Of a DNA stretch of 64,000 nucleotides, positions 1 through 64,000 are shown piece by piece (position 1 is the first letter of the stretch; the number at the start of each line of letters is the position of its first letter). The notes under the pieces were generated by a model that saw nothing but the letters and a program-made list of their open reading frames with translations, did not search any database and was not told the DNA's origin. The translations under genes and the position numbers were made by a program. This DNA comes from an uncultured Chloroflexia bacterium (GTDB lineage: Bacteria; Chloroflexota; Limnocylindria; Limnocylindrales; CSP1-4): contig CAVVJT010000002.1 of assembly GCA_963748625.1 (NCBI GenBank), positions 160,001-224,000 of the forward strand, in the 5' to 3' direction.

Positions 1-1074
1 GCCCGGCAGGAAGACGAGCATGACGGCGATCAGGCCTGCACCGACCAGGCCAGTCAGCTGGGACTTCGCGCCCGCCCGCTCAGCGACGGCGGTTCGCGAG
101 CCGCTGGTGCTGATCGGGAACCCGCCGAAGAGACCGGCCGCCACGTTGGCTGCGCCGATGCCGATCATCTCCTGGTCGGCGTTCACCTCCTGGCCCGTCC
201 GTGCGGCGAACGCGGACGAGGTGGAGATGGTGTCGGCGAGGGACACGACCGCGATGCCGACGGCGCCCGCGAAGAGCAGGGCGAGGTCCTCGACCGGAAC
301 CAGCGGGAGGACGAAGCGCGGCAGGCCCTCCGGCAGGACGCCGACCAGGCTCACGCCCTTGGCCGCGAGGTCCAGGCCCCACGCGAGGAGCATCGCGGTG
401 ATGACGCCCGCGAGCACCGCCGGCACCTTCGGCGCAATCCTGCCCAACACCAGCATCAGGACGAGGCTGAACAGGCCGATGGCCGCGGCCGCCGCGACCA
501 CCTCGCCCGCCTGGACGCCGGCGATGAAGGCCTGGGTCTCACCGATCAGGCCGTCGGCGTCGGTGGAGAAGCCGAACAGCTTGGGCAGCTGGCCGACGAG
601 GATGGTGATCGCGAGGCCGTTCATGTAGCCCATCTGGATCGGCTTCGAGAGGAGCTCCGCGATGAAGCCGAGCCCGGTCTTCGCGCCGATGAGCATGAGC
701 GCACCGACCATGACCGCCAGCATCGACGCGTAGAGCACGGCGGCGCTCGCATCGCCGTCGGCCGCCACGAGCGGGAGCACCGTGGCCGCGATCATCGAGC
801 CGAGCGCGGAATCCGGGCCGAGGACGAGGATCCGCGACGGGCCGAAGATCGCGTAGGCGATGAGGCACAGGATCGAGGTGTAGAGGCCGGTGATCGCGGG
901 CAGGCCCGCAAGCTCCGCGTAGGCCATGCCCTGGGGCACGAGCAGGCTGCCCAGCACGAGGCCGGCGACCAGGTCCTTGGGCAGCCAGGCACGCTGGTAG
1001 GTGCGGACTGCCGTGATGCCCGGGATCACCGATCCCGCCTTTGCGACCAGCCCCTGGGCCACAGGCTCCTCCAT
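1..1074 (-). CDS. SulP family anion permease (N-terminal part; runs off window start)
   Basis: Minus-strand open frame from ATG 1074: 'WLPKDLVAGLVLGSLLVPQGMAYAELAGLPAITGLYTS...IFGPSRILVLGPDS', the SulP signature; absent from the ORF track because it has no stop in the window. Confidence 0.92.
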   Translation of the reverse strand, partial: MEEPVAQGLVAKAGSVIPGITAVRTYQRAWLPKDLVAGLVLGSLLVPQGMAYAELAGLPAITGLYTSILCLIAYAIFGPSRILVLGPDSALGSMIAATVLPLVAADGDASAAVLYASMLAVMVGALMLIGAKTGLGFIAELLSKPIQMGYMNGLAITILVGQLPKLFGFSTDADGLIGETQAFIAGVQAGEVVAAAAAIGLFSLVLMLVLGRIAPKVPAVLAGVITAMLLAWGLDLAAKGVSLVGVLPEGLPRFVLPLVPVEDLALLFAGAVGIAVVSLADTISTSSAFAARTGQEVNADQEMIGIGAANVAAGLFGGFPISTSGSRTAVAERAGAKSQLTGLVGAGLIAVMLVFLPG

Positions 1075-1166
1075 GTGTGTTCGCTAGTGAAGGATGCCAC
1101 TGCAGCGCATGGCCGCGTCACCCGCCTGGGACGAGGGCGCGACCTGGCGGCCGGGTTCCGCCGGGA

Positions 1167-1201
1167 ATCGCAGAACCCGGCACGTGGCCGGGTTCTGCGA
1201 T
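1167..1201. terminator. Perfect 15-bp hairpin downstream of DUF4397 gene
   Basis: ATCGCAGAACCCGGC-ACGTG-GCCGGGTTCTGCGAT; a second hairpin lies at 1219-1244; no clear U-tract. Confidence 0.5.
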
Positions 1202-1256
1202 GGACCTGTTGGAGGGTGGGTCGCGCCGGAGGTCCGGCGCGACCGCGTGGCGAGGA

Positions 1257-1944
1257 CTAGAGCTCGACCCCTGCCTGGTTGATGACGATGAACCGGTAGT
1301 TGGCGGCGCTCGTGCCGACGGCGAGGATCTGGTAGGCGCGACCGTCATTGAGCTCGGCAACGCGCGGCCCGATCACCGGGGCGTAGGCCACCGTCAGCGG
1401 ACACCCACCAGGAGTAGACGCCTGGCCAGGCGACGGCAACCGGACCGGCGGAGCGCTGACGGGCGAGGTTCTCGATGGCCGGGGCGGCGCCGCCGTTGAG
1501 CCACACGTCGACCGTGGGGGCCTTGGCGGTGTGGCGGACGGTGATCGTCGCCTTGCTGGCGCTGGTGCCCGTGAGGTCGTTGACGAAGATCGAGAGCGCG
1601 GGCTTGCCGGCGACGTAGTTGGCGACCGCGGTCGCGTTGAGGCCGTCGGTCAGCGTGACCGACTGCTTGATCAGCACGGTGCCCTTGCACGTTGCGGCGT
1701 GATCGGCCGCCCTCACCCGGATGGTGTAGGTGCCGGCGGGCAGCTGGGCCTTGAACTGCTGGCCGTACTTGAAGTCGGTCTTGACGGCCGACCCGGCCAC
1801 GCACACGTCCACCTTCACGCCCGGGATCCCGTGGGCCACGTTCACGGTGGCTCCGGCCGGGGCGGCGGACGGCCGTACCTGCGAAGGCGGTCAGGGCAAG
1901 CGCGGTGGCGGCGAGCGGTGAGGCTCGAGTCTTCGGAGCTTCAT
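1257..1944 (-). CDS. Secreted DUF4397-domain protein (frameshifted)
   Basis: Signal peptide fragments, then 'VAHGIPGVKVDVCV...TVRHTAKAPTVDVW' in ORF 1345..1845 and C-terminus in ORF 1257..1439; at least 2-3 indels. Confidence 0.75.
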
Positions 1945-2085
1945 CAGGCAGCTCCTCTCGCAGTGCTGCCGGGCATCGTGCCCGTCTGGTCCCTTCTTCG
2001 GGGCCGGACGCTGGCCGGATTGGGGGGCGGTGCAGATTGTGCGCCGCGGACAGTGCGGCGCCTTGGGGCTGGCGCGCTCGAACCC

Positions 2086-3763
<1,678 letters not shown>

Positions 3764-3870
3764 GATGCGCAAGGGTACTGCCGCACGCGCCGCGGGACAC
3801 CCGCACGCACGTTGAAGCGCCCGGGCGGCGTGGGCCGTCCGGGCGCTTGCTGGCTTGATGCGATTGGCGG

Positions 3871-4852
3871 TCAGCCCGCGCTGGGCATCGCCTGGTAGGG
3901 GCTGCCGGCGTCCAGGACCGGCTCCACCGGCGCGACCGGCTGCTCGGGCTTCACCGCGTCCCAGCCCGCGAGGAGCATCGCCCCCAGCCCGAAGACCGTG
4001 GCGACTCCGGAGACCAGCGGCAGGATGGATGCGGCGGCGAGGACCACGACGCCCAGGACCGCGGCGCGGTACGGATGACGGACCTCGCGGGCCGCTCCGC
4101 CACGGGCCAGGAGCCAGTTGCCAACCCAGATCGCCGCCACGAGCCAGCCGATGAAGGCGAGCGCCGGGACGCCGACGAGCAGGAGGAACAGGCCGATCGG
4201 GGCGCCGATCACGGTGGAGGACCAGCAGGCCGCCGACGAGGGGCAGGGCGATCGTGCCGACGATCCCGGCGAGCAGCACCTGGCCCGGCTGGCGCGAGAT
4301 GCGCGTCTCGAGGTCGCGCACCTGCCGTGCACCGAACGCGGCCACGAGGAGGCCGGCCACGAGCGCTGCGAGCGCAAGCCCGACGGCGAACAGCAGGGCA
4401 AGCGGCACCAGGATCAGGGCGATGGCCGCGGCGGCCGCCTCCACCTCGGCCGTCTGGCCGGACGCGATGACGGTGCCGTCGCGTGCCACCGTGCCACCCA
4501 TGGTCGTGATCTCGCCCACGGTGGTCGTGCCAACCAGGTCGACGTGGCCGTCCACGACGAGCAGCTGGTCGACGGTCGCCCCGTCGAGGGTGGCGGTCCC
4601 GCCGATCACCATCAGCGCCTCGGTGGTCCCGGCCACCGTGGCCGTCCCGTCGATCACGATGGCCGCGCGGACGGAGGTGCCGGCGGGGATGTCGAGCGTG
4701 CCCCGGACGGCCAGCGCGACGTCGCCGGTGGAGGTGACCGCCGTGCCGGACGTGCCTGGGACGGTCCCGACAGGGTCGGCAGCGAACGCCGCGGGCACCA
4801 GGGCGAGGAGGAGGATCGCGACCGATGTCGCGGCGAGAAGGAGACGGCGCAC
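3871..4852 (-). CDS. Secreted/membrane protein with beta-helix (bactofilin-like) N-domain and multi-TM C-domain (frameshifted)
   Basis: GTG start 'VRRLLLAATSVAILLLALVPAAFA', repeated 'V(I/V)xGxA' strands, 5-6 TM helices; frame switch near 4220. Confidence 0.65.
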
Positions 4853-5043
4853 GGGAGTGTCCTTTCGTGGGCTGGCGGTACTGAGCCGTATCGCTCTGTG
4901 TGTCTCCACGCTAGGCCGCGCACCGCTCGTCTCCCAGCCGGGTGGCTGGCATTTTGGTGGTGGGGCTAGCACCAGTACCCCCGACCCCCGCCCGGTGGCA
5001 GGGGGCGTACGCTCACCCCGAGACCCGCCACCGGAGGACCGCC

Positions 5044-5503
5044 ATGCCCGTCCACCCCGACGACCAGCGCTTCCTCGAGGTCGCCATCGAGCAGGCCCGC
5101 ATCGGGCGCGACGAGGGCGGGGTTCCCATCGGCGCCGCGCTCGTCGCCGACGGTCGCGTCCTGGGGGCCGGCCGCAATCGCCGCGTCCAGCAGGGGAGCG
5201 CCATCCGCCACGGCGAGACCGATGCGCTCGAGGTGGCCGGGCGCCTGCCAGCCTCCGTGTACCGGCGCGCGACCATGTACACGACGCTCTCGCCGTGCGA
5301 TATGTGCACGGGCGCGATCCTGCTTTACGGCATCCCGACGGGTGGTGATCGGCGAGAACCGCACCTTCATGGGCGGCGAGGACTACCTGCGCTCGCGCGG
5401 CGTGGAGGTGGTGAACCTCGAGGCACAGCGGTGCGTGGACCTCATGGACACCTTCATCGAGGCGCATCCCGACGTGTGGAACGAGGACATCGGCGAGGAG
5501 TAG
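5044..5503 (+). CDS. Cytosine deaminase (CDA fold, fungal FCY1-like; frameshifted near 5340)
   Basis: 'GGVPIGA..RHGETDAL..YTTLSPCDMCTGAIL..VVIGENRTF..WNEDIGE' with HxE and PCxxC Zn motifs. Confidence 0.9.
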
Positions 5504-5692
5504 GCCGCCCCGGCGCTCGAGAACGTTGCACGGGGGCTTGTGCCAGCCCCTAGACTGGCGCGCATTCGGGGGGTGCGTCCTACGGGAGGGTTGACCAGCG
5601 ACCGATCCCCTGAAGCCCAAGACCACGACGTGGATGGAACCTGCCCTGTCCGGCTGGGAGGCCGAACGGGGCCGAACGGAGGGATTGATCTC

Positions 5693-6121
5693 ATGCAGCG
5701 CCCGACTGGCGTCACCATTCTTGCAATCCTCGCCCTGATCGGCGGGGTCTTCGGCATCATCGCGGGCCTCGGCGCCATCGCCGGCGGCGCCCTGTTCGGC
5801 GGCATCGCGGCCGGCGCGGGTGCCGATGCGTCCACCGCCGCCGGCATCGGCGGCTTCTTCTTCATCATCGGCATCCTCACCCTGATCGGCGCCGTGCTCG
5901 AACTGGCGTTCTTCTTCGGTGCCTGGACGGCCAAGGCCTGGGGCTGGATCCTCGGCACGATCGCCGCCCTCTGGTCGATCGCCGTGGGCGTCATCGGCGC
6001 CCTGCTGAGCGGCGACATCGTCTCGGGCCTGATGGGCAACATCATCAGCTTCGCCATCGCCGGCGTGATCCTCTACTACCTGAACACCCCGGCGGTGAAG
6101 CAGTACTTCGGCCGGGCGTAA
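5693..6121 (+). CDS. 4-TM membrane protein ('RPTGVTILAIL' family)
   Basis: RBS GGAGG upstream; hydrophobic helices; C-terminal 'YYLNTPAVKQYF'. Confidence 0.8.
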   Translation: MQRPTGVTILAILALIGGVFGIIAGLGAIAGGALFGGIAAGAGADASTAAGIGGFFFIIGILTLIGAVLELAFFFGAWTAKAWGWILGTIAALWSIAVGVIGALLSGDIVSGLMGNIISFAIAGVILYYLNTPAVKQYFGRA

Positions 6122-6164
6122 CCCCCGAGCGGGCGTGCCCTCGCCCGCGAACCGCAGCCTGATC

Positions 6165-6195
6165 GAACGCGGCCCGGAGCCCCCGGGCCGCGTTC
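6165..6195 (+). terminator. Terminator-like hairpin
   Basis: GAACGCGGCCCGG-AGCCC-CCGGGCCGCGTTC, 13-bp stem after the stop codon. Confidence 0.55.
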
Positions 6196-6294
6196 TCGTC
6201 CCAGCAGGGTGATGCTGCCGACCCCTGTGCGGTCAACGCTCCTGCGGTACTGTCGGGGCGGGTGCCCGGGGCGTTCTCCCGGGCTGGGTGAGGA

Positions 6295-8426
6295 GTGAGG
6301 ATGTCGCGGCTGCTTAACCTGTACCGGACGCAGTTCCGGATCATGCGCGAGTGGCGCGGCGGCAAGTGGTCGCTGGTCAAGCGTCTGATCATCGTCACGC
6401 TCGTCGCGGCGATCTCCTTCTTCCTGACGTCCTGGATCCTGCCCGGGATCACCCCGGCGACGCTCTGGATCTCCGTCCAGGTCATCGTCGTGATGGCGGT
6501 GTTCAACGCGCTCATCCGGCCCGCGGTCCTGGGGTTCATCGCGCCACGTTCGCTGGTATGGACCGGCGTGTCGGTCCTCCTGCTCCAGATCCTGACCTTC
6601 TCGGTCGCCATCCGGATCGTGCCGGGCATCGACACGCAGGGCATCCTCACCCCGCTGATCGGCTCGTTCGTCTACGCGATTCTCAACACCATCCTCACCT
6701 CGATCTTCGCGATCGACTCCGGGGACTCCTTCTACGGGCTCCTCGTCCAGCAGTTGATGATCAAGCGGGCCGCGCCCACGTCGGACAAGCCCGGCCTCGT
6801 GATCATCCAGATCGACGGTCTCGCCCACCCCATCCTCGCGAGCCGCGTGCGTGCCGGGCTCCGTGAACAACATGGCGCGCTGGGTACGCAGCGGCACGCA
6901 CAGGCTCGAGCAGTGGGAGGCGATCCTCCCGTCGATGACGTCCGCCAGCCAGGCCGGCATCCTCCACGGCAACAACGACGGGATCCCCGCGTTCCGGTGG
7001 TACGAGCGGGACCGCCAGCACCTGATGGTGTCCAGCAGCCCGGACGATGCGGCGCTGATCGTCAAGCGCGTGTCCAACGGCGAGGGCCTGCTCTCGAACA
7101 ACGGCGCCAGCATCTGCAACCTGATGACCGGTGATGCGACGCGGGCCTACCTCACCACCGCGGCGATCAAGGACCAGTCGCAGGGCATCGGCGACAGCAA
7201 GGCCTTCATCGGCTTCTTCTTCAGCCCCACCGGCTACCTGCGCTCGTTCACCCTGTTCCTCGGCGAGTTCATCAAGGAGCTCATCCAGGCCCGTCGGACC
7301 CGGCGCGCAGGGATCCAGCCCCAGCAGCACCGCGGCATGAAGTACGCCGGCATGCGCGCCGCATCGAACGTCCTCCTGCGCGACGTCAACACCTCGTTGA
7401 TCATCGAGGAGATGTACCGCGGCACGAATGTCATCTACGCGGACTTCACCGACTACGACGAGCTCGCCCACCACTGCGGCCCCGAGCGCGTCGAGTCCTT
7501 CGAGGCGCTCGACGGCATCGACAAGGCGCTCGGCGTGCTCGAGCACGCCGCCAAGGACGCGCCGCGCCCGTACAAGTTCGTGATCCTCTCGGACCACGGC
7601 CAGAGCCTCGGCGCCACGTTCAAGCAGCGCTACGGCCAGAGCCTGGGTGAGGTCGTCCGCGACCTGATGTCGGGCAGGGCGACCATCTTCCAGACCAAGA
7701 CCCAGGCGGAGGGGTCGACCTTCGTCAACTCCTTCCTCTCCGAGGTCACCCAGAGCAAGGGCATCGGCCCGTCCGTGGCGCGCGTCGCGCTGGGCAGCCG
7801 GACCACGGACGGCGTCGTCGACCTGGACAAGGAGGACGTGCCCCCGCCGGCCGACGAGTCCGCGATCGCGGTCGTCGGATCCGGCAACCTGGGCCTCGTC
7901 TGGTTCACCGGCAACGACCACCGGCTCACGCTCGAGGAGCTCGAGGCCAAGCACCCGGGCATGGTCGCGGCGCTCGCGCAGCACCCGGGCGTGGCGATGC
8001 TCATGGTCCGCACCGAGAGCGCGCGGCGCCGTCGTCCTCGGTCATGACGGCCTGCGCTACCTCGACGAGGACGTCGTGGAGGGCGTGGACCCCACGGAGA
8101 TCTTCGGCCCGCACACCGTCATGAGCCTCAAGCGCGAGGACGCGATGGAGCACGCGCCCGACCTGCTGTTCATCAGCCAGTACGAGCCCGGCCTCGGCGA
8201 TGTGGCCGCGTTCGAGGAGCTGATCGGGTCGCACGGCGGCCTCGGCGGCTTCCAGACGCAGCCGTTCATCCTCCACCCGGCCGAGTGGGAGCTGGACGAG
8301 GAGGTTCCGCTGGGCGCGCCCGCGGTGTACCGCAACCTGCGGCGCTGGCTCTCGGGCATGGGCATCGAGCTGGGCAAGCAGCCGGCCAGCGGGAGCGGAG
8401 CGGCGCCGGCGGGAGAGCAGGGCTAG
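6295..8426 (+). CDS. 4-TM phage-holin-family domain fused to alkaline phosphatase/phosphodiesterase domain (2 frameshifts)
   Basis: TM N-domain 'VFNALIRP', then 'IIQIDGL', 'PSMTSASQAGILHG', 'DYDELAHH', 'ILSDHGQS', 'FEELIGSHGGLGG' across ORFs 6295, 6851 and 8076. Confidence 0.85.
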
Positions 8427-8446
8427 GCCCGGGGCCGACGGGCGGC

Positions 8447-10198
8447 ATGCGCAGGCCCGCCGGACGTCCCCGGCCCACCACCGCAGCCCGGCCCGGCCGC
8501 GCTTTCAGACCACAGGACCACAAGGTCACCCGGAACGCCCGCAAGGGTGGCGGGCGCCCGCTCGATGCGGTCGTCCTGCCCGAGCGCCGCATTCCCCGCC
8601 GGGTCACGGCGCACCTGGGGCCCGCCAACAGCGGCAAGACCTACGCAGGGCTCGAGGCGCTGGTCGCCGCCGGCTCGGGCGCGTACGCGGCGCCGCTTCG
8701 GATGCTCGCCAACGAGGCCTACGTCCGTCTCGCAGAGCGTCTCGGCTCCGAGCGCGTCGGCCTTGTCACCGGCGAGGAGCGGATCAACGAGCGGGCACCC
8801 GTCGTCGCCTGCACCGTGGAGATGCTCTCGCCCGCACGGCGGGGCGTCATCGTCCTGGACGAGGTCCACTGGGCCGCCGATCCGGAGCGCGGCTCGGCCT
8901 GGACGCGGGTGCTGTGGAGCTCGGGCGCGGACGAGCTCTACGCTGCCGGCTCCCCCGACGTGGAGCCGATGCTGCGGGCCGCGTACGGCGAACAGCTCGA
9001 GGTGGTCTGGACGGAGCGCCTCACTGGGCCGCTTGCGCTGGTGGGCGGCGTGGACATCGGCCGGCTGGAGTCCGCCACGGTGGTGGTGGCGTTCTCGCGT
9101 GCCGCGGTGATCGCACTCGCGGCGCGGATCCATGCCGTGCGCGGTGGCAGCGTGGGCGTGCTCTACGGCGCGATGCCGGTCGCGGCCCGCCGGGACCAGG
9201 TGGACGGGTTCACGACCGGCCGGACCGAGGTGCTGGTCGCGACGGACGTGCTGGGCCACGGCGTGAACCTGCCCTGCCGCACGGTGCTGTTCGCCGAGAC
9301 CACCAAGTTCGACGGTGTCGAGCGGCGCGACCTCCACGGCTGGGAGGTGGCCCAGATCGCGGGCCGGGCAGGGCGGTTCGGGTTGCACGAGGAGGGCCTG
9401 GTCGGCTGGCTGACGGGGCTCTCGTGGCTGCGCCCGGACGGCCGGGTGGTCGCGAGGGGCCTGGAGCCGCAGGCGGGCGTCGGGCCGGGCGGGGAGATCC
9501 CCGCCTACCGGCGCCTCTCGCGGGCCCAGCTGGGTCCCGCCCGCGCCGACCTTGGCTCGCTGCCGCCGCATCGCTGGCCCGATGCGCTGGAGGCCTGGTC
9601 GCGGGCAGCCCATGCCGCCACGCGCGACGCCGGCTGGTTGCGCACGGCGCCGGTCGCGCCGATCCGGGACCGCCTGCTGGCCGTCGGCCTGGCGCGCCTG
9701 CGCCGCCTCCCGCCCGACGACGCGTGGTCGATCGCCCTGGCGCCGGTCGATGCAGGCGACCAGGGCCCGCTCCTGGTGCGCCTCGCGGAGGCGCTGGTCA
9801 CCCGGCACTCGCTCGCGGACCTCGTGGACCTGCGCGACGTGGCGGGCGCCGCGATCGGGGAGGCCGAGGCGCTCTCGGCACGGGCCGCGATCCTGCGCTG
9901 GTTCACCCGCCGCCACCCGGGCGTCGGCGGCATCTCCGCCGCGCAGGCAGATGCGCTCGAGGCTGCCGCATCGGCCAGGGTGATCGAGCTGGTGCCGCTG
10001 ACGATCGAGGGGGCAGGCGCCGGGCGCTGCGAGGTCTGCGGGCGCGAGGCGGCCCCATGGTTCTCGCGGTGCGACGCCTGCCAGGCGCAGGCGGGCGCCA
10101 GGCCCCCGGCCGCCAGCCCCGCGGCCGCATCGGGGGCCCGGCCGCCCAAGCCCCCGCCCAACCGCGCGGAGCGACGCCGCCGCGCCCGACGCGGCTGA
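8447..10198 (+). CDS. Suv3-like SF2 helicase with C-terminal zinc ribbon
   Basis: 'GPANSGKT', 'APLRMLA', 'DEVH', 'YGAMP', 'ATDVLGHGVNLP', 'QIAGRAGR'; C-terminal CxxC..CxxC. Confidence 0.88.
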   Translation: MRRPAGRPRPTTAARPGRAFRPQDHKVTRNARKGGGRPLDAVVLPERRIPRRVTAHLGPANSGKTYAGLEALVAAGSGAYAAPLRMLANEAYVRLAERLGSERVGLVTGEERINERAPVVACTVEMLSPARRGVIVLDEVHWAADPERGSAWTRVLWSSGADELYAAGSPDVEPMLRAAYGEQLEVVWTERLTGPLALVGGVDIGRLESATVVVAFSRAAVIALAARIHAVRGGSVGVLYGAMPVAARRDQVDGFTTGRTEVLVATDVLGHGVNLPCRTVLFAETTKFDGVERRDLHGWEVAQIAGRAGRFGLHEEGLVGWLTGLSWLRPDGRVVARGLEPQAGVGPGGEIPAYRRLSRAQLGPARADLGSLPPHRWPDALEAWSRAAHAATRDAGWLRTAPVAPIRDRLLAVGLARLRRLPPDDAWSIALAPVDAGDQGPLLVRLAEALVTRHSLADLVDLRDVAGAAIGEAEALSARAAILRWFTRRHPGVGGISAAQADALEAAASARVIELVPLTIEGAGAGRCEVCGREAAPWFSRCDACQAQAGARPPAASPAAASGARPPKPPPNRAERRRRARRG

Positions 10199-10332
10199 CC
10201 GGCGCGGCTGACGGTTCGCGCACGTCCGCGGCCGCGACGTGCCGCGGCCATGGCTGGGGGCCATTCCGCCCTTGCCAGTCGGGTCTTGTGGATGCCTGCA
10301 GCATCTGCCAGCGTCTGCGGAGGAGGTGCGAC

Positions 10333-11133
10333 ATGCGCGCAGCGGGCAAGGTGATTGTCGTCACGGGTGCAGGCAGCGGCATGGGGCGCGAGGTCGTCCT
10401 GGAGCTGCTGCGGCGAGGGGCGAAGGTCGCGGGCGTGGACATCAACGAGGCGACCCTCGCCGAGACCGTCACCCTGTCAGGAGCGGGTCCGGACCGGATC
10501 GCGACGTTCGCGCTGTCCGTGGCCGACCGGGCCGCCGTCGAGGCCCTGCCCGAGGCCGTGGCCGGGAGGCTCGGTGCAGTGGACGGCCTCATCAACTGCG
10601 CCGGGATCATCCAGCCGTTCGTGCGGCTCAAGGACCTCGATTACGCCGCCATCGACCGCGTCTTCGACGTGAACTGGCGCGGCACGCTCTACATGACCAA
10701 GACGTTCCTGCCCGGCCTCCTCGCGCGGCCCGAGGGCCATGTGGTCAACGTCTCGAGCATGGGTGGCTTCCTGCCCGTACCCGGCCAGACCATCTACGGC
10801 GCGTCGAAGGCCGCCGTGAAGCTCATGACCGAGGGCCTCAACAGCGAGTGCAAGGGCACCGGTGTCCGGGTGACGGTCGTGTTCCCCGGTGGCGTGGCCA
10901 CGAACATCACCACCAACTCGGGCGTGGCGATGCCCAACATGCCGGCCGGCGGCAAGATGCCCAAGACCACCACGGCGCCCGATGCGGCGCGGATGATCCT
11001 CGACGGGATGGAGCGGGACGCATTCCGGGTGCTCGTGGGCGGCGACGCGAAGATGATGGACCGCTTCTACCGGCTCAGCCCCAAGCGCGCCGCCGGTCTC
11101 ATCGCCGACAAGATGAAGGCGCTCCTGGGCTAG
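10333..11133 (+). CDS. Short-chain dehydrogenase/reductase
   Basis: 'TGAGSGMG', 'NCAG', 'YGASK'; RBS GGAGG. Confidence 0.92.
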   Translation: MRAAGKVIVVTGAGSGMGREVVLELLRRGAKVAGVDINEATLAETVTLSGAGPDRIATFALSVADRAAVEALPEAVAGRLGAVDGLINCAGIIQPFVRLKDLDYAAIDRVFDVNWRGTLYMTKTFLPGLLARPEGHVVNVSSMGGFLPVPGQTIYGASKAAVKLMTEGLNSECKGTGVRVTVVFPGGVATNITTNSGVAMPNMPAGGKMPKTTTAPDAARMILDGMERDAFRVLVGGDAKMMDRFYRLSPKRAAGLIADKMKALLG

Positions 11134-11316
11134 CCGGCCGATCCCGGGCTGGGTTCTGGGTCCATCGCCCAACCATGGGGCGAAACGGTCCGTGGCCCAC
11201 GGGGCTCGACCCACGCATCGACCGTCGGGGCCTCCAGCCCAGCGTGGAGCTCCTCGATTCCCCCAGACGTGGGGCGTCGCCGGCTGCAACCTGATCATCG
11301 GGTCGACCAGGCGCGG

Positions 11317-12000
11317 TCAGGCCGGCTTGAGGCCCAACGCTCCGCGCAGCTCCGAAGGCAGCGCGGAGAAGTCAGCGACGGTGGCCATGGCGCCTGCCTC
11401 GAGCAGCGCCTCTGCTGACTGCGAGGACGTGATGCCCAGGACCGTCGCCCCGGACGCAACGCCCGCGCGCACCCCGTTCACCGCATCCTCCACGACCAGG
11501 CAGCGCGCGGGCTCCACGCCGAGTGCCGCCGCCGCCACGAGGAACGTCTCCGGGTCCGGCTTCTTGCGGGTCACCTGCTCCGCCGACACCACCGCATCGA
11601 AGGCCGACTCCGGGATGCCGATCGCCGCCAGGTTGCCATCGAGCTTCGGTCGTGACGAGCCCGTCGCTAGGGCGATCCGCACCCCTGCCCCACGCAGGGC
11701 GGCGAGGAACGCGGCCCCGCCCGGAACCGGCTGGAGCGCGCCCGCGATCAGCTCCAGGTAGACCTCGTACATCAGCGGCTTGTCGACTGCGAGATCCACC
11801 GCGATCCCGTGGGCCTCGGCGGCCCCGGCCAGGAACCGGTCGTCGCCGGCCCCCACGAACGGCGCGAAGTCCGCGTCCGTGACCGGTATGCCGTAGCGGC
11901 GGCGGAGCGCCTCGGCGGCGGCTGCCGCGATGAACGGCTCCGAATCGCACAGGACGCCATCGAGGTCGAAGAGGACGGCGTCGAAGCGGCGGTCGATCAC
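11317..12000 (-). CDS. HAD family phosphatase (beta-phosphoglucomutase-like)
   Basis: 'FDLDGVLCDSE', 'KKPDPE', 'VVEDAVNG'. Confidence 0.9.
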   Translation of the reverse strand: MIDRRFDAVLFDLDGVLCDSEPFIAAAAAEALRRRYGIPVTDADFAPFVGAGDDRFLAGAAEAHGIAVDLAVDKPLMYEVYLELIAGALQPVPGGAAFLAALRGAGVRIALATGSSRPKLDGNLAAIGIPESAFDAVVSAEQVTRKKPDPETFLVAAAALGVEPARCLVVEDAVNGVRAGVASGATVLGITSSQSAEALLEAGAMATVADFSALPSELRGALGLKPA

Positions 12001-12057
12001 GGGCCGACCCTAGCACGCACACCCGCTCGGTCGTTCCTGCTCCGTGCGCGAATCCCC

Positions 12058-12119
12058 TTGACATCGACGAACCGACGGAGCATCGTACGCACCGTTCCGC
12101 AACTGATCGAAGTTTCGAT
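12058..12119 (+). promoter_or_regulatory. Sigma70 promoter plus palindromic operator of the sugar operon
   Basis: TTGACA (12058) -17 bp- CATCGT; ATCGAA-gt-TTCGAT at 12106-12119 in the leader. Confidence 0.6.
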
Positions 12120-12150
12120 TAGTACCGACTTGCTTCTATTCCGGAGCGAA

Positions 12151-12978
12151 GTGACAGCAAACCTCGAGCAGCAACCGGCGAGCGCATCGGTCTTCGCGCC
12201 CGAGCGGCAGGAGGCGATCGCGCGGCTCGTGGCTGACGTTGGGCGCGTGCGCGTGACCGACATGGCCTCCCGCTTCGGCGTCTCACAGGTCACCATCCGC
12301 AAGGACCTCGAGGCCCTCGAGCTGGACGGGCGCGTCACCCGCACCCACGGTGGGGCGATCCCCGGCCGGACGGCGGCCCGCCCGGAGCCTGCCTTCGGCG
12401 TGCGCGAACGGCTGCAGGCGGACGAGAAGACGGCCATCGGCCAGACCGCCGCCGGGTACATCAAGGACGGCGACAGCATCGTGTTCGACGCCAGCTCCAC
12501 GGCGCTGTATGTCGCACGCCAGCTGCTCACCCGGGACTGGCATCAGCTCACGATCCTGACCAACAGCATCCGGATCGCCCTCGAGCTCGCCGGCAAGCAG
12601 GGGATCACCGTGCTGATGCTCGGCGGCCGCGTGCGCGCCGAGGCGCTCTCGGTGGTCGGCCCGCTTGGCGACGGCGTCTTCCGTCGCGTGAACGTCCAGA
12701 AGGCCTTCGTGGGCGCCGTCGGGCTGACGATCGACGTCGGCCTGTCGGACGCCATGGAGGAAGAGGCGCAGATCAAGCGGTCCATGGTTGCCGCGGCCCG
12801 GGAGGTGTACGCCCTGGTGGACCACACGAAGTGGGGCCGCGACGCCGCCGCGACGTTCTGCCGGACCGATCGGTTGACGGCCGTGGTGACCGACGAAGGA
12901 GCCCCGGGCGCTATGGTGGCCGCGTTGCGCGCGGCCGGGGTTGACGTGATCCTGGCAGCGGGAGAGGTCGCCCGATGA
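12151..12978 (+). CDS. DeoR/GlpR family transcriptional regulator
   Basis: 'ERQEAI..FGVSQVTIRKDLEAL..RTHGGA', DeoR C-terminal sensor domain. Confidence 0.92.
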   Translation: MTANLEQQPASASVFAPERQEAIARLVADVGRVRVTDMASRFGVSQVTIRKDLEALELDGRVTRTHGGAIPGRTAARPEPAFGVRERLQADEKTAIGQTAAGYIKDGDSIVFDASSTALYVARQLLTRDWHQLTILTNSIRIALELAGKQGITVLMLGGRVRAEALSVVGPLGDGVFRRVNVQKAFVGAVGLTIDVGLSDAMEEEAQIKRSMVAAAREVYALVDHTKWGRDAAATFCRTDRLTAVVTDEGAPGAMVAALRAAGVDVILAAGEVAR

Positions 12979-14474
12979 CGACCCCGCGCGTCGAGCTCCG
13001 CGGCATCTCGAAGCAGTTCGGGGCCACGGCGGCGCTCACCGACGTGTCGCTCGACCTGCTGCCGGGCGAGGTCCACGCGCTTGTCGGCGAGAACGGCGCC
13101 GGCAAGAGCACCCTGGTCAAGATCCTCGCCGGCGTCCACCAGCCCGACGCCGGCACGATCATGCTCGACGGGACGCCGATCCAGCTGCATGGGCCATCGC
13201 AGTCCCGCGGGCTTGGCATCGCGGTCGTCCACCAGGAGCCGCGCCTCTTTCCCGACCTGTCCGTCGCGGAGAACGTCTACATCGGCCACGCGCCGTCCGG
13301 CGTCATGGGGTCGATCGACTGGCGCGCCATGCGCAAGGCGGCTCAGGCACTGTTCACAGAGCTCGACGTCCAGCTTGACGCCGGTGCGCCCGTCCGTGGC
13401 CTGTCGATGGCCGACCAGCAGCTGATCGAGATCGCAAAGGCCCTCTCGGTCGAGGCGCGGGTGCTCATCCTCGACGAGCCGACCGCCTCCCTCTCGGCCC
13501 ACGAGGTCGAGCGGCTGTTCGCCATCGTCCGCCGCCTGCGGGACCGTGGTGTGGCGGTGTTGTTCGTGAGCCATCGCCTGGACGAGGTGTTCGCCCTCTG
13601 CGATCGAGCCACCGTCTTCCGCGATGGCCGCCACGTCATCACCGCGCCGACGGCCGACTTCACGACCGCCGACCTGATCCGCCACATGGTCGGGCGAACG
13701 GTGTCGCTGTTCCCGAAGATTGAGAACCCGATCGGCGAGGTCCTGCTCGAGGTCTCGAATCTGACCCGGGTCGGCGTGTTCCGGGATGTCTCGTTCAGTG
13801 TGCGGGCGGGCGAGATCCTGGGGCTCGCGGGCCTCGTGGGCGCCGGCCGCTCCGAGGTGGCCCGGGTCCTGTTCGGGATCGACCGGCGCGACAGTGGCAC
13901 GGTGACACTCGAAGGACGGCCGGTTGACTTCGCGGCGCCGTCGGCGGCGATGACCGCAGGCATCGCCTACCTCCCCGAGGACCGGCACCAGCAGGGCCTC
14001 GTGCTCGACTTCTCGATCGCCCAGAACGTGACGCTGCCGATCCTGCCCCGCCTGTTTCCCCGGCTCCTCGTGCGTGCGTCGACCGAGCGTGCGGTCGCGA
14101 CCGAGCACACCGAGCAGTTCAACGTCCGGATGACAAGCGTCGACCAGGAGGTCGGTGCCCTGTCGGGCGGCAACCAGCAGAAGGTCGTCCTGGCCAAGTG
14201 GCTGGCATCGGGCCCCAAGGTCCTCATCCTTGACGAGCCCACGCGCGGCATCGACATCGGGGCAAAGGTGGAGGTTCACCGGCTTATCGCGGAGCTCGCA
14301 GCCAAGGGGCTGGCGATCATCCTCATCTCGAGCGACCTGCCCGAGGTCCTGGCGATGTCCGACCGGATCGTCGTCCTCCACGAGGGCCGCGTCTCCGCCG
14401 AGATCTCCCGGCAGGAAGCAACCCAGGAGCGCGTCATGTTTGCCGCCACCGGCACCCAACCGACCAATGGCTGA
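12975..14474 (+). CDS. Sugar ABC transporter ATP-binding protein (RhaT-like)
   Basis: Tandem ABC domains 'GENGAGKS', 'LSGGNQQK', 'DEPTRGID'. Confidence 0.95.
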   Translation: MTTPRVELRGISKQFGATAALTDVSLDLLPGEVHALVGENGAGKSTLVKILAGVHQPDAGTIMLDGTPIQLHGPSQSRGLGIAVVHQEPRLFPDLSVAENVYIGHAPSGVMGSIDWRAMRKAAQALFTELDVQLDAGAPVRGLSMADQQLIEIAKALSVEARVLILDEPTASLSAHEVERLFAIVRRLRDRGVAVLFVSHRLDEVFALCDRATVFRDGRHVITAPTADFTTADLIRHMVGRTVSLFPKIENPIGEVLLEVSNLTRVGVFRDVSFSVRAGEILGLAGLVGAGRSEVARVLFGIDRRDSGTVTLEGRPVDFAAPSAAMTAGIAYLPEDRHQQGLVLDFSIAQNVTLPILPRLFPRLLVRASTERAVATEHTEQFNVRMTSVDQEVGALSGGNQQKVVLAKWLASGPKVLILDEPTRGIDIGAKVEVHRLIAELAAKGLAIILISSDLPEVLAMSDRIVVLHEGRVSAEISRQEATQERVMFAATGTQPTNG

Positions 14475-15483
14475 GGCGGGCAGGCCGGCGCGGGCCGGGA
14501 GTCGCAACCTGCTGATCACGATCGGGCGTCAGCGCGAGCTGACCCTGGTCCTGATCATGATCGTGATGGGCACCGGCGTGGCCCTGATCGCCCCCCAGTT
14601 CCTCTCGGTGAACAACTTCAGCCAGGTCGCGGTCCTCGCGTCGATCACGGCGATCGCCGCGCTTGGCCAGGCGATGGTGATCATCACCCGGGGCATCGAC
14701 CTCTCGGTCGAGGCCACGATCGGCCTGGTCGCGTACAGCATCGCCCGCTCGCTCGAGCTGCAGCTGGTCGATCCGGTCGGCGCCCTGGCCATGGGGCTGC
14801 TCATCGGCCTGGGGCTGGGCATGGTGAACGGCTTCATCATCGCCGTGCTCAAGGTGCCGGCGATCGTCGCCACGCTGGGCACGCTGAGCATCTTCCGCGG
14901 GATCGACTACATCATCGCCGGCCCCGACCAGGTGCCGCTCGCCGGCCTCCCCGAAGGGTTCACCGACATCGCCCGCGCCGACGTGTTGGGGATCCCGGTG
15001 TTCGTCATCGGCACCGTCGCCATCGTCATCGTCGGCTCGCTGCTCCTGAAGTCGACGCGCTTCGGCCGCCAGATCTACGCCGTCGGCAGCAACCCCGAGG
15101 CGGCCGAGATCCTCGGCATCCCGTCCCGGCGGGCGATCTTCGTCGCCTACGCGGTGTGCGGCATGCTCGCCGGCCTGGCGGGCGTCATGTGGGTCATCCA
15201 GTTCGGGACGATCAACGGCACCGCGGCCACGGGCGCCACGCTCGCGATCGTGGCCGCCGTCGTCGTCGGCGGGGTGAACACCCTGGGCGGATCCGGGACG
15301 CTGGCCGGCGCCGCCATCGGCGCCCTGTTCCTGGGCTTCATCGCCAACGCGCTGATCCTTGTCGGGCTGTCGCAGTTCTGGCTGCAGGCCATCTATGGTG
15401 TCGTGATCCTGCTCGCGATCAGCAGCGACCAGCTGATCCGGCGCGGCGTGGAGCGCGCGAACACCCGGAGCGGCGCCCGATGA
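14467..15483 (+). CDS. Sugar ABC permease (RhaP-like)
   Basis: RbsC-type 'ITRGIDLSV', 'GRQIYAVGSN', 'VVGGVNTLGGSG'. Confidence 0.92.
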   Translation: MAEAGRPARAGSRNLLITIGRQRELTLVLIMIVMGTGVALIAPQFLSVNNFSQVAVLASITAIAALGQAMVIITRGIDLSVEATIGLVAYSIARSLELQLVDPVGALAMGLLIGLGLGMVNGFIIAVLKVPAIVATLGTLSIFRGIDYIIAGPDQVPLAGLPEGFTDIARADVLGIPVFVIGTVAIVIVGSLLLKSTRFGRQIYAVGSNPEAAEILGIPSRRAIFVAYAVCGMLAGLAGVMWVIQFGTINGTAATGATLAIVAAVVVGGVNTLGGSGTLAGAAIGALFLGFIANALILVGLSQFWLQAIYGVVILLAISSDQLIRRGVERANTRSGAR

Positions 15484-16553
15484 CGACGACCGCCCCGTCC
15501 ACTCCCGCCGTGTCGACCCGCGAGGGACCCCCGCGCTGGGTGCGCGCGCTCGCCCGCTGGGAGACGGTCCTCGCCTTCGCCCTCCTGGGCATGATCGCGA
15601 TGGGCAACGCCCTGTCGCCCTTCTTCCTGACCCCTCAGAACTTCTCGAACCTGCTCGCCGCCCTCATGGAGGTGGCGATCATGGCCCTGCCCCTCACGCT
15701 GGTCATCATCCTGGGCGAGATCGACCTGTCCGTGGAGTCGATGGCCGGCCTTGCCAGTGCGGCCCTCGGCTTCATGTGGGCCGCAGGCGTGCCGCTCGAG
15801 GTGGGGATCCCGGTGGTCCTGGTCATCGGCGCTGTCGGCGGGCTCCTGAACGGGACGCTGGTCGCCCGCGGCGGCCTCCCGTCACTTGTCGTCACGCTGG
15901 GCACCCTGGCCCTGTTCCGGGGCATGGCGCTGATCGTCCTCGGGCCGCTCGGCATCAGCAACTTCCCGCCGGCGTTCACGGAGCTCGGCTTCGGCGACGT
16001 GCCGGGGACGGTGATCCCGTGGTCCTTCGTGATCTTCCTCGGCCTCGCCCTGGTGCTGGGCATCGTCCTCCACCGCACGTGGATCGGGCGCCAGACGTAC
16101 GCCATCGGCCGCAACGCCGGCACCGCGCGCTTCTCGGGTGTCCGGGTCACCCGGCTGCGCATCGCCCTGTTCATGCTCTCCGGGACGATCGCCGCCTTCG
16201 CCGGGATCATCCTCACGTCCCGCCTCTCCAGCGCCCGCGCCGACGCCGGCGCCGGGATGACCATCACCGCCGTGACGGTCGTCCTGCTTGGGGGCGCCAA
16301 CATCTTCGGCGGCCGGGGCACGATCCTGGGGACCGTGCTGGCCGTCCTGACCATCGCGGTCATGCAGAACGCCCTCCGCCTCGCCAGCGTGTCGGTCGAG
16401 GTCCAGAGCATCGCGCTCGGACTCCTGCTGATCCTGTCGGTCCTCATTCCCACCTTTGCTCACCAGGCCAGGAAGGTCATCGATCGAGCCCAGAGGCGCC
16501 GACGCCCGTCGGCCGACTCGATCCCGGGTGAGCCGGAGCTCGCACAGAAATAG
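15480..16553 (+). CDS. Sugar ABC permease (RhaQ-like)
   Basis: 'GEIDLSV', 'SARADAG', 'LLGGANIFGGRG'. Confidence 0.92.
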   Translation: MTTTAPSTPAVSTREGPPRWVRALARWETVLAFALLGMIAMGNALSPFFLTPQNFSNLLAALMEVAIMALPLTLVIILGEIDLSVESMAGLASAALGFMWAAGVPLEVGIPVVLVIGAVGGLLNGTLVARGGLPSLVVTLGTLALFRGMALIVLGPLGISNFPPAFTELGFGDVPGTVIPWSFVIFLGLALVLGIVLHRTWIGRQTYAIGRNAGTARFSGVRVTRLRIALFMLSGTIAAFAGIILTSRLSSARADAGAGMTITAVTVVLLGGANIFGGRGTILGTVLAVLTIAVMQNALRLASVSVEVQSIALGLLLILSVLIPTFAHQARKVIDRAQRRRRPSADSIPGEPELAQK

Positions 16554-16564
16554 GAGGAACACTC

Positions 16565-17617
16565 TTGAAACTCAACGCAGCTGGGCGATGGGTCGCCATC
16601 GTCGGCACTGCAGCGATCGTGCTGTCCGCATGCGGCAGCTCGGCGGCCAGCCCTTCCGCAGCCGCCCCGGCCACCGCGGCCCCGGCCGCAGACGTGGCCG
16701 TCGGCTATCTGCCCAAGGACATCGTCAACCAGTACTTCGCCGCCGCCAAGACCGGCGTCGACAAGGCAGCCGCTGAGCTGGGTGGCACCGTCACCCAGGT
16801 CGGGCCGAACGAGGCCAAGGCCGACCTCCAGATCCCGTTCATCACCGACCTCACCACCCAGGGCGTCGACGCGATCATCATCTCCGCCGACGGCAAGGAC
16901 GAGGTCGCCCCTGCTCTCAAGGAGGCCATGGCCGCCGGCATCAAGGTCGTCGGCTTCGACTCCAGCCCGGCCGTCGGCGCCTATGACGTCTTCGTCAACC
17001 AGGTGGACTTCAGCGGCGTCGGCGTGAACCTCGCCGATTGGGCCTGCGAGCTCGCTCCGGACTGCAAGGGCCAGATCGCCGTCCTCTCCGCGGCCGCCAC
17101 GGCGACCAACCAGAACGAGTGGATCGCGCTCATGCAGGAGACGCTCAAGGACGCCAAGTACGCGGGCCTCGAGCTCGTCGAGGTCGTCTACGGCGACGAC
17201 GACGCCACCAAGAGCACCCAGCAGGCGCAGGCGCTCCTGACCAAGTACCCGGACCTCAAGGTCATCGTGGCCCCGACCACCGTCGGCATCCTCGCGGCGG
17301 CGCAGGTCGTCTCGCAGGAGGGCAAGTCGGACAGCGTCAAGGTCACCGGCCTGGGCTTCCCCAACGACATGAAGCCCTTCGTCAAGGACGGCACCTCTCC
17401 GGTCTTCGGCCTGTGGAGCGTCCCGGACTTGGGCTACCTCTCCTACACCATCGCCGACAAGCTCATCAAGGGCGAGATCACGGGCAAGGAAGGCGAGACC
17501 TTCACCGTGAAGGGCCTCAATGGCGACCAGCCGTACACGATCGGCAAGGACAGCGTCGTCATCCTCGGGCCGGCGTTCCGGTTCGACTCCACCAATGTGG
17601 AGCAGTTCGACTTCTAG
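16565..17617 (+). CDS. Rhamnose ABC transporter substrate-binding lipoprotein (RhaS-like)
   Basis: Lipobox 'LSAC'; 'ATATNQNEWI', 'YGDD', 'APTTVG', 'TGLGFP', 'GLW'. Confidence 0.9.
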   Translation: MKLNAAGRWVAIVGTAAIVLSACGSSAASPSAAAPATAAPAADVAVGYLPKDIVNQYFAAAKTGVDKAAAELGGTVTQVGPNEAKADLQIPFITDLTTQGVDAIIISADGKDEVAPALKEAMAAGIKVVGFDSSPAVGAYDVFVNQVDFSGVGVNLADWACELAPDCKGQIAVLSAAATATNQNEWIALMQETLKDAKYAGLELVEVVYGDDDATKSTQQAQALLTKYPDLKVIVAPTTVGILAAAQVVSQEGKSDSVKVTGLGFPNDMKPFVKDGTSPVFGLWSVPDLGYLSYTIADKLIKGEITGKEGETFTVKGLNGDQPYTIGKDSVVILGPAFRFDSTNVEQFDF

Positions 17618-17630
17618 CTCTCTCTCCTCC

Positions 17631-17661
17631 CCGGGTCCCGGCGGTCCCCGCCGGGACCCGG
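17631..17661 (+). other. Intercistronic stem-loop after the binding-protein gene
   Basis: CCGGGTCCCGGCG...CGCCGGGACCCGG, 13-14 bp stem. Confidence 0.6.
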
Positions 17662-17684
17662 TCAACACTCGCCGGAGCGAACCC

Positions 17685-17840
17685 ATGGAACGCGTGGCCT
17701 TCACGATGCGGCTCCTCCCGGGAGCTGAGGCCGAGTACAGGCGCCGACACGCCGACGTGTGGCCGGAGATGCTTCAAGCCCTGCGCGAGGGCGGGGTCTC
17801 CGACTACCGCAGGCTCGAGGAGGTCTTCCACCTTGACTGA
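17685..17840 (+). pseudogene. rhaM: L-rhamnose mutarotase, internally deleted (51 aa)
   Basis: 'MERVAFTMRLLPGAEAEYRRRHADVWPEM..SDY' joined directly to C-terminal 'LEEVFHLD'; about half of the usual ~104 aa is missing. Confidence 0.75.
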
Positions 17841-19326
17841 GCGGCAGGGCCTGCGCCTGGCGGCGGTCGACCTCGGTGCCGAGAGCGGCCGGGTCCTCGT
17901 CGGCACGTTCGACGGCGGCCGGCTCTCCCTCGAGGAGGCCCACCGCTTCCCGAACGTCCCCGTCCGGCTGGGTGGCACGCTCCACTGGGACGTCCTGCGC
18001 CTGTGGGGCGACGTCTCGACCGGCTTGCGCAAGGCGGGCGCCACCGGTCCCGTCGCCTCCGTCGCGACCGACACCTGGGGCGTGGACTTCGGCCTGCTCG
18101 ACGCGCGTGGCCGGCTGCTCGCGAACCCGGTCCACTACCGCGACGCGCGCACCGTGGGGATGCCCGAGCAGGCGTTCGCCGTGGTGCCCCGCGACGAGGT
18201 CTACCGCACGACCGGTATCCAGTTCATGGAGCTCAACACCCTCTACCAGCTGCTGGCCATGGCGCGCGCGGGCGATCCGCTGCTGCACCAGGCTGACCGG
18301 CTGCTGCTCATGGCCGACCTGTTCGCCCACTTCCTCTCGGGGTCGTCCGTCGCGGAGTACACGCTCGCCTCAACGAGCCAGGCGCTCGATGCCCGGTCGG
18401 GGGACTGGGCACGGCCGATGCTCGAGCGCCTGGGCATCCCGACGGGGATCCTGCCCGAGATCGTGGCGCCCGGCACGGACGTCGGGGGGCTCGTGCCGGA
18501 CCTCGCCGACGCGCCGGGGCTGGGTGGGACGCGGGTCGTGCTGCCCGGGTCGCACGACACGGCGTCGGCGGTCGTGGGCACGCCGCTCACGTCCCCGTCG
18601 ACCGCGTTCCTCTCGTCGGGCACGTGGTCGCTGATCGGCCTCGAGGTGCCGGAGCCGGTCATCAGCGACGTGACCTTGGCCGCGAACCTCACGAACGAGG
18701 GCGGCGTCGCAGGCACGATCCGCCTGCTGCGCAACGTGGTGGGGCTGTGGCTGGTCCAGGAGAGCCGGCGCGCGCTCTGGCCGGACCGTGAGCCACCGAC
18801 GTACGAGAAGCTCGTCGGGCTCGCGGAGGCGGCACCGTCGTTCACGGCGTTCATCGATCCCGATGACGAGCGGTTCCTGCGGCCGGGCGACCTGCCGGCG
18901 CGCGTCCGCGAGTTCTGCGCGGAGACGGGCCAGCCGGTGCCGCAGGACGCCGGGACGCTGATCCGTGTGCTGCTCGAGAGCCTCGCCCTCCGGTACGCGG
19001 CGGCGGTTGGGCAGCTGTCGGCGGCCGCGGGCCGCCAGATCGACGGCGTCCATGTCGTGGGTGGCGGCTCGAACAACCGCCTCCTGTGCGGGCTCACGGC
19101 CAGCGCGACCGGCCTCCAGGTGAAGGCAGGCCCTGTCGAGGCAACCGCGATCGGCAATCTCGCGGTCCAGGCGATCGCGGCGGGCGAGGTCGCATCCGTG
19201 GCCGAGGCCCGCGATCTCGCGGCCCGCTCCTTCCCCATCACCACCTATGACCCCGTCGGCGACTGGACCGAGGCAAGGGAGCGGTTCGCCGCCGTCTGCG
19301 CCCGTCGAACTGCCGCATCCACCTGA
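17833..19326 (+). CDS. rhaB: Rhamnulokinase
   Basis: 'AVDLGAESGR', 'DTWGVDF', 'HYRDART', 'SHDTASAV', 'SSGTWSL', 'TNEGG', 'GPVEATAIGN'. Confidence 0.92.
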   Translation: MTERQGLRLAAVDLGAESGRVLVGTFDGGRLSLEEAHRFPNVPVRLGGTLHWDVLRLWGDVSTGLRKAGATGPVASVATDTWGVDFGLLDARGRLLANPVHYRDARTVGMPEQAFAVVPRDEVYRTTGIQFMELNTLYQLLAMARAGDPLLHQADRLLLMADLFAHFLSGSSVAEYTLASTSQALDARSGDWARPMLERLGIPTGILPEIVAPGTDVGGLVPDLADAPGLGGTRVVLPGSHDTASAVVGTPLTSPSTAFLSSGTWSLIGLEVPEPVISDVTLAANLTNEGGVAGTIRLLRNVVGLWLVQESRRALWPDREPPTYEKLVGLAEAAPSFTAFIDPDDERFLRPGDLPARVREFCAETGQPVPQDAGTLIRVLLESLALRYAAAVGQLSAAAGRQIDGVHVVGGGSNNRLLCGLTASATGLQVKAGPVEATAIGNLAVQAIAAGEVASVAEARDLAARSFPITTYDPVGDWTEARERFAAVCARRTAAST

Positions 19327-19343
19327 GCACGAGGAGTCTCCCC

Positions 19344-20561
19344 ATGGCCGCCATCCCCGCCGTCACCCTGCCCGCGTCGGCTCCCGCGATCGATCGGGTC
19401 GCGTGGGCCGTGGACGGGCTCAACATCGAGATCCCGTCCTGGGGCTTCGTGAACACCGGGACGCGGTTCCGCGTCTTCCCCCAGCAGGGCGTGCCGCGCA
19501 GCGTCTTCGAGAAGCTCGACGACGCGGCGACCGTCAACCGCTACACGGGCATCGCCCGGACGGTGAGCCTCCACATCCCGTGGGACAAGGTGGACGACTG
19601 GGCCGAGCTGAAGGCCCATGCCGACGCTGTCGGCCTCACGTTCGGCGGCATCAACAGCAACACCTTCCAGGACCTCGACTACAAGCTGGGCTCGGTCTGC
19701 CACCCCGACGCGGATGTGCGCGCAAAGGCGGTCGGCGCGATCGTGGAGTGCAACGAGATCGCGTCCGTGCTCGACGCGCAGGCGGTCAAGGTCTGGCTGG
19801 GCGACGGCACCAACTACCCCGGCCAGGACGACCTGCGCAGCCGCCACCGGCGCCTGCTCGCAGGCCTGCGGGAGGCCTATGCGACGCTGCCCGCGGACAC
19901 CCGCATGTATCTCGAGTACAAGTTCTACGAGCCTGCGCTCTACAGCACCGACGTCCAGGACTGGGGGCAGTCGCTCAACGTCACCCGCCACCTGGGCGAC
20001 CGGGCCGGCGTCTGCGTGGATACGGGCCACCACGCCATGGGCGTGAACATCGAGCAGATCGTGGCCCTGCTTCTCGCCGAGGGGAAGCTCTTCGCCTTCG
20101 ACCTCAACGACAAGAAGTACGGCGACGACGACCTCATGGTCGGCTCGATCGACCCGTACCAGCTGTTCCGCATCACGCACGAGCTCGTGAACGCCATGCG
20201 CGACGACGCGGACCCGGTCGCGCAGGCCACGGCGAGCAACACGGCCTACATGCTCGACCAGTGCCACAACATCGAGCCCAAGGTCCCGGCCATGATCCGC
20301 TCGGTCATGAACCTCCAGGAGACGATCGCCAAGGCGCTCCTCGTGGACCGCGAGCGGCTGGTCGCGGCGCAGGCCGCGGGCGACGTCCTCGAGGCGAACT
20401 CGTGCCTGTGGGATGCGTTCAACACCGACGTCCGGCCGCTGCTCTCCGAGCTGCGCGTCGCCCGGGGCCTCGCGGCCGACCCGTACCGCGCCTACCTCGC
20501 CTCGGGTGAGGAGCAGGCGAAGTACGCCGCCCGCGTCGGCGGCACCGCGGCCAGCTGGTAG
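19344..20561 (+). CDS. rhaI: L-rhamnose isomerase (RhaI, xylose-isomerase-like type)
   Basis: 'EIPSWGFVNTGTRF', 'LHIPWD', 'DGTNYPGQ', 'EYKFYEP', 'DTGHH', 'YMLDQCHN'. Confidence 0.92.
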   Translation: MAAIPAVTLPASAPAIDRVAWAVDGLNIEIPSWGFVNTGTRFRVFPQQGVPRSVFEKLDDAATVNRYTGIARTVSLHIPWDKVDDWAELKAHADAVGLTFGGINSNTFQDLDYKLGSVCHPDADVRAKAVGAIVECNEIASVLDAQAVKVWLGDGTNYPGQDDLRSRHRRLLAGLREAYATLPADTRMYLEYKFYEPALYSTDVQDWGQSLNVTRHLGDRAGVCVDTGHHAMGVNIEQIVALLLAEGKLFAFDLNDKKYGDDDLMVGSIDPYQLFRITHELVNAMRDDADPVAQATASNTAYMLDQCHNIEPKVPAMIRSVMNLQETIAKALLVDRERLVAAQAAGDVLEANSCLWDAFNTDVRPLLSELRVARGLAADPYRAYLASGEEQAKYAARVGGTAASW

Positions 20562-20568
20562 ACCCGTC

Positions 20569-21393
20569 GTGCCCCTGACCGCTCCGCTCCCCGAGCTCGA
20601 CGAGATCCTCGCCTCCATGGGCGAGGGCGGCCGCCGCATCGCCCTGATCGACGCGGGCGAGGGCGCCGCGGGCAACATCAGCACCTGTATCGGCTGGCCG
20701 ATCGAGGTCCGCCGCCGGTTCCCCGTGGGCGAGCCGATCGACCTGCCGGTCCCGGCCCCGCACCTCGCGGGCCACACGATCCTGGTCACGGGCTCTGGTC
20801 GGCGCCTGCGTGACATCGCGGCCAATCCGGCCGCCACCACCGGCGCGGTCGTGATCGCCGCCGATGCGGTGTCGGCCACGCTCTGGACCGCGCACGGCCG
20901 CCTGTTCGAGCGGCTCACGTCGGAGTGGAACAGCCACCTCGCGGTCCACGAGGACACGGTCGCCCGGACGGGGACCAACTTCCACGCGGTCGTCCACGCC
21001 CAGCCGCCGCACATCACGTACCTGTCCCACGTCCCGGCCTACCAGGACGAGGCGTACTTCAACGCGCGGGTCATGCGCTGGGAGCCCGAGACCATCGTCC
21101 AGTTGCCCGCGGGCATCGGCGTGCTGCGCTTCATGATCCCCGGGTCGGCAGAGCTCATGGCAGCCAATGTCGAGAGCCTGCGCACCCACCGGATCGACGT
21201 CTGGGGCAAGCACGGCGTCATGGCCCGCAGCGACATCTCGGTCACGCGGGCGGTGGACCGGATCGAGTACGCCGAGGCCGGTGCCCGCTACGAGTACATG
21301 GACCTCGTCGCCGGCGGCCGCGCGGAGCGGATGACCGATGCGGAGCTGCGCTCGGTGGTCGAGGCGTTCGCGATCAGCACGGACCTGGTGTGA
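20569..21393 (+). CDS. rhaD: Class II aldolase (rhamnulose-1-phosphate aldolase-like)
   Basis: 'EGAAGNIS', 'LVTGSG', 'TSEWNSHL', 'VHAQP', 'WGKHG'. Confidence 0.8.
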   Translation: MPLTAPLPELDEILASMGEGGRRIALIDAGEGAAGNISTCIGWPIEVRRRFPVGEPIDLPVPAPHLAGHTILVTGSGRRLRDIAANPAATTGAVVIAADAVSATLWTAHGRLFERLTSEWNSHLAVHEDTVARTGTNFHAVVHAQPPHITYLSHVPAYQDEAYFNARVMRWEPETIVQLPAGIGVLRFMIPGSAELMAANVESLRTHRIDVWGKHGVMARSDISVTRAVDRIEYAEAGARYEYMDLVAGGRAERMTDAELRSVVEAFAISTDLV

Positions 21394-22604
21394 CGGTGAC
21401 CGACGTCGGCGAGTCGACTCCGCAGCGGCCGGTCGTCAACACCCACGTCCACGTGCCGCCGAACTTCTCGGCGTTCGCCGACGCCGAGGATGTCATCGCG
21501 ACCGCGCGCGCCGAGGGCGCCGCCGTCATCGGCATCTCCAACTTCCACGACCACCGCGTCTACCGGCGGTTCGGTGAGGCTGCAACCGCCGCCGGCATCA
21601 TCCCGGTCTACGGCGTCGAGTTCATCACGGTCGTGGATCACCTTCGTGCGGCTGGGACCCGGATCAACGACCCGGCGAACCCCGGGCGCATGTACCTGTG
21701 CGGGAAGGGCGTCGATCCGTTCAAGGTGCCGACGCCGGTGGCCTCCCGCATCGACGCGGCGGCGCGGGGCGCGAACATCACGCGAGCGGCCCGGATGACA
21801 GCCCTGCTGCGCGAGCGCTTCGGTGCGGCCGGCATCCAGACCGGGCTCGACGACGTGGCGATCACCGCCGACGTGGCCGCCCGGGCCGGCGTGCCGGCGG
21901 ACTGGGTCGTCCTCCAGGAACGGCACCTCGCGATGGCATTCCAGCGGGCACTGTTCGAGGCGGTGCCTCCGGAGCAGCGGGCCGAGCGCCTGGCCGTCGT
22001 GTACGGCGCGACCCCGAAGGCGCCCGTCGACGACGCGGTTGCCGTCCAGGGCGAGATCCGCTCGCAACTCATGAAATCGGGCGGCCCCGCCTTCGTGGAC
22101 GAGTCCGCGCTGACCTTCGAGGAGGGCCGCCGTCTGGTGCTCGAGTGGGATGGCATCCCGTCCTACCCGACCCTGGCCGATGGTGCCAATCCCGTGTGCC
22201 CGTTCGAGGCCGGTCCGACGGACCTCGCCCGGCGGATCCTCGACCTCGGCCTGCACGCCGCGGAGCTCATCCCGGGCCGCAACGAGCCTGGCATGGTGGA
22301 CGCCTACGTGGAGGCGTTCCGATCGGCCGGGATCATCGTCACCGCCGGCACCGAGCACAACACGCTCGACCGCATCCCGCTCGAGCCCGCCGCCAAGGGC
22401 GGCGCCCGCCTGTCGGACATGGCCCGGACCGCCTTCGTTGAGGGGGCCTGCGTAGTCGCCGGTCACCAGGCGGAGCGCGCCGCGGGCCGGCCCGGGTATG
22501 TCGATGCCGATGGCAACCCCGGCCCCGGCGATCGCGAGGCCTCGATCCGGCGGTTCGCGGCGATCGGCGCTGCCCGCATCGAACAGAGGAGTTCCCCCGC
22601 GTGA
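21390..22604 (+). CDS. PHP-domain metallo-phosphoesterase-like protein
   Basis: 'NTHVHVPPNFS', 'ISNFHD', 'GVEF', 'NDPANPGRMY', 'AGTEHN'. Confidence 0.8.
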   Translation: MTVTDVGESTPQRPVVNTHVHVPPNFSAFADAEDVIATARAEGAAVIGISNFHDHRVYRRFGEAATAAGIIPVYGVEFITVVDHLRAAGTRINDPANPGRMYLCGKGVDPFKVPTPVASRIDAAARGANITRAARMTALLRERFGAAGIQTGLDDVAITADVAARAGVPADWVVLQERHLAMAFQRALFEAVPPEQRAERLAVVYGATPKAPVDDAVAVQGEIRSQLMKSGGPAFVDESALTFEEGRRLVLEWDGIPSYPTLADGANPVCPFEAGPTDLARRILDLGLHAAELIPGRNEPGMVDAYVEAFRSAGIIVTAGTEHNTLDRIPLEPAAKGGARLSDMARTAFVEGACVVAGHQAERAAGRPGYVDADGNPGPGDREASIRRFAAIGAARIEQRSSPA

Positions 22605-24631
22605 GCCGCCACCGCGCCCTGCCCGACCCTGATGCCGCTTCGATCGCCGAGCTCATCGACCTGTCCAACCGGTTTGGCGTGGATCCCATGTACTCCCGCG
22701 CGGGCGGGGGCAATGCTTCGGTCAAGGCGGACGGGGTGCTCTGGATCAAGCCGTCGGGCGTGCCGCTGGCGACGCTCACCGCGGGCGATCTCGTCCCGCT
22801 CGACTTGCCGACGCTCCTCGCGGTGCTCGACGACGCCCCGCTGAACGCCGATCCCGACACGGACCCGGTGATGACGGCCGCTGCCGACGCCCGTCTGGAC
22901 GCCGCCAGTGGGCGGCGCCCCAGCGTGGAGCTGCTGTTCCACGCGCTGCTCTCTGAGCGGTATGTGCTCCACACCCACCCGATCGCGGTGAACGCCATCA
23001 CCTGCCACGCCGACGGTGCGGAGCTCGCGGCCCGCCTGTTCGGCGATCGCGTGCTCTGGGTGCCGTACACGGATCCAGGGCTGCCGCTGGCCCGGGCCAT
23101 CCTCGGGGCACGTGCCGCGTACGAGACCCGGGTCGGCCGTCCGGCTCCGGCGATCACCCTGTTGGGCAACCACGGCCTCATCGTCGCTGGGGCGTCCGCG
23201 GCGGCGATCGACGCTGAGACGGCCTGGCTGGCGAGCGTGATCGACGGCGCCCTCCAGGCGGCGCCCGCACCCCGCGAGTGGCAGGCCCCGGCCGATGCCG
23301 AGCTCACGACGGCGGCGATGGCGGTGATCGGCCCGGTGTTGCGCGCGCGGCTCGGGGGTGTGCGGCGCGGGGTCGTGCTGTTCGACGACGATCCGCTGGC
23401 CGCCTCGTTCGCCGGTACCGCTGTCGGGCGTGCCTTCGCTGCGGGGGGCGCGCTCATCCCCGACCACATCGTCTACGCGGGCGTCGTCCCGCTGCTCCTC
23501 GATGTTGCCGGGGTCGCTCCAGACGCGCTGGCCGGCCTTGTCATCGAGCAGCTCGGTGCCTTCGCGGCGGAGCACGGCGACCTCCCGATCGTCGCCCTGG
23601 TTCCGGGCGTCGGCCTGTTCGCCTCCGGCGAGTCCTGGGCCCAGGCCGATACGGCGCGCCACATCGCGCTCGACATGCTGCGGACCGGGGCACTCGCGAT
23701 CCGGCTCGGCGGCGTGCGCCACCTGGCCGGCGCCGAGCGGGGATTCATCGAGCAGTGGGAGGCCGAGGCCTACCGCAAGCAGATCGCCTTGGGCGAGGGG
23801 AGTGGCGGTCGCATCGCGGGGCGCGTCGCCCTGGTCACCGGCGCCGCCCAGGGGTTCGGCCTGGGCATCGCGGAGGGCCTGCTCGCCCACGGCGCCCACG
23901 TCGTCCTCGCCGACCTCAACGTCCCGCTGGCGGAGCGTGAGGCCGCGCGCCTGTGCGCCCAGCACGGGGAGGGACGTGCGATCGCGGTGGCCATGGACGT
24001 CACCGACGAGGCGAGCGTGGCCGCCGGGGTCGCCGAGGTGGTGCGCCGGTTCGGCGGCTTCGACCTGGTCGTCTCCAACGCCGGCGTTCTGCGCGCAGGC
24101 GCCGTCACGGCCCAGCCCGTGGACGAGTTCGACCTGGTCACCCGCGTCAACTACCGCGGCTACTGGCTGGTGGTGAAGCACACCGCGCCCGTCCTCGCCC
24201 TCCAGCACGCGGCCGACGACGCGTGGTGGGGCGACATCGTCGAGATCTCGTCGAAGTCCGGCCTCGTGGGGTCGTCCCGCAACAGCGCGTATGCGGGCTC
24301 CAAGTTCGGCGGCATCGGGCTCACGCAGTCGTTCGCCCTGGAGCTCGTCGGCGACGGGATCAAGGTGAACGCGGTCTGCCCGGGCAACTTCTTCGACGGG
24401 CCGCTCTGGAGCGACCCGGTGAACGGGCTCTTCGTCCAGTACCTGCGCGAGGGCAAGGTGCCGGGCGCGCAGTCCGTGGACGACGTCCGCCGCGCCTACG
24501 AGGCCAAGGTGCCGATGGGCCGCGGCTGCCTGCCTGCCGACATCGTCGAAGCCATCCTCTACCTCGTCGCCCAGCAGTACGAGACCGGCCAGGCCCTGCC
24601 TGTCACGGGCGGCCAGGTGATGCTCTCGTGA
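22601..24631 (+). CDS. Class II aldolase-like domain fused to SDR (sorbitol-6-phosphate dehydrogenase-like)
   Basis: N-domain: 'AGGGNASVK', 'RPSVE', 'HTHP', 'NHG'; C-domain: 'TGAAQGFG', 'SKSGLVGS..NSAYAGSKFGGIGLTQSFALEL', 'KVPMGRGC', 'TGGQVM'. Confidence 0.88.
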   Translation: MSRHRALPDPDAASIAELIDLSNRFGVDPMYSRAGGGNASVKADGVLWIKPSGVPLATLTAGDLVPLDLPTLLAVLDDAPLNADPDTDPVMTAAADARLDAASGRRPSVELLFHALLSERYVLHTHPIAVNAITCHADGAELAARLFGDRVLWVPYTDPGLPLARAILGARAAYETRVGRPAPAITLLGNHGLIVAGASAAAIDAETAWLASVIDGALQAAPAPREWQAPADAELTTAAMAVIGPVLRARLGGVRRGVVLFDDDPLAASFAGTAVGRAFAAGGALIPDHIVYAGVVPLLLDVAGVAPDALAGLVIEQLGAFAAEHGDLPIVALVPGVGLFASGESWAQADTARHIALDMLRTGALAIRLGGVRHLAGAERGFIEQWEAEAYRKQIALGEGSGGRIAGRVALVTGAAQGFGLGIAEGLLAHGAHVVLADLNVPLAEREAARLCAQHGEGRAIAVAMDVTDEASVAAGVAEVVRRFGGFDLVVSNAGVLRAGAVTAQPVDEFDLVTRVNYRGYWLVVKHTAPVLALQHAADDAWWGDIVEISSKSGLVGSSRNSAYAGSKFGGIGLTQSFALELVGDGIKVNAVCPGNFFDGPLWSDPVNGLFVQYLREGKVPGAQSVDDVRRAYEAKVPMGRGCLPADIVEAILYLVAQQYETGQALPVTGGQVMLS

Positions 24632-24653
24632 GACTCCCCCGAAGGAACGACCA

Positions 24654-26304
24654 GTGACCGAGCTCCCCGCCACGCAGCATGCGATCCAGTTCACCGGGCC
24701 GGGCCTGGTGGTGCACAACGCCGCGAAGTCGGTCCCCGTCCCCGGGCCGACCCAGCTGGTGCTCGCGGTGGAGGCGACCGGGATCTGCTTCTCCGACACG
24801 AAGCTGCTGCACGCCTGGACCTCGCACCCCCGCAAGGGGCCGGTGCTGGGCGGGGTGACGCCCGAGGTGCTTGCCGGGATCCCCTCCTACGTCCCCGGCG
24901 AGGCCCCGATCGTGCCCGGGCACGAGTGCTGTGCGCGGATCGTGGCCGCGGGGCCGTCCGTCGAGCACCACCACGTCGGGGAGCGCGTGCTCGTCCAGAC
25001 CGACTACCGCCACCTGCCCACCGCCAGCTCGAATGCGGCGTTCGGCTACAACTTCGAAGGCGGACTCCAGGAGTACGTGCTGCTCGACGAGCGGATGATC
25101 CTCGACCCGGCCACGGGCGAGCGGTTCCTGATCCCCGTGGAGGAGGGACCGTCCGGCTCCGCGGTGGCGCTGCTGGAGCCGTGGGCGTGTGTCGAGAAGT
25201 CGTACGCGAACCGCGAGCGGCAGGGGCTCCTGCCAGGTGGCGCACTGCTGGTTGTCGTGGACCCGGGGGCGAACCTCGAGGGGCTCGCGGCCCTGGAAGC
25301 GGCCTCGTCCGGCGCTCCGGCCTCGCGGGACATCGTGGGTCCGGCCTCGGATGCGGCCATCGCGGCGCTCGCGGGCCGGCGGTTCGACGACATCGTCTAC
25401 GCCGGCGCATCGGCCGAGCGGATCGAGGCGCTCCAGGAACTGCTGGCCCCGGGCGGCGTGCTGGCGATCGTGACCGGCGGGGCGGCCATCGACCGTCCCG
25501 TTGCCGTGGACGTGGGCCGCGTCCACTACGACCCGATCCGGTTCTGCGGGACCACGGGCACGTCCGTGGCCGAGGCCTACGCGCGCATTCCTGCCGACGG
25601 CGAGCTGCGTGACGGTGATCGCGTGGCGGTCGTGGGCGCTGCAGGGCCGATGGGCTTCATGCACGTGATCCGGGCGGCGACGATGGGGCTTGCCGGGGTC
25701 TCGCTGGCAGCAATCGACATCGACGACGCACGGCTGGCGCACCTGGCCGACGTGGCCGCGCCGCTGGCCGCCGGAGAACGGGGTCGAGGCGACCTTCGTG
25801 AACTCGCGGGTGACGGCGGTCGGGTCCGGGGCCTTCGACTACGTCGGGGTCATGGTCCCGGCGCCCGCGCTCGTGGTGCAGGCGATGGACATGGCGGCGC
25901 CCGGCGCACGACTCAACCTGTTCGCCGGGTTTGCCGTGGGGACGAAGGCGCAGATCGACCTGAACCGCGTCGCGGCCGATGGCCTGTACCTCTTCGGTAC
26001 ATCCGGGTCCGAGATCCGCGACATGGTCGCCGTGCTTGCGCGCCTGGAGGCAGGGCGGCTGGACACGAACGTCTCGCTCGACGCGGTGTGCGGCATGGAG
26101 GGGATCTCCGATGCCCTCGCGGCCGTGGAGGCGCGCACGTCCGGCGGCAAGATCGTGGTCTACCCGCAGCTCCACGACATGGGGATGGTCCGCCTGGCCG
26201 AGCTGCCGGAGCGGTTCCCCGCGGTGGCGGCACTGCTGGACGACGGCCGGTGGACGCGCGCCGCCGAGGAGGCGCTGCTCGCCGAGGCCGGCGCCCAGGG
26301 CTGA
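24654..26304 (+). CDS. Zn-dependent MDR oxidoreductase (L-sorbose-1-phosphate reductase-like; frameshift near 25775)
   Basis: 'GICFSD', 'GHE', 'LLEPWACV', 'GAAGPMG', 'GTSGS', 'GGKIVVYP' across ORFs 24654 and 25690. Confidence 0.8.
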
Positions 26305-26634
26305 TCGTCAGGCGACGTGCGCGCGGGCGACGTGTCCGTCCAGGCCGCGGGCGGCGCCTCCCGGGAGTTCCTCCCTGCCAGCGGGCACTACGTGCGGAAT
26401 TCCGGACGATCATCCCGCCTGGTGGGCAGCGGCCTGCCCCACTGCCCCGAATTGGCCGCAGCCAACCGCCTGGCGGCACGTGTGCGCAGGACTTCGCACA
26501 CAGGGCCCGGTGGCCGGTTGACTGAGGCCCCGCGGATCGGCAGTCATGGCTCACCGGGCCCATTGCGTCCGGGCCCTCGGCGAGCAACGATGCAGTCGGA
26601 CAGTCCTTCGGGCCGTCCACGCGGGTGATGCAGC

Positions 26635-26973
26635 ATGGACACCATCTCCGATCTCGAAGCCGGCGCGGCTGAGGCGTTCGACCCGGCCCGGCTGGCCGTG
26701 GGCCTGGGCGCGGCGATGATCGCGATCGCCATCTCGGCGATCGTCCTCTGGGCGCTCTGGAACCACCTGCGGCCGCTGCTTGGAGAGATCCTCGGACCGC
26801 CTGCCCGCAGGCTGGCGATGAAGTGGACGCGGACCATCCACGGCTCCAGCGGGGCCGGCGCCCCCTGGCTGTGCGTGCCCTGCCGCTCGTACAACGACGG
26901 CCGGCACGTGCACTGCTACCGGTGCAAGGCGGCGCGGCCGGAGGTGGAGGGGACCCCACCCGTCATCAACTGA
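26635..26973 (+). CDS. Single-TM protein with RanBP2-type zinc finger
   Basis: TM helix, then 'WLCVPCRSYNDGRHVHCYRC' = W-x-C-x2-C-x3-N-x6-C-x2-C. Confidence 0.75.
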   Translation: MDTISDLEAGAAEAFDPARLAVGLGAAMIAIAISAIVLWALWNHLRPLLGEILGPPARRLAMKWTRTIHGSSGAGAPWLCVPCRSYNDGRHVHCYRCKAARPEVEGTPPVIN

Positions 26974-26989
26974 CCGGTCCCCTGTTTGT

Positions 26990-27051
26990 GTACTTGCGCA
27001 AAGACGCAAGTACCGGCTACAGTTGCGACAGCACTTGCGCAAAGACGCAAG
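26990..27051 (+). promoter_or_regulatory. Duplicated palindromic operator upstream of thioredoxin
   Basis: ACTTGCGCAAAGACGCAAG occurs twice (26992, 27033); each copy is CTTGCG-N6-CGCAAG. Confidence 0.75.
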
Positions 27052-27090
27052 CAGCCACGACACAGCCGTCACCACAAGGGACCCGCCAGC

Positions 27091-27438
27091 ATGATCACCA
27101 ACGCCACCGACGACACCTTCGTCGAGCTCGTCATCGAGTCGCCCCGCCCCGTCGTCGTGGACTTCTGGGCAGCGTGGTGCGGCCCCTGCAAGATGGTCGC
27201 CCCCGAGATCGAGCGGCTTGCCGCCAAGTACGACGGCGCCGTGGATGTCGTGAAGGTCGACGTGGACGCCAACCCGGAGATCTCCGCTGCCCTGGGCATC
27301 CAGAGCATCCCCACCATCGCGTTCTTCCCGGGCGGCGAGCAGCAGCCGATGGGTGTCGTGGGCTTCCAGCCGGCCGAGTCGCTCGAGCAGGCGTTTGGCC
27401 TGGAGAAGTACCTCCTCGAGGCCGTCCTGGAGGTCTGA
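27091..27438 (+). CDS. trxA: Thioredoxin
   Basis: 'VDFWAAWCGPCKM', 'IQSIPT'. Confidence 0.95.
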   Translation: MITNATDDTFVELVIESPRPVVVDFWAAWCGPCKMVAPEIERLAAKYDGAVDVVKVDVDANPEISAALGIQSIPTIAFFPGGEQQPMGVVGFQPAESLEQAFGLEKYLLEAVLEV

Positions 27439-27699
27439 TCGGGACGTCCGCCCTACGGCGAGACGACCACCCACTTCCCGTACCAGCGCGCCAGGCCATC
27501 GGGCTGCCAGCACTGGCGGAAGCCGTACCGCCCGCCCAGGTCGGCGAGTGCGATCGGCCGGTTGACCGGGTCGTCCGGCTTGCCGAGTGAGCCCGACACG
27601 ATCACGTGCGCGCGCCGTGGGGACCGTTTGCTGGCGGTCCTTCCGGGTGCTGCGACGCTGCACCCATCGCCGCAATGGAACTTGTGCGAGAGTGCCGGC

Positions 27700-28017
27700 A
27701 TGGCTGACATCGACATCGAGTACCTGTGGTTCGAGGCTGCCCGAACCACGGGCCCGCCCGGGACCTGCTTGTCGCGGTGATCGCGGATCTCGCCCCGGGC
27801 ACACCCATCCGCGAGATCGACGCCTCGAATGTGGAGGTGGCCCGGAACCACCGGGTTCCCGGGATCACCGACGATCCGGGTCAACGGCATGGACGTGGAC
27901 CCCGGATTCCGGGATGAGGGTGACTACACGCCCCGCTGCCGGGTGTTCCACACGTCCGCCGGGATCAGCGGCGTGCCCGAGCGCGCGTGGATCGAGGCCG
28001 CGGTCCGGGGCGCCTGA
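27700..28017 (+). CDS. Thioredoxin-fold DUF2703/'DF family' protein (frameshifted)
   Basis: Reconstructed 'IEYLWFEGCPNH...FPGSPTIRVNGMDVDP...PRCRVF'; two indels. Confidence 0.7.
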
Positions 28018-28040
28018 TTCGAGCGGGGTCGTGGTACCGG

Positions 28041-28772
28041 TCAGCCGTCGAGGGGCGCCACCGCGAACAGGACTGCGAACTCCTTGCACCAGATCACCAC
28101 GCTGCGAGCCGCGGCGACATCGATTCCGGCCGGGATCGGCGTGTTGAAGCTGCCATCGGTCGCGCGGAGGCGCCCCAGCCTGACGGCGTCCTTCGTCCAG
28201 CCCTTGGGATCCGGCGAGAGGTAGACAAAGAGGTCGGGGCCGTTGCGGACGGAGAAGTCGTCGAACCGGAGCGTGTGGCTGCCGTCCGGCGCCACCGTCA
28301 GGGTCGCCCGGCCACGCCCGAAGTGGAAGTCGTCGGCGCCGGTGAACCTGCCGGTGCGGACGAGAGGCGCGGGAACGGGCGCGGGCGTCGCGGCGGGGGT
28401 TGGCGCAGACGATGGCGCGGGCGCGGTTGTGAGGCCGGCCCGCTGCGTCGGGGCGGCCGCCGCGGGGCTCGCTGACGGTGCAACGGTCGTCGCTGGGGAC
28501 GCGATGACGGCGACGGGCCCAGGTTCCACGAGCTCGGTGCGGATGAAGAGCGGTGAGCCGAGGTACCAGGCGGCCGGCGCGAGGACCACGACGACCGCCG
28601 CGACGAGCGCACCCGTGCGGAGCGGGTGCCGTCGTGCGGCGGCGAGCCACCCGCGCCGGGCGGCCACGACGACGAGCACGACAACAGCGACAGCGGCGAT
28701 GGCGGCGATCGCGAAGCGCCACGGATACAGGCTTGTGGCGGCGAACCGCTCGAGGTCTCCGAGGGACGGCAT
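28041..28772 (-). CDS. DM13-domain membrane-anchored protein
   Basis: TM helices, Pro/Ala linker, 'GRFTGADDFHFGRGRA..NGPDLFVYLS..LGRL..SVVIWCKEFAVLF'. Confidence 0.9.
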   Translation of the reverse strand: MPSLGDLERFAATSLYPWRFAIAAIAAVAVVVLVVVAARRGWLAAARRHPLRTGALVAAVVVVLAPAAWYLGSPLFIRTELVEPGPVAVIASPATTVAPSASPAAAAPTQRAGLTTAPAPSSAPTPAATPAPVPAPLVRTGRFTGADDFHFGRGRATLTVAPDGSHTLRFDDFSVRNGPDLFVYLSPDPKGWTKDAVRLGRLRATDGSFNTPIPAGIDVAAARSVVIWCKEFAVLFAVAPLDG

Positions 28773-28810
28773 GGCGTTGGCTCCGGGTGCGGGGTCGGCG
28801 TGGCTCCGGC

Positions 28811-28842
28811 AGGATCGCAGGCCCGTGTGACTATGCGATGAC
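28811..28842 (-). promoter_or_regulatory. OmpR/PhoB-type box promoter of DM13 gene
   Basis: Minus strand GTCAT-N6-GTCAC-N10-GATCCT. Confidence 0.6.
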
Positions 28843-29012
28843 GATCGGTCCACTCTCGCGCGCCCTCAGCGACTGCCGCCCAGCGAACGCTGCGGCGCGT
28901 GGGTTGCGCAGATGCGTCGCGCGGCGGAAAGCGCGACACGCGGACGGGTGTTGCAGGTGTCGGATGCGGCCGGTAGCGGCAATTCAGCGCGTGGACGGCC
29001 TGCAGCGTTCGC

Positions 29013-29059
29013 GGGGCGGGAATTCGACTTGGGGGCGGGAATTCGACGTGGGGGCGGAA
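29013..29059. repeat. 19-bp tandem repeat, ~2.5 copies
   Basis: GGGGCGGGAATTCGAC(T/G)TG x2, then GGGGCGGAA. Confidence 0.8.
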
Positions 29060-29094
29060 GCCGCGAACGAGCCGGAGGATGATGGTCCGGGTGC

Positions 29095-30153
29095 TCAGGC
29101 CGGCAGGCGGAACCAGAACGTCGTCGAGCCGGCATCCGACGCGGCGCCGACGCGCCCACCCGCCTGCTCCACGAGCTGCTTCACGATCGCCAGGCCGACG
29201 CCGGCGCCGCCGCGCGTCCGATCCCGCGACTTCTCCACCCGGTAGAACCGCTCCCACACAAGGGGCAGGTCATCCGGCGGGATGCCCGGGCCCGAGTTGG
29301 TGACCTGGACGGTCACCCCGTCTGGGCCGCGTGCTCCGGCGACCTGCACCCGGCCACCCGCGGGCGTGTAGCGCACCGCGTTCTGGAGCAGGTTCCCGAT
29401 GACCTGCGCCAGCTCGTCGGAGAGGCCGCGCACGACGAGCTGATCATCGAGCGCGACCGTCAGCACGATCGAGCGGCGCGCCAGCGCGGGTCCGACGAGG
29501 TCGGCCGCCCCCCGGACGATCGGCGCCAGGTCGACCGGGCCCGGCTGCGGGCGGATGCCCTCGGCGCCGGCCAGGATGTCCAGCGATGCGGCCAGGCGCG
29601 TCAGCCGGTCCACCTCCTCGCGGAGCGAGTCGAAGGTCGCCGGGTCCGGAGGCAGGACACCGTCCCGGAGCGCCTCCAGATAGCCCTGCAGGTTCGTGAG
29701 TGGCGTCCGCAGCTCGTGCGAGGCGTTGATGACGAACTCCCGGCGGATCGCGTCCTGCTCGGCAAGCCGCTCGGCCATGGTGTTGTAGGCCGCCGCAAGG
29801 GACTGCAGCTCGGCGGGCCCGTCCTCGGGAACCCTGACCGAGAGGTCACCGTCGGCGATCTGGCCGGCGGCCACGGCGAGACGCTCGATCGGGCGGGCGA
29901 GCCGCCGGGCGAGGATGGCCGCGAGGACGACGGCGACCGTCGCCGCGACCCCGGCCGCGACCAGCAGCACGATGGTCACGCTCTCATCGAACATGGCGCG
30001 GGCGTGGTCGGCGGTGTCACCAGCAGCCACCATCAGCGAGGCGAACAGGTCGCCGCCGACGCGGAGCACGCCGACAGCGACAATCGCGAGCGCCACTGCC
30101 GCCACGGCCAGTGACGCGAGGAGCATCCGGCTGCCGATGCCGCGGGACCTCAT
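29095..30153 (-). CDS. HAMP-domain sensor histidine kinase (BaeS-like)
   Basis: 2 TM, HAMP, 'ASHELRTPL', 'NLLQNA', 'RFYRVEKSR..GGAGVGL'. Confidence 0.93.
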   Translation of the reverse strand: MRSRGIGSRMLLASLAVAAVALAIVAVGVLRVGGDLFASLMVAAGDTADHARAMFDESVTIVLLVAAGVAATVAVVLAAILARRLARPIERLAVAAGQIADGDLSVRVPEDGPAELQSLAAAYNTMAERLAEQDAIRREFVINASHELRTPLTNLQGYLEALRDGVLPPDPATFDSLREEVDRLTRLAASLDILAGAEGIRPQPGPVDLAPIVRGAADLVGPALARRSIVLTVALDDQLVVRGLSDELAQVIGNLLQNAVRYTPAGGRVQVAGARGPDGVTVQVTNSGPGIPPDDLPLVWERFYRVEKSRDRTRGGAGVGLAIVKQLVEQAGGRVGAASDAGSTTFWFRLPA

Positions 30154-30890
30154 GCGGACACGTCCCGGCGCTCGACCGGACCCGCTGCCCGGTAGCCGGC
30201 ACCGCGCACGGTGGCCACGTACCGCGGCACCTCGGGGTCGTCGCCGAGCTTCTCGCGGAGGCGCTTCACGTAGACGTCGATGGACCGGTCCGAGACGTCG
30301 CCATCGGTGTGCCCGTACAACCCGTCGAGCAGGCGGTCCCGGCTGAGCACGCGTCCATCGGCGTCGAGGAGCACGGCCAGGAGCCGCAGCTCCAGGCTGC
30401 TCAGCGCAACCTCGCGGTCGCCCACCATCACCCGGTGGCGCGCCACGTCCACCGTCATGTCGGCCAGGACGAAGACCGTCGTCGCTTCGGCCCCGGTCGG
30501 GCGCTCCGTCCGCCGCAGGATCGTGCGCACCCGTGCCACAAGCTCTGCAGGAGAGAACGGCTTGGGCAGGTAGTCGTCGGCGCCCTCGCTCAGGCCCAGG
30601 ACCCGGTCGCCGACCGCGCTGCGCGCGGACAGCACCAGGATCGGCACGTCGCCATCCTCCCGAGCCCGCCGGATCACCGTCATCCCGTCCACTTCGGGAA
30701 GCATCAGGTCGAGGACGACGAGCCTGGGTGCATGCTCCTCGATCGCGCGCAGCGCGGCCCGCCCGTCGCCGGCCGTGATGACGGGGTACCGCTCCCGCTC
30801 GAGGTACGTCCGCACGAGCGCGACGATCTTGGGATCGTCGTCGACGACGAGGATCGGAGCGGAGGGGCGGGGCGGCACAGACGGGATCAT
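30150..30890 (-). CDS. OmpR-family response regulator
   Basis: 'VVDDD', 'LDLMLP', 'GADDYLPKPF', 'TVRGAGYR'. Confidence 0.95.
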   Translation of the reverse strand: MIPSVPPRPSAPILVVDDDPKIVALVRTYLERERYPVITAGDGRAALRAIEEHAPRLVVLDLMLPEVDGMTVIRRAREDGDVPILVLSARSAVGDRVLGLSEGADDYLPKPFSPAELVARVRTILRRTERPTGAEATTVFVLADMTVDVARHRVMVGDREVALSSLELRLLAVLLDADGRVLSRDRLLDGLYGHTDGDVSDRSIDVYVKRLREKLGDDPEVPRYVATVRGAGYRAAGPVERRDVSA

Positions 30891-30900
30891 CGCCTGTCAG

Positions 30901-30970
30901 AGGATGGGTGACAACGATGACGGGCCTGTGACACCGGGTCATCGGCGTGTCGCGACCCGCAGCCGAGACT
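30901..30970. promoter_or_regulatory. Back-to-back OmpR/PhoB-type boxes in divergent promoter
   Basis: Minus: GTCAC-N6-GTCAT-N10-CATCCT (30932 to 30901); plus: GTCAT-N6-GTCGC-N11-GAGACT (30938-30970). Confidence 0.6.
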
Positions 30971-31035
30971 CCGGCCAACCCGGCCCGACCGGGACGGCAC
31001 CACCGGCGCACGGCCGGTCACCTGGAGGTTCGGAC

Positions 31036-31452
31036 ATGCTCCGACGACTCACCGGCGCGGCAGCGGCGACCGCGCTCCTTCTCACCATCGGCGCGACCGC
31101 GGTGGCCGCGGGCGGCCCGCCGCACATCGGCTTCTACGTGGACGGCGCCACGTACCGGACGGTCGGAACCCCGACCGACTTCAGCGCGACCGGGGCCCCG
31201 GCACGCTCGTTCGACAGGATCTACGTCCTGGGCGGCGGGCTCATGAACGTGGCCGAGGCGAAGCCCGGTGACCGCGACTACAACGGCGGCCGCTGGATGG
31301 TGCTCCCGGTGACCTGGACGGCGGGCGCAACGCCCGTCCAGCTGACCAGCGCCGAGCAGGTGGACGCGTATGCCGCCGCAGGCATGCTGACGATCGCATC
31401 GGCGCCGGTGAAGCTCTTCGAGTGCCCCGTGATCCCCGTTCCGGGCCGCTGA
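31036..31452 (+). CDS. Secreted hypothetical protein
   Basis: RBS GGAGG, signal peptide, 'EAKPGDRDYNGGRW', 'FECPVIP'. Confidence 0.8.
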   Translation: MLRRLTGAAAATALLLTIGATAVAAGGPPHIGFYVDGATYRTVGTPTDFSATGAPARSFDRIYVLGGGLMNVAEAKPGDRDYNGGRWMVLPVTWTAGATPVQLTSAEQVDAYAAAGMLTIASAPVKLFECPVIPVPGR

Positions 31453-31555
31453 ACCGCACGACGCTGCGCCGGGCCATCGCCTGGCGCAGCGTTCCGGCGT
31501 CAGGACGCCTCGGTCGCAACCGGATTGACAGTGACGCTCCCCTGACCCTCGACCG

Positions 31556-33002
31556 TCAGGCGTCCAGCAGGATCCGGCGCAGGACCCGGCCGGTGACCGA
31601 GCGCCGGTAGTCGGCAGTGGACCGGATGTCGTCGATCGGGGTGATCTCGAGCCTCCACGGCGGCCGCAGCCTCCGCGGCGAGGGCGGGCGACGGGACGCG
31701 GCCCTCGAGGACCGCCTCGATCGCGGGACCCGGATCGGTCGCTCGGCCACGGAACCCAGGGCGACGCGGACGTCGCGCCAGGGCCCGGACCCGACGCCCG
31801 GCCCGGCACCGGCATCCCTCGTCCTCGCGCCAGGCCACGGCGACCAGCACCTTCGCGATGGACAGCGCGCGCCGCGTGCCCACCTTGCGGAACCGCACCT
31901 GGCGGCCCGGCACCAGCGGGATCCGGATGGCGACCAGGAGCTCGCCCGGACCCGACGGCGGTCTGCCGGTAGCCGGTCCAGAACGCATCGGCCGGCACCG
32001 ATGCGCGTGCCGCCCGGTCCCGCGATCTCCAGCAGGGCGCCCGTCGCGAGGAGCACCGGGAGGAGGTCGCCCGCGGGCGACGCCGTCATGCAGTTGCCGC
32101 CGATCGTGGCCCGGTTGCGGATGGCCACGGCACCCATCGTCGGTGGCGACCTCCGTCAGGACCGGGAGGGCGCCCGAGACGATGGTCGAGTGCCTCAGCT
32201 CCTCCCACGCGGTGAGCGCGCCAAGCACCAGCTCGTCGTGCTGCACCGTGACGACCCGGAGGTCGTCGAGGTCCGAGAGGTCGAGCAGCGGTCGCTGGCG
32301 CCTCGGGTCCGCGGCCACCTGGACCATGAGGTCCGTGCCGCCGGCGATGGGCCGCAGCAAGGGGTCGGCGGCGAGGCGTGCCAGCGCGTCGGGCAGGGAG
32401 GTGGGCCGTACGAGCGACACCGCCGGCCCCAGCGACAGCGTCGCCGCAACCTCGAGGGCCGGGAGCCCACCGCCCGGAGCGGCCACGGCCGCCGCCGACG
32501 CGACCACCGTCGCACCCGGCACGCCGTCGTCGGCCACCGCCTCGATCGATTCGATGATCCGCGTGTAGCCCGTGCAGCGGCAGAGGTTGCCCGCGATCGC
32601 CTCGCGGATGTCCGGGTCGCCCGACGGCTGCCCCGAGGCGAGCAGCGCGTGGGCCGCCATCAGCATGCCCGGGGCGCACATGCCGCACTGCGTCCCGCCC
32701 AGCTCCAGGAACGAGGCCTGGACCGGCGCAAGCCGGCCGTCGGTTGCGAGGCCTTCGATGGTGATCACATCGCGCCCGGCCACCTGGCCCACCGGCACCA
32801 GGCAGCTGTTGACGAGCTCGCCGTCGAGCAGCACGGCGCACGCACCGCACTCGCCCTCGCCGCAGCCCTCCTTCGAGCCGGTCAGCCCGAGGTCGAGCCG
32901 GAGTACGTCAAGCAGGCGGCGTCCGCCGTCGACCGACGCGGCCACGGGGCGGCCATTGACCGTGAAGCGGATCTTGGTTGCAGCCGGGAGGGTCGCGGTC
33001 AT
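31556..33002 (-). CDS. Xanthine dehydrogenase family fused 2Fe-2S + FAD subunit (frameshifted)
   Basis: 'GSKEGCGEGECGAC', 'QCGMC', 'GNLCRC', then 'PIAGGTDL', 'IRNRATIGGN', 'PIDDIRSTADYR'. Confidence 0.85.
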
Positions 33003-35248
33003 GCGTCGGCCTCGGTCCCGGGCCCGTCGGCTTCGGCTCCGGCCTCCAGCATCGCGTCGAGCACCTTCTCCGGTGTCGCGGGGAGATCGTCGATCCAGGC
33101 CCCCGTCGCGTCGTGGATCGCCGCGATCACCGCTGGTGCCGGGATGTCCATCGGCAGCTCGCCCAGGCCCTTGGCGCCGTGCGGGACACCGGAGAACGGG
33201 CGCTCCACGATCACCGTCTCGATCCGCGGGGCGTCGAGCGCCGTGGGGATGAGGTAGGTGCTGAGCCGGTCGTTGCGGTAGGCCCCGTCGCGGGTCTGGA
33301 CCTCCTCGATGGTGGCGTAGCCGACCGCCTGGAGCGTGCCGCCCTCCACCTGGCCTTCCGCGAGGACCCGGTTCACGATCCGCCCCGCGTCCACGGCCTG
33401 CACCACGCGAGCGGACCCGGACCTCGCCGGTGTCGCGGTCCACGTCCACCGCGGCCACGGCGCACGCCCAGCTGTAGGCCGGGTAGGCATCGCCACGGTA
33501 GGTGGCATCGTCCCAGGTGATGTCCGGGAAGCCGTGGAACTGCTCCGTGGCCGTCAAACCGCCATGGGCGACCGCGTACTCGCGGTACGACGCCGCGAAG
33601 GGGCGCCCCGTGACCGCTTCCACGTCCGCGCGCAGGTGTGCGGCCGCGGTCGCGAGCAGTCCGCCGCCGATCATCGTCGTCCGCGAGGCGACTGTGGGTC
33701 CCGTGTTGGGCACGCGCGACGTGTCGACCTTGACCACCTCCACGGCATCGAAGGGCACGTCCAGCGCCTCGGCCACCACCTGCGCCAGCACCGTGCGCGC
33801 GCCCTGCCCCATCTCCGTCATGGCGGTCAGGGCCAGGATCTCGCCCTCTGCGGTCAGCTCCACGGTCGCGATGCTCGCGAGGTACGCCTCGCCGGAACCA
33901 GTGAAGCCGGCCCCGTGCCAGCCCAGGGCGATCCCGATGCCCGAGGCCGACCGCGCGTCGGGCCCGGCGGCAGCCGCCTCCGCGTCGTGGCGCGCGCGCG
34001 ACCCGCTCGAACTCCGCGGTGGACGCGGCGGCCTCCAGCACGTCGAGCGCGGCCACGCTCTCGCGCAGGACCTGGCCCGTGGCCGTGACGTCGCCCTCGC
34101 GGTACGCGTTGCGCCGGCGGATCTCCAGGGGCGACATGCCCAGCGCTTCGGCGATGCGGTCGAGATGGGTCTCCGCGGCGAACTCCGCCTGGGGAGCCCC
34201 GAAGCCGCGGAACGCGCCGTTGGGCGGGGTGTTCGTCATGGCCGCCCGTGCGCGCACCCGGACGTTCGGGCAGCGGTAGGGACCCGTGGCGTGGATGCCG
34301 CCGCGCGACACCACCACCGGCGAGACGGTGGTGTAGGCCCCCGCGTCGAGGACGAACTCGATGTCCTGGGCGACGAGCGTGCCATCGCGCATCACGCCGG
34401 TCCGGTGGCGGGTCACGGACGGGTGCCGCTTCGTGGTGGCGGCGAGGTCCTCGTGGCGGTCGTACACGATCCGCACCGGCCGGCCCGCCTTGCGGGCGAG
34501 CAGCGCGGCGTGGGTCGCGATCATCGACGGGTAGTCCTCCTTGCCGCCGAACGCGCCGCCGGTCTCCTCCTGGATCACCACCACCTTGTCGGCAGGCAGG
34601 TCCATGGACCTGACCAGCGCCGTGTGCACGTAGTACGGGCATTGGAGGGAGCCGTGGATCTCGATGCCGCCGTCCTCACGCGGGATGGCGATCATCGCCT
34701 GCGGCTCGATGTACAGCCTGCTCCTGGTAGCCGGTGGTGTAGGTGCCCTCGATCACGAGGTCGGCTGCCGCGAAGCCCGCCTCGAGGTCGCCCTTGGTGA
34801 TCTCGAACCGCTTGCAGGCCTCGGTGGACGCGAGCGGGTCCAGGACGGCAGGCAGCGGTTCCGTGCGCAGGCGGATCGCATCGCGTGCCGCCCGGGCCAG
34901 CCCCGGATCCGGTGCCGCGACCAGCGCCACGGGCTCCGTCACGTGCCGGATCTCGTCCGCCACCAGCGCCGGCTGGTCCAGCGCCAGCGACGCGACGACG
35001 TTCTCACCCGGGATGTCGGCCGCCGTCACGACCACCACCTGCGACCAGTCGAAGGCCGGGTCGAGGTCGATCCCGAGCAGCCGCGCATGCGCCTCGGTGG
35101 CGCGCACGGTCGCGCCGTACCACGCCCCCGGCACGACGAGGTCGTCCGTGTAGAGGGTGACGCCGGTCAGCTTGTCTGCGCCCTCGCGCCGGAGGGGGTC
35201 GGCCCGAACCACCCCCACCCGGCCCGCGGCGTCTGCCACGGTGCTCAT
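32999..35248 (-). CDS. Xanthine dehydrogenase family molybdopterin-binding subunit (PucD-like; frameshifted)
   Basis: 'QCPYY', 'GGAFGGKED', 'KRHP', 'GAFRGFG', 'EMGQG', 'TVASR', 'GQVEGG', 'AKGLGE' across four ORFs. Confidence 0.88.
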
Positions 35249-35341
35249 GGCGCGAGCATGGGGCACGGCGCGGGTCGTCCGCAAGGTCGAATGTCCCGGC
35301 TTGGACCGCCACCTGTCGCGCGGGCGCGGTCGCCGCCGCCT

Positions 35342-35361
35342 TACCATTCGCGTGGTAGGAT
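35342..35361 (+). promoter_or_regulatory. vapBC operator palindrome overlapping -10
   Basis: TACCA-N6-TGGTA overlapping TAGGAT, 7 nt before the ATG (leaderless). Confidence 0.55.
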
Positions 35362-35368
35362 CCGTGCC

Positions 35369-35611
35369 ATGAAGACGACCATTGACAAGGCAGGCCGCCT
35401 CGTCATCCCGCGCACGCTCCGCGACCGGATCGGCCTCGCAGGCGGTGGCGAGGTGGAGATCGAGCTTGACGGGGCCGCGATCCGGATCGAACCGGTTGGC
35501 GGCAGCGGGCTGCGCAAGGACGGCGACCTGCTCGTCATCCCCGCGTCGGGCACGCCACTGACCGCGGCTGCCGTGCGGGAACTGCTCGATGCCGACCGGC
35601 ATGGACGCTGA
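35369..35611 (+). CDS. vapB: AbrB/MazE-type antitoxin (VapB)
   Basis: 'MKTTIDKAGRLVIPRTLRDRIGL..EVEI'. Confidence 0.88.
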   Translation: MKTTIDKAGRLVIPRTLRDRIGLAGGGEVEIELDGAAIRIEPVGGSGLRKDGDLLVIPASGTPLTAAAVRELLDADRHGR

Positions 35612-36026
35612 CACGGACGAGGTCCTCTTGCTCGACACCAGCGCGGCAATCGCACTCATCGTCGAGGACCATGAGGCCCACACAGTCACGCTCGAGGCCG
35701 TCCGCGGTCACCGCCTGGGCCTCGCCGGGCATGCCTGGTTCGAGACGTACTCGGTCCTGACGCGCCTGCCCGGCGCCCTCCGCCGCTCCCCGGCTGACGT
35801 CGCCGCCCTCCTCGCCCATGACTTCCCGGCGTCCGTGTTCCTCGCCCGCGAGGACGCGGCGGAACTCGGCCCTGAGATGGCCCGGCTGGGTATCACGGGC
35901 GGCGCCGTGTACGACGCCCTTGTCGGCGCGACGGCCCGGCAGCACGGGCGACTGCTCGTGTCGGGCGATGCCCGGGCGCGCGGCGTCTACGAGGCGCTCG
36001 GCGTCCGCCTCCGGCTCACTGGCTGA
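35601..36026 (+). CDS. vapC: PIN-domain toxin (VapC)
   Basis: 'LLDTS', 'ETYSVLTRLP', 'VYDALV', 'SGD'; overlaps the antitoxin stop. Confidence 0.9.
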   Translation: MDADTDEVLLLDTSAAIALIVEDHEAHTVTLEAVRGHRLGLAGHAWFETYSVLTRLPGALRRSPADVAALLAHDFPASVFLAREDAAELGPEMARLGITGGAVYDALVGATARQHGRLLVSGDARARGVYEALGVRLRLTG

Positions 36027-36073
36027 GGAGGTCCGAGGGCCGGTCCTTCACGGTCCCGACGGCGGGTGGTGCG

Positions 36074-37617
36074 CTAGGCGCCGGTCTTGATCTCCCGCAG
36101 GCGGCTGGGGAAGCGGGCCAGCGTGGCGATCGACCGCGTCGAACTCGCGGGAGTCGATGCACTCGCCGATCTTGTGCACGTTCTGCTCGATGCCCACCCC
36201 GATGCCGATCATCGGCGGGTACGTGTGGGTGCCGTCGAACACCCAGTCCTTGCCGTCGCGGTTGGGCAGCGTGGGGTCATCGGGCGGGACCGGGAAGCCC
36301 ACGCCGTCCGTGGAGAAGATCCAGCGGCCCACGCGCGGGTCCTTGTGGAGTGAGCCGTTGCCGGTGGTGAGCTCCACGATCGGCGTGGCGCAGGCGGCGT
36401 ACGCGTCCACCGCGGCGCGGACCGCCGCGTGCTCTGCGGGCGTGACCCAGCCGGGGTAGATCTGCGCGTTGTCGGCCTTGGTCCCCTTCCAGGACGGGCG
36501 GTCGTAGTACGGCGCCCGGACCTCGACGCGGCAGCCGGCCTCGCGGGCGGCGGCCACGGACGGCATCCCCTCCACGGCCGCGAGCGCCGCCTGCGGATCC
36601 TCGCCCGCGGTCAGGCGCCGGTCGAAGCGGAACGTGAAGCGCTCGGGGACAGCGCAGTCCGACGGGGTGTCGAGCTTGGCCCACGACGCCGTGCGGGTGC
36701 CGCCGCCGAGGAACGGGTCGACGCCCATGTCCACGCCGTCGCGGTAGCGGGCCGCAGCCTCGACCAGGATCGGTGCGCCCAGCTCGAGCGGGTTCCGACC
36801 CTCCCAGGGCATGGAGCCGTGGCAGCTCTTGCCGGTGACCTCCACCTCGATCTGCATCCGGCCGCGCTGGCCGCGGTAGATGCCCGCCGCGCCGTCGTTG
36901 GCGCAGCCGGTGCCCTCGGTCAGGACGTAGGCGTCGGGGATGAGCTCGGGGCCGGCGTTGGGCCACTCGTGCCGGCGGACGTGCATCATGCTGCCGCCGT
37001 CGTTGTCCTCCTCGGCCACGGTGCGCGTAGCTGCGGACGATGACGCCGCGCAGGGACCCGAGCGACTTGGTCTCCGTCAGCACCTTGGACGCGACCACCT
37101 GGCTGACCACGCCCGAGAGCTGGTCGGCGGCGCCGCGGCCCCAGACGAGGTGGTGCCACTCGTCGTCGGGCGGCAGGAAGCCAAGCTCGGAGCGCAGGAA
37201 CTCGCGGTTGAGCTTGCTCTCGTCCACGAGGCCGTCGAACGGGTCGAGGCCGCCGGTGGCCTCGTGCCAGCGGTCGCGCAGCGGCCAGACGGTGTCCGTG
37301 TGGCCGTCGAAGTAGACGACCGTCTTCTCGGCGTCGGGGATGCCGTCCTCGCGGTCCATCAGCACCCAGGTGAGGTTGCCGAAGTCGTCGAACCAGGCGT
37401 CCTCGGGCCGCTCGACGGCACCGATCCGCACGAGCGTCTGGCGCAGGTACTCCACCCGCGGGCCCTCGTGGTTGGAGGTGCCGCACAGCGGATCGCCGCC
37501 CTCGTCGACCGGCTTGTCCACGTAGTCGGCGGGGACGCGGATCGTCTCCTTGAGGATCTCGATCGCGAGCGGACGGTACGCGCGGGAGAGCTCGGAGATC
37601 TTGGCTTCCAGGGTCAT
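36074..37617 (-). CDS. ygeY: YgeY-like M20 family amidohydrolase (frameshifted)
   Basis: 'DGHTDTV', 'GRGAADQ', 'AEEDNDG', 'YRGQRGRM..SCHGS', 'WIFSTDGV'; probable TAG at 36074-36076. Confidence 0.8.
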
Positions 37618-37690
37618 CGATGGGGCCTCGCTGGGTGGGTGGCTGGGTCGGCGTTCGGGTTGGTCGAGGGGATCGGGACGCTGGTTGGGA

Positions 37691-38834
37691 TCAGGATGCC
37701 GCAGCGCGGACGAGCGCCGCAGCGAGATCGTGCGACTTGGCCGCGGCGAGCAGGGCCATGATCGCGTAGACCTTCTTGTTCGCCTCGCGGGCGAGATCGA
37801 CGCGGAACCGCTCCATGACGGGCGCGCTGACCTCGGCGCCGATGTCGGCGGGCAGGCAGTGCATGTAGAGCCCAGCGCCGTCGCGGGTGATCTCCATCAG
37901 CTTCTCGTCGCAGATCCAGTCCGTGTGGGCCGCGTTGCGCTCGAGCGCGCGCCGCTCGATGTCGCGCATCGCGTCGGTGTCCTTCGCCCGGTTGGCGGCG
38001 ACCCGCTCGGTCATGAGGTCGAACGGGCCCCAGCTCTTGGGGTAGACGACGTCCGCGCCTGCGAAGGCGGCGTCCATGTCGTGCATGACCTCGAAGGAGC
38101 CGCCGGACGCCTCCGCGTTGGCCCGGGCCGCCGCGAGCGGCTCGTCCATGAGCTGGTAGCCGTCGGGGTGGGTGAGGCGGACGTTCGCCCCGAAGCGGGT
38201 CATGAGCGTGACGATGCCCTGCGCGACCGAGAGCGGCTTGGCATAGCTGGGCGAGTAGGCCCACGACATCGTGATCGTGCGGCCCGCGAGGCCGTCGGGG
38301 AACCTCTCCCGCAGCCAGAGCAGGTCCGCGAGCGCCTGGGTCGGGTGGTCGATGTCGCACTGGAGGTTGACCACCGGCACGACGCGCTCGTCGCCGGTGG
38401 CGGCGAGGTAGTCGTCGATGCCCTGCTTGGCATCGCGCATGAAGCGGTTGCCCTCGCCCAGGATCAGGTCGTGGCGGATGCCCAGGGCATGGGCGTTCAT
38501 GCCCAGCATCGCGCCCGGTCTCCACGGACGTCTCGCCGTGGCTGACCTGGGTGGACGAGCCGTCCACGATCACCGGCGCCCCGCCGAAGCGCGCCGCGGC
38601 GCCCGCCCAGGACGACTTGGTGCGCGTGGAGTTGTCGAAGAAGAGCGCCCAGAACAGTTGCTGCGCGAACAGCGGCGGGACCTTGCCCACGGCGTCCAGC
38701 TGCTGGAGCGTCTCGGCCAGCGTGCACAGCGTCTCGATCTCGGGCGTGCTCCAGTCCTGGGTGAGCAGCATGCTGCGCCCGTGGAGGGCGTCGAGCGCCG
38801 CGGCGTCGAGGCGGGCAAGGGCGGGGACCGGCAT
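37691..38834 (-). CDS. ygeW: YgeW-like knotted carbamoyltransferase (frameshift near 38515)
   Basis: 'DNSTRT', 'SHGET', 'NLQCDIDHPTQ', 'WAYSPSYAKPLSVAQG', 'YPKSW', 'MHCLPAD'. Confidence 0.9.
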
Positions 38835-38836
38835 CG

Positions 38837-41751
<2,915 letters not shown>

Positions 41752-41921
41752 GCACATCCTCCGCACAACGACGTCCGCACCGGGCGTGCGATGCCCGGGC
41801 GCTCAGTTGGTTCGGGCCACACGGCACGCGCAGACCCGGACCGATCGTTCCTACCATCCAAGCCCGGAGCGCTGTGGCATAGGGCCAGACGGTCCGACGC
41901 TGGCGTCTGCAAGGGGGTCCG

Positions 41922-44615
41922 ATGGACTTCACGTTGAACGGCCGCACGGTCGAGCTCGACATCGATCCCGGCGAGTCGCTGCTCCACGTCCTGCGGGAGC
42001 GGTGCGGCCTGCGCTCGATGAAGGACGGCTGCGCGCCCGAGGGCTCGTGCGGCGCGTGCACCGTGATCGTGGACGGCCATGCGGTCGTGTCCTGCGCGCA
42101 GCCCGCCGACGCGTGCGGACGGACGCGTGATCGAGACGATCGAGGGCCTGCCGGCCCCGCATCGCGGACCTCTGGGCCGATGCGTTCGTGGCCACCGGCG
42201 CCTCGCAGTGCGGCTACTGCTCGCCCGGCATCGTCATGAAGGCCGAGGCACTCCTGCGCCGCGAGCCCGCCCCGACGCGCGAGGCCATCGCCCGCGCGCT
42301 GGCGGGCAACCTGTGCCGCTGCACCGGCTATGTCCCGATCATCGACGCGATCGCGCTGGCCGCCGCCGTCCGCCGGGGTGACGCAGCTGGCGTGGAGCCC
42401 GTACCGGGGCCGCGCTACGAGGGCCGGGAGCTGGCCCTGGGCGAGAAGCCCTTCGTGGGCGATCTCGTAGCGCCGGGCATGCTCCACGGGGCGCTGCGCT
42501 TCGCCGGCGTCCCGCGCGCGCTCGTCCGTTCCATCGACACGGCGGCGGCGCGCGCAGTCCCGGGCGTGGTGGCGGTGGTGACCGCAGCCGATGTCCCCGG
42601 CCGTCGCGAGCAGGGCCTCATCCGGCCGGACTGGCCGCTGCTCGTCGCCGAGGGCGAGATCGTCCGGTACGTGGGCGACGTGCTGGCCGCGGTCGCCGCC
42701 GAGACGCGGGAGATCGCCGCCGCGGCCGCCGCGCTCATCGAGGTGGAGCTGGAGCCCCTTCCCGCCGTCACCGATCCCTTCGCGGCCCTCGCCGACGACG
42801 CGCCCGCAGATCCACGAGGGCGGCAACGTCCTGTCCCGCTCCGTCGTCCGGCGTGGCGATGCGGACGCGGCCCTGGCGGGCGCCGCCCACGTCGCGAGCG
42901 GGAGCTTCAAGACCGCCGCCATCGAGCACGCCTTCCTGGAGCCCGAGGCGGCCCTCGCGGTCCCGCAGGGCGCCATCGGCCCCGACGGCGGGACCGTCAC
43001 GGATCACCGGGTCCACGTCTACTCGCCCGGCCAGGGCGCCTGGGAGGACCGCCGCCAGGTCGCGTCGTTCCTGGGGCTGCCGGCGGCCGACGTCCTCGTG
43101 ACCCAGGTCTCCACCGGCGGCGCGTTCGGCGGCAAGGAGGACCTCAGCGTCCAGGGCCAGGCGGCGCTGCTCGCGGTGCGTCACCGGGCGCCCGGTGCTG
43201 CTCAAGCTCACCCGCCGCGAGAGCATGCGGTTCCACGTCAAGCGCCACCCGATCTGGCTGGACTACACCGCGGGCTGCGACGCGGAGGGCAACCTGGTCG
43301 CGGTCCAGGCGCGCATCATCGGCGACAACGGCGCCTACGCCAGCGTGGGCGGCAAGGTCCTGGAGCGCGCTGCGGGCCATGCCTGCGGCCCGTTCCGCGT
43401 CCCGAACGTGGACGTGGAGGCCACCGCGGTCTACACGAACAACCCGCCGTCGGGCGCCATGCGCGGCTTCGGGGCGAACCAGGCCGACTTCGCGCTCGAG
43501 GGTGTGCTCGACATGCTGGCCGAACAGGCGGGCATGGACGGCTGGGACTTCCGCTGGCGCAACGCGCTCGACGTGGGCGACCGGACCACGACGGGCCAGA
43601 AGCTGGGCGAGGGCGTGGGCGTCCGCGCGACGCTGCTCGCGGTCAAGGACGCGTACAAGGGCGCGCGCTACGCGGGCATCGCGTGCGCGATCAAGAACGT
43701 GGGCGTGGGCAACGGTCTCAAGGAGCGCGGCTGCGCCGTCCTCCATCCCGAGGCTGACGGCACCGTCACGCTGTTCCACTCCTGGACCGAGATGGGCCAG
43801 GGCTGCCACACCGTCTTCCGCGATCTCGCCGCTTCCGAGCTGGGGTTGGACCCGGGCCGGATCCGCGTCGTCGTGGACACCCACCGCGAGCTGGACACCG
43901 GCGAGACCACCTCGTCGCGGGCCACGATGCTGGGCGGGCGCGCAGTCCTCGCGCGCCTGCGCGGCGCTGCGGGCGGAGCTGGACGCGGGTGCCCGCCTGG
44001 AGGACCTTGCCGGGCAGGACTTCGCGGGCGAGCTGGTCGTGGACTGGACCACGAAGCTCGAGGCCGATGTCGCCGAGCCGGTGACGCACTTCGCCTACGG
44101 TTGGGCGACCCAGGTCGTGATCCTCGACGACGAGGGCCGCGTGGAGCGGATCGTCGCGGCGCATGACGTGGGCAAGGCGCTCAACCCGGTGCTGCTGCGC
44201 GGCCAGGTCGAGGGCGGCGTCCACATGGGCCTCGGCATGGCCCTGACCGAGGCGTTCGAGACGGTCGACGGCATCCCCGTCACCGACACGCTCAAGTCGC
44301 TGGGCATCATCCCGGCGGCCGCGATGCCCCCGGTGGAGACGATCCTCGTCGAGGTGCCGCAGCCCGAGGGTCCGTTCGGGGCCAAGGGGATGGGCGAGGC
44401 GGTCCTCGTCCCGACCGCTGCCGCCGTCGCGGGCGCGCTGTACGCGTTCGACGGCGTCCGCCGGACCAGCACGCCGATGCGGGACTCGCCCGCGGCCCGG
44501 GCGCTGCTGCCCAGGCTCGCCCGCGAGGCGTCGAAGGCGGCCAAGGCGACGGCGCCGGGATCGACGGCGCCGGGATCGACGGCGCCGGGATCGACGCGCA
44601 GGAGGGGAGTCCTGA
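41922..44615 (+). CDS. Selenium-dependent-type molybdenum hydroxylase (2Fe-2S + Mo single chain, XdhD/XdhAC-like; frameshifted)
   Basis: '[13 protein letters not shown]', 'QCGYC', 'NLCRC', 'EHAFLEPE', 'GGAFGGKED', 'GAMRGFG', 'KNVGVGNG', 'THFAYGWA', 'AKGMGE'; likely stop TGA 44613-44615. Confidence 0.85.
44547..44596 (+). repeat. 15-bp tandem repeat x3 (TAPGS) in the Xdh tail
   Basis: CGACGGCGCCGGGAT x3, then CGACG. Confidence 0.9.
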
Positions 44616-45637
44616 TGTCGGCCGTCACCCCGGGCCTCGTCTGCGCCCACCACCACCTGTACTCGGCGCTGGCCCGGGGGATGCCCGCCCCGCCCAAGGT
44701 TGCCACGAGCTTCCAGGAGATCCTCGAGCAGGTCTGGTGGCGCCTGGACACGGCCCTGGACCTGGAGATGATCCGCTGGTCGGCGATGCTCGGGGCGCTC
44801 GAGGCCCTCGAGAACGGGACCACCGCGATCATCGACCACCACGAGTCGCCGAACGCGATCGAGGGCAGCCTCGACGTGATCGCCGCGGCGTGCGCCGAGG
44901 TCGGCGTCCGCTCCGTGCTGGCCTACGGGATCACCGACCGTCACGGGCCCGACGGCGCCCGGCGCGGTCTCGCCGAGAACGAGCGCTTCATCCGGGCCGG
45001 CGGCCGGGGCCTGGTGGGGATCCACGCCGCCTTCACCTGCTCCGACGCGTCCCTGCGCGCCGCGGCCGACCTGGCGGCGGACCTGGGCGTCGGGGTCCAC
45101 GTGCACGTGTGCGAGGGCGTCGGCGACATCGACGCACCGGCGCGGCTCGCGGGCCTCACCCGCGACGACTGGCTGCTGGCGCACTGCGTCCACCTGCCGA
45201 CCGACCACGCGCTCCGCGGGACCATCCTCCACAACCCGATGTCGAACCTGAACAACGCCGTCGGCTACGCGAACCCGGCGCGCTTCGACAACCCCGTGGC
45301 GCTGGGCACCGACGGCATCGGCGGCAACGTCCTCGAGTCGTTCCGGCTGGCCTACGTCATGCAGCGTTCCGTGGACGTCACCTGCGGGCCGGGGACGGCC
45401 TGGTCCTGGCTGGAGACGGGCTGGGACCTCGTGCCCGAGGCGCGCGATGACGAGGTGACCTGGTCCTACGACCCCATGGATCCGTGGCACATCGCCTTCA
45501 CGCCGGGGATCCGGCCACTCCGCGTCGTCGTCGGCGAGGAGGTTGTCTTCGCCGATGGCCGGCCCACGCGGGTCGATGCCGACGAGATCCGTGCCAAGGC
45601 CCGTGAGCAGGCCGCTCGCCTGCACGCCCGGCTCTGA
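44615..45637 (+). CDS. ssnA: SsnA-like aminohydrolase
   Basis: RBS + ATG; '[16 protein letters not shown]', 'WWRLD', 'IIDHHESP', 'GIHAAFT', '[12 protein letters not shown]', 'LGTDG'. Confidence 0.88.
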
Positions 45638-45657
45638 CCACCACGAGGGACCACCCG

Positions 45658-48600
45658 ATGTCCGACCGCTTCCGGCCGCTCTCGATGGAGCAGCTCACGA
45701 CCTGGGCCTTCACCGAGCTCGAGCGGAAGGGCTCGGTCTTCAGCGTGCCTGTTGCGGCCGCCTTCACGCCGCGCACGGACCACCGCTTCCGGCGCCGCGA
45801 GCTGGGCGTCGACCTGGACACGCCGTGGGGCGTCGCCGCCGGCCCGCACACCCAGATGGCCCAGAACATCGTCGCGGCATGGCTCGCGGGCGCCCGCCTC
45901 ATCGAGCTCAAGACGGTCCAGACCCTCGACGAGCTCGAGGTCAACAAGCCGTGCATCGACGTCGAGGACGAGGGCTACAACGTCGAGTGGAGCCAGGAGC
46001 TGCGCGTCCACCAGTCGTTCGACGAGTACCTGCGCGCCTGGGTGCTCGTCCACGCCCTGCACCGCGCCCTCGGGTTCCCGGGCGAGCGTCCCGGCGTCGT
46101 GTTCAACATGAGCGTTGGCTACAACCTCGAGGGCATCCAGCGGCCCAACGTGCAGTGGTACCTCGACGCCATGGCCGACGCGTCGGCCTGGCTACCGGCG
46201 TACATCGACGTCGTCGCCCGTTTGTTCCCCGGCGTCCGGGACATCGACATCCCGGCCCGCATCTCGGACTCCGTGACGCTCTCGACCATGCACGGCTGCC
46301 CGCCCGACGAGATCGAGCGGATCTCGCAGTACCTCATCGAGGACCGGGGCCTGCACACGACGGTGAAGTGCAACCCGACGCTGCTGGGCGCGGAGCGGGT
46401 CCGCGGGATCGTGAACGATGCGCTCGGCTACCGCGATGTCCCGATCCCCGACGAGGCCTTCGGCCATGACCTCCGCTGGGAGGACGCCGTCCCGATGTTC
46501 ATGCGGCTGCGGGCGGCCGCCGCCGGACGGGGGGTCGCCTTCGGGCTGAAGCTGTCGAACACGCTCGAGGTGCGCAACTGGCGCGGTGCCTTCGACCGCG
46601 ACCCGACGATGTACCTCTCTGGCCGGCCGCTGCATGCGGTGACCGTCAACCTGGCGGCCCGGATCAGCGACGCCTTCGAGGGGTCGATGCCGCTCTCGTT
46701 CGCGGGCGGGGCGGATGCCTTCAACGTGCCGGACCTGCTGGCGAGCGGCCTGCGCACGATCACGGTCTGCTCCGACCTGCTCAAGACCGGCGGCTACCTG
46801 CGCCTGCTCCAGTACCCGCGCGAGGTGGACGCGGCGTTCGACGCGGTCGGTGCGACGGGCATCGATGACTTCGTGCGCCGGCGCGCCGTCGCGGGCGGGC
46901 TCGTCGATCAGTCAGCGGACACCATCGCCTGCACGCGGGCCAACCTGCGCGCCTACGCCTCGCGAGTCACCACCGACCCGCGGTACGCGAAGGCCACCTT
47001 CTCCACGGGCCACTCGAAGACCACGCGCGCACTCGGCGCCTTCGACTGCATCGCCGCGCCGTGCCTGGACGAGTGCCCGGTGGACCAGCAGGTGCCGCGC
47101 TACATGCGGGCCGTGCGCGAGGGCGACCTCGCCGAGGCCGCCCGGATCACCCGCCTCGACAACCCGCTGCCGGCGATCCTGGGCCGGGTCTGCGACCACC
47201 ACTGCGAGCACACCTGCGTCCGGACGCACCTCGACGAGCCGCTCGCGATCCGCCAGGTGAAGCGATTCATCATGGACGCCCAAGCCGACGGCACGGCCCC
47301 CGGGCAGCCGCCCGCACCGGACGCCCCACGGGTCGCGATCGTCGGGGCCGGCCCTGCCGGGCTCGCCGCGGCGGAGTGGCTCACGCGCGCGGGCGCCGCA
47401 GTCACCATCCTCGAGGAGCACCCGTACCCGGGCGGCATGGTCGGCGGGGCGATCCCGGCCTATCGCCTGCCGCAGGCGCAGATCGCGCAGGACATCGCGA
47501 TCCTGGAGCGCCTCGGCGTGGAGTTCCGGTATGGCGTCCGCGTCGGGCGCGACGTGACCGTGGCCGGCCTCCTCGGCGACGGCTTCAGTGCCATCTTCGT
47601 GGCGGTCGGGGCGCAGCAGGGCAAGCGCCTCGGGCTGCCGGGCGAGGATGCCGCGGGCGTGCTCGATGGCGTCGACTTCCTGCGCCTCGTGCGCGAGGGC
47701 CGCCCGCCCGTCGTGGGGCCGCGGGTCGGCGTGGTGGGGGCCGGCGACACCGCCATGGACTGCGCCCGCTCGGCGCGCCGGGCAGGGGCCACGCACGTCC
47801 AGCTCGTCTACCGGCGCACCATCGACGCCATGCCGGCCGACCGCGAGGAGGTCGCGGCGCTCCGCGAGGAAGGCATCGAGGTCGTGGAGCTCGCCCGGCC
47901 AGTCGGCCTGCACGTGGAGGACGAGCGCCTCACCGGGCTCGTCGTGCGCAGGACCGCCTACGACGGGACGCGCGACGCGTCGGGGCGCAAGGTGCCGCGT
48001 GACGTCCCGGACTCGGACACCGAGCTCCCGCTGGACTCCCTGATCCTGGCGATCAGCCAGTCACCGGTGCTCGACCTGTTCGGGGACCTGGCGCCGGAGC
48101 TGACGCAGGCCGGGTTCGTCGGGACCGACCCGGAGTCGCTGGCGACGTCGATCCCGGGGGTCTGGGCGGGCGGTGACGTCGCGGCTCATGGCCCCGCGTC
48201 CATCGTCAAGGCGGCGGCGGACGGCAAGCGGGCGGCCGCATCGATCGCCCGGTACCTGGGGCTGTCGTCCGGGACGGAGCTGCCGGCGGCGGCGGGCTAC
48301 CGCGACACCGGCGATCTCGATGTGAGTGCGCTCACCGTTCGCCGGGCGCAGCGCGCGTACCGCGTCCCGGTTCGCGCCACCGACCTGGCCAGCCGCAGCG
48401 GCTTCGACGAGACCGCCCTCCCCTACACCGCCGACGAGGCGCGACGCGAGGCCGCCCGCTGCCTCGACTGCGACACCTTGTGCAGCCTGTGCGTCGGCGT
48501 CTGCCCGAACCTGGCCCTCCTGACCTACGAGGTGGCGCCGATGCGGGCGGAGGTGCCGGTGCTGACGCAGGGTGATTGGGCGTTCGTGCCGGCAGGGACC

Positions 48601-49245
48601 CGGCCCTTCGCCCTGGCCCAGCGGTTCCAGGTGGCCGTCCTTGCCGACCTGTGCAACGAGTGCGGCACCTGCGTCACGGCTTGCCCGACCGCCGGCCGGC
48701 CGTACACCGACAAGCCGCGCCTGTACGTGGACGCCGCAGACTTCGCCGCAGAGACCGACAACGCGTTCCGGCTCCTCGGCGACTCGGCGATCGAAGGACG
48801 CTTCGGCGGGGCGACCCATCGCCTCGACCGGCGGCCCGGCGAGCCCACCTGCGTCTACTGGGCGCCAGGCATGCGCGCCGTCCTCGACGCGACGACGCTC
48901 GCCGTGCTCGAGGTCGAGGTGACCGGGCCTGCAGAGCAGGGTGAGCGGTCGCTGGAGCCGGCGGCCGTCCTCACCGCGCTCCTCGCCGGGATCTCGGGTT
49001 CCGCGTCACACCTGCCGACTGGGGAGGAGCCCATCGTGGGCGAGACCGGGGCGGCACGCGGATCGCCGCGCCGGTGCTGCCTGCCGGCTGATCGCCAAGC
49101 GGGTGAGCCCGCACACCCGGCGCGCACACGGGGCGGTTACGTCGCTTGTTGCGCGCCCGCTGCGCCACCCGTGCGCTCCGGCAGGGTCGCGACGGCACGA
49201 CCTGCGCACCAGCCGCGCATCGAGCGCGCTGACCGCACGGTGTGA
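45658..49245 (+). CDS. ygfK: YgfK-like flavin/Fe-S oxidoreductase (DHOD-like + glutamate-synthase small-chain-like + ferredoxin)
   Basis: 'MSDRFRP', 'AAGPHTQMAQNI', 'IELKTVQ', 'STMHGCPPDEIE', 'KCNPTLLG', 'KLSNT', 'GAGPAG', 'CNECGTC'; true end may be TGA 49089-49091 (indel). Confidence 0.92.
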   Translation: MSDRFRPLSMEQLTTWAFTELERKGSVFSVPVAAAFTPRTDHRFRRRELGVDLDTPWGVAAGPHTQMAQNIVAAWLAGARLIELKTVQTLDELEVNKPCIDVEDEGYNVEWSQELRVHQSFDEYLRAWVLVHALHRALGFPGERPGVVFNMSVGYNLEGIQRPNVQWYLDAMADASAWLPAYIDVVARLFPGVRDIDIPARISDSVTLSTMHGCPPDEIERISQYLIEDRGLHTTVKCNPTLLGAERVRGIVNDALGYRDVPIPDEAFGHDLRWEDAVPMFMRLRAAAAGRGVAFGLKLSNTLEVRNWRGAFDRDPTMYLSGRPLHAVTVNLAARISDAFEGSMPLSFAGGADAFNVPDLLASGLRTITVCSDLLKTGGYLRLLQYPREVDAAFDAVGATGIDDFVRRRAVAGGLVDQSADTIACTRANLRAYASRVTTDPRYAKATFSTGHSKTTRALGAFDCIAAPCLDECPVDQQVPRYMRAVREGDLAEAARITRLDNPLPAILGRVCDHHCEHTCVRTHLDEPLAIRQVKRFIMDAQADGTAPGQPPAPDAPRVAIVGAGPAGLAAAEWLTRAGAAVTILEEHPYPGGMVGGAIPAYRLPQAQIAQDIAILERLGVEFRYGVRVGRDVTVAGLLGDGFSAIFVAVGAQQGKRLGLPGEDAAGVLDGVDFLRLVREGRPPVVGPRVGVVGAGDTAMDCARSARRAGATHVQLVYRRTIDAMPADREEVAALREEGIEVVELARPVGLHVEDERLTGLVVRRTAYDGTRDASGRKVPRDVPDSDTELPLDSLILAISQSPVLDLFGDLAPELTQAGFVGTDPESLATSIPGVWAGGDVAAHGPASIVKAAADGKRAAASIARYLGLSSGTELPAAAGYRDTGDLDVSALTVRRAQRAYRVPVRATDLASRSGFDETALPYTADEARREAARCLDCDTLCSLCVGVCPNLALLTYEVAPMRAEVPVLTQGDWAFVPAGTRPFALAQRFQVAVLADLCNECGTCVTACPTAGRPYTDKPRLYVDAADFAAETDNAFRLLGDSAIEGRFGGATHRLDRRPGEPTCVYWAPGMRAVLDATTLAVLEVEVTGPAEQGERSLEPAAVLTALLAGISGSASHLPTGEEPIVGETGAARGSPRRCCLPADRQAGEPAHPARTRGGYVACCAPAAPPVRSGRVATARPAHQPRIERADRTV

Positions 49246-49325
49246 CCGGCTGGCGCGCAGCTCGTCACTCGCTGCCTGCGCCGTCCGGCAACGCACGCCC
49301 TGACCGAGCTGACGCCGGCACTCCG

Positions 49326-49826
49326 TCAGTAGGGCGTCCGGCCCTCGAGCCTGATCCACTCCCGGAACAGCTCGGCACCGGCGTCGGCGGCCGCCTGCGT
49401 GATCGGGAGGGAGCGCGCGTCCATCGGCAAGACCAGCTCGCGGTAGAGGAACTCGTCGTCGAAGCCGCCGGCCGCCGCGTCCACGCGCGATGCGGCGAAC
49501 ACGATTCCGTCCAGTCGGGCCCAGTACGCGGCGGCCAGGCACATCGGGCAGGGCTCGCAGCTCGTGTAGAGGATGTGGCCCGAGAGGATGAACGAGCCCA
49601 GCACGGCACACGCGGCCCGGATGGCCGTGATCTCCGCGTGGGCCGTAGGGTCGTTGGTGGAGGTGACCTCGTTGCAACCCTCCGCCACGATCGCCCCGTC
49701 CGTGCTGGCGACCAGCGCGCCGAACGGCCCGCCACGCCGGGCGAGCATGCCGTCACGGCCGATCGCGATGGCCTGCAGCAGCAGCGCTTCGGTGATGTCC
49801 GGGGTCTCGTCGGCGACGGTGCGCAT
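49326..49826 (-). CDS. guaD: Guanine deaminase (CDA fold, B. subtilis GuaD-type)
   Basis: 'GGPFGA', 'NDPTAHAE', 'SCEPCPMC..YWA', 'GFDD..LY', C-terminal Tyr. Confidence 0.88.
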   Translation of the reverse strand: MRTVADETPDITEALLLQAIAIGRDGMLARRGGPFGALVASTDGAIVAEGCNEVTSTNDPTAHAEITAIRAACAVLGSFILSGHILYTSCEPCPMCLAAAYWARLDGIVFAASRVDAAAGGFDDEFLYRELVLPMDARSLPITQAAADAGAELFREWIRLEGRTPY

Positions 49827-50026
49827 GTCCCCCTCCTCGTGCGTGTGAGGTCGGGCCGGGTCGGCCAGCCGGGTCACGATGCACGGCGCCGGCGCGAGGC
49901 GGACAGTGGCAGTCGGCCCCCGATCACCCGCCGGTCGTCACCGGCCCGGGGACCGCGTGCGCCAGCGATCGCCACGGTCGGTCGCTGCCATCGCTCCGGC
50001 GGCCCGTCCCGTCGCCGTTGGCATGC

Positions 50027-51136
50027 TCACGGCGTGGGTCGGAACCTCGGGTGGACACCGGCCATGTACCCGCTGCTCGTGGCGGGTTGCGGGTCGCTCC
50101 CATCGGCTGCGACGGTCGCCATGACCCCGTCGCCACCCGCGACGCTGCCGGTGACGAAGGCGATCCGGCTCCCGTCCGGAGTCCAGTCCGGCTGGACGGC
50201 GTATGCATCCTGGTCCGCGTAGTGCGTGAGGCGCGTCAGGCCGGTCCCGTCGGGCTTGATCGTCCACAGGTCGGCCTCGGCATCGAAGTTGGCGGGGTCC
50301 TCGGGCCGGAAGAAGACGATCCGGCTGCCGTCCGGGCTCCAGTCCGGGTTCGCAGGCCAGTAGGACGGGTCGGTGATGACCTTGGCCTTGGGCTTGGCGG
50401 CAGCCGCGTCGACGATGGCGAGCGCCACGCCGTCCAGGTCGTCGAAGGGGGCGCCCTCGCGGCGGTGGATGTACTCCACGACGAGGTGGCGGCTGTCCGG
50501 CGCCCATCGCGGGGCGCCGAAGAAGCGATCATCGGGCGCCTGCAGGACGACCCGTGTCGTGCGCGTGGCGAGGTCGAACAGCTCCACCGTGGACACCCAT
50601 GTGCCATCGACGAGGGCCTGCCGGTGGAACGCGATCGTCGCCCCGTCGGGCGACCAGGCGGGCTCGTCGGCGACTGAGCAGGCACCGCACACGACGATGT
50701 GCTCCGGGTTGCCGCCGTCGGCGTCGGTGATCCAGAGATCGCGTGCGGCTGCGCCCATGACGCTGAACACGAGCCGGCTGCCGTCAGGCGACCAGTCCGG
50801 GTGGAGCTGCTCGGTGCCCTCGACGGTGTCGGTGGGGAAGAAGAGCCCGCTGCCGTCCGGGCGGACGAGGCGGACGCCGTAGTCGCGTCCTTCACCGTCC
50901 TGGAAGGCGAGCCAGGACTCGCCGGCCCCAACCGTCGGTCGCGGCGTGGCGGTCGGGTCTGGCCGCGTGGTCGCCACCCCGGTGGGGGAGGGCGCCGCGT
51001 TCGCTGTCGGGGCACTGGTGGCCGGCACCGATTCGACCGGCACCGAGCGGACGGGCGCAACCGCGCCAGACGATCCGCATGCGGCCACGATGACCGCAGC
51101 GACGAGGAATGCGGGGACGAGGGACGCGCGGATCAC
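50027..51136 (-). CDS. TolB-like (PD40 repeat) lipoprotein
   Basis: Lipobox 'VAAC', Pro/Thr linker, repeated 'PxWSPDG'. Confidence 0.88.
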   Translation of the reverse strand: MIRASLVPAFLVAAVIVAACGSSGAVAPVRSVPVESVPATSAPTANAAPSPTGVATTRPDPTATPRPTVGAGESWLAFQDGEGRDYGVRLVRPDGSGLFFPTDTVEGTEQLHPDWSPDGSRLVFSVMGAAARDLWITDADGGNPEHIVVCGACSVADEPAWSPDGATIAFHRQALVDGTWVSTVELFDLATRTTRVVLQAPDDRFFGAPRWAPDSRHLVVEYIHRREGAPFDDLDGVALAIVDAAAAKPKAKVITDPSYWPANPDWSPDGSRIVFFRPEDPANFDAEADLWTIKPDGTGLTRLTHYADQDAYAVQPDWTPDGSRIAFVTGSVAGGDGVMATVAADGSDPQPATSSGYMAGVHPRFRPTP

Positions 51137-52530
51137 GGGGACACCTCCGACAACCACTGCAAGCACGGTCCGCCGGTTCCGCTGACCGGGAACGACGATT
51201 CCTCGGGAACGGTGAACAGGCGCACCGGTTCGGATGCGGTCCACGGGTCGTAGACCAGGACCTCGGGCGGTCCGGCGCCCGCAGAGGGTTCGAGGACCGA
51301 CAAGGCACTCCTGTCCGGCGACCACGCGAGGGTCGAGCCCCCGAACCGTCGAACCTCCATCGTCCCGGTCGGCACATCGAGAACCGTCAGGACCGAGCCG
51401 TTGACCACCCCCGCCTTGCGGCCATCGGGTGCCATCGCGAAGGTCGTTGGGGAGTTCGGGCCTGCCAGCGGCGTGCGCTGCCACGTCCCGCCGTCGGTGT
51501 CCACGAACCACAGGCTCCCGTCCGCCCAGACCGCGATGCGCGTGGCGTCAGGGGACCACGCCTGGACCACCAGGTCCGCGGTGTCCGGCACACCCGGCGG
51601 GTGGCTAAGCCACGTGAGCTGACCGGACTCGGTCGAGACCCAACCGACCTGGGTCATGCCGGCGTCGGTGCTCGCGAACGCGACGGCGCTGTTGCCGGGC
51701 GCCCAGGCGACGCCGACGATCGGGTCGACGGGGGTCGGGGTGATGCCGGGAACGTCGGTGAGCGCACGGGACGCGCCCGTGCCGACGTCCAGGACGCTGA
51801 GCCGGTTGCGGGGCGTCCTACCGCCCGTGTCCGGGTAGGTCACCAGCAGGAACGAGCGTCCGTCGGGCGAGAAGTTCCCATCGAACATGGGGTAGCCGTC
51901 GGTGGTCACCGGAATGTCTTGGAGGTCCACGGCGACCTTCAACTGCGCCGGGTGCTCGACATCGTTCCCGGGGACCGTCACGAACGTCACGGTCCCATGG
52001 GTCCAGTCGACGAGCGCCAGCACCCTGTTGTCAGCAGACCAGCGCTCGCCGCCTGCGTAGTTCGTACTGATCGGCTCGGAGACGCCGCCGTCGAAGCCGG
52101 TGAACGTGATGCCCTTGAACCGGATGTCGGCGACGACCGCGTCGGCATTGCCGACGGCGCGGGGGCATCCGCGGACGCGGACCTCGCGCGCGACGGCCCT
52201 GTCACCGTCGATCGTGAGCAGGTGGCTTGGCCCGGTCGGGTACGTCACCAGGATCCGGCCGCCACCCCCGAGCGGTCCGTCCGGGGTGAGCAGCGAGCCC
52301 GCGAGCAGCGCGGAGCCGGCCAGGAGCAGCATGAGCAGCCCGACGGCTGCGGCAAGCAGGAGCGGGCGCGGCACGGTCGGGAGGCGGAGCGCGCGGACTG
52401 GATGACGGCCTCCCGTTGTCGTCACCTCCGCCACGAGCGCCCGGGCATCCAGGCCGATCGGCGCGCCGGCCGCGGCGAACCGGTCGAACGCGTCCTGCAG
52501 GCGGTCCTCGAAGGTCTTGGGGTCACGCAT
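51133..52530 (-). CDS. Putative anti-sigma factor with extracellular beta-propeller
   Basis: 'FEDRLQDAF' N-domain, single TM, WSPD repeats; coupled to the ECF gene. Confidence 0.7.
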   Translation of the reverse strand: MRDPKTFEDRLQDAFDRFAAAGAPIGLDARALVAEVTTTGGRHPVRALRLPTVPRPLLLAAAVGLLMLLLAGSALLAGSLLTPDGPLGGGGRILVTYPTGPSHLLTIDGDRAVAREVRVRGCPRAVGNADAVVADIRFKGITFTGFDGGVSEPISTNYAGGERWSADNRVLALVDWTHGTVTFVTVPGNDVEHPAQLKVAVDLQDIPVTTDGYPMFDGNFSPDGRSFLLVTYPDTGGRTPRNRLSVLDVGTGASRALTDVPGITPTPVDPIVGVAWAPGNSAVAFASTDAGMTQVGWVSTESGQLTWLSHPPGVPDTADLVVQAWSPDATRIAVWADGSLWFVDTDGGTWQRTPLAGPNSPTTFAMAPDGRKAGVVNGSVLTVLDVPTGTMEVRRFGGSTLAWSPDRSALSVLEPSAGAGPPEVLVYDPWTASEPVRLFTVPEESSFPVSGTGGPCLQWLSEVSP

Positions 52531-53068
52531 GGTCGAGCTCCGTTCGGAGACGCTCGATGAGCCGGGAGAGGCGGCTGCGCACGCCCGACGGGGAGAGGCG
52601 GAGCTGGGCGGCGATCTCGACCGAGTCGAGGCCCCCGGCGAACCGGAGCGCCAGCAGCGCCCGATCGTCCGGCTTGAGGCCTGCCAGGGCGCGGGCCAGG
52701 TCCACGTGGCTGATCCGGTCTGCCGGGTCGCCCTCGCCGGACACCTCGAGGCTCGAGCTGATGTCCACCACGACGTGGCGGCGCCCGCGGCGGACGGCCT
52801 GGCGGGCCTCGTTGGCGGCGATCGCGATCAGCCAGGCCCGGACCTGCCCGTGATCGCGCAGCGTCGGCAGCCGGCGCCATGCAACAGCCCACGCAGCCTG
52901 GACGGCATCGCGCGCCACCTCCGCGTCGCCGCAGATCGCGTACGCGACCTTGGCCATCGACGCGTGGTGGCGGACGACGAGCCGCTCGAAGGCAACGGCA
53001 TCACCGCCTGCCGCAAGGCTGACGGTCGGGTCGACTGTCCGTGGATCGGCGATCGTGAGGTCGCTCAT
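52523..53068 (-). CDS. ECF RNA polymerase sigma factor
   Basis: 'GDAVAFERLV', 'DAVQAAW', 'RAWLIAIAAN', 'EIAAQL..VRSRLSR'. Confidence 0.92.
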   Translation of the reverse strand: MSDLTIADPRTVDPTVSLAAGGDAVAFERLVVRHHASMAKVAYAICGDAEVARDAVQAAWAVAWRRLPTLRDHGQVRAWLIAIAANEARQAVRRGRRHVVVDISSSLEVSGEGDPADRISHVDLARALAGLKPDDRALLALRFAGGLDSVEIAAQLRLSPSGVRSRLSRLIERLRTELDHA

Positions 53069-53143
53069 GAGAGGTAGATGTCTGCCGGGGAGCAAGTGTC
53101 CCAGAGCGGTGCAACGGGTCGGCGTTCGCGGGTGGTCCGCGTG

Positions 53144-54074
53144 TCACGCCCGGGCGCGGGCCACCGACTCGGCGAGCCGGGCCACGTCGTCCAGGCCCAG
53201 CGCACCCAGCCACGCCGCCATCCGCTCCGGATCGTGCCCGCCCACACGCCCGGCATCCGGGTCAAACGCGGGCGTCAGCGGCGCCCCGCGCTGGAGCGTG
53301 GCCAGCTCGAGACACCGGAACGCGTCCTCGCGGCCGGCGATGAGGCGGTTGCGGACCCCGGTCGCCTCGACCTCGTCGAGGTGCTCGATAGATGCCCGCG
53401 ACCGAGCCGAACCGCTGGACGAGCTCCGGTGCGACCGACGGCCCGATCCCACGCACGCCCCCGTAGCTGTCCGTGGCATCACCGATGAGCGCCTTCACGT
53501 CCGCCACCTGGGCTGGCGCCACCCGGTACGGGCTGCGGTCAGCCACGCCTGCCGGGTCGAAGCGGTCCACGCCGCCACCGGACTTGGGGGCCAGCACGTG
53601 CACCCGATCGCTCACGATGCCCAGCAGGTCGTGGTCGGCGGTGAGCAGGAGCACCTCGTCGAAGCCCGCATCCACAGCCGCATCGGCGACGCCGGCCATC
53701 GCGTCGTCCGCCTCCCAGCCCTCCGTCCGGTAGCGTGCCCAGCCCATCCGGCCCGCCGCAATGTTGGCATCGCGCAGCTGGGGCCCGAGGTCGTCCGGCG
53801 CGGACGTGGTCCGCGGCTTGTAGGACGGGTCGATCTCGCGGCGCCGGGAGCCTGTCGTGCTCTCGAACGCGAGCGCCACGTGCGTGGCCTGCTCCTCGCG
53901 GATCCGCGCCAGCACCAGGCGCAGGAACGTGGCCACCAGGTACACCGGCCGTCCGTCGGGGGCGGTGACCGGCCGGGAGCGCCCGGCGAAGTAGGCGCGA
54001 TGGGCGAGGTTGGCGAAATCGACGACGAGCAGGCGGCGCATCGACGGCGCCGGCTCGAGCGCGTCGGTGGTCAT
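53144..54074 (-). CDS. Stand-alone 5'-3' exonuclease/flap endonuclease (frameshift near 53390)
   Basis: 'LVVDFANLAHRAY', 'RR..YK', 'EADD', 'TADHDL', 'LIGDATDSYGGVRGIG'. Confidence 0.85.
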
Positions 54075-54196
54075 CGGGTGCCCGGGTGCCGCATCCCGCG
54101 ATGGTAGCGGTCGTCCAGCGACCGGCTGCCCGCGGGGAGGGCCATACTGGTGGCACACGGCGGCGCGACGGATGTCGCCGGGGCGGGCCGGGTGCA

Positions 54197-57004
54197 ATGA
54201 CGAGCAGTGACCAGCGGGCGGACCCGTCGATCAACGAGGCAGCGGACATCGCGGCGGCCCTGGACGTGGATCCGCTGGTCGGCCTGACCGGCGCGGAGGC
54301 CGCGGCACGGCTCGCCCGCGACGGCCCCAACGAGCTCCGCGTCAAGCCGCCCATCCCGGTGTGGCGCAAGATCCTGGCCCAGTTCCAGGATCCGCTCGTC
54401 TACCTGCTGCTGGTCGCGATCGTCGTGTCGCTGGTCGCGTGGCTCGCCGAGGGGGCGCAGGGTGCCCCCGTGGACGTGATCGTGATCGCGATCATCGTGG
54501 TCGCGAACGCCGCCCTCGGGTTCGCCCAGGAGCGCAGTGCCGAGAGCGCGGTGGCCGCGCTGGCCGTCATGACCGCCGCCAACTCGACCGTGCTGCGGGA
54601 CGGGTCGCTGGCCACGGTGCCGTCGGCGGGCCTCGTCCGCGGTGACATCCTGGTGCTGGCCGAAGGCGACTCGGTCGGGGCGGACGCCCGCCTGCTCACG
54701 GCGACCGGGCTGCGGATCCGCGAGTCCTCGCTGACCGGGGAGTCCGAGGCCACCGTGAAGGACCCGGCCACCCTCGCTGCGGAGGCGCCGATCGGCGACC
54801 GCCGCAACATGGTGTTCAAGGGCACGGCCGTCGTCGCGGGTGTCGGGCGCGCCGTCGTCACGGGGACCGGCATGGGCACCGAGATGGGCGCCATCGCCGA
54901 GATGCTGGAACGGACCGAGAGCTCGGACTCGCCGCTGCAGAAGGAGATCGCGTCGGTCTCGAAGGCCCTGGGCCTGATCGTCATCGGCATCGCGGCCGTG
55001 GTCATGATCGCCCTGGCGGTGATCAATGGGGTCGACTCGGTCGCGGACCTGGTGGGCATCCTGCTCATGGGTGTGTCCCTCGCCGTTGCCGCCGTGCCGG
55101 AGGGCCTGCCGGCGATCCTGTCGCTCGTGCTGGCGATCGGTGTGCGCGAGCTGGCTCGACGGAACGCCGTGATGCGCAACCTGCACGCGGTCGAGACGCT
55201 GGGCTCGGCGTCGGTGATCTGCTCGGACAAGACGGGGACGCTGACCCGCAACGAGATGACCCTGCGCGTCGTGGCGACGGCCTCGGGCGAGGTGGAGCTG
55301 ACCGGGACCGGCTACGTGCCCGCGGGCGAGGCCATCGTGCGCGGCGAGGTGGAGGACACCGTGCTGTTCGAGGCGCGACGCGTGCTCGTGGGCGGGGCCC
55401 TCGCCAACAATGCCCAGCTCTCCAGCATCGACGGGACCTGGCAGATCCAGGGCGACCCGACCGAAGCCGCCTTCCTCGTCGCCCAGCACAAGCTGGAGGG
55501 TGCGGCCGGCAGGGTCGCGGCGTACGAGCGGCAGGCGGAGGTCCCGTTCTCCTCCGAGCGCAAGATGATGTCCGTCCTCGCCCGCGACCCGCTCGGGGAG
55601 GTGACGCGCCTGTTCACCAAGGGCGCCCCGGACCTCCTCCTCGCCCGATGCGAGTCGATCCAGGTCGGCACGGACATCGTCGCCATGGACCCGACCCGGC
55701 GGACGGCCGCCCTGGCCGAGATCGAGCGCCTGTCCGGCATGGGCTATCGAACGCTCGGCGTCGCATTCCGCACGGTCGCTCCCGACGGGCGCGAGGTCGC
55801 CGGGGACGTCGACGAGGCCGCCGAGCGGGATCTCGTCTACCTCGGTGCCGTGGGCATCATCGACCCGCCGCGCGCGGAGGCGTCCGTGGCGGTCGGCGAG
55901 GCGCACCGTGCGGGGATCCGCACGATCATGATCACCGGCGACCACCCGGTGACCGCCCGCCGGATCGCGTCGGACTTCGGGATCGTGGGCCCGGATGCGC
56001 GTGCCCTCACGGGCGCCGAGCTGGACACACTCTCGGATGAGGAGTTCCGCGCCGCCGCCCGGGACGTGTCGGTCTTCGCCCGTGTCGCGCCCGCCCACAA
56101 GCTGCGCATCGTCGCAGCACTGCAGGAGGACCGCCACGTCGTGGCGATGACGGGCGACGGCGTCAACGACGCACCCGCGCTCAAGGCCGCCGACATCGGC
56201 GTGGCGATGGGCATCACCGGCACCGAGGTCACCAAGGAAGCCGCGGAGATGATCCTCGCCGACGACAACTACGCGACGATCGTGGTGGCCGTCCACCAGG
56301 GCCGGCTCATCTTCGACAACATCAGGAAGTTCCTGCGCTACCTGCTGTCGTCCAACATGGGGGAAGTCGTCACCGTCGTCTTCGGGGTCGTGTTCGCAGG
56401 GTTCCTGGGGCTGACGGCCGCCACCGGCAGCGGTGAGATCGTCGTCCCGCTGCTCGCGACGCAGATCCTCTGGATCAACCTCGTGACGGACTCCGCCCCG
56501 GCGCTCGCGATGGGCGTGGACCCCGAGATCGACGACGTCATGGCGCGCGCGCCGCGCCGGCCGGACGAGCGGATCATGGACCGCGCGATGTGGACCCGGA
56601 TCATGGTCATCGGCCTGGTGATGGGCGCGGTGACCCTGCTCACGATCGACATGTTCCTGCCCGGCGGCCTCATCCCGGGCAGCGACTCCCTGGAGGTCGC
56701 GCGCACGGCGGGCTTCACGACCCTCGTGTTCGCGCAGCTGTTCAACGCGCTCAACTCCCGCTCCGAGTCCACGAGCGCGTTCCGCGGGCTGTTCACGAAC
56801 GCGTGGCTGTGGGGCGCGCTCGCCCTGGGCGTCGTCCTGCAGGTGCTGGTCGTCCAGCTGCCGCTGCTCCAGGACGCCTTCGGCACGGCACCCCTGGATC
56901 TCGGCCACTGGGCGGCGACGATCGGGATGGCCTCGGTGGTCCTGTGGGCCGAGGAGTTGGTCAAGGCGATCCGCCGCCGGCTGACCGGAGCCCCGACCGC
57001 CTGA
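54197..57004 (+). CDS. P-type cation-transporting ATPase (type IIA, Ca2+-like)
   Basis: 'LTGES', 'VPEGL', 'DKTGTLT', 'KGAP', 'TGDGVND', 'LWINLVTD'. Confidence 0.96.
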   Translation: MTSSDQRADPSINEAADIAAALDVDPLVGLTGAEAAARLARDGPNELRVKPPIPVWRKILAQFQDPLVYLLLVAIVVSLVAWLAEGAQGAPVDVIVIAIIVVANAALGFAQERSAESAVAALAVMTAANSTVLRDGSLATVPSAGLVRGDILVLAEGDSVGADARLLTATGLRIRESSLTGESEATVKDPATLAAEAPIGDRRNMVFKGTAVVAGVGRAVVTGTGMGTEMGAIAEMLERTESSDSPLQKEIASVSKALGLIVIGIAAVVMIALAVINGVDSVADLVGILLMGVSLAVAAVPEGLPAILSLVLAIGVRELARRNAVMRNLHAVETLGSASVICSDKTGTLTRNEMTLRVVATASGEVELTGTGYVPAGEAIVRGEVEDTVLFEARRVLVGGALANNAQLSSIDGTWQIQGDPTEAAFLVAQHKLEGAAGRVAAYERQAEVPFSSERKMMSVLARDPLGEVTRLFTKGAPDLLLARCESIQVGTDIVAMDPTRRTAALAEIERLSGMGYRTLGVAFRTVAPDGREVAGDVDEAAERDLVYLGAVGIIDPPRAEASVAVGEAHRAGIRTIMITGDHPVTARRIASDFGIVGPDARALTGAELDTLSDEEFRAAARDVSVFARVAPAHKLRIVAALQEDRHVVAMTGDGVNDAPALKAADIGVAMGITGTEVTKEAAEMILADDNYATIVVAVHQGRLIFDNIRKFLRYLLSSNMGEVVTVVFGVVFAGFLGLTAATGSGEIVVPLLATQILWINLVTDSAPALAMGVDPEIDDVMARAPRRPDERIMDRAMWTRIMVIGLVMGAVTLLTIDMFLPGGLIPGSDSLEVARTAGFTTLVFAQLFNALNSRSESTSAFRGLFTNAWLWGALALGVVLQVLVVQLPLLQDAFGTAPLDLGHWAATIGMASVVLWAEELVKAIRRRLTGAPTA

Positions 57005-57040
57005 CGCGCGATCGGGCACGAACCGCCTGACGCGCGATCG
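56996..57040. repeat. 19-bp direct repeat spanning the ATPase stop codon
   Basis: ACCGCCTGACGCGCGATCG at 56996 and 57022. Confidence 0.8.
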
Positions 57041-57172
57041 CGGCCGACCGGCGGCCCTGCTGGTGGCAGTGGACGTGTTCCAGGATGCCCTCGACCGAGC
57101 CGAGAACCTGGTGGAGGTTGTCATCTAGCGTCGGCCCGGCGCCAGATCCGGGGCTCCTCTGCACAGGCAGGC

Positions 57173-57250
57173 CACGGCGACACGGCGACACGGCGACCGG
57201 AGGACGAGGCGACCGGGCCACGGGGCGACCGCGTGACCGGGCGACGGCGA
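57173..57250. repeat. 8-bp tandem repeat with degenerate tail
   Basis: CACGGCGA x3, then scattered GGCGACC. Confidence 0.7.
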
Positions 57251-57340
57251 GGGCCGCGCGGTACGATCAGCGCCCATCTCGGGGCCGGCGCAGGACGGCC
57301 CGCTCCCCATCCTGGCCGTCCCCCACCAGAGGCTGATCGC

Positions 57341-59218
57341 GTGCTTCACCCCTCGCCCCGCCTTCGCCGAGGCGTTGCGCTCGTCTTCGCCGCCGCGCTC
57401 GCCTCGGGCTGTGGTGCCGGCAGCAGCCTGCCATCGACAGCCTCGACCCCGAGCGGCGCCGGCTCCACGGCGGCCACGACCCGACCCGCCCCAACCCCCG
57501 AGATCCTGCCCGAGGGTGTGCCGGTGCCCGCCATCACGGGCGCCAGCGGCGGCGAGCCCGGCACGGGGCTGGTGACCGTGGTCGACGGCGGCACGGTCAC
57601 CGCGACTGCCGACGACGGGACGACCTACACCCTCGAGATCCTGCCCGGCGCCGTGGCGGAGGACGTCACCGTCGAGGTGCGCCCGCTCGTCGGCTCCACC
57701 GAGTACGGCCCGATCATTGCCGGGGCCGACTTCGCGCCCGCAGGCCTCGAGCTCGCGCTGGCCGGGACGCTCACCGTCGAGCTGCCCGTGGGATCGGCTC
57801 CAGCCGGCCTCGTCGCGCTCTCGTATTCGGGTGACGTCGCGTCCACCACGGGCCGCCTCCTGCCCGGCCCCGGCAAGGATGCGGCGAGCGGCACCCTCAC
57901 GTTCAGCGTGCCGCACTTCTCCGGGTCGATGGCCACCGACCTTGGCACGGGCCAGGCCGGCGTCGAGACGTCGTGGCTCAGCGCCGGGACCGGCGGCACG
58001 CCCGCAGCTCGCCAGGCCACCGCCCGGACCCGATACGCCGCCGCGGGCGTTGCCCAGCGCCGGGGCCTGATCACGCCAGCGGAGGCGGACGACATCAGGC
58101 GCCGCGCCGTCGAGGAGTGGTGGCACGCCGAAAACGACTGGCTGAAGGGGGACGCGGCGATGCAGCGGCTCACGGGCGACGGCGACGCCGGGGATCTGGG
58201 CGCCCTCGCCACAGCCGTCAGCCGCGTGTACGGGTTCGGGACCAGCCAGCAGGCCGAGGAACCCGCCGCCGACCCGGGGGCCTCCGAAGCGGCCGCAACG
58301 GTGATCCAGGAGTATGGGGACCGGCTCGGGCGGGTCGCCGCCAACATCGCGGGCAAGGGCGTCGGCAATGCGGTGGGCTCGGGCCGCATGGAGGACATGC
58401 AGGCCGTCCACGGGCAGCTCGTCACGGCGCAGGTGATCGCGCGGCAGCTGGGGTTCTTCGGCGCGGAGTCACGTGGCGTGGGCGACGAGCTCGTCGGCTT
58501 GACGTTGCTGATGGCCGACAAGCTGAAGAGCGCGTGCTCGGGCGCGCCGGTCACCGCAGCGGCGGTCGCAGATCTCCAGCAGGGACTGGTGCTGGCGGAC
58601 GACCCGGCGGCGGCGAGGGAGCTCGCGGCGCCGTTCCCCGGCTGCGACGACAGCACGCCGGGGCCGTCGTACGACGGCGAGATCACGGCGGACGGCACCA
58701 TCCGGTATGGAACCACCTACCAGACCGCCGTTGGGACGCACAACTACTCAGTGACACTCCAGGTCAAGATCCGCCCGGGCCAGGAAGCCCTCATCTTCGC
58801 CAAGGGGAGCCGGTTCTCCGCTTCCTGGACGTTCACGCCTGGTGACGTGATGGGCGAGGGTGGCGAGCAGGCCGTGAGCGACTGCCCGACCAGCCAGTCG
58901 TGGGAGGGGACGCTCGGCACGCTCAACCCCTTGGGAGGGTGGGACCCCGGCAGCGACCCCTCCCCCCAGGGGAGCGGGTTCGCCATGAAGGGTGGCGGCG
59001 ATGACCTGATCCTCCCCCTGCTCGTGTCGTACGAGGGCGATTGGCCGGACGGCTGCACGGCGCCCAGCGTGGCGATCGACTGCCCCGATGGCGATGCGCT
59101 CACGGGCACGCTGACCGGGGATCGGCCGCCGACGTGGTCGTTCGGGTGCTCCTCGAGCACGAAGGACGGCAACATCAGCGCCAGCGGCACGCTGGTCCAG
59201 GTGATCCCGGGCCAGTAG
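57341..59218 (+). CDS. Large lipoprotein with ZU5-like domain
   Basis: Lipobox 'LASGC'; 'LEILPGAV', 'DFAPAGL', 'VPHFS'; helical middle; Cys-containing beta C-domain. Confidence 0.75.
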   Translation: MLHPSPRLRRGVALVFAAALASGCGAGSSLPSTASTPSGAGSTAATTRPAPTPEILPEGVPVPAITGASGGEPGTGLVTVVDGGTVTATADDGTTYTLEILPGAVAEDVTVEVRPLVGSTEYGPIIAGADFAPAGLELALAGTLTVELPVGSAPAGLVALSYSGDVASTTGRLLPGPGKDAASGTLTFSVPHFSGSMATDLGTGQAGVETSWLSAGTGGTPAARQATARTRYAAAGVAQRRGLITPAEADDIRRRAVEEWWHAENDWLKGDAAMQRLTGDGDAGDLGALATAVSRVYGFGTSQQAEEPAADPGASEAAATVIQEYGDRLGRVAANIAGKGVGNAVGSGRMEDMQAVHGQLVTAQVIARQLGFFGAESRGVGDELVGLTLLMADKLKSACSGAPVTAAAVADLQQGLVLADDPAAARELAAPFPGCDDSTPGPSYDGEITADGTIRYGTTYQTAVGTHNYSVTLQVKIRPGQEALIFAKGSRFSASWTFTPGDVMGEGGEQAVSDCPTSQSWEGTLGTLNPLGGWDPGSDPSPQGSGFAMKGGGDDLILPLLVSYEGDWPDGCTAPSVAIDCPDGDALTGTLTGDRPPTWSFGCSSSTKDGNISASGTLVQVIPGQ

Positions 59219-59235
59219 CCGATCGTGGGCGGAGG

Positions 59236-59845
59236 TCAGCCGGCGACACCGGGCCCTGGGGCGCGATGGAAGCGGATGCCATCGCGCAGGTCCTCGCACC
59301 GGGTGGTCGAGGGCTCCCGGAGCGTGCGCAGAATGGCGAACCCGTCGCCCACACAGCCACCGAGGTGGATGGCCAGCGGCACGACCAGGTAGCCGGCCCA
59401 CGGCCCGAAGCACAGGGCGAACCCGATCGCCGAGATCACGACAGCCGGGGCGGCGGCGACCATCAGGTACCCCGGTCGCGTGAACCGGTGGCCGTCGGCC
59501 GTCGTGTAGAGCGCCGGGACCACGCGGCCGACGAGCATTGCGCCGAACCGCGGCCGCGCGCCGAGACCACGCATCACCAAGCCATGGATCCCTTCGTGGA
59601 CGACCATCAGCAGCACCGTGGTGCCCAGCACCAGGAGGACGTCGGCCAGGTCGAACTGGATCTCTCCGGAGGCCGACCCGGACTGGAGGATCGCCGGCTG
59701 GGCGAAGAGCACGAGGCCGACGACCGTGACCACGACGGCTGTGATGTTCCAGGTGATCGCCGACGAGGTGCCCGGCCGCCACTCCACGACGTCGGGTTCC
59801 GGCTCGCGTCCGCGGTGCCTGGACGGTGTCGAGTTCCTGTGTCAT
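59236..59845 (-). CDS. DUF3267-like membrane metalloprotease (5' frameshift)
   Basis: 'VHEGIHG', 'AAAP', 'GCVGD'. Confidence 0.8.
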
Positions 59846-59873
59846 GGGCGCATGGTGGATCCGGTGATCCGCC

Positions 59874-59893
59874 ATGTCATGACCACTGGTCAT
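59874..59893 (-). promoter_or_regulatory. ATGAC-N5-GTCATGACA motif, copy 1
   Basis: Minus ATGACCAGTGGTCATGACAT; 17 bp then CACCAT, then 6 nt to ATG 59845. Confidence 0.7.
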
Positions 59894-59994
59894 CCAGCCT
59901 GGCGATCGCGACTGGACGCAGGGAGGACAATAGGCGCATCCACCCCGACGTGTTCCCCGGCGGCCGCGTCACCACCGACCCCGGAGGCATCCCG

Positions 59995-60204
59995 ATGACC
60001 GACACCACACAGGCTCCCGCCCCGGCCCAGCCGGCCCTGACCAGCGAGGAGCGCCTGCGAGCGATCGCCGGCGATCACAAGCGCAAGGCCAAGCGCGCGC
60101 CATCGCCCGCCCCCGTGGTCGACGGGTCCCGCCAGCCCGGTGATCTGATCGACCCGGTTCGGGATCGCTCCGGCCGCGACCTCGGGCGCGACCAGCCGCT
60201 CTGA
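59995..60204 (+). CDS. Small hypothetical protein (69 aa)
   Basis: RBS GGAGG; 'MTDTTQAPAP..DQPL'. Confidence 0.6.
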   Translation: MTDTTQAPAPAQPALTSEERLRAIAGDHKRKAKRAPSPAPVVDGSRQPGDLIDPVRDRSGRDLGRDQPL

Positions 60205-60261
60205 CGCCGGCGCCGGCCCGCCGGCGGGCAGCCCTGGCCGGCTGGAACGACGCGGGCGGCG

Positions 60262-60303
60262 ATGACGGCCCGTCATGACACGCGCTCGCCTGGTCGCCAT
60301 AGT
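60262..60303 (+). promoter_or_regulatory. ATGAC-N5-GTCATGACA motif, copy 2
   Basis: ATGACGGCCCGTCATGACA-17bp-CATAGT. Confidence 0.7.
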
Positions 60304-60366
60304 CCGGGTTGCATCTCTCGCAGGCCATGCGAGCCCGAGGACAGCATCAACACGAGGAGCGGCGAC

Positions 60367-60597
60367 ATGACCACCGATGGCGAACCCCGCGGCGACTTCG
60401 CGGAGGGTCAGGCCGACATCGAGGAGCCGGCCGGCGCCCTCGAGGGCGACTTCGCGGCAGGCGAGGAGGAGACGCCGCGGACTGGCACCGTCCAGCCGAG
60501 CGGCGGCTTCGCTTCCGGCGAGGCAGCGGATCCGACGGATCCGACGGCGCTCCACGGTGACTTCGCGCGCGGCCAGGAAGAGGAGCCCCGCAAGTAG
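60367..60597 (+). CDS. Small acidic repeat protein (4x G[D/G]FAxG[Q/E])
   Basis: RBS GAGGAG; GDFAEGQ, GDFAAGE, GGFASGE, GDFARGQ. Confidence 0.75.
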   Translation: MTTDGEPRGDFAEGQADIEEPAGALEGDFAAGEEETPRTGTVQPSGGFASGEAADPTDPTALHGDFARGQEEEPRK

Positions 60598-60687
60598 TCT
60601 GGGTCGCCTGGGGCCGACATCCGCGTGGCCCGCAGCTCACGGAGGCCCGGCTGTCAGCGACCGGTCCTCCGCTTCTGCATCCCCCGA

Positions 60688-61470
60688 TCAGGCCTGCGGC
60701 CGGTGGCCCACGTCCCCCTCGCCCGCCCATCCCGTGTTCGAGAAGGTGGGGATGAACCGGTAGCCACGACCTGACACGGTCGCGATGAAGCGCGGATGCC
60801 GGTAGTCGTTCTGGAGCTTGACCCGCAGGCTGCGGATGTGCCGGTCCACGATGTTGCTCTCCGACACGAAGTCCGTGCCCCAGATCGCGTCGAGGATCTC
60901 GTCGCGCGTCACGACCTGGCCGCCACGGCTGGCGAGCAGGTAGAGCAGGCTCTGCTCGATCCCGGAGAGGTGGATCACCGACGTCCCGGTGCGCACCTCG
61001 CGGCTCAGGATGTCGATCTCCATCTCGCCGATCGTGATCGTGGGGATGAACGGCTGCTCGATCCCCGTTGCGCGGCGGGTGAGGACGATGGCCCGCGCGA
61101 GCAGCTCCTCGGGGGCGAACGGCATCGTGAGGATGTCGTCGACGCCCAGGTCGAACGCCCGCAACTTCGTCCTGAGGTCGCCCCGGCGGGTCAGCCCCAG
61201 GGCCGGCGTCACCTGCTTGGTCAACTGGCCTGTCGACCCGAGGTGCCCGAGCAGCGCCGTGCTGTCGTCGTGGTCCATGTCGATGACGGCCAGGTGCGGC
61301 TGCCAGCTGGCAAGGATCGCCTGTGCCCCGGCGAGGGTGTCCGCGGCCCGCACCGCGAAGACCCCGTGGTTGAGCGTCAGCTCGATCAGGTCCACCACGA
61401 GCGGGCGGTCGTGCAGCACGAGCGCACGGCGCGCGTCGCCTGTGAGCGGCTCCGTGGGCTCGACTGTCAT
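60688..61470 (-). CDS. Orphan OmpR-family response regulator with atypical receiver
   Basis: wHTH 'RDEILDAIWG..SNIVDRHIRSLRVKL..TVSGRGYRF'; receiver 'VLHD', 'VIDMD', 'LTMPF'; start uncertain. Confidence 0.88.
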   Translation of the reverse strand: MTVEPTEPLTGDARRALVLHDRPLVVDLIELTLNHGVFAVRAADTLAGAQAILASWQPHLAVIDMDHDDSTALLGHLGSTGQLTKQVTPALGLTRRGDLRTKLRAFDLGVDDILTMPFAPEELLARAIVLTRRATGIEQPFIPTITIGEMEIDILSREVRTGTSVIHLSGIEQSLLYLLASRGGQVVTRDEILDAIWGTDFVSESNIVDRHIRSLRVKLQNDYRHPRFIATVSGRGYRFIPTFSNTGWAGEGDVGHRPQA

Positions 61471-61696
61471 ACGCATCTGTGAACTGCACCCTGGCGGTGG
61501 TCCCACGCGGGCCCGGTCTCGGGCGACCACGCTGATTCTACCGCGCGGGTGGTCACTTCCGCGTCGGACGGCTGCCTGAACGATCGGCGAGGCCCGACCC
61601 GATCAAGGAGTCGAGGACATGTCCTCAGCCTCCTCGTCACGGGACGGCCCCCGCGGGGCAGTCCTGGCCGGCCGGCCGCGAAGGTTGCGTGCCGTG

Positions 61697-61738
61697 ATGA
61701 CGCCTCGTCATGACACGCTCCCGCCTGGCCGCCAGATT
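61697..61738 (+). promoter_or_regulatory. ATGAC-N5-GTCATGACA motif, copy 3
   Basis: ATGACGCCTCGTCATGACA-17bp-CAGATT. Confidence 0.7.
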
Positions 61739-61893
61739 CCGGTTGCATACATCAGGGGGCTCGGCGTCTCGGGACGCGGGCCCTTCCTCCCTCCAGACCT
61801 GCTCCTGGCGTGTCTCCCTCCCTCTGCGCCAGGAGCAGGTCGCTCCGTTTCCGGCGCATCGACCACCATGGGCGAGGCGCGGAGGTGTCGGAC

Positions 61894-62985
61894 ATGGCGA
61901 ACGACGACAGAGACCAGCCTACGCACAAGCCGGCGCCACCCGCCGGATCCAGTGCCGTGGTCAGGAACGCAATGTCAGACGCTCGGAAGGCCTCGAGCGC
62001 CGATCAGATCATTGCCGATGCCGATCAGTCGGCGTCCGACGCGGACCAGGTGTCCTCCGAGTCCGATCGGACGTCATCGGATCGGGACCAGACCGGCGCG
62101 GACCGGGATCAGCTGGCCTCGGACCGGGACCAGGCGACGGCGGACGCGGATCGAGCGAAGCGTCTCGACCTGTCCCCCGCTGAAGTGGACGCCTACGAGA
62201 CATCTCGGGAGCATCGGATGGATGCGTCGTTCGAGCGTCTCGGCAATCGGATTCGCCGACAGATGACCGCGCGCGACCGGGATGAGGCGGCGACGGACCG
62301 GGATCGGATGGCAGAGATCCGTGACGAGGGAGGCCGGGGGAGGGACGCCCACGCGACCGACCTCGGACTTCCGTCCAACGAACGTGAGGCGGACCTGCTG
62401 CACGAGCTCGAGAAGCTGCGTGCCGAGGCTGCGGCAGACCGCTCGCGAGCGGCGGAGGATCGCACGCAGGCCGCCACCGACCGGGCCAAGGCCGCCCGTG
62501 ATCGGGCCCGGCTCGAGGGGGAGCTGCAGGCCTCCCACCTCGACGAGCTCACCGGCGCCTACCGGCGCGACATGGGTCGCCTGGCAATCACCCACGAGAT
62601 CGACCGCGTGCGACGATCGGGCGGACCGCTCGTGGTGGCCTTCGTCGATGTCGACGAGCTCAAGACGGTGAACGATCGGGAGGGCCATGTCGCGGGGGAT
62701 CGCGTGCTGCAATCCGTGGTGCGAGCGATGCGGTCACGGCTGCGCTCGTTCGACCCGATCATCCGCTACGGGGGCGACCAGTTCGTGTGCGGACTGGCCG
62801 GCACGGACCTTGCCGAGGCGAGACGCCGGTTCGACCTGATCGGCATTGCGATCGAAGCGAATTCCGGGGTCGGGATCAGCGTCGGGCTCGCGGAGCTCGA
62901 GCCGGAGGACACCGCAGACGGGCTGACCGGACGCGCCGATGCGGCCATGCTCGATGTCAAGGCAGCGCACCACACCCGGCTCTAG
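61894..62985 (+). CDS. GGDEF-domain protein with heptad-repeat coiled coil (GGDQF variant)
   Basis: RBS GGAGG; 'DELTG', 'DVDELKTVNDREGHVAGD', 'RSFD..RYGGDQF', 'RADAAM'. Confidence 0.9.
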   Translation: MANDDRDQPTHKPAPPAGSSAVVRNAMSDARKASSADQIIADADQSASDADQVSSESDRTSSDRDQTGADRDQLASDRDQATADADRAKRLDLSPAEVDAYETSREHRMDASFERLGNRIRRQMTARDRDEAATDRDRMAEIRDEGGRGRDAHATDLGLPSNEREADLLHELEKLRAEAAADRSRAAEDRTQAATDRAKAARDRARLEGELQASHLDELTGAYRRDMGRLAITHEIDRVRRSGGPLVVAFVDVDELKTVNDREGHVAGDRVLQSVVRAMRSRLRSFDPIIRYGGDQFVCGLAGTDLAEARRRFDLIGIAIEANSGVGISVGLAELEPEDTADGLTGRADAAMLDVKAAHHTRL

Positions 62986-63019
62986 GCGTCCCACCACCAC
63001 GCCCGGCGTCACCGGCCGC

Positions 63020-63039
63020 ATGACACGCCGTCATGACAC
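63020..63039 (+). promoter_or_regulatory. ATGAC-N5-GTCATGACA motif, copy 4
   Basis: ATGACACGCCGTCATGACAC upstream of the YggT-like gene. Confidence 0.7.
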
Positions 63040-63145
63040 CGGGCCGCGGGGGGCGCCTACTACGGGTACAGCATTGGCCGGAGTCTCACCCGGCGGTGGT
63101 CGCCAGGCCCCGCTTCCCCGGATGCCTCGTGCACGGGAGAACACC

Positions 63146-63565
63146 TTGGCCATCGACCAGGTCGACCGGACGGTCGTCACCACCCAGGAGTCCACGCCCA
63201 CGGGCCCGGCGACCGTGCAGACGGACAGCCAACGGACCAGCAGGTCGGGTCCCGGCGGCGCCGAGATGGCCCGCCGCATCGTCGTCCTCGTCTTCGGGCT
63301 CATCCAGATCGTCATCGGGGCGCGCATCGTCCTGCTCCTGCTCGACGCGCGGGAGGCCAACGCCCTCGTGTCCGGGATCCTCAACGTCAGCCAGGTGTTC
63401 GTGGCGCCGTTCGAGGGGATCCTGCGAACGGACTCCCTCAACGCGGCGGGCTCCGTCCTCGACATCACCGCCATCGTGGCCCTCGTCGGCTGGACGATCC
63501 TCGAGCTGATCGTGCTCTGGGTCATTGGGATCTTCTCCCGCCGGTCGGCCGTAGCAACCGCCTGA
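63146..63565 (+). CDS. YggT-family membrane protein
   Basis: 'IGARIVLLLLDA..NALVSGI..SQVFVAPFEGI..LDITAIVALV'; TTG start after GGAG. Confidence 0.8.
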   Translation: MAIDQVDRTVVTTQESTPTGPATVQTDSQRTSRSGPGGAEMARRIVVLVFGLIQIVIGARIVLLLLDAREANALVSGILNVSQVFVAPFEGILRTDSLNAAGSVLDITAIVALVGWTILELIVLWVIGIFSRRSAVATA

Positions 63566-63655
63566 CCGCGTCGCGGTGCCCGCTGCGGACGGGTGATCAT
63601 CCGCCCCTCCACGCGGCCCGTCACGGACGGGCGCGCCACGAAAGGACCACCCCGC

Positions 63656-63922
63656 ATGGGAATCATCGCCTGGATCGTGCTCGGCGCAATCGCCGGGTTC
63701 ATCGCCAACCTCATCATGGGCTCGCGTGACGGCCTGCTCATGATGATCGTCCTGGGCATCGTCGGCGCCGTCGTCGGCGGCTTCATCGCCGGCAACCTGC
63801 TCGGCATCGCCGATGTCACCGGCTTCAACCTCACCAGCCTCCTGGTCGCGGTGTTCGGCGCCGTCGTCGTCATCGCCGTCGCCCGGCTCGTCATGGGCCG
63901 CGGCACGACGCGGACCGTCTGA
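63656..63922 (+). CDS. GlsB/YeaQ/YmgE stress-response membrane protein
   Basis: 'MGIIAWIVLGAIAGFIA..IVLGIVGAVVGG'. Confidence 0.92.
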   Translation: MGIIAWIVLGAIAGFIANLIMGSRDGLLMMIVLGIVGAVVGGFIAGNLLGIADVTGFNLTSLLVAVFGAVVVIAVARLVMGRGTTRTV

Positions 63923-63985
63923 TCAACCGCCGCTCAGTACGTCTTCACATCCACTCCACACGCACCTAGCACGAAGGAGTCAGGC

Positions 63986-64000
63986 ATGACTGACGAGCAT
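63986..64000 (+). CDS. Start of next CDS (MTDEH..., truncated by window)
   Basis: AAGGAG RBS followed by ATG; product not determinable. Confidence 0.45.

Follow-up and report, generated by a model that had tools for sequence, protein, structure and literature searches.

The recurrent 19-bp signal ATGAC-N5-GTCATGACA, found in the window (the whole stretch of 64,000 nucleotides that was analyzed), is a real and conserved promoter element. An orphan atypical OmpR/PhoB-family response regulator of 260 aa encoded among its copies (60688..61470, minus strand) is most likely the protein that reads it, judging by co-occurrence and co-location. On balance, we lean towards a reading in which this regulator would bind the palindrome within the signal as a dimer and activate weak stress-type promoters, forming a regulon of the soil Limnocylindrales. 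The first-pass annotation had proposed a dedicated regulon, with either this kinase-less regulator or an alternative sigma factor as its possible controller. The regulon is supported by conservation, a fixed -10 spacing and a recurrent general-stress-like gene set, and the regulator, with an atypical receiver (Lys replaced in 82/82 orthologs), is the best candidate to control it, while a sigma factor has become less likely since a symmetric palindrome adjoins an ordinary -35/17 bp/-10 arrangement.

Four exact copies of the signal were found within 3.2 kb of the window, all of them intergenic and each facing the adjacent downstream gene among the window ORFs examined, as had been claimed. Copy 1 (59875-59893, minus strand; palindrome and -35, ATGACCAGTGGTCATGACA) points at the gene of a DUF3267 putative zincin peptidase of 183 aa (59236..59787, minus strand; PF11667, E 1.5e-18); its site and strand had been annotated correctly, with the span (59893-59874) wrong by one base. 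Copy 2 (60262-60280, plus strand; ATGACGGCCCGTCATGACA) has the highest weight-matrix score of the genome and points at the gene of a small acidic protein of 76 aa (60367..60597, plus strand), which contains four G-[DG]-F-A-x-G repeats and for which Pfam and NCBIfam give no family. Copy 3 (61697-61715, plus strand; ATGACGCCTCGTCATGACA) is divergent from the regulator gene and is directed towards the gene of a GGDEF-domain protein of 363 aa (61894..62985, plus strand), whose N-terminal part is long, coiled and rich in Asp and Gln and whose signature reads GGDQF in the window copy. Copy 4 (63020-63038, plus strand; ATGACACGCCGTCATGACA) is directed towards the genes of a YggT-like membrane protein of 139 aa (63146..63565, plus strand, TTG start), a GlsB/YeaQ/YmgE-type (Transgly_assoc) small membrane protein of 88 aa (63656..63922, plus strand) and a CsbD-like protein of 67 aa, of which only the start (63986..64000, plus strand) precedes the window end and which is probably encoded by the third gene of the YggT-GlsB operon.

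At up to two mismatches the window contains 5 matches, the fifth being copy 3 read in reverse, compared with 0.27 expected from 100 dinucleotide shuffles, none of which reached 5. The 4.63-Mb genome has 5 exact copies of the 19-mer in total; the fifth (C10:263895) lies where the YggT-GlsB pair was recently duplicated along with its own promoter. The bare palindrome ATGAC-N5-GTCAT occurs in six places genome-wide, always with GAC on one side, and a weight-matrix scan of the genome added an imperfect seventh site upstream of a cupin gene. The scan thus returned 7 sites only, all intergenic and none within genes. Copies 2 and 3 have spacer and downstream sequence in common (cgcctgg..gcca.., ggttgcat), as the annotation had stated, and are related by duplication, as are copy 4 and the C10 copy; most sites share only the 19 bp.

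The geometry of the element was derived from 158 non-redundant sites, collected with a search pattern in which the -10 positions played no part. A -10 (cAnanT) was found exactly 17 bp past ATGACR and on that side only, with A at position 38 in 75%, A at position 40 in 49% and T at position 42 in 80% of sites compared with a background of 14.5%, whereas on the palindrome side lacking GAC positions 38 and 42 stand at 17% and 17%. The palindrome center lies at a fixed 29 bp upstream of the first base of this conserved -10. It follows from the fixed, one-sided spacing that the element joins a 15-bp palindrome (ATGACGGnCCGTCAT) to a -35 hexamer, and the earlier proposal that a palindrome overlaps the -35 gains support from the independently conserved -10. 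GAC flanks at least one side of 104 of the 110 bare palindromes, and both sides of 12. The symmetry of the palindrome is extended by spacer positions 6/10 (G in 135 and C in 124 of 158) and 7/9 (G in 94 and C in 112 of 158), which points away from a sigma factor and towards a protein that acts as a dimer. The motif is not equally common inside coding sequences, as only 16/104 sites were internal to ORFs that, by crude prediction, cover 61% of bases. An operator in contact with the -35 could suit a repressor just as well.

In the window, the three hexamers previously annotated exactly 17 bp past ATGACA were all found as described, namely CACCAT for copy 1 (59852-59857, minus strand; predicted start ~59844-59846), CATAGT for copy 2 (60298-60303, plus strand; predicted start ~60309-60311) and CAGATT for copy 3 (61733-61738, plus strand; predicted start ~61744-61746 and hence a leader of ~150 nt). 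The hexamer 17 bp after copy 4, CCTACT (63056-63061, plus strand), is the poorest -10 match and is conserved in orthologous YggT promoters despite this. A search for known RNA families in the leaders (Rfam, 59800-64000, E up to 1) gave only a chance-level snoRNA match (18.8 bits vs 40).

Conservation of the motif in relatives, where it recurs across genus and family with up to 23 sites per genome, stands out against a reversed-pattern control that found almost none. In 60 other genomes of the genus 227 matches at up to one mismatch were obtained vs 1 for the reversed pattern, and the exact 18-mer is present in 59/301 genomes of the class (control 0). The distribution of the motif follows that of the regulator. 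Every one of the 25 genus genomes that encode an ortholog contains sites (median 8), compared with a median of 0 in the 34 without (21 with none, nine with one); in the family sample the exact motif was found in 34/34 genomes with an ortholog vs 10/57 without, and motif and ortholog show a patchy pattern within at least 10 genera. Genomes without the regulator are essentially siteless, which argues against a universal factor as the motif reader; they possess only distant YggT homologs (45–55% identity), without the motif. Around the orthologs themselves, 116 sites occur in 57/80 loci (658 kb; control 0). An exception is a sister family (f4), in which the exact motif is found in only 7/21 genomes with a regulator match, and among eight f4 regulator loci inspected three carry GTAAT or ATTAC variants and five have no match at up to two mismatches.

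The genes downstream of the motif include those for YggT-like, GlsB, CsbD, cupin, GGDEF, ice-binding-like, glycine-zipper, PRC barrel and Ni-SOD proteins, and by gene content would represent a general-stress-like set. YggT-like proteins are the most frequent target family (33/117 downstream ORFs), and the regulator gene itself is the target of few sites (7/117), a point against the regulator as motif reader. The regulons of SigB in Firmicutes and EcfG/PhyR in Alphaproteobacteria are under alternative sigma factors with their own -35 and -10 sequences, in contrast to the ordinary -35/17/-10 plus palindromic operator seen here. The overlap in gene content with these regulons presumably extends to CsbD, GlsB/YmgE-type, glycine-zipper, PRC-barrel and small hydrophilic proteins and superoxide dismutase.

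The regulator consists of a receiver (Response_reg, 31.7 bits; cut-off 30.2) and a C-terminal winged-helix DNA-binding domain (Trans_reg_C, 81.1 bits), which places it in the OmpR/PhoB family, and it aligns over its full length to RpaA, KdpE and PhoP. The best solved matches are RpaA for the whole length (E 9.4e-26) and PcoR for the DNA-binding domain (E 9e-16). No curated cut-off of a named NCBIfam subfamily was reached, the scores being 115.7 for PhoB (cut-off 296.2), 109.8 for TIGR01387, the second-best match (279.2), 105 for RpaB (330) and 104.7 for MtrA (300). Public metagenomes contain thousands of relatives of the subfamily to which the window regulator belongs. In the receiver, His occupies the first acidic position and Met that of the conserved Lys, with Asp64 and Thr94 retained. 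Among the orthologs, the first acidic position is His in 80/82 and the second Asp in 74/82, the Lys is replaced in every sequence (M 45, V 32, T 3, L 2), and the regulator and its orthologs (82 sequences) do not display a canonical phospho-activated pocket. The phospho-acceptor Asp and the Thr are kept in 82/82, so that a distant kinase is still conceivable. No kinase gene occurs between 59 and 64 kb of the window, and the recurrent neighbor clusters of the 80 ortholog loci yielded no kinase family (25 representatives scanned). The missing Lys, the His for Asp and the orphan status hint at a phosphorylation-independent type such as HP1043 or ChxR, with the acceptor Asp kept, and we infer that the receiver, altered as it is, does not respond to a classical kinase.

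One of the closest parallels to this arrangement is HP1043 (HsrA) of Helicobacter pylori, described as an orphan, degenerate OmpR-type transcription activator which has no cognate kinase, works without phosphorylation and was modeled as a head-to-head dimer on two hexamers 5 bp apart, readable as an inverted repeat, that overlap the promoter (-26 to -42) (PMC8345958). As far as that account goes, it resembles the window regulator in being an orphan atypical OmpR/PhoB-type protein with an inverted repeat overlapping the promoter, and differs in its half-site (TTTAAG vs ATGAC), its regulon (essential housekeeping vs stress-type genes) and its degenerate receiver, the phospho-acceptor Asp and Thr being kept here; no specific sequence kinship was found beyond the family. 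As a rule, OmpR-family proteins are reported to bind direct repeats head-to-tail (PMC8345958, PMC12916501), which speaks against the reading proposed here. The family members CusR, PcoR and CopR are reported to recognize perfect palindromes whose half-sites are (A)TGAC...GTCA(T), the boxes including AAAATGACAAnnTTGTCATTTT and, at pcoE, TGACAAnnTTGTCAT, with one copper box common to several regulators (PMC11195947). In the boxes given there, the half-sites are like ATGAC/GTCAT, which, with PcoR as best solved match of its DNA-binding domain, makes the window regulator a plausible reader of the motif; the TGAC-GTCA gap is 6 bp compared with 5 bp here, where it was fixed by the search pattern. 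These regulators have cognate kinases and canonical receivers, unlike the window regulator. Membership of the heavy-metal family TIGR01387 was ruled out by score (109.8 vs 279.2), and identity of the motif with the copper box was rejected on the gap (5 not 6 bp) and on the targets, which are stress-type with no metal genes seen. RpaA, the cyanobacterial clock output regulator, is described as binding just upstream of the -35 and activating through sigma region 4 and alpha-CTD (PMC12916501). This resembles the activator site abutting the -35 that is proposed here. In that description, however, the RpaA site is an AT-rich tandem repeat (TAAA-N7-TTAA) bound head-to-tail rather than a palindrome and phosphorylation by its own kinases is required, and in our alignment its receiver has the canonical DD...D...T...K residues that the window regulator does not.

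In the proposed mechanism, the 19-bp motif would act as a composite element in the promoters of a lineage-specific regulon, general-stress-like in type, of soil Limnocylindrales (Chloroflexota). The first 15 bp of the motif, ATGAC(GG)n(CC)GTCAT, would form a two-fold symmetric operator and its last 6 bp, ATGAC(A/G), the -35 of a sigma-70-type promoter overlapping the operator by 2 bp, with a weak -10 (cAnanT, the usual first T missing) exactly 17 bp downstream. The window regulator, and its paralogs in relatives, would bind the palindrome as a dimer centered ~41 bp upstream of the predicted start, and the dimer may contact sigma region 4 at the abutting -35 and so help RNA polymerase onto poor promoters; where GAC is present on both flanks, a single dimer could serve two divergent promoters. 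That the regulator binds the motif, does so as a head-to-head dimer and activates rather than represses is what we infer. In a broader and less likely version, paralogous, kinase-independent OmpR-type regulators with a common box, which sense their signal directly, would control the general stress response of the Limnocylindria in place of an alternative sigma factor. The remodeled pocket would then consist of His20, an invariant DMDHDD loop and, where Lys is usual, Met or Val, the candidate signals would be a small ligand, a metal ion, pH or redox state, and the symmetric box would allow one dimer to fire two divergent promoters.

The mechanism is not surprising in kind, palindromic OmpR-type boxes and atypical orphan regulators both being already known. 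To our knowledge the CSP1-4/Limnocylindrales lineage has no cultured members, and no literature on its gene regulation was found. The outcome is a testable regulatory code, with a 19-bp box, predicted starts, 7 target promoters here and dozens in relatives, and one candidate protein named as motif reader. If true, the class would gain its first described stress-type regulon, along with a further orphan response regulator with a remodeled receiver and a way to read metatranscriptomes from soils that dry and are rewetted.

It is unlikely that the regulator instead binds the palindrome as a repressor, blocking RNA polymerase until a stress signal releases it, at promoters that work unaided. In favor of this, operator and -35 have 2 bp in common, ATGACR agrees with TTGACA at 4–5 of 6 positions, and RpaA, also OmpR-type, is reported to activate or repress according to position (PMC12916501). 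However, the -10 is poor, without its first T and conserved only at A-11 and T-7, and in 74% of sites the palindrome keeps a rigid phase with the -10, as expected of a polymerase-contacting protein and not of a mere blocker; neither point is decisive.

Quite unlikely is a different dimeric transcription factor that reads the palindrome and travels with an accessory gene set, the response regulator being a neighbor or a member of the regulon. Three genomes carry sites without an intact regulator, namely G201 (91% complete; 6 sites, no ortholog found), G192 (3 sites, no ortholog) and G141 (5 sites, a frameshifted remnant), although the compared genomes are metagenome-assembled and incomplete, so that the absence of a gene carries little weight. 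Together with its main targets the regulator looks like a single accessory cassette, and therefore co-occurrence cannot fully tell regulator from cargo. A 5-N5-5 palindrome is also unusual for OmpR-type proteins, and some sites lie upstream of regulator paralogs as they do of ordinary targets. Against this, no other transcription factor is a conserved neighbor in the 80 ortholog loci, where a Crp-like protein occurs in four, an ECF sigma in three and MerR in three, and the Crp-like protein is missing from the source genome and most motif-rich genomes, including G053, G055, G045 and G042.

An alternative sigma factor recognizing an extended -35 (GTCATGAC) and a CANNNT -10 with no activator is very improbable. 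The general-stress regulons of other phyla are sigma-driven, and the invariant GAC and unusual -10 could define a dedicated specificity. However, neither the ATGAC half-site upstream nor the symmetric preferences in the spacer fall within any -35, and a spacing of 17 bp with an A-11/T-7 pattern is that of primary-type sigmas. Sigma genes are not conserved neighbors in the 80 ortholog loci, and the sole sigma gene with a site upstream resembles a primary-type sigma with region 1.2. Finally, a motif without regulatory role, arisen by chance or left over from a repeated or mobile element, can practically be dismissed, since duplication links copy 2 to copy 3 and copy 4 to its C10 counterpart but the shuffles predict too few matches (0.27), most sites have only 19 bp in common, and the motif is conserved across genera (control 0), coupled to a -10 and intergenic.

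The motif ATGAC-N5-GTCATGACA was found four times in the window, all four copies being intergenic and facing the next gene, as the first-pass annotation had described. Copy 1 (59875-59893, minus strand) is directed toward a DUF3267 zincin-like peptidase gene (59236-59787, minus strand), copy 2 (60262-60280, plus strand) toward the gene of a 76-aa acidic repeat protein (60367-60597), copy 3 (61697-61715, plus strand) toward a GGDEF protein gene (61894-62985) and copy 4 (63020-63038, plus strand) toward a YggT-like gene (63146-63565), with GlsB (63656-63922) next in line. The window end cuts off a CsbD-like gene that begins at 63986. When up to two mismatches were allowed, five matches were seen compared with 0.27 expected from dinucleotide shuffles of the window, the fifth being copy 3 in reverse reading.

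The window corresponds to C2:160001-224000 of the source assembly (4.63 Mb, 71% G+C). Judged from the closest relatives of the regulator described below, the source is an uncultured, high-G+C soil member of the Chloroflexota, in a lineage with no known cultured members, and not an actinobacterium as its base composition could have implied. The genome-wide scan which had been proposed returned the 19-mer five times in the whole genome, and the bare palindrome ATGAC-N5-GTCAT was present at six places, with GAC on one side of each. The fifth 19-mer (contig C10, C10:263895) belongs to a second, recently duplicated YggT-GlsB pair, including its promoter and leader, while the sixth site (contig C4, C4:344451) ends in G and is located upstream of a gene for a secreted ice-binding-like protein. 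A weight matrix built solely from sites of other genomes gave one more site above threshold at C10:81246 (minus strand), where GTCAT is changed to TTCAT, before a cupin gene; the cupin family is also among the motif targets in relatives. Comparison of the duplicate (source genome G000, C10:263895-265000, locus L005) with window positions 63020-63922 shows near identity in motif, spacer, leader and coding sequence, with the YggT-like start codon being TTG in the window copy and ATG in the C10 copy.

Alignment of 158 non-redundant sites revealed that the spacer is itself symmetric: position 6 is G in 135 sites and position 10 is C in 124, and further inward the G and C counts at positions 7 and 9 are 94 and 112, respectively. 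This makes the operator a 15-bp palindrome, ATGACGGnCCGTCAT. Position 19 of the motif is A or G. The earlier proposal of a -10 element 17 bp from ATGACA was borne out by positions that had never been searched, as across the 158 sites A occurs at position 38 in 75%, A at 40 in 49% and T at 42 in 80%, against a background of 14.5%. This signal represents a -10 hexamer cAnanT exactly 17 bp past the hexamer ATGACR; on the non-GAC side of the palindrome, positions 38 and 42 show 17% and 17%. The GAC extension is present on at least one side in 104 of 110 bare palindromes around genes for the regulator described below, and on both sides in 12 of the 110, which results in back-to-back divergent promoters. 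The motif was also found to avoid coding sequences, with only 16 of 104 sites inside crudely predicted ORFs that make up 61% of bases. From the symmetric spacer, the conserved -10 and the non-coding placement it follows that the element joins a symmetric operator to the -35 of a promoter of sigma-70 type, the -10 of which is without the usual first T. If transcription is assumed to start ~7 nt past the -10, the operator centre would be near -41. It is considered almost certain that the motif genuinely serves as the promoter element of a regulon. The metatranscriptome X1 (6% of sampled words) yielded only short contigs of 90–99% likeness, without start, strand or level information and from an RNA library that may contain DNA, which span coding sequence in the regulator, GGDEF, YggT-like and GlsB genes; runs X2-X4 yielded nothing.

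Conservation in relatives, another check proposed in the first-pass annotation, was evident within the genus, where 60 other genomes hold 227 matches at up to one mismatch (a maximum of 23 per genome) vs. a single match for the reversed pattern. Across the class, 59 of 301 genomes carry the 18-mer ATGAC-N5-GTCATGAC, against no genome for the reversed control. Broken down by family, the 18-mer was detected in 44 of 91 genomes of f1 (the window's own family, in many genera), 12 of 103 of f4, 2 of 92 of f3, 0 of 12 of the small-genome family f2 and 0 of 2 of f5. Some genomes in the class tallies carry an unpublished flag (G308 in the motif count; G350, G308, G136, G217, G179, G298, and G173 in the regulator count) and one variant site, L185, derives from one of these, G350, but the main conclusions are independent of them.

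The distribution of the motif follows that of the kinase-less response regulator gene at 60688-61470 (minus strand). Sites are present in each of the 25 genomes of the genus that possess an ortholog (E below 1e-100), the median being eight, and the 34 genomes without an ortholog have a median of zero (21 with none, nine with one, four with three or four); one genome with a fragment of the regulator gene has five. Fisher's test for two or more sites vs. presence of the ortholog gave p = 4e-10, related genomes not being independent. Within f1, the exact motif occurs in 34 of 34 ortholog-bearing genomes compared with 10 of 57 without the ortholog. The presence or absence of regulator and motif is patchy and concordant inside at least 10 genera, as in genus g5, where the two coincide in the same three of 11 genomes. 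Around 80 regulator orthologues (658 kb), 116 sites were found in 57 loci and none for the control. Sites lie most often directly after the regulator stop codon and are oriented onward, or directly upstream of the regulator gene and face away from it, the latter arrangement being that of copy 3 in the window.

The regulator and its targets travel together as a single accessory cassette: in five genomes that lack the regulator, the YggT homologues are all distant and no motif lies near them. Co-occurrence alone therefore cannot separate the regulator from its cargo. A universally present protein is unlikely to be the motif reader, since sites are practically absent where the regulator is missing. 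A Crp-like factor, with a Crp-like HTH protein adjoining the regulator in 4 of 80 loci (e.g., L113:2962-3885), was rejected as reader, being absent from most motif-rich genomes and found in 10 of 60 genomes of the genus, not including the source genome, G053, G055, G045, and G042. It is the window's own regulator family that probably reads the motif; should it bind, activation is the likely outcome, a view held with slightly less confidence.

Exceptions to this association were observed. No ortholog was found in G201 (six sites, 91% complete) or in G192 (three sites), and in G141 (five sites) the regulator is only a frameshifted C-terminal remnant. In f4, just 7 of 21 genomes with a regulator match have the exact motif; among eight f4 regulator loci fetched, three have GTAAT or ATTAC variants and five have no site within two mismatches. 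A regulator subfamily of 45–54% identity is found in 65 of 92 genomes of f3 and 2 of 2 of f5, often in multiple copies, and as ATGAC-N5-GTCATGAC is almost absent from these families, the box read by this subfamily is probably a different one.

The regulator is a 260-aa OmpR/PhoB-type protein whose closest relatives are found in metagenome-assembled genomes of Candidatus Limnocylindrales, Limnocylindria and Chloroflexota/Chloroflexia, including CSP1-4. None of the curated NCBIfam subfamily cut-offs was approached, and metagenomes hold thousands of close relatives under generic names only. On alignment to RpaA and KdpE, the acidic pair is His-Asp, the Asp64 acceptor and Thr94 are retained, and the conserved Lys position is Met. 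Across 82 sequences, His is retained in 80, and both Asp64 and Thr94 are present throughout; none has the Lys, which is replaced by M in 45, V in 32, T in 3 and L in 2, and the loop DMDHDD is nearly invariant. The wider VIDMDHDDS loop (residues 62-70, window 61260-61290) and His20 hardly vary in the subfamily either; between them, two His and several Asp lie at the position of Mg2+ binding in a canonical receiver. No histidine kinase was detected in the window region around the regulator, and no kinase among the scanned representatives of recurrent neighbour clusters in the 80 loci, where the recurrent neighbours are GlsB (25), YggT-like (22) and CsbD (11). Judged from these residues, the retained Asp and Thr would allow a distant kinase, and the His-rich remodelled pocket with its lost Lys suggests an input other than classical phosphorylation by a kinase. 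The best solved match of the DNA-binding domain is PcoR (E 9e-16), with KdpE at 1e-14. A two-copy homodimer prediction (alignment A2) reached a score of 0.25, with 0.42 as the mark, and speaks neither for nor against dimerization.

In the proposed mechanism, an orphan atypical OmpR-type regulator would occupy the palindrome as a two-fold symmetric dimer, abut sigma region 4 at the ATGACR hexamer and recruit polymerase to promoters weak on their own. Head-to-tail binding on direct repeats is normal for OmpR-type proteins, according to PMC8345958 and PMC12916501. These papers also supply precedents for the two unusual features of the mechanism, namely HP1043 of Helicobacter pylori, an orphan transcription activator with a degenerate receiver, modelled head-to-head on a site of two hexamers 5 bp apart that overlaps the promoter (PMC8345958), and RpaA, whose site abuts the -35 with contact to sigma region 4 (PMC12916501). 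The RpaA site itself, TAAA-N7-TTAA, differs from the ATGAC palindrome and was rejected as a known match. CusR/PcoR boxes, as described in PMC11195947, are likewise perfect palindromes with ATGAC/GTCAT half-sites; however, their gap is 6 bp. Both palindromic boxes read by OmpR-type regulators and orphan response regulators of atypical type are classes already known. Among the papers listed by a search of literature that included few subscription journals and not RegPrecise, none had a gapped spelling of the motif, and GTCATGAC occurred only within primer strings; no description of the motif or of gene regulation in this lineage was found.

A downstream ORF was found for 117 of 166 distinct sites by a GC3-based heuristic, which missed many in G053 and G055, so that the tallies are minimum counts; they are also biased in favour of regulator neighbourhoods, the regulator having served as bait for 80 of the loci. 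Clustering and scanning of the 117 ORFs identified YggT-like proteins (33), GlsB/Transgly_assoc (10), regulator paralogues (7), ice-binding-like proteins (6), cupins (6), GGDEF proteins (6), CsbD (5) and solute-binding proteins (4). Rarer targets were glycine-zipper proteins, DUF1269, DUF421/YetF, PF04228 zinc peptidase, Ni-superoxide dismutase, SHOCT, PRC-barrel, AI-2E transporter, PAS proteins and a primary-type sigma factor. Genome-wide sites in G053 and G055 added an MFS transporter and, judged by reading the sequences, YceI-like, glyoxalase-like and receiver proteins. The gene set appears similar to the typical content of general-stress regulons in other phyla.

Other features of the region were also noted. 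A putative 69-aa hydrophilic ORF (59995-60204, plus strand) between copies 1 and 2 has no family match and no motif facing it. The 76-aa acidic protein, in which a G-[DG]-F-A-x-G-[QE] repeat occurs four times, is without a family match in Pfam and NCBIfam. Its promoter and the GGDEF promoter are paralogues, with a common spacer, -10 context and ggttgcat. An Rfam search of 59800-64000 returned nothing. The YggT-type leader (63068-63150 and orthologous leaders, alignment A1) is strongly conserved, and a hairpin is possible in which CCCC-GGATGCC pairs with GGCA-CG-GGAG, Shine-Dalgarno bases included; as a structured RNA it is no more than a lead, with compensatory change in only 2 of 12 pairs and no Rfam match. 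The ~150-nt GGDEF leader has a long GC-rich hairpin (61798-61839, cctgctcctggcg ... cgccaggagcagg), kept in loci L007 and L010, in the latter of which the same leader stands before a YggT-like gene; the hairpin may act in attenuation or as an RNA bound by protein. The GGDEF protein has the signature GGDQF (62775-62790) compared with GGDEF in four orthologous ORFs, and the cyclase may be inactive or the change a strain variant. Finally, some promoters in relatives have arrays of two to three overlapping palindromes 13 bp apart (GTCATGAC-N5-GTCATGAC-N5-GTCATGAC), as at G005:C8:126616-126651 (locus L019) and G067:C241:5376-5407, one of them upstream of a cupin gene.
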